From contig CP070751.1 of NCBI GenBank assembly GCA_020348445.1, positions 1,165,177 to 1,184,994 of the forward strand: a stretch of 19,818 nt of DNA. The letters are read 5' to 3'. The translations under genes were made by a program, and so were the position numbers. Below are positions 1 to 19,818 of this stretch, in pieces; positions within the stretch are counted from its first letter, which is position 1, and every line of letters starts with the position of its first letter. This DNA is from Thermoplasmata archaeon (GTDB lineage: Archaea; Thermoplasmatota; Thermoplasmata; GCA-020350865). The notes below the pieces were generated by a model. That model worked only from the letters and a program-made list of their open reading frames with translations, was not told the DNA's origin and did not search any database.

Positions 1-3000
1 TCATCCTCTTCCTCATCCTCTTCGTCTTCCTCCTCTTCCTCATCATCGTCTTCTTCTTTCATGTTCTTCATGTTCTTTAAGGGGTAATTACCTTCAAGAA
101 GTGAATGTAGCTTTAGCTCAATATCAGGAAGATCAGCTATATCACCACTCCATTCCTCCACCTCACCCTCGTAATGCTCCTCCACATCCTCTACAAACAT
201 CTTCATTTTCCTGTAAAATGGCTTGGAGAATAGACCTGCCAAAAAGGCTGCGAGAATGATATGATCTCCTCTGTATATCAACACCGTCTTATCGCCGTAA
301 TCCAATCGCTTTAAATGCTCCTCCTCCTCTCCTCCAAAAGAATCCCTGATAAATTCCTGGACGGCAACGAACATACCTGCCAAAATATCCTCGTCTCTGT
401 CATCCCCCTTCTCATAGTCCCTTGTGGTTCCCGCATGCTCGATGAGAAGGCCCGATTTGGTAATAAGGAACAGGTCCTCTACAGTGTAGATTCCCCTTCT
501 GAGGATAATAAAGGCGATGATAATTGCTGCAAGGATAATGGGCAGTATGATCCAAAGCCAAAGCCCCTCCTCAGTTGTGGGAGCCTCCGGTGATTTCAAA
601 ATGATATCTATTTTTGTTGTGGTGTTTGATTCTCCGTCGCTTACCGTGATCCATATCGTATCTCTCGACATATTCTCAGGGTAGTTGAAGATGAGCACAT
701 GACCCACAACCTTCACATAGCTTCCGTTTACAGTTATTGTCAGATTTGCCAGGTCGGTGTCGATGTCGTAAATGTAATCTGAAAGGTCCAATATCCACTC
801 CTGGCCCTTTATCCCTTCTTGCTGAGGTATCTCCCTGATCTGCGGCGGGTCATTTTCTGGAAAGACGGTAACTAGGATACTGTCCTCTATAAATGCTCCG
901 TCATCATCAGTTGCCCTTAAGGTAATAAACTCGGTTCCGAACCAGTTCGCAGGTGGTATAAGATCAACTGTATTATCTGCGTTTATCCTAACCGTAATAA
1001 TTGAGCTGGTAGAAGAATAAGTAATTGATACACCATCCCAGTCTCTGAAATATTCGTCCAAATCGAATGCACCTGTCAGATTTTTATCCTCAAACATCAC
1101 CTGATCATCCAATGTTTTCATAAGTTCAGGGGGATAGTTATCGCTTACATGCACCGAGGTAATCTGAAATTTAGAAAAGATACCGTCTGAAACATAGACC
1201 GTCAAAAGAACTTCATATGGAAAATTCTGTTCTCCCCATTTTTCTGGGTAACATAGGGTGATTAAAGTTCCATTCACAGTTACATTGTCCGGATTGGAGG
1301 TGGTGATTACAAGGTCTTCGATTTTATTGTCAGTATCAGATATGTACGGCCTTAGGTCAAAGGTAAAGTTGCTGTTGAAATGGATCTTAAAGAGGGGAAG
1401 TGGTTTTATCACGGGCGGATCGTTTACTGGCGTAACCGTCACAGTTATGGTCTGCTCCACAATGGCACCAGCCGAATCCTTTGCCCTGAATGTAACCCTC
1501 TCCACACCACTCCATTCCCCTTTGGCAGAGAAATCCACGGTATGGTCGGGATTTATTGTGATGTTGATTTTCGTGGCTGTGTGGGTGAATTCGAGGCCAT
1601 CGCCATCCTGGTCTATGATGTATTCATCCAAGTCGAACTCAGCATATAGAGTTTGGTTCTCTTCTAAAGTCACATCAGGTATCGTTTTTACCAATTCAGG
1701 TGGATAATCTGAGGTGACTTTAATCCTTATTAGTTTGCTGTCGCTGGCTAGTCCGTCAGATAATGTGAGAGTTACATAATCTGTTTCTCCAAGCAAATCT
1801 TGCGGGTATATGTAGGTCACAATAAAACCAGAAACTGAGGTGTAGGAGATTTCATCGCTTGTGAGAACGAGATCTGAGAGAGGATTATCTATATCAAAGA
1901 TATAGGGGGAATAGTCAAAAGAATAAGGGGAATCATAGTGCACAATTAGTTCATCTGGGCAATCAAGGATCTTTGGGGCGTCGTTATCAGGGCTAACGTT
2001 TATCCATGCTTTCTGAAAAGCATGATTTCCATCCGGATCCTCGAGCCAATAAGTAACTTCCATGTTGCCGTACATATCATTTTTAGATGCAAAGTGGATG
2101 ATGTGGTTTCCTGCCTGGTTCTCTCCACCAATGGAAATAATAGAGTTGTTTACCCCTGTAAGGAACCATTTTAGCTCATCTAACGAATCCTGGGGATCGC
2201 TTGCATACCCGGTAAGAACGAGCTGGTAAAGACCGAAATCCTCAAGCAGGGGAATATTTGGAATGATTCCATCTATCTTGGGACTCTGCGAGGTGATTAC
2301 CTCGTAGGTGGCAGAGTAGTTCAAAAGGTCAAGAGTAATGAATATGATTCCTTGACCAAGGCCTATCGCTGAGAAGTTGGTACTTGTCCCTATTGAGGAT
2401 GGGGGGCTTATACTGCCTGCAGCGATATTAGTGTTGAACCAATTAACTTCCACATCCCAAAGATATTCAAATGTATTATTGTATCCTGCAGCGTAAAATT
2501 TGTCAACTTCGCCAAGGTTGTATGTCAAACTACTTAATACTACGCCCTCTCCATCAGGTTCCGAACGTATCCGAATATAATCAACTGTGGGAGGATGCGG
2601 TGTCAGGTTGAAAGAATTTACTTCAGATTGATTTTCAAATCCATTAATATCGATTACATAAATTGTGAAGTTGTACTGCCCAGGTTCATTAAAAGCAGCG
2701 ATATAATACCATCCATCATTACCTGCGTAATTCATGCTCTCATTTACCCAACCACCATCAGTTAGGCTGATGTTGATTGATACACCATCAATGCCTATGT
2801 TGTCAGTTATGTTAGCTGAGATATTTACTTGGTGACCGATTTCCTGTGATGGGGGATTTGCAGAAATATCGGCAATCTCTGGGATATCATCATCGGTAAC
2901 ATCGAGGGTTTGCTCGCCTGTTTCATTCCAGTTGCTATTGTAGTCAGTGGCACTTATGTTATAATGCAAGATAAGTGAATTTGAGGGGATGATTATCGTA

Positions 3001-6000
3001 TAATTATAATTTCCACTGCCAAGGTCGGTCATGGTTACATTCTGGGGCATGGTGTCCCCGCTTGTTGATTCAAACCAATAATAAATATGAAGTTCTTCAA
3101 CCCAATGATTATCTGTCGCATTGGCTGTAACGATAAATGGTTCACCTGTCATGGGTATTCCATTGGTAGTATCATTTAAATTTGGTTCATCGTTATCCCA
3201 TATCTCCCACATATCCTCACCTGTTTCATTCCAAAGATCGTTTGTATCATTTACACTGATGTTAAAATGTATGTCGAAAGCATCAATTGGTACATCGATC
3301 AGAATACTGAAATTTCCATTGCCAAGATTGGTCATAGTTAAATTTTGAGGTGGTGTGTCCCCGCTTCCTGTTTCGAACCAGAAGTAGAGATGTGGATCGT
3401 TGAATCCGATGTTATCAGTTATGTAAGCTGTTAGGTTGAAGGGATCACCTGTCTTTGGGAGGTCGGTGGTGGTATGGGTGATAGTGGGTAAATCGTTATC
3501 TCTAACATCCATTGATATAATCCCTGTTTCATTCCAGTTTCCACTTGTATCCTTGGCAGAGATATTGAAATGTAATGTCGTTGCATTAATTGGTATGTTG
3601 ATATCTTTGATATATCCCGGGTCCATTGTTACATTGTAGGGACCGTCAGTTCCAACTAAAAGATCGAACCAATAGTACAAATGCACCGAATCCACCAGAA
3701 TATTGTCTGTGACTTGAGCAGTGATACTGAAAGTATCTCCTGTAGTCGGTGTACCAATTGTTGTATTCAATACCTTAGGTTTTGTTATATCAATTGTCCT
3801 GGCTATGGCCTTTACCGAATCAGTTTTGGGTGTATCATTTTGGGAGCTCACATATATTTCAACCCATGACTCATCGCCATTCACAGCTATGATGGGTGCG
3901 GATATATTCAAGGTTAGGTTCATTTGCTCTCCTTTGGCCAGGCTGATGGCTTCACCATCTGTGATCCTTGCCCAGGTGCTATTTTCTCTCAGTTCCCATG
4001 ACCAATTAAAGAGCATATTTGAAGCGATATTGAATTGAATTGTATCGTCCAGTTCCCCATCATTCTGTAATACTATCCACCAGGAAGTGTTAGTTCCAGG
4101 ATCCAGGTAGGATAAATTCACTTGAGCTCCGCTTGGAACATCCTGGTACAGATCATTATCGCTGCCGTTGATCAATAAATCTGGCTGATGATATAGATGA
4201 ATCACATATATCTTGCCTGAATCTGTGGCTCCATCATCAAAATAAGGAGAGCCCACTATTATTTCCTCGTATCCCAGAGAGTCATCATCTACATTACCGG
4301 CCCATGAGACTGACCAGCCAAAGCTGTCATCGATGTTTTCTCCTATCAAAGTGAAATTGCTTTCAAAAGCTGTTATTATGGGATTCATCGAAGGACCACC
4401 AAAGAATACAAAGATGGAGCCATTGTCCAATGCTCCTGGTGCTCCAACTACAACATCATGATATCCATCTTTACTGAAATTCCCGGCCCATGAAACTGAG
4501 TAGCCGAATTTATCACCCATGGTATCTCCAATCAATGTATTGTTCGCTGTGTCTCCATTTGTTAGATCTATGTATCTGTCAAGAGCACTCTCAGATGTCA
4601 GATAAATTCCCTGGAAAATATATGCTGTGCCTTGGCCACTGTTGTTTTGTGGTGCGCCGATGATGATATCATCATAATTATCGAGATTTAAATCTCCGGC
4701 CCATGACACAGACCATCCAAAGTTCTCCCCAGAAGTGCCGTTGATAACAAGATCAGCATGGCTCAACTCTATTGTTACATCATTTAAAGTTGGAGTAGAT
4801 GAAATATTGGTAGTCTCGAACCAGGCCTGGTACTGGATCCATCTGTTATCTGGGCTTGTAATTCTATCACCATTGACAGACCAGTTGGACCATGATGACC
4901 AGTTTAAACCGTTGTAGGATGTTCTGGTTCTTATTTGTAAGGTGGTTCCTATTGGGATATCTGCGGTCCACCAAATTCTGCCCCAGGGAGCAATAATCTT
5001 AGCATCGTATTGTGATGAGACAAAATAACCTGAGGTGTCTGTGTATGCGAGGTCGAAGCGCGATGCATTTCCCCAGGTCGAATTCATATCAACATTCATA
5101 GCATTTATCCATTCAGTTCCATTCCATAATACAACACCAATATCATTCACGTCTGGTCCACCATCAAACACGATATATAACATCATTATCTCATCAGACT
5201 GGGTATCACTTTTTAGAGTAATCCAGCTTGGATCACCGGTTCCAAAAGGGTTTGCATCCAAAGTAGATTGTCCAATGGAGTCGATAATGGTTCCTGATAC
5301 ATTTTTATACATTGGAGCATCGTTACCCTCAGCATATACGATTAATCCTTCTCTATCGCTTCTAGACTCCCAAGCTACATCAAAACAAGCTGTTGCATCG
5401 TCCTTAGCATTTGTTGTAATCCCATCAATTACTCCCCATGATGTCCCATCCCAGATATTTGCATTGATTTCGGTAAACGAATCCAATACCGCTCCTAATA
5501 TATAATTTGTATTTGGTTCTGAGGCTATTTTAATATAATGAGGGGTTCCAGAGGTCCCACCCCACCACTCAATTGGATCTGACCAATCCCCTTTCCATCT
5601 TGTTGATCTGAGGTTATCTGTACCATCAGCCCAAGCGATAAAACCATATTCACTTTGTGATTCATAGACTGCATCGAAACACTGGTAGCTAGTAATAGAG
5701 GCAGTGGATTCTAATAACTTAGAATTACCCCACATATTTGCATCTCCATCCCAAACTTGAGCCCATATGCCATTGGTGGAATTTAATGTTACCATAAGTA
5801 TCTCATTAGAATTTGGAGCGGAGGTTAATACAATCCAGTTAATGTCATCAGTTCCAATTTTTGATGTGTTCATTTCATTGGTCCAAGAAGTTCCATTCCA
5901 TATCCTGTATTTTGGAAATTTATCCCCGCTTGATTTATTATAATAAGTAATCATTGCATCCCCAGATATAACTTCATAAGCCACATCAAAACACCTTAAA

Positions 6001-7217
6001 TTTGATGTGATATTTAAATCATTTAGATTTAAAATTGGACTCCATAAAAATCCATTATACACTTGGACGTTTAAATCGTTCCCATTATCTGAAATTGCGA
6101 GTATTTTCTCATTTTTCCTAACGGAACCCGATTCCATTATAAACCATTGATTTTCGTCAGAACCAAAGCTACCAGCATTACTCCAGGAATTCCATTCTGT
6201 CTGATTCCAAGTTCTTATTCTTGGAGTATTTGTTGCAGAGCCGTTATAATACGTCATCATCGCCTTAATTCCATTGAAGCTCTCAAGCTTAACCTCGCCT
6301 GTGCTTGTTAAATTCATATGCACTTTTTCCTTTCCAGAATTAAAATCAGCCTCTGAGGTCTGTACCCATGCATTCATCGGATTTCCACCAAAGTAAATAT
6401 AAGCCTTATCAGCACCCGGAGCCCCAACAACAACATCATCAAAGTTATCGTCGTTCACATCCCCCGCACCCGCCACCGAAAATCCGAATCTGTCACCAAT
6501 ATCCTCCCCAAAAAACGTCACATTTGCATCTGAAACATCAATCTGAGTGCTCATTGCGTCGCTTCCGAAAAAGATATGCGCAGAGCCTGTATGGCTATTG
6601 TTTCCGAAAGCACCGACTATGATATCATCAAAATTGTCATTGTTAACATTACCTGCAGAAGAAACAGAAAATCCAAACTGATCTCCGCTACTTTCCCCAA
6701 TCAAAATCACATCAGCATCATTCGCATTCATGTAACGAGGAGGGGAATTTCCCCCATGGAAAATGTACGCCACCCCAGCACCACTGTTATTTCCAGGTGC
6801 ACCAATTATCACATCATCGAAGTTGTCATTGTTCACATTACCTGCATCTGAGACATCCCATCCGAAAAGGTCTCCCGAGATACTGCCGTTTATTGTGACA
6901 TTTGCAGAATCTGCTGAAAGCGAACCATTGAACCAAGGTCCTCCAAAGAAGATGTACGCTTTACCGGTATTACCGTTTACGCCAGGTGCGCCAACAATGA
7001 TATCATCATAACCATCCCAGTTAAAATCCCCTATACCCGAGACATTATGTCCAAATTGGTCATTTGGGCTATTCCCATTTACAGTGGCGAAAATACTATC
7101 AGTGCCGGACCCTGAGGGAATTGAAAAAAGACAAGAAAGTAGCAATAATAGGAACACGAAAATTGAAATTGGACCGTACTTTATGTTGGTATCATCCCTA
7201 GGTCTCACTTTTGGCAT
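1..7217 (-). CDS. Giant single-pass surface protein (>=2405 aa, 3' end beyond window): FG-GAP propeller, nested propeller insert, Ig/cadherin-like stalk, TM, cytoplasmic domain, acidic tail
   Basis: Hand translation from ATG 7217 (alternative GTG 7208, better spaced from the AGGAGG at 7219-7224) gives MPKVRPRDDTNIKYGPISIFVFLLLLLSCLFSIPSGSG (signal peptide). Seven FG-GAP motifs follow, e.g. FGHNVSGIGDFNWDGYDDIIVGAPG. TM helix LWLWIILPIILAAIIIAFIIL at 563-501. The same frame reads EEDDDEEEEEDEEDEEED at the window edge. No stop was found in the many segments translated, and the ORF track lists no terminated minus-strand ORF here, consistent with one frame open to the edge. Confidence 0.93.
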   Translation of the reverse strand, partial: MPKVRPRDDTNIKYGPISIFVFLLLLLSCLFSIPSGSGTDSIFATVNGNSPNDQFGHNVSGIGDFNWDGYDDIIVGAPGVNGNTGKAYIFFGGPWFNGSLSADSANVTINGSISGDLFGWDVSDAGNVNNDNFDDVIIGAPGNNSGAGVAYIFHGGNSPPRYMNANDADVILIGESSGDQFGFSVSSAGNVNNDNFDDIIVGAFGNNSHTGSAHIFFGSDAMSTQIDVSDANVTFFGEDIGDRFGFSVAGAGDVNDDNFDDVVVGAPGADKAYIYFGGNPMNAWVQTSEADFNSGKEKVHMNLTSTGEVKLESFNGIKAMMTYYNGSATNTPRIRTWNQTEWNSWSNAGSFGSDENQWFIMESGSVRKNEKILAISDNGNDLNVQVYNGFLWSPILNLNDLNITSNLRCFDVAYEVISGDAMITYYNKSSGDKFPKYRIWNGTSWTNEMNTSKIGTDDINWIVLTSAPNSNEILMVTLNSTNGIWAQVWDGDANMWGNSKLLESTASITSYQCFDAVYESQSEYGFIAWADGTDNLRSTRWKGDWSDPIEWWGGTSGTPHYIKIASEPNTNYILGAVLDSFTEINANIWDGTSWGVIDGITTNAKDDATACFDVAWESRSDREGLIVYAEGNDAPMYKNVSGTIIDSIGQSTLDANPFGTGDPSWITLKSDTQSDEIMMLYIVFDGGPDVNDIGVVLWNGTEWINAMNVDMNSTWGNASRFDLAYTDTSGYFVSSQYDAKIIAPWGRIWWTADIPIGTTLQIRTRTSYNGLNWSSWSNWSVNGDRITSPDNRWIQYQAWFETTNISSTPTLNDVTIELSHADLVINGTSGENFGWSVSWAGDLNLDNYDDIIIGAPQNNSGQGTAYIFQGIYLTSESALDRYIDLTNGDTANNTLIGDTMGDKFGYSVSWAGNFSKDGYHDVVVGAPGALDNGSIFVFFGGPSMNPIITAFESNFTLIGENIDDSFGWSVSWAGNVDDDSLGYEEIIVGSPYFDDGATDSGKIYVIHLYHQPDLLINGSDNDLYQDVPSGAQVNLSYLDPGTNTSWWIVLQNDGELDDTIQFNIASNMLFNWSWELRENSTWARITDGEAISLAKGEQMNLTLNISAPIIAVNGDESWVEIYVSSQNDTPKTDSVKAIARTIDITKPKVLNTTIGTPTTGDTFSITAQVTDNILVDSVHLYYWFDLLVGTDGPYNVTMDPGYIKDINIPINATTLHFNISAKDTSGNWNETGIISMDVRDNDLPTITHTTTDLPKTGDPFNLTAYITDNIGFNDPHLYFWFETGSGDTPPQNLTMTNLGNGNFSILIDVPIDAFDIHFNISVNDTNDLWNETGEDMWEIWDNDEPNLNDTTNGIPMTGEPFIVTANATDNHWVEELHIYYWFESTSGDTMPQNVTMTDLGSGNYNYTIIIPSNSLILHYNISATDYNSNWNETGEQTLDVTDDDIPEIADISANPPSQEIGHQVNISANITDNIGIDGVSINISLTDGGWVNESMNYAGNDGWYYIAAFNEPGQYNFTIYVIDINGFENQSEVNSFNLTPHPPTVDYIRIRSEPDGEGVVLSSLTYNLGEVDKFYAAGYNNTFEYLWDVEVNWFNTNIAAGSISPPSSIGTSTNFSAIGLGQGIIFITLDLLNYSATYEVITSQSPKIDGIIPNIPLLEDFGLYQLVLTGYASDPQDSLDELKWFLTGVNNSIISIGGENQAGNHIIHFASKNDMYGNMEVTYWLEDPDGNHAFQKAWINVSPDNDAPKILDCPDELIVHYDSPYSFDYSPYIFDIDNPLSDLVLTSDEISYTSVSGFIVTYIYPQDLLGETDYVTLTLSDGLASDSKLIRIKVTSDYPPELVKTIPDVTLEENQTLYAEFDLDEYIIDQDGDGLEFTHTATKINITINPDHTVDFSAKGEWSGVERVTFRAKDSAGAIVEQTITVTVTPVNDPPVIKPLPLFKIHFNSNFTFDLRPYISDTDNKIEDLVITTSNPDNVTVNGTLITLCYPEKWGEQNFPYEVLLTVYVSDGIFSKFQITSVHVSDNYPPELMKTLDDQVMFEDKNLTGAFDLDEYFRDWDGVSITYSSTSSIITVRINADNTVDLIPPANWFGTEFITLRATDDDGAFIEDSILVTVFPENDPPQIREIPQQEGIKGQEWILDLSDYIYDIDTDLANLTITVNGSYVKVVGHVLIFNYPENMSRDTIWITVSDGESNTTTKIDIILKSPEAPTTEEGLWLWIILPIILAAIIIAFIILRRGIYTVEDLFLITKSGLLIEHAGTTRDYEKGDDRDEDILAGMFVAVQEFIRDSFGGEEEEHLKRLDYGDKTVLIYRGDHIILAAFLAGLFSKPFYRKMKMFVEDVEEHYEGEVEEWSGDIADLPDIELKLHSLLEGNYPLKNMKNMKEEDDDEEEEEDEEDEEED
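600..1990 (-). repeat. Five alternating cadherin/Ig-like modules (NDxP-type and YPPEL-type)
   Basis: NDAP ~1985, DYPPEL ~1710, NDPP ~1424, NYPPEL ~1140, NDPP ~854 (561-570 nt period). FDLDEY..D.DG occurs in both YPPEL modules. Confidence 0.7.
2885..3790 (-). repeat. Three tandem 101-aa Ig-like stalk repeats
   Basis: The 14-mer CCTGTTTCATTCCA (encoding WNETG on the minus strand) occurs at 3523, 3220 and 2917, an exact 303-nt period. Shared motifs: P.TG..F..TA..TDN, Y.WF, HxNIS. Confidence 0.85.
4200..7055 (-). repeat. Seven FG-GAP (integrin-alpha beta-propeller) repeats in a 4+3 arrangement
   Basis: FG motifs start at 7055, 6866, 6677, 6488 (exact 189-nt period), then 4721, 4508, 4322. Each has FG.sVs.aGd.n.D.ydD.ivGAP...G.ayif.G with a DxNxDx-type Ca-binding loop. 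Confidence 0.9.
5043..6270 (-). repeat. Four ~100-aa Trp-rich repeats (CFDVAYE-type), probable second beta-propeller
   Basis: CFDVAYE 5993-5973, CFDAVYE 5681-5661, CFDVAWE 5387-5367, RFDLAY 5060-5043. Each unit has two W(N/D)G.xW-type turns. Confidence 0.7.
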
Positions 7218-7297
7218 CCCTCCTAGTATAAATCTCGTTCAATTTACTCAGCTGTCCTGATTAAGTCCAATGAATTCTAGTAATCATAATACGTTGG

Positions 7298-7314
7298 TAT
7301 AAATATATTTTTCG
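7298..7314 (-). promoter_or_regulatory. Putative BRE-TATA promoter of the giant surface protein gene
   Basis: Minus strand CGAAAAATATATTTATA, about 80 nt upstream of the start. Confidence 0.5.
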
Positions 7315-7391
7315 TAAAGATATAGTATTTATTGTTAAATATTTGTACAAGGATATTTCAAAGTGCCCTCTTAAAAGTCATAAGAACTTTT

Positions 7392-8126
7392 TTAGCATTT
7401 TTCCTTTTCCAACTTCATCAATATAGGAATCTGCCCGATTTTTTCTTTGCTAAGATCCTCCCATAAAATACCCTCAGGCTTCGGCTTTTTACGGGCTTTT
7501 GTGATACCCTCAGGTGTAACCAGAATATCCAAGGGCACATCATGTGGAGTCATGGGAATCTCTTCATCAACCAATTGAAGGGAATGCACTGTGGTAATTA
7601 CAGGTGTATCTTCATCCACTATATCAAATTCCCTAGCTAGTGCATACTCCAAATCTGAAAAACCTCCACCTTTTCCAACCCTGCTTCCAGAGGCATTGAC
7701 AGCCACTGAGCCTGCAATTACAATATCAACCTTCTTCATATGCTCAGGTCCAACCTTTTTTCCGTATTTGAATGCACCTTTTATTGTAGCACCTCGCACA
7801 GGAGGACCAATTATGCGGTTTTTATGGAGTTCAATAAAACAGCGCTCTTCCCTAAGGCGAGGCACAGCCATATAAATGGTCTTCCCTTCAGCCAGGGCAT
7901 TTTCACGAACTGGCTTTTGAGGGCTGTCAGGATTGCATCTTAATACGTTAATAGATGGCCATATATCTACATCCCTTAACATCTTGGCTGCCTTTTCAGC
8001 TCCTTCAAAATTTGGTATTCTTCCATGGGGAGGAAGTGGAAAGCGAGCCACATCTTTCTCCAAAAGAAGGTCCCAGATTCTGTTTCTTATGGCGTCTTTT
8101 TTGATGGTGATTGAGTCCTTGGCCAT
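7392..8126 (-). CDS. 5-formyltetrahydrofolate cyclo-ligase family protein (MTHFSD/COG0212-like subtype)
   Basis: Motifs RIPNFEGAEKAA, CNPDSPQ, AVPRLR, GSVAV...RVGKGGGFSDLEY and HDVPLD. Confidence 0.88.
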   Translation of the reverse strand: MAKDSITIKKDAIRNRIWDLLLEKDVARFPLPPHGRIPNFEGAEKAAKMLRDVDIWPSINVLRCNPDSPQKPVRENALAEGKTIYMAVPRLREERCFIELHKNRIIGPPVRGATIKGAFKYGKKVGPEHMKKVDIVIAGSVAVNASGSRVGKGGGFSDLEYALAREFDIVDEDTPVITTVHSLQLVDEEIPMTPHDVPLDILVTPEGITKARKKPKPEGILWEDLSKEKIGQIPILMKLEKEKC

Positions 8127-8148
8127 GGTTCTTTAATAGGGATGCCTG

Positions 8149-8196
8149 TATTAACTTTTTCACATAGCAACCCCCTCTAAGGTAAATCTTATTATA
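8149..8196. promoter_or_regulatory. Back-to-back TATA boxes of divergent, probably leaderless promoters
   Basis: Minus strand GAAAAAGTTAATA (8161-8149) is ~23 nt before ATG 8126. Plus strand TTATTATA (8189-8196) is ~22 nt before ATG 8219. Confidence 0.45.
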
Positions 8197-8218
8197 TCTC
8201 TTCAATATCCCCCCTGAT

Positions 8219-9148
8219 ATGACCGAACCTGCGATAAAGGTCAAGAATTTAGTCAAGATATATGGAGAATTACATGCAGTGGATGACATCTCTTTTGATG
8301 TCCAAATGGGGGAGGTATTCGCCTTTTTAGGGCCGAATGGCGCAGGTAAGACAACCACTGTGGAGATTATAGAGACAATTCGCTCTCCCACTTCAGGTGA
8401 AGTTGATATTTTAGGTTTGGACATCAAAAAAAACAGAAAGGAAATAATTCAGAGAATAGGTGTTTTGCCCCAAGAGTTCAGTTCCTTTGACAGAATAACC
8501 ACGAGAGAGACCCTACAGTACTTTTATCGACTATTTGAGGGAGGTAGGGATATAGATGAGCTTCTAAAAATGGTGGGTCTTGAAGATGAAAGAGATAAAT
8601 GGTACATGAACCTCTCAGGCGGATTAAAGCAGCGTCTTGGAATCGCAGTTGCACTTGTAAACGACCCCGAGGTCGTCTTTTTGGACGAACCCACAACAGG
8701 TCTTGATCCCAGGGCAAGAAGAGATACGTGGGAGGTTATAAAGACATTGAAAAAAGAGGGAAAGACGATTTTTCTTACCACGCATTATATGGAGGAAGCA
8801 GAGGCTTTAGCAGACAAGGTGGCCATAATCTCCAAAGGCAAGATCATAGCCCGCGGTTCCCCAAACGAACTTATCGACGCTCACTGCGGAACAATACATA
8901 TCACAGTCCGCGGCGGTGGTTATGAAACAAAGGAAATTGCCAAGGAAATGGGATTTTCCTATGACACTCCCGGAAACGGAGACATCATAATAGATGTTTC
9001 AAGTAGCGAACAGGTTCTTCCAGTTCTCAACAGACTCAAGGAAAAAGGTGTAAGATATGATGGATTCGATGTAAGGAAGGCGAATTTGGAGGAGGTGTTC
9101 TTAGCTCTGACAGGACAGGCCCTCTGTGAGGAGGGTGAAAAGGAATGA
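8219..9148 (+). CDS. ABC-2 type (DrrA-like) exporter ATP-binding subunit
   Basis: Walker A GPNGAGKTT, signature LSGGLKQR, Walker B VVFLDEPTTGLD, H-loop TTHYMEEA. Confidence 0.96.
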   Translation: MTEPAIKVKNLVKIYGELHAVDDISFDVQMGEVFAFLGPNGAGKTTTVEIIETIRSPTSGEVDILGLDIKKNRKEIIQRIGVLPQEFSSFDRITTRETLQYFYRLFEGGRDIDELLKMVGLEDERDKWYMNLSGGLKQRLGIAVALVNDPEVVFLDEPTTGLDPRARRDTWEVIKTLKKEGKTIFLTTHYMEEAEALADKVAIISKGKIIARGSPNELIDAHCGTIHITVRGGGYETKEIAKEMGFSYDTPGNGDIIIDVSSSEQVLPVLNRLKEKGVRYDGFDVRKANLEEVFLALTGQALCEEGEKE

Positions 9149-10257
9149 ACGTTCGCCGCATCGCAGCCAACCTGACTGTGGATCTAAAAGAATTTGTAAG
9201 AAACAAGGCTGCTGTCTTCTGGACCATCATGTTTCCCATTCTTTTGATACTATTATTTGGTTTCATATTTCAAGACGAGGGGGATATAAACTACGAATTA
9301 TTGGTGCAGGATAAGGATTCAGGGAATTGGTCGACTGCTTTAACGGATGTAATCAATGAAACTGATTTGTTCGATGTCAAGATGGTACATCCAAATGAGG
9401 ATCCTGAAGATTATATGAAGGATAATAATGCAAATGTTCTTATCATCATTCCAGAGGGTTACTCTGATGAGGTCAACTATAAGCTTGCAGGTTTATCAGA
9501 TGATGGGCCTGTAAATATTACAATTATGTACGACCCCACCCAATCCTCATCTCAGACCAAGATTCAAATTTTGGACTCCATAATTCAAGGAGTCAACAAG
9601 GGTATTGCAAACACGACAGATACCATCGGCGTAAATGCAGAAACAACTGTTTCCGAGGAATTCAAGTACATCGATTTCTTTGCACCAGGGATAATCGCCA
9701 TGTCTGTCATGGCAACTAGCCTGTTCGGTTCTGTAACAATAAATACAGAACTTAGGCAAAAAGGAATTCTAAGAAAATTAGCCACAACACCTATTACAAG
9801 ACCGGAGTGGCTCATGGCAAATATCATGTACCAACTTGTGATGGCCGTGATTTCCACCTCAGCTATTCTTTTAATTGGAATTGTTGTGTTCGACTTACAA
9901 CCTCATTTCAACCTGTTTCTTCCGCTTTTTGTTCTCCTCACAGTCTTCGCATTCTCTGGGATAGGCATGCTTATCACAAGATTTGTTAAGGAGGCGCAGA
10001 GCGCAGAAGCAGCTGCAAATGCTGTCATGTTTCCAATGATGTTTCTAGCAGGGACGTTCTTCCAGCTTGAGATGATGCCCGATTTCCTTCAAAAGGTGGC
10101 CTTGGTGCTTCCATTGTATTATATCAATGAGGGGCTTAGGGATTCTATGATCAATCTCAACTTCGATGGTGCGTGGTTCAACGCCGCTGTAATTGGAGTA
10201 TTTGGAATCATCGTGTTTATCCTGGGGATATTCCTTACAAAATGGGAAGAAGAATAG
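9145..10257 (+). CDS. ABC-2 type exporter permease
   Basis: One N-terminal TM, a large extracellular loop, then several TMs with FFAPGIIAM and PMMFLAGTFFQLEMMPDFLQ...LPLYY. ATGA overlap (9145-9148) with the ATPase gene indicates translational coupling. Confidence 0.95.
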   Translation: MNVRRIAANLTVDLKEFVRNKAAVFWTIMFPILLILLFGFIFQDEGDINYELLVQDKDSGNWSTALTDVINETDLFDVKMVHPNEDPEDYMKDNNANVLIIIPEGYSDEVNYKLAGLSDDGPVNITIMYDPTQSSSQTKIQILDSIIQGVNKGIANTTDTIGVNAETTVSEEFKYIDFFAPGIIAMSVMATSLFGSVTINTELRQKGILRKLATTPITRPEWLMANIMYQLVMAVISTSAILLIGIVVFDLQPHFNLFLPLFVLLTVFAFSGIGMLITRFVKEAQSAEAAANAVMFPMMFLAGTFFQLEMMPDFLQKVALVLPLYYINEGLRDSMINLNFDGAWFNAAVIGVFGIIVFILGIFLTKWEEE

Positions 10258-11442
10258 TCAGGCTTCACCACGCCAAAGAGGGTGGGAGTTTTTAAGCTTC
10301 TTCTTCTGCACATCCCAGGAGTAGAACTTCTCGAATTTAATCCTCCCAGCTTTCCCCATTTTCTTAGCATCGTCAGGGTTCTTGGAAAAATGTAAAATCG
10401 CCTTTGTTATTGCATTTATGTCCATTGGTTTCACTGCAAATCCACACTTGGACTCAGTAACCACGACCTTCCTCATATTTGGAAAATCGGAAACGATCAT
10501 TGGAACTGACATTGACATGTAATCAAAGAGTTTGTTTGGGACTCTTGCGATCTGGTTTGGATTAAGAGGCTGAAAAAGCGCAGTGCCTACATCAAAGACT
10601 GCAGAGTATCGAAGGAGGTCCTCGCTTTTTACCCGACCTGTGAGTATTACTCTTTCTTGAACCCTTCTTTTTGCCACATGTTTCTTCACATTCTCAAGAT
10701 CCTCGGCTCTACCACTTCCCCCCACCACTAAAAATTTGTAGTTCTTGGGCAAGTTCTTCATTGCATCAATAACCTGCTGCGTTCCGTTTTCTAGATTCAC
10801 ACTTCCTGAAAAGCCGATTACAAAATCATCTTTCTTAAGGCCGAACTTGTCCTTCATTTCACCAATATCGGTCTCTTTGATCTTTGGTATCGAATCTAAA
10901 CTTTTGGAATTGTAAAGGGAGACAGCGGGATAGCCCATGCCCTTGTATTTATCTGTCAGGTCATCTCCATAGGTGTAGCTATAAGTGACATTTTTTAAGA
11001 GTTTCTTTTGCAAACGAGCAAAGAAACGGGACTCCAACTTGCTGTTCTCAGCCACCATTTCGGGCCAGTTCTCATGGGCGTCAAAGAAAAGAGGGACATT
11101 GAGTGCTTTTTTTGCTATAACACCTGCTTTTAATATCTCAAGATCGTGTGCTACAATTGCATTGGGTTTTATTTCAATTACTTTCTTTGACATCTCCTTT
11201 AGTATTCTCCTGTAGGCTAAAAACCTCTTTAGAAATGATTTTTTTGGAGGGGGTAAAAAGAACCTGTGCACTTTTATTCCTTCCCTTTCTTCTGTTTTTG
11301 GAAGATCCAGGGAATCCTTGATCCACGAAACCACAAATATATAATATCCATGTTCTATTAGAACCTCTATTTCCTTCATTGCACGCATAATAGGCCAAGG
11401 CGTAAATAAATCGGCATGAAGCACGAAGCATACGGATTTCAT
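10258..11442 (-). CDS. Glycosyltransferase family 4 (GT-B fold)
   Basis: AHDLE, FDAHENWPE, IGFSGS, VPNKLFDYMSMSVPMIVSDFP, C-terminal YSWD. The NKLF variant of the GT4 donor-binding motif is present. Confidence 0.93.
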   Translation of the reverse strand: MKSVCFVLHADLFTPWPIMRAMKEIEVLIEHGYYIFVVSWIKDSLDLPKTEEREGIKVHRFFLPPPKKSFLKRFLAYRRILKEMSKKVIEIKPNAIVAHDLEILKAGVIAKKALNVPLFFDAHENWPEMVAENSKLESRFFARLQKKLLKNVTYSYTYGDDLTDKYKGMGYPAVSLYNSKSLDSIPKIKETDIGEMKDKFGLKKDDFVIGFSGSVNLENGTQQVIDAMKNLPKNYKFLVVGGSGRAEDLENVKKHVAKRRVQERVILTGRVKSEDLLRYSAVFDVGTALFQPLNPNQIARVPNKLFDYMSMSVPMIVSDFPNMRKVVVTESKCGFAVKPMDINAITKAILHFSKNPDDAKKMGKAGRIKFEKFYSWDVQKKKLKNSHPLWRGEA

Positions 11443-11592
11443 ATTTGGCTACCTCGATTCCAATACATATTGCCAAATGAATCTCATTTTCCTTTATTAC
11501 ACTTTCTATATACACCCCCCAAGATTTAGATTGTGTTACTAAATAATGGAATCACAACATTTAAAATACCCTTTTTCTTTAACCTCAAAGAT

Positions 11593-12987
11593 ATGTCAGA
11601 TTTGGATTTCTTCTTTAAACCAAAATCTATCGCAGTTTTGGGTGCATCCTCCAAACCCGGAAAAATAGGTTACGAGGTTTTGAAGAATATAATTGATGCA
11701 GGTTACGAGCATGAAATATACCCAATAAACATTAGCGCTGAGGAAATACTGGGTAAAAAAACCTTCAAGAGCATCCTAGATGTCCCAAATAATGTGGATT
11801 TGGCTGTCTATGCACTGCCAGCCAAATATGCACCGCAAACAGTCTTGGAGTGCGGGAAGAAGCAGGTAAAGGGAATCGTCATCATATCCGGGGGTTTCAA
11901 GGAGCTTAAGGGAGAAGGAATTGAGCTTGAGAGAAGGACTCTTGAGAATGCAAGGCAAAACAATATCCGGATAATAGGCCCAAACTGTGTGGGAATTCTC
12001 AGTCCAAAGGGCAAGTTCGACACTTTCTTTCAACCCAGATACGCTATGATGCGTCCAAAACCGGGTAACATCAGCGTCCTGACTCAGTCAGGTACCTTTG
12101 GACTTAGCATACTGGAGTGGCTTGCAGAGGAGGATTTGGGTGTTGCCAAGTTCGTAAGCTACGGTAACAAAGCGGATGTTGATGAAATAGATATGCTCAA
12201 GTACCTTGAAAATGACCCTGAAACTGAGATTATTGCACTCTACGTCGAGGGCCTCAAATACGGTAGACAATTTGCAGAGCTTGCCAAAAAGATCAGCAAA
12301 ACAAAGCCGATTATCATGCTAAAGGCAGGAAGAACTGCAAAAGGAGCAAGGGCAGCTCACAGCCACACAGGCTCTATCGCAGGTAATGATGATGTATTTT
12401 TCGGAGCCATGAAGCAGTCAGGAGTGATCGTGGTTCCTGAGATAGATGAGATGCTTGATATAATCAAGCTTTTGGTCCTGCAGCCTAGACCCAAGGGCAA
12501 CAGGGTTGCCATGGTTACAAATGGTGTTGGACCATGTGTAATTGCTGTGGATGAGATCGAGATGACAAGATATCTGAGCCTGGCGGAATTGAAGGAAGAA
12601 AGCATTGATAAATTGAAATCCTTCCTTCCCGACTACTGCGTGTTTTCAAATCCTCTGGATCTCACAGGCAGTGCGCAGGCAAGCTGGTACGGTCATTCCC
12701 TAGAAATTATAAAGGCAGATGAAAATGTGGACATTATCATGCCATTTTTTGTATTCCAGGACGCACCTTTATCTGAGAGCATCGAAGAGCTACATGAAAT
12801 AATGAAGAAAATCAATGATAAAGAAAAAACGTTGGTATGCATAGCAACAGGTGGGGAATTCACCGAAACCCAGGTTAAAAGACTGAGGGAAAACCAAATT
12901 CCCAGTGTATTTCCTGCTAAAAGGGCAATAGAAGCCCTGAACAAGGTAATCTGGTATTCTATGTATCTACAAAAATCAGAAGAGTAA
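11593..12987 (+). CDS. acdA: Acetate/acyl-CoA ligase (ADP-forming) alpha subunit
   Basis: CoA-binding N-terminus FFKPKSIAVLGAS..PGKIG, IIGPNCVG, QSGTFG, SYGNKADV, phospho-His motif AHSHTGSIAG, NPLDLTG. Start moved to ATG 11593 because TATA-like TTTAAAATA lies at 11560-11568. Confidence 0.9.
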   Translation: MSDLDFFFKPKSIAVLGASSKPGKIGYEVLKNIIDAGYEHEIYPINISAEEILGKKTFKSILDVPNNVDLAVYALPAKYAPQTVLECGKKQVKGIVIISGGFKELKGEGIELERRTLENARQNNIRIIGPNCVGILSPKGKFDTFFQPRYAMMRPKPGNISVLTQSGTFGLSILEWLAEEDLGVAKFVSYGNKADVDEIDMLKYLENDPETEIIALYVEGLKYGRQFAELAKKISKTKPIIMLKAGRTAKGARAAHSHTGSIAGNDDVFFGAMKQSGVIVVPEIDEMLDIIKLLVLQPRPKGNRVAMVTNGVGPCVIAVDEIEMTRYLSLAELKEESIDKLKSFLPDYCVFSNPLDLTGSAQASWYGHSLEIIKADENVDIIMPFFVFQDAPLSESIEELHEIMKKINDKEKTLVCIATGGEFTETQVKRLRENQIPSVFPAKRAIEALNKVIWYSMYLQKSEE

Positions 12988-12989
12988 TT

Positions 12990-13451
12990 TCATTGTTTAA
13001 GATTGAATCGCCTGACCTTGACATTACTCTGCCTGAGGACCTCTTTTGCCAGTTCATCAATGTAGTCATCATCATAGATTATTTCGGAAATGCTGGCGTT
13101 AATTAGCAATTTTGCACAAACAACACAGGGATGGTTAGTTGTGTAAATTTTCCCGTCTTTAATGCTTGTACCAAAAACAGCAGCCTGGATTATAGCATTC
13201 TGCTCAGCATGCACACCACGACAGAGCTCATGGCGCTCTCCAGTGGGGACATCCAGATTCTCCCGTACACAGCCAACCTCCTCGCAATGTGGAAGACCTT
13301 TGGGGGCACCATTGTATCCTGTTGAAAGCACCCTTTTGTCTTTTGTAATAACGGCTCCCACCTTTCTCCTAAGACAAGTGGATCGCTCTTTGGCAAGATG
13401 GGCCATCTTCATAAAGTACTCGTCTATGCTCGGCCGTGTGTTTATTGTCAT
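12990..13451 (-). CDS. dCMP deaminase (cytidine/deoxycytidylate deaminase family)
   Basis: RP..DEYFM, RSTCLRR.VGAV, STGYNGAP, Zn motifs HAEQNA and PCVVC. Confidence 0.93.
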   Translation of the reverse strand: MTINTRPSIDEYFMKMAHLAKERSTCLRRKVGAVITKDKRVLSTGYNGAPKGLPHCEEVGCVRENLDVPTGERHELCRGVHAEQNAIIQAAVFGTSIKDGKIYTTNHPCVVCAKLLINASISEIIYDDDYIDELAKEVLRQSNVKVRRFNLKQ

Positions 13452-13515
13452 AAATACACCAAAATTTTGACTATAATGGAATTTGCACTTTATCTGTGTT
13501 TTGGATGAAAGAAAT

Positions 13516-14733
13516 CTATTCCTCCATCTCCTTCTTGAGTGTGGTACCTAGCCTCTTAATGCCCTCTTCTAACAACTCATCTGATGAATGGGAGAAGTTC
13601 AACCTCATGTGATTCTTTCCACTTCCATCATGATAGAAGGCAGAGCCTATCACGAATGCCACATTATCCTCTTTTATGGCCCTCATCAAGATGAGCTTTG
13701 AATCCATGTGCTCTGGCATTGTAACCCATGAGAACATCCCGCCTTGCGGATAAGTCCAAGTTAATCCCTCTGGGAAATATTTGTCCATTGCCGCAAGCAT
13801 TATGTCCCTTTTCCTCTTGTACATCGTCTTTATCTTCTCTATATGGGGCATCAAATATCCTCTGTTCAGGAATTCATATGCAATGTACTGTGAAAACGTG
13901 GTAGAGCATAGATCAGCTGACTGCTTTGCAATTGCGAACTTCCGTGAAAGGTCCCTAGGGGAATGCATCCACGCAACCCTTAAACCAGGTGATAAAAGCT
14001 TGGACATGGTGCCAAGGAAAATAACCCTACCCTCGTAATCAAAGTACTTGACTGGCTTGACCTCCTCACCCTCAAAACGCAGCCTGCTGTAAGGGTCATC
14101 CTCCAGTATCAGCACGTCATAATCAATTGCTAGCTCCAGCATCTCCTCCCTTCGCTTCTCCGGCATTGTGACCCCAGCAGGGTTCTGGAATGTAGGAACA
14201 ACATAGATCATCTTCGGTTTTATTCCCTTTAACTTCAATTCCTTTAACTTGTCTTCAAGAGAACCAATTACAAGACCTTCATTATCCTGAGCCACAGAAT
14301 CGATCTCGGCCTGATATGATCTGAAGGCTCCCAATCCCCCTACATATGAGGGGGCTGTTGTCAATATCAGATCACCTGGGTTCAATATGGCCATGCTGAT
14401 CAGGGAAAGAGCCTGCTGTGAACCCGTGGTTACTATGAGGTTATCTACTTCACCTCCTACTCCCAATTGATCTTTCATGTAATCCAAAAGTGCCATTCTC
14501 AGGGGTCTGATGCCCTCGGTTGCAGAGTATTGAAGAGCCTTGTGAGAATCGTTTTTTAGAATGTCCTGACATATCTCGGCAATCTCTTTCACGGGAAAGG
14601 CATTTGTATTAGGCAAGCCCCCTGCAAGTGAAATGATCTCTGGGCGTTGAGTGAGTTCAAGAAGCTCTCTGATGTCTGAGGCCTTCATGCCCAAGGCCCT
14701 GTCTGCAAAGAATCTGCTCATGTCTCGTTCCAC
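13516..14733 (-). CDS. PLP-dependent class I/II aminotransferase (LysN/ARO8-like)
   Basis: ISLAGGLP, TTGSQQAL, YVVPTFQNPAG, ILEDDPY, PLP-Lys motif GTMSKLLSPGLRVAW, QGGMF, RLNFS. GGTGA lies 5 nt upstream of GTG 14733. Confidence 0.93.
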   Translation of the reverse strand: MERDMSRFFADRALGMKASDIRELLELTQRPEIISLAGGLPNTNAFPVKEIAEICQDILKNDSHKALQYSATEGIRPLRMALLDYMKDQLGVGGEVDNLIVTTGSQQALSLISMAILNPGDLILTTAPSYVGGLGAFRSYQAEIDSVAQDNEGLVIGSLEDKLKELKLKGIKPKMIYVVPTFQNPAGVTMPEKRREEMLELAIDYDVLILEDDPYSRLRFEGEEVKPVKYFDYEGRVIFLGTMSKLLSPGLRVAWMHSPRDLSRKFAIAKQSADLCSTTFSQYIAYEFLNRGYLMPHIEKIKTMYKRKRDIMLAAMDKYFPEGLTWTYPQGGMFSWVTMPEHMDSKLILMRAIKEDNVAFVIGSAFYHDGSGKNHMRLNFSHSSDELLEEGIKRLGTTLKKEMEE

Positions 14734-14763
14734 TATATCACCAAAGGGTTATAGGAGAAGAGA

Positions 14764-14799
14764 TATTTATAGTTCTTTTAGAAAAAAACATATATTTAG
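14764..14799. promoter_or_regulatory. Divergent TATA elements for the aminotransferase and purC
   Basis: Minus strand TATAAATA (14771-14764). Plus strand GAAAAAAACATATATTTAG (14781-14799). An alternative plus-strand TTTATA lies at 14821-14826. Confidence 0.45.
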
Positions 14800-14824
14800 A
14801 AGGCTATAACGGTATCCCTGTTTA

Positions 14825-14916
14825 TACTTTTACCCCTTATTTAACTGCGGTTTGTTATGAGGTGAGACTGATAAGATAAAACCGCTTTTGGATTTGAAGG
14901 GGGGAGAAAAAAGGTA
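14825..14916 (+). other. Extended hairpin immediately upstream of purC (candidate structured leader RNA)
   Basis: Nested complementary segments: TACTTTT 14825-31 with AAAGGTA 14910-16; CCCCTT 14833-38 with AAGGGG 14897-902; ATTTAA 14839-44 with TTGGAT 14888-93; GCGGTTT 14847-53 with AAACCGC 14879-85; TTAT 14855-58 with ATAA 14871-74. Confidence 0.5.
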
Positions 14917-14925
14917 GGGAGATGC

Positions 14926-15837
14926 ATGGAGAAGAAGCTTCTTAAGAAGGGTAAGGTAAAAGAGGTCTATGAAGTGGGAGAGGATAAACTGGAATTCAAG
15001 TTCACGGACCAGATCTCTGTTTTTGACAAGGTTATACCAACAAATGTTCCTCATAAAGGTGAGACTTTATGCAGGACCAGCGCACATTGGTTTGAAGTTG
15101 CGAAGTCGATGGGTATCAATACACATTTTGTGGAGGTTGCGGGACCCAACTTGATGCACGTGAAAAAGGTGGATGTGATTCGTGATTATGCAATGCTAAC
15201 ACCAGATACGAGCAACTATCTGATTCCCCTTGAGTTCATATGCAGGCATTATGTTGCAGGCTCGCTTTTGGACAGGTTGAAAAGTGGGGATGTGAAACCT
15301 GAAGATGTAGGATTTCCTCCTGGGCACACCCCCAAATATGGTGAGAAACTTCCAGAGCCTTTTTTCGAGATAACAACAAAACTCGAGGAATTTGACAGAA
15401 AGCTGACAATCGAGGACGGAATGGATATTGCGGGATTGATAAAGAACGATTTCCAAAATATTAGGGACACTGTACTGAAACTGGACGAGAGAATCGGTGA
15501 AGAGGTTGGTAAAAGAGGCCTTATACATGTTGACGGCAAAAAGGAATTCGCTTTTGATTCAGAGAGGAACCTGATGTTGATCGATACGTTTGGCACTGCT
15601 GACGAGGATAGGTTCTGGGATGCTGCAAGTTATGATAAAGGCAATTTTGTTGAGATGAGCAAGGAATTTGTTCGGCAGCATTACAGGAGTATAAGTTATC
15701 TGGATGTTCTTGAGGGTGCAAGAAAAAAAGGTGAAGAAGAGCCTGCCATCCCTGCATTGCCTGATGATGTCACTCCCAAGGTTAGCGAGCTTTATATCAA
15801 TCTGTACGAGAGACTGACAGGGGAGAAGTTCAGGTAG
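14926..15837 (+). CDS. purC: Phosphoribosylaminoimidazole-succinocarboxamide (SAICAR) synthase, long form
   Basis: KGKVKEVY, FTDQISVFD, PHKGE, PLEFICRHYVAGS, TTKLE, VDGKKEFA, DTFGTADEDRFW, SKEFVRQHY. Confidence 0.96.
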   Translation: MEKKLLKKGKVKEVYEVGEDKLEFKFTDQISVFDKVIPTNVPHKGETLCRTSAHWFEVAKSMGINTHFVEVAGPNLMHVKKVDVIRDYAMLTPDTSNYLIPLEFICRHYVAGSLLDRLKSGDVKPEDVGFPPGHTPKYGEKLPEPFFEITTKLEEFDRKLTIEDGMDIAGLIKNDFQNIRDTVLKLDERIGEEVGKRGLIHVDGKKEFAFDSERNLMLIDTFGTADEDRFWDAASYDKGNFVEMSKEFVRQHYRSISYLDVLEGARKKGEEEPAIPALPDDVTPKVSELYINLYERLTGEKFR

Positions 15838-15855
15838 AATAACCCCTAACAACAA

Positions 15856-15876
15856 TTTCATTTTTTTATTTATTTT
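15856..15876 (+). terminator. Oligo-T tract after purC (archaeal-type intrinsic terminator)
   Basis: TTTCATTTTTTTATTTATTTT about 20 nt after the stop. Confidence 0.5.
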
Positions 15877-16096
15877 AAAATCTACAAATATGGATATATA
15901 TATGGAATGCATCAGACAAATTATTTATATCTCAAATACAATTACCCAAGTCAAGGTAAAGGAGGGAGCAGGAATTCGAGAAGTGGGGTAGTGGAGCGAA
16001 ATTCAACTGGTGAGATGATTTATCGAGGGGAGTCTCACTGCTTCTTTTATTTGCTCTCAACAAGGGTAGATGATCTAAATATAGGAGGAAAAAAAT

Positions 16097-18073
16097 ATGA
16101 GAAGAATAGGCAAAATATCGAGCATATTTATGTGTCTTTTGATGATAGCCATGGTTTTTTGTGTGGCTGTGAACGTAAGTTCGGAAGAGCCAGGTGATCC
16201 TGGACATCCGGAAGTACCACTTGTACCAGATATTGGGGATGAAGATTGGCGAGTGGAAGGTACCGGTACCTATTTTGAAATCACGGATAGCGACTACCTG
16301 AACATCACAATGACCAGCAGTGAAATAGTGCATGTGTATTTGGAATCGATACCTAAGGTAATCAGTTACAGTATCGAGTCCGAATCTATGGCAACCTGCA
16401 CAGATTTGACATTCACGGGTTTTGAAGCAAGCAAAACGTACTACAGGTATCAGGATGGCTATCTGCAGGGGGAGTTCACAACTGATGAATTAGGCTCCTA
16501 TTTCTACACCCAGGATATTACAGTTCCTCACCATATTTTCATACAGGAGACAGAATCAACAATATATATCGATCCACAAGGCAATGTAGTCCCATCAACT
16601 GCACCAATTTCTAGAGCAGGGAATATCTATACCATAACAGGCAATATTTACGAATCTATTTACATCCAAAAATCAGGAATAACACTCGATGGTAGCGGCC
16701 ATTCCGTCACGGGAAGCGGTAGCGGATACGGTATCTATGGGTCCACCGTAGATAGGATCGCTATCAAGAATGTAGTAGTGAGTGGATTCACATACGGTAT
16801 CTACCTGGATCGGTCCAACAGCAACACGATAAGCGGGAACATCATCCCTGGTAACGTCTATGGTATCTACCTGGGCCAATCAGTCAGTAATACGATAAGT
16901 GGGAATACTGTCTCAGGCAACGGCTTTGGCATCCGCCTGGCTTGGAACTCCGACAGTAATACCATAAGTGGGAACACTGTCTCGGGCAATTACTGGTACG
17001 GCATCCGCTTGTATAGTAATTCTAACTACAACACCGTAAGCGGGAACACTGTCTCAGGCAACAATCAAGGTATTTTTCTGTATAGCGAAAACAACGACAA
17101 TACGATAAGCGGGAACACCATATTAGGCAACAATAAGGAAGGCATCATCCTGGGTTATAAATCCAACGGCAACGCTATAAGCGGGAACACGGTCACTAGC
17201 AGCGGCACATACGGCATCCACCTGTATGAATTTTCCAGCGACAATACCATAAGCGGGAACACCGTCTCGGGTGGTAATTATTGCATATGGCTATTTTATT
17301 CCGACGGCAACACCGTGAGCGGGAACACTGTCTCTGGCAGTAATGTGGCAGGCATCCATGTTAGTTTCAGCATCAATAACTTTGTGAGCGGGAACACTGC
17401 CACAGGTAATAGGGACGGCATCTACTTGTCTCAAAGTACCAGCAACACAGTGAGCGGCAACATAATCTCGGGTGGCAATGATTACAGCCTCTTCATACAT
17501 TTTTCCGACAGCAATACGATCACCGGGAACACAGTATCGGACAGCATCGTTTGGGCTATCTACTTACACTATTCCAACAGCAACACCATCTATCACAACA
17601 ACTTCATCAACAACGCGAACCAGCTCTATAGAATAGGGTCCCAGAACACATGGGACAACGGTGCTGGTGAAGGTAACCACTGGAGCGACTACACCGGTCT
17701 AGATGACGGAAGCAATGGAAGGGTTGCAGGTGATGGAGTCGGGGATACCGACATTCCACATCCATACCCAGGTGGTGTAGACTGGTATCCCCTGATGGAG
17801 CCTTGGATTCCCGATCCCGTGGACGCAATAGAGCGCTTGAAGCAGTATATCGAGGATCTCGACCTTGTGAACGGTCTGAAGAACTCACTTTTATCCCAGC
17901 TGGATGCAGCTGCGAACGCCCTGGCCAACGACCAATACCACACAGCGGTGAACATCCTAAACGCTTTCATCAACCATGTGGAGGCTCTAGAGAACGCGGG
18001 CAAGCTAACCGAGGAGGAAGCAAACTTCATAATTTCGAATGCTCAGAAAATTATAGCTTTGATTGAAAGCTGA
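16097..18073 (+). CDS. Secreted right-handed parallel beta-helix (NosD/PbH1-repeat) protein with C-terminal FIMAH-like helical domain
   Basis: AGGAGG at 16083-88. Signal peptide MRRIGKISSIFMCLLMIAMVFCVAVNVSS. Twelve GI.L..S..NTISGNT coils, cap IYHNNFINN...WDNG..GNHWSDYTG.D...GDGVGD, and a C-terminal SLLSQLDAA...AVNILNAFINHVEA helical bundle. Confidence 0.9.
   Translation: MRRIGKISSIFMCLLMIAMVFCVAVNVSSEEPGDPGHPEVPLVPDIGDEDWRVEGTGTYFEITDSDYLNITMTSSEIVHVYLESIPKVISYSIESESMATCTDLTFTGFEASKTYYRYQDGYLQGEFTTDELGSYFYTQDITVPHHIFIQETESTIYIDPQGNVVPSTAPISRAGNIYTITGNIYESIYIQKSGITLDGSGHSVTGSGSGYGIYGSTVDRIAIKNVVVSGFTYGIYLDRSNSNTISGNIIPGNVYGIYLGQSVSNTISGNTVSGNGFGIRLAWNSDSNTISGNTVSGNYWYGIRLYSNSNYNTVSGNTVSGNNQGIFLYSENNDNTISGNTILGNNKEGIILGYKSNGNAISGNTVTSSGTYGIHLYEFSSDNTISGNTVSGGNYCIWLFYSDGNTVSGNTVSGSNVAGIHVSFSINNFVSGNTATGNRDGIYLSQSTSNTVSGNIISGGNDYSLFIHFSDSNTITGNTVSDSIVWAIYLHYSNSNTIYHNNFINNANQLYRIGSQNTWDNGAGEGNHWSDYTGLDDGSNGRVAGDGVGDTDIPHPYPGGVDWYPLMEPWIPDPVDAIERLKQYIEDLDLVNGLKNSLLSQLDAAANALANDQYHTAVNILNAFINHVEALENAGKLTEEEANFIISNAQKIIALIES
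16795..17610 (+). repeat. Twelve 22-24 aa beta-helix coils with nucleotide-level conservation
   Basis: AG(C/T)GGGAACAC-like scaffold recurs every ~66-72 nt. Confidence 0.85.
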
Positions 18074-18170
18074 TGCCCAAGTATTCAGAATTGATGACAC
18101 GACCATAATTGGCAGAGGGAGTATCAAGGTACACAAGGGACAGAATCTAAGCCAAGATCAAACCTATTAG

Positions 18171-18205
18171 GGTAGGACAAACCTATCCTACCTCTTTCAT
18201 TTTTT
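18171..18205 (+). terminator. Hairpin plus T tract downstream of the beta-helix gene
   Basis: GGTAGGA (18171-77) and TCCTACC (18186-92) with an 8-nt loop, followed by TCTTTCATTTTTT. CAAACCTAT is directly repeated at 18159 and 18178. Confidence 0.4.
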
Positions 18206-18242
18206 ACTTATTGAGACCGTTTCATGAACTCGAACTCTATAA

Positions 18243-18440
18243 CTAAAATTTCTTAGAAGTATACTCGATCACACTCTCAAATACCGCCTTCCCATCCCCA
18301 ACCCAGTCATGCTCATTTTCCCTCATCTAATCTGGAGGGGTATACTTATAAAACACTCTTTCAGGATGCGGCATCATTCCAAAGACATTACCTGCCTCGT
18401 TGCAGATTCCTGCAATGTTATAAAGGGCGCTATTGGGGTA
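18243..18440 (-). pseudogene. purQ: Decayed 3' fragment of purQ (FGAM synthase glutaminase subunit)
   Basis: The minus frame reads [68 protein letters not shown]...[12 protein letters not shown] and GDG..FES are the PurQ C-terminal motifs. There is an internal TAG at 18329-27, another stop at 18464-62, and no 5' part. Confidence 0.88.
18258..18284 (+). repeat. 27-bp exact direct repeat, copy 1 (copy 2 at 19792-19818)
   Basis: AGTATACTCGATCACACTCTCAAATAC at both sites. ATTTTTTACTTA is also shared (18199-18210 and 19768-19779). Confidence 0.97.
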
Positions 18441-18470
18441 TTTAAGATAATTTGCCAGAAATCAAGGATA

Positions 18471-18484
18471 GTAAAATTTAAATA
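18471..18484 (+). promoter_or_regulatory. Putative BRE-TATA for the ATPase gene
   Basis: GTAAAA-TTTAAATA ending 32 nt before ATG 18517, directly abutting the palindrome pair. Confidence 0.5.
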
Positions 18485-18514
18485 TAACACAAGTGTTATG
18501 TAACACTAGTGTTA
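18485..18514. repeat. 30-bp double-palindrome site, left copy
   Basis: TAACACAAGTGTTA-TG-TAACACTAGTGTTA, ending 2 nt before the ATPase ATG. Confidence 0.92.
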
Positions 18515-18516
18515 GT

Positions 18517-19713
18517 ATGAAACCTATCAAATTTTCATTCGGACGACCTGTGTCGCCAAAGCATTTTTATGACAGAGAAGCAGAGATCAATCGAATCTTA
18601 TTAAGATTATTGACAATAAAAGAAGGAGTGAAAAACGATGTGGTCCTTATTGGCCCGCGTCGTGTAGGGAAATCATCAATATTATCCTATCTAGAATGGA
18701 AATTACTTAAAAAAGAAATATTACCTATTTGTATAGATTGTGAGGGCCTTGATCTTGTTGCCTTTCTCAAGGTCTATGGAAATGCCACTATTGAAGCCCA
18801 GATAAACTCGTTAAAATTAATGAAAAAATTCGGGGAAAGACTTAAAAAAGGATTCACAGAGGCTATAAGTGTAATGTCAGAAGCGCTCGGGCGATTAAAA
18901 GCTGTTGAAGTTGGAACTTCCTTACAAGAATATTTACGATTCAGAATAGAGTTTGACAAATCCACTTTTCATAAAGTTCTTACTAATGAGGAGATTGAAA
19001 CCCTATTTGATCGAACAATTGAACTACCAAATAAATTAGATAAAAAATGTGTAGTCATGATCGATGAGTTTCAGGATACAACAATGTACTCATTTTCTCG
19101 AGGAGATTTTCATGCTAACTTTAGAAATAAAATTAAGTACCAAAAAAATGTTGCATATATATACACTGGAAGTTCTATTGGAATGATGGATGACATTTTT
19201 GCTGATCCAAAGAATCCCTTGGCTGGAGGTGCAGAGATCATTTATGTAGAACCTTTTGACAGAAAAACGAGCATTGAATTCTTAAAAACTAGATTTAATG
19301 ACGCAGGCCGAAGAATTTCTGATAATAGCGCACAATATATTTATAATAAAGTAGGAGGATTTCCTTTATATTTGAACTGGGTGGGATTGAGAGTGTGTGA
19401 TTTTGTTAGGGAAAATAATGCTGTCAAATTAAATACCATGAAAAATGTATATAGAGAGATATTATCACCGAAAAGTCCAATCTACCATATGCTCGAAAAA
19501 CAATTGATAAAACTGGGTTATAAAACTCAAAATGTTATGACCTGTTTGGCTATGGGTTATAGAAATCCTCCCGCGATTTCAAAGGAATCAAATGTAAAAA
19601 ACATCTATGTATATCTTGATAGGCTTCAGAAGTATGGTTTAGCGATAAAAAAAGATAGCCAGTATGACCTCGTTGATCCAATTTTAAAAGAATATCTAAT
19701 TAAGTATAAATAA
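18517..19713 (+). CDS. Archaeal ATPase (COG1672/ATPase_2-like P-loop NTPase) with C-terminal winged-helix domain
   Basis: FSFGRPV...FYDREAEI, Walker A GPRRVGKSS, Walker B VMIDEFQ, YTGSS, GGFPLYL, C-terminal wHTH-like PPAISKES...VYLDRLQKYGL...Y.LVDPIL. No C-terminal nuclease domain. Start ATG 18517 is preferred over GTG 18493. Confidence 0.88.
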   Translation: MKPIKFSFGRPVSPKHFYDREAEINRILLRLLTIKEGVKNDVVLIGPRRVGKSSILSYLEWKLLKKEILPICIDCEGLDLVAFLKVYGNATIEAQINSLKLMKKFGERLKKGFTEAISVMSEALGRLKAVEVGTSLQEYLRFRIEFDKSTFHKVLTNEEIETLFDRTIELPNKLDKKCVVMIDEFQDTTMYSFSRGDFHANFRNKIKYQKNVAYIYTGSSIGMMDDIFADPKNPLAGGAEIIYVEPFDRKTSIEFLKTRFNDAGRRISDNSAQYIYNKVGGFPLYLNWVGLRVCDFVRENNAVKLNTMKNVYREILSPKSPIYHMLEKQLIKLGYKTQNVMTCLAMGYRNPPAISKESNVKNIYVYLDRLQKYGLAIKKDSQYDLVDPILKEYLIKYK

Positions 19714-19718
19714 TCTAG

Positions 19719-19748
19719 TAACATCGGTGTTATATAACACTAGTGTTA
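19719..19748. repeat. 30-bp double-palindrome site, right copy
   Basis: TAACATCGGTGTTA-TA-TAACACTAGTGTTA, starting 5 nt after the ATPase stop; 26/30 identical to the left copy, same orientation. Confidence 0.92.
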
Positions 19749-19776
19749 TTTTCATAAAAAGTTATTTATTTTTTAC

Positions 19777-19818
19777 TTAGAACTTCTTGACAGTATACTC
19801 GATCACACTCTCAAATAC
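19777..19818 (-). CDS. purQ: 3' end of a gene entering from the right, probably the functional purQ
   Basis: Minus strand reads VFESVIEYTVKKF-TAA (stop 19779-77), matching the C-terminus of the purQ remnant. Only 14 codons are visible, so intactness is unknown. Confidence 0.7.
   Translation of the reverse strand, partial: VFESVIEYTVKKF

What the first reader, a model, noticed from the sequence alone, without database searches (positions are those of the whole stretch)
18485..19748. ATPase ORF bracketed almost to the base by two direct copies of a 30-bp double-palindrome: candidate new gene-cassette recombination site
Seen: TAACACAAGTGTTA-TG-TAACACTAGTGTTA ends 2 nt before the ATG, and TAACATCGGTGTTA-TA-TAACACTAGTGTTA begins 5 nt after the TAA. 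They are 26/30 identical, in the same orientation, 1234 nt apart, and I saw the motif nowhere else in the window. Each 30-mer is also an imperfect inverted repeat overall (11-bp arms around TTATGTAA/TTATATAA). Known: that arm-spacer-arm geometry is typical of tyrosine-recombinase sites, and promoterless ORFs tightly bounded by sites with an external promoter is how integron cassettes are built. The TATA lies just outside the left site. The right copy precedes no promoter (the next gene is convergent), which argues against a simple operator. Inference: recombination would excise a 1234-bp promoterless circle using a trans-acting recombinase.
Basis: partly seen in the sequence, partly recalled or inferred. 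Interest (0 to 1): 0.82.

Follow-up and report, generated by a model that had tools for sequence, protein, structure and literature searches.

The report
Mobile ATPase gene bracketed by operators
The two 30-bp double palindromes are real and conserved, but they look like binding sites for the DNA-binding ATPase encoded between them (a promoter operator plus an optional second site at the gene's 3' end), and together with the gene they form a small unit that has moved between archaeal genomes; they do not look like integron-style recombination sites.

Summary
The motif occurs nowhere else in the 5.16-Mb assembly.

The cassette interpretation is not supported.
- The TATA box sits directly against site L and travels with the gene in every relative, so the ORF is not promoterless.
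- Site L lies between TATA and ATG in all 17 subfamily members scored. Site R is missing in 5 of the 16 that could be scored.
- The cargo is always this one ATPase subfamily.
- Empty alleles in G001 and G004 keep no solo site.
- No integrase is nearby.

Half-sites TAACA(C/T)/GTGTTA are near-invariant while the central dinucleotide is free, which is the signature of a dimeric DNA-binding protein. The ATPase has an Orc1/Cdc6-like fold with a C-terminal winged helix whose putative recognition helix is conserved wherever the motif is. Paralogous PF01637 genes carry their own private 5-N4-5 palindromes at the same position.

The unit is nevertheless mobile. It occupies three different sites in four congeneric Thermoplasmata genomes, occurs in Micrarchaeota, and is more similar between genomes than housekeeping genes are. 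Two independent insertions (purQ here, purB in a Micrarchaeota contig) duplicated the target gene's 3' end. Binding was not tested, and the mechanism of movement is unknown.

The parts
18243..18440 (-). purQ 3' pseudogene fragment, about 65 codons. It forms the left copy of the direct target duplication and has an in-frame TAG at 18327-18329 where the real gene has Trp. Duplicated non-coding sequence may extend to about 18200.
   Evidence: Minus-strand translation reads ...[57 protein letters not shown]. It is 88-89% identical to the real purQ 3' end on ctg48. The same fragment is present in G003 and absent from the empty alleles of G004 and G001.
18441..18484 (+). Unit-specific left arm holding the promoter, with the TATA box aaatttaaatata at 18472-18484.
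   Evidence: Homology to purQ ends at about 18440. A TATA-like element abuts site L in all 17 members scored.
18485..18514 (.). Site L: two 14-bp palindromes (TAACAC-NN-GTGTTA) 16 bp apart, lying between the TATA box and the ATG. Proposed autoregulatory operator.
   Evidence: Conserved in the orthologues at 88%, 67% and 66% identity and in homologues at 40-50% identity. The position matrix shows invariant half-sites and a free central NN.
18517..19713 (+). 398-aa PF01637 (ATPase_2) AAA+ ATPase with a C-terminal winged helix. Walker A is GPRRVGKS and Walker B is DEFQ.
   Evidence: Pfam; alignment A1; AF2 model with pLDDT 92.4; Foldseek hits 2QEN, 2FNA, then Orc1/Cdc6-DNA complexes 2QBY and 2V1U.
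19719..19748 (.). Site R: a second double palindrome 5 nt after the stop codon. Proposed auxiliary binding site for looping or roadblock.
   Evidence: Scored present in 10 of 16 members with half-sites conserved, reduced to one palindrome plus a half-site in L060, and absent in L084, L095, L096, L099 and L101. A truncated site R also lies at the end of G004 contig C24.
19749..19769 (.). Unit-specific right arm, 21 nt.
   Evidence: It lies between site R and the start of the right duplication copy.
19770..19818 (-). Start of the right copy of the duplication, which is the 3' end of the intact purQ. The stop codon is at 19777-19779 on the minus strand. The gene continues on contig 48 (G000:C1:1515670-1522386, reverse complement) after one missing base.
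   Evidence: The joined sequence encodes purQ (276 aa) followed by purL (798 aa). The contiguous G003 contig C60 shows the same order independently.

Best explanation
The two 30-mers are pairs of dyad-symmetric protein-binding sites (5-N4-5, 16-bp phasing). The most likely binder is the protein encoded between them, a PF01637 AAA+ ATPase with an Orc1/Cdc6-like layout and a C-terminal winged helix. Site L sits between the TATA box and the ATG, on a leaderless or near-leaderless gene, so occupancy there should block pre-initiation complex or RNA polymerase recruitment, giving autorepression. Site R at the 3' end is an optional second site. It could cooperate with L through oligomerisation of the ATPase, looping out the 1.2-kb gene as lambda CI does between OL and OR or LacI between O1 and O2. 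It could also act as a bound roadblock that insulates the gene from convergent transcription.

The TATA-siteL-gene-siteR block is a self-contained single-gene unit that spreads horizontally among Thermoplasmata and Micrarchaeota. Here it lies in the 3' end of purQ, between two diverged copies of about 200 bp of that gene end.

Shown: site anatomy, conservation, exclusivity, protein fold, mobility, target duplication, empty alleles. Inferred: that the ATPase itself binds the sites, repression, looping, and how the unit moves.
For: (a) Exclusivity: the motif occurs only at this gene in G000 and exactly flanks the orthologue in G002, G003 and G004.
(b) Global scans: in genome contigs and metagenome contigs most hits lie beside homologues (40-71% aa identity) of this ATPase in Thermoplasmata, Micrarchaeota and unclassified archaea.
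(c) Site L lies between TATA and ATG in all 17 members scored, with a gap to the ATG of 2-41 nt.
(d) The matrix of 27 sites shows half-sites T-A-A-C-A-(C/T) and G-T-G-T-T-A invariant or nearly so, with the central NN and the linker free. L and R do not share their variable bases, so each is under its own purifying selection, while neighbouring intergenic DNA cannot be aligned.
(e) Protein: the AF2 model has pLDDT 92.4. The best folds are 2QEN and 2FNA, then Orc1/Cdc6 bound to origin DNA. The putative recognition helix N(V/I)KN(V/I)YVYLxRLQKYGL is near-invariant in motif-bearing members and different in the outgroup paralogues P0024 and P0025.
(f) Family pattern: other PF01637 genes of the same genome carry their own palindromes of the same design just before the ATG, namely ATACC-N4-GGTAT three times, TTACC-N4-GGTAA twice, and AGTTTATAAACT. 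Five of 11 PF01637 genes have a palindrome with arms of 7 bp or more within 35 nt of the ATG, against 3.2% (90 nt) and 1.2% (45 nt) of 1555 control genes.
(g) Mobility: three contexts in four congeners with empty alleles. Module identity is 84% and 87%, against 74-76% for purL/purQ in the same genome pairs. The module is absent from G001, the closest relative by purL/purQ at 83%.
(h) Target duplication: about 200 bp of the purQ 3' end here and in G003, and independently 58 bp of the purB 3' end in L060.
Against: Site R has no promoter to regulate, so its role is speculative, and it is dispensable in 5 of 16 members. Paralogues show no downstream copy of their palindromes, so bracketing is peculiar to this subfamily and the operator idea alone does not explain it. 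A Micrarchaeota locus (L080, L088, L056) has the same double palindrome near an ATPase of a different family (AAA_14/DUF4143), with no subfamily member in the contig stretch held. A Nitrosopumilus PF01637 gene with a different winged helix has a very similar repeat. The motif-protein link is therefore not strictly one to one. C-to-T variants at position 6 are commoner (11 of 54 palindromes) than the mirror G-to-A at position 9 (3 of 54). This strand asymmetry is not predicted by simple dimer binding to duplex DNA.
Confidence: 0.6

Rival explanations
1. One reading: L and R are core sites of a trans-acting tyrosine recombinase. L x R recombination excises a promoterless 1234-bp circle that is captured at other sites, as with integron cassettes.
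For: The direct repeats tightly bracket one ORF. Each 30-mer can be read as roughly 11-13-bp inverted arms around a short spacer. The unit occupies different sites in relatives and empty alleles exist.
Against: The promoter TATA lies outside L yet moves with the gene. Transferred sequence extends beyond both sites. Insertion junctions lie 21-44 nt outside the sites and are flanked by long target duplications (58 and about 200 bp), not by sites. Five genomes hold no solo site at empty alleles or anywhere else. The only cargo is this one ATPase subfamily, and there are no arrays. R is missing in 5 of 16 members. No integrase is adjacent, and the assembly holds only two distant PF00589 fragments.
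Confidence: 0.06
2. Minimal integrated replicon: the Orc1/Cdc6-like ATPase is an initiator and the palindrome pairs are its ORB- or iteron-like origin sites. Recombination between the flanking target repeats releases a circle (unit plus one repeat copy) that can replicate and re-integrate by homologous recombination, Campbell-style.
For: The fold is closest, after the PF01637 structures, to Orc1/Cdc6 bound to origin DNA. Repeated binding sites lie next to the gene, with arrays at 16-bp period in L061 and 9-bp TAACACTAC repeats in L067. The T-unit-T topology is exactly what a single crossover of a circle carrying T would give. The two purQ copies do recombine: the stop-proximal ~75 nt are homogenised within each genome. 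Empty alleles are scarless, as repeat-mediated excision predicts. The unit spreads faster than housekeeping genes.
Against: No AT-rich unwinding element lies between inverted sites. The sites flank a 1.2-kb ORF rather than a DUE. There are no Pfam Cdc6 or Orc hits. PF01637 proteins are not known initiators. Only 2 of about 10 contexts show target repeats. No circular or plasmid-borne copy was seen among the contigs recovered.
Confidence: 0.1
3. The sites are bound by another, unlinked host transcription factor, and the ATPase is simply its only target.
For: Binding by the ATPase is untested. Similar sequences serve as ordinary operators elsewhere, for example upstream of an ArsR-like gene in L083.
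Against: The sites travel with the gene across phyla and into new genomes, so an unlinked factor would have to be present in each recipient. The motif has no other copy in any of the five genomes. Paralogues have private palindromes, which fits self-recognition.
Confidence: 0.1
4. The palindromes act as single-strand hairpins, either as subterminal hairpins of an IS200/IS605-like element mobilised in trans or as an RNA terminator or stability hairpin at the 3' end.
For: The 30-mers fold at -9.7 to -11.2 kcal/mol, z -2.7 to -4.0. In G000 site R is followed by TTTT. The C-to-T excess at position 6 keeps G-T/G-U pairing on the sense strand only.
Against: The central positions vary without any need for compensation, because each arm is itself conserved in sequence, so sequence rather than pairing is what is conserved. 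Site L lies mostly upstream of the likely transcription start. No T-run follows R in the other lineages. Long target duplications are not a feature of IS200/IS605. There is no Rfam hit.
Confidence: 0.05

Closest known systems
Autoregulated repressor genes with a promoter operator plus a distal auxiliary operator (lambda CI with OR/OL flanking the cI region; lac O1/O2; gal OE/OI). Comparison from general knowledge.
   Same: Pairs of dyad-symmetric sites at fixed phasing overlap the core promoter of the regulator's own gene. A second similar cluster lies about 1.2 kb away on the far side of the gene, and both are under selection.
   Different: The putative regulator is a 398-aa AAA+ ATPase with one C-terminal winged helix, not a small repressor. 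The system is archaeal (TATA/TFB promoter, leaderless gene). No target other than itself is evident. The distal site is optional. The whole unit is horizontally mobile.
Archaeal Orc1/Cdc6 initiators with ORB elements (PDB 2QBY, 2V1U)
   Same: The same three-part architecture (AAA+ base, lid, C-terminal winged helix) ranks directly after the PF01637 structures in the fold search. Repeated sequence-specific sites lie next to the gene.
   Different: No significant sequence match to Cdc6 or Orc Pfam models. The sites are short perfect palindromes, not ORB or mini-ORB. They flank the ORF rather than an AT-rich unwinding element. Site L is positioned as an operator.
PF01637 'archaeal ATPase' proteins of unknown function (PABY2304, PDB 2QEN; SSO1545, PDB 2FNA)
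   Same: Family membership by Pfam and by sequence and structure search.
   Different: I found no functional description, and no report of cognate DNA sites, in the papers searched. This subfamily is small (about 23 clusters at 42% identity or more in 5.8 billion proteins) and uniquely carries the site at both gene ends.
STAND/AAA+ transcription factors (MalT; mycobacterial IniR, whose ATPase domain was modelled on SSO1545; PMC5760070)
   Same: An NTPase of the same structural class is coupled to a DNA-binding domain and used as a ligand- or ATP-dependent transcription regulator. MalT appears among the fold hits.
   Different: Those proteins are much larger, carry sensor repeats and LuxR-type HTH domains, and regulate other operons. 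This one has no sensor domain and no evident regulon.
Integron gene cassettes (attC/attI, IntI)
   Same: A single ORF tightly bounded by imperfect palindromes, found in different genomic places.
   Different: Own promoter, sites at both ends, one cargo family only, no arrays, no integrase, no residual site at empty alleles, and junctions outside the sites (see membership test).

Membership tests
Integron-type gene cassette | Adjacent integron integrase (tyrosine recombinase) with attI and a Pc promoter | tested here: not met
   None of the nine neighbouring window ORFs scanned is a recombinase. PF00589 gives only two short fragments in the assembly, at C1:1864225 and C1:2412539, both far from the locus.
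Integron-type gene cassette | Promoterless ORF expressed from an external promoter | tested here: not met
   A TATA box abuts site L in all 17 members scored and moves with the gene into each new context.
Integron-type gene cassette | The same site type bounds many different cargo genes, usually in arrays | tested here: not met
   There are two copies per genome, both at this gene. In global scans the motif accompanies this ATPase subfamily. The exceptions are solo or bacterial operator-like hits and one AAA_14 ATPase locus.
Integron-type gene cassette | Excision leaves a single recombined site, and insertion happens at a pre-existing site | tested here: not met
   The empty purQ alleles of G004 and G001 carry no motif. 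Pattern scans of G000-G004 found no solo site anywhere in those genomes, which covers the empty alleles of the G002 context as well. Insertion junctions lie 21-44 nt outside the sites.
Tyrosine-recombinase core site (XerA/dif-like) | Two roughly 11-bp inverted arms around a 6-8-bp spacer, recombined by a cognate recombinase | tested here: inconclusive
   The 30-mer can be drawn that way. However, conservation follows two independent 14-bp 5-N4-5 palindromes, with variable positions at 7-8 and 23-24 and the linker at 15-16, not one arm-spacer-arm unit. Recombination itself cannot be tested with these tools.
PF01637 ATPase_2 (archaeal AAA+ ATPase) | Pfam model above the gathering score; Walker A and Walker B motifs; fold like 2QEN and 2FNA | tested here: met
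   67.7 bits against a cut-off of 33.2. GPRRVGKS and DEFQ are invariant. phmmer against the PDB gives 2QEN at 5.4e-14 and 2FNA at 7.1e-12. Foldseek gives TM 0.63-0.71 to 2QEN.
Orc1/Cdc6 replication initiator | Sequence membership (Cdc6/Orc AAA+ and Cdc6_C models) and ORB sites around an AT-rich unwinding element | tested here: not met
   Only the architecture matches. There is no Pfam Cdc6 hit, ORC4 scores only E 0.08, and the sites flank an ORF.
Self-operator (autoregulated DNA-binding protein) | Dyad-symmetric site overlapping the gene's own core promoter, and a DNA-binding domain in the product | tested here: met
   Site L lies between the TATA box and the ATG in all members. The winged helix is modelled at pLDDT above 90, and its recognition helix is conserved together with the motif.
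Self-operator (autoregulated DNA-binding protein) | The product binds the site and represses its own transcription | not testable with these tools

The most novel reading that the evidence does not exclude
The TATA-site-gene-site block is an autonomous minimal mobile element of archaea. In this reading, an Orc1/Cdc6-like ATPase recognises its own flanking sites and promotes its own maintenance or movement, for example by replicating as a roughly 1.5-kb circle released by recombination between target repeats and re-integrating at conserved gene 3' ends. It would be exchanged between Thermoplasmata and Micrarchaeota. From general knowledge, some Micrarchaeota live as episymbionts on Thermoplasmata hosts, which would give a route for such exchange; no such relationship was tested for these MAGs.
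Probability: 0.12. Interest if true: 0.85.

Novelty: new variant of a known kind. Interest (0 to 1): 0.55.

Why it matters
PF01637 'archaeal ATPases' are a large, multi-paralogue family (Pfam's description, recalled from memory, gives sixteen members in Methanocaldococcus jannaschii). I found no function for them in the papers searched. This analysis gives a concrete and cheap hypothesis: each paralogue is a sequence-specific DNA-binding ATPase that recognises a private 5-N4-5 palindrome at its own promoter. For this subfamily the exact site is known (TAACAY-NN-GTGTTA, paired at 16 bp), which makes EMSA, footprinting and structural work directly possible. The case also documents a single-gene unit moving among Thermoplasmata genomes and occurring in Micrarchaeota. 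It shows an unusual insertion signature, a long duplication of the 3' end of a housekeeping gene at two independent insertions, for which no mechanism is established. For the scan itself, it is a caution that tight bracketing by palindromes does not indicate a cassette recombination site.

Tried and rejected
- Regulon idea: rejected, because the motif has no other copy in G000 or in four congeners.
- Assembly artefact (contig looping through a repeat): rejected. The window does end inside the repeat and joins ctg48 with one base missing, but the contiguous G003 contig C60 shows the same purL-purQ / siteR-ATPase-siteL / pseudo-purQ / purC order.
- Target duplication as a general signature: flank-against-flank BLAST found repeats only for G000/G003 and L060. 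There were none for G002, L063, L067, L070, L081, L097, L098 or L100.
- Concerted evolution of L and R: not seen, since their variable bases differ within genomes.
- Known RNA family at the sites: none.
- Defence-system libraries: only weak hits (PADLOC PDC-S01 at 1e-7; NCBIfam far below cut-offs), so no assignment was made.
- Literature: searches for PF01637, COG1672, DUF234, PABY2304/SSO1545, and archaeal ATPase with winged helix, autoregulation and palindrome found no description of such sites. The word-start match on DUF234 mostly returned DUF2345 papers. The SSO1545 structure paper (PMC2692486) is not held.
- The 125 bp that G002 and G004 share right of site R: it looks like a decayed coding fragment on the minus strand (my own reading of the frames), but I could not identify a source gene. 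Part of the extra G002 flank is a short repeat found on several G002 contigs.
Full report
OBSERVATION. The sequence is as described. Site L (18485-18514) ends 2 nt before the ATG at 18517. Site R (19719-19748) starts 5 nt after the TAA at 19711-19713. The two are 26/30 identical, in direct orientation, 1234 nt apart. The 14-mer pattern gives 9 strand-hits in the window against 0.2 expected. In the whole 5.16-Mb assembly it occurs only here. The ORF encodes a 398-aa PF01637 (ATPase_2) protein.

The 'genome' is 354 contigs joined by runs of 100 N, and the window is one whole contig. Its last 49 bases repeat sequence at roughly 18200-18284. A second contig (ctg48) abuts the window end with one base missing and carries intact purQ-purL. 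The DNA left of site L (18243-18440, minus strand) is a purQ 3' pseudogene of about 65 codons. It is 88-89% identical to the real gene end and has an in-frame TAG where the real gene has Trp.

The locus therefore reads, left to right:
- a NosD-like gene,
- pseudo-purQ (duplication copy 1),
- a 44-nt arm with the TATA box,
- site L, the ATPase gene, site R,
- a 21-nt arm,
- purQ (duplication copy 2), then purL.

The arrangement is not an assembly artefact, because contig C60 of the congener G003 carries the same order contiguously.

RELATIVES. Record titles show that the host is an uncultured Thermoplasmata lineage. Three of four same-genus genomes have an orthologue: G003 at 88%, G004 at 67% and G002 at 66% amino-acid identity. 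In each, the double palindrome occurs only at the ends of that gene. G004's site R is cut by a contig end.

The conserved block begins at the TATA box directly left of site L and ends at site R. Beyond that, G000/G003, G002 and G004 share nothing on the left. Only G002 and G004 share about 125 nt on the right.

The block sits in three different chromosomal contexts:
- G000 and G003: the purQ 3' end.
- G002: between a membrane-protein gene and the L18e/L13/S9 operon.
- G004: between an amidohydrolase gene and a variable stretch of about 6 kb.

Empty alleles exist for each context. The purQ-purC interval is empty in G004 and G001, with no pseudo-purQ and no solo palindrome there. The G002 interval is empty in G000, G001, G003 and G004, and pattern scans found no solo site anywhere in these genomes.

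Module nucleotide identity is 84% for G000-G003 and 87% for G002-G004. For the same pairs purL/purQ is 74-76% identical. G001, the closest relative of G000 by purL/purQ (83%), lacks the module. The unit has therefore spread horizontally within the genus.

WIDER DISTRIBUTION. Exact-pattern scans of 185,579 species genomes and of JGI metagenome contigs returned 13 and 22 loci. Most lie next to a 40-71% identical homologue of this ATPase in Thermoplasmata, Micrarchaeota and unclassified archaea. The subfamily is small, with about 23 clusters at 42% identity or more among 5.8 billion proteins.

Across the 17 members scored, including seven fetched by protein identity regardless of motif, site L is always present between a TATA-like element and the start codon. 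Site R scores as present in 10 of the 16 that could be scored. It is reduced to one palindrome plus a half-site in L060 and absent in L084, L095, L096, L099 and L101. In the Micrarchaeota-type genes the stop codon TAA is the first three bases of site R, and an extra GTGTTA half-site follows both L and R.

The remaining pattern hits fall into four groups:
- bacterial operator-like or chance sites, for example upstream of an ArsR-like gene (L083);
- an unrelated GC-rich repeat in one Lentisphaerae MAG;
- a Nitrosopumilus array of at least four TAACACAAATGTTA units at 16-bp period, directly upstream of another PF01637 gene;
- a Micrarchaeota locus where an AAA_14/DUF4143 ATPase lies between trpB and trpA with the double palindrome downstream.

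WHAT THE SITES ARE. A matrix of 27 sites shows T-A-A-C-A-(C/T) and G-T-G-T-T-A invariant or nearly so. The central dinucleotide and the 2-nt linker vary freely. L and R in one genome do not share their variable bases. This is the signature of two dimers of a helix-turn-helix-type protein on adjacent 14-bp dyads, 16 bp centre to centre, with each site separately under selection.

The protein model is confident (pLDDT 92.4). Its best structural matches are the two uncharacterised PF01637 structures (2QEN, 2FNA). Next come archaeal Orc1/Cdc6 bound to origin DNA (2QBY, 2V1U), which have the same AAA+ base, lid and C-terminal winged helix. In alignment A1 the putative recognition helix N(V/I)KN(V/I)YVYLxRLQKYGL is almost invariant in all motif-bearing members down to 40% identity. 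It differs in the two outgroup paralogues.

Other PF01637 genes of the same genome carry their own palindromes of the same 5-N4-5 design immediately before the ATG: ATACC-N4-GGTAT three times, TTACC-N4-GGTAA twice, and AGTTTATAAACT. Five of 11 PF01637 genes have a palindrome with arms of 7 bp or more within 35 nt of the start. Among 1555 control genes the figures are 3.2% within 90 nt and 1.2% within 45 nt. Start codons of some paralogues are uncertain, which makes this count conservative.

The simplest reading is that these ATPases bind their own promoters. Site L, lying between the TATA box and a leaderless or near-leaderless start, is placed where an archaeal repressor would sit.

Its half-sites are nevertheless conserved where it is present, whereas neighbouring intergenic DNA cannot be aligned at the same divergence. 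It is therefore functional but optional. I propose cooperative binding with L through ATPase oligomerisation (a loop over the gene, as with lambda OL/OR or lac O1/O2), a protein roadblock against convergent read-in, or both. This part is inference.

WHY NOT A CASSETTE SITE.
- The promoter moves with the gene.
- Co-transferred sequence and insertion junctions lie outside the sites.
- Empty alleles keep no site.
- There is one cargo family only, with no arrays.
- R is dispensable.
- No recombinase is near.

Each of these is a defining feature of integron-type cassettes that was tested and not met.

HOW IT MOVES is not settled. Two independent insertions carry a direct duplication of the 3' end of a housekeeping gene. 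One is about 200 bp of purQ here and in G003. The other is the last 14 codons plus stop of purB, 58 bp, in Micrarchaeota contig L060. In both, one copy stays joined to the intact gene and the other is a decaying fragment.

In G000 and G003 the stop-proximal ~75 nt are identical within each genome but differ between genomes, while the distal part groups left copy with left copy. So the duplication predates their split (or was transferred as a whole), and the copies still recombine. This T-unit-T topology is what a single crossover of a circle carrying T would produce. Recombination between the copies would also excise the unit without a scar, which matches the clean empty alleles. Other contexts show no detectable repeats, so I treat this as a lead rather than a mechanism.

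The more adventurous reading is an Orc1-like protein with iteron-like sites forming a minimal excisable replicon. It is not excluded, and I give it about 0.1.

VERDICT. The mobile-unit idea is supported in a broad sense, and the recombination-site mechanism is not. The best explanation (confidence 0.6) is a self-operator pair belonging to a horizontally mobile, single-gene PF01637 ATPase unit. The main value of the finding is the testable hypothesis it gives for a large archaeal protein family of unknown function.

Noticed in passing
window 19770-19818 and G000:C1:1515670-1522386 (ctg48): The window is a complete contig that breaks inside the purQ duplication. ctg48 continues it after one missing base and carries purQ, purL, an AAA_14/DUF4143-type ATPase (413 aa) and a repeat-rich protein.
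   Followed up: yes
L061:4738-4830 (Nitrosopumilus MAG OZ240211.1): A tandem array of at least four near-identical TAACACAAATGTTA units at 16-bp period lies directly upstream of a PF01637 gene (295 aa, E 4.5e-8). That gene's C-terminal part differs from the subfamily studied here.
   Followed up: partly
L080:2489-3976 (also L088 and L056; Micrarchaeota): An AAA_14+DUF4143 ATPase sits between trpB and trpA. The same double palindrome, preceded by a TATA-like ttaaatttac, lies 170 nt downstream of it with no subfamily gene attached. It could be a relic 'promoter plus site L' of a lost unit or a site shared between ATPase families.
   Followed up: partly
L067:2443-2568: Between the stop codon and site R there is a run of many tandem 9-bp repeats, TAACACTAC, which are half-site-containing units.
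   Followed up: no
L058:4074-4688 (Thermoplasmata MAG CBDVCJ010000174.1): An internally deleted copy: site L and roughly the first 20 codons are joined to residues from about 221 onward, so the Walker motifs are lost. No site R was detected.
   Followed up: partly
all sites (matrix): There is a strand asymmetry. Position 6 of the palindromes is T instead of C in 11 of 54 cases, whereas the mirror position 9 is A instead of G in only 3. This keeps G-T/G-U pairing on the sense strand only and is unexplained by simple duplex dimer binding.
   Followed up: no
L023:3471-3565 and L024:1317-1560: Short sequences next to the unit in G002 and G004 recur on several other G002 contigs (C115, C224, C55, C248, C183, C130), some on both strands. 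They look like small MITE-like repeats.
   Followed up: no
L096:835-4188: In one member's contig, the unit lies about 1.1 kb downstream of a bona fide Orc1/Cdc6 gene (Cdc6_lid) and near an RFC-like gene. This may be coincidence.
   Followed up: no
L054, L055, L066 (Lentisphaerae MAG MHBK01): A GC-rich repeat, GAACACCGGTGTCA, occurs in tandem next to a conserved ggcatagacaatagac sequence at several loci. It is an unrelated repeat family that happened to match the degenerate pattern.
   Followed up: no
window 16097-18073: A NosD/beta-helix surface protein gene lies between purC and the purQ region in G000, and a 902-aa counterpart does so in G001. It is absent there in G003 and G004, so this interval is variable independently of the ATPase unit.
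   Followed up: partly
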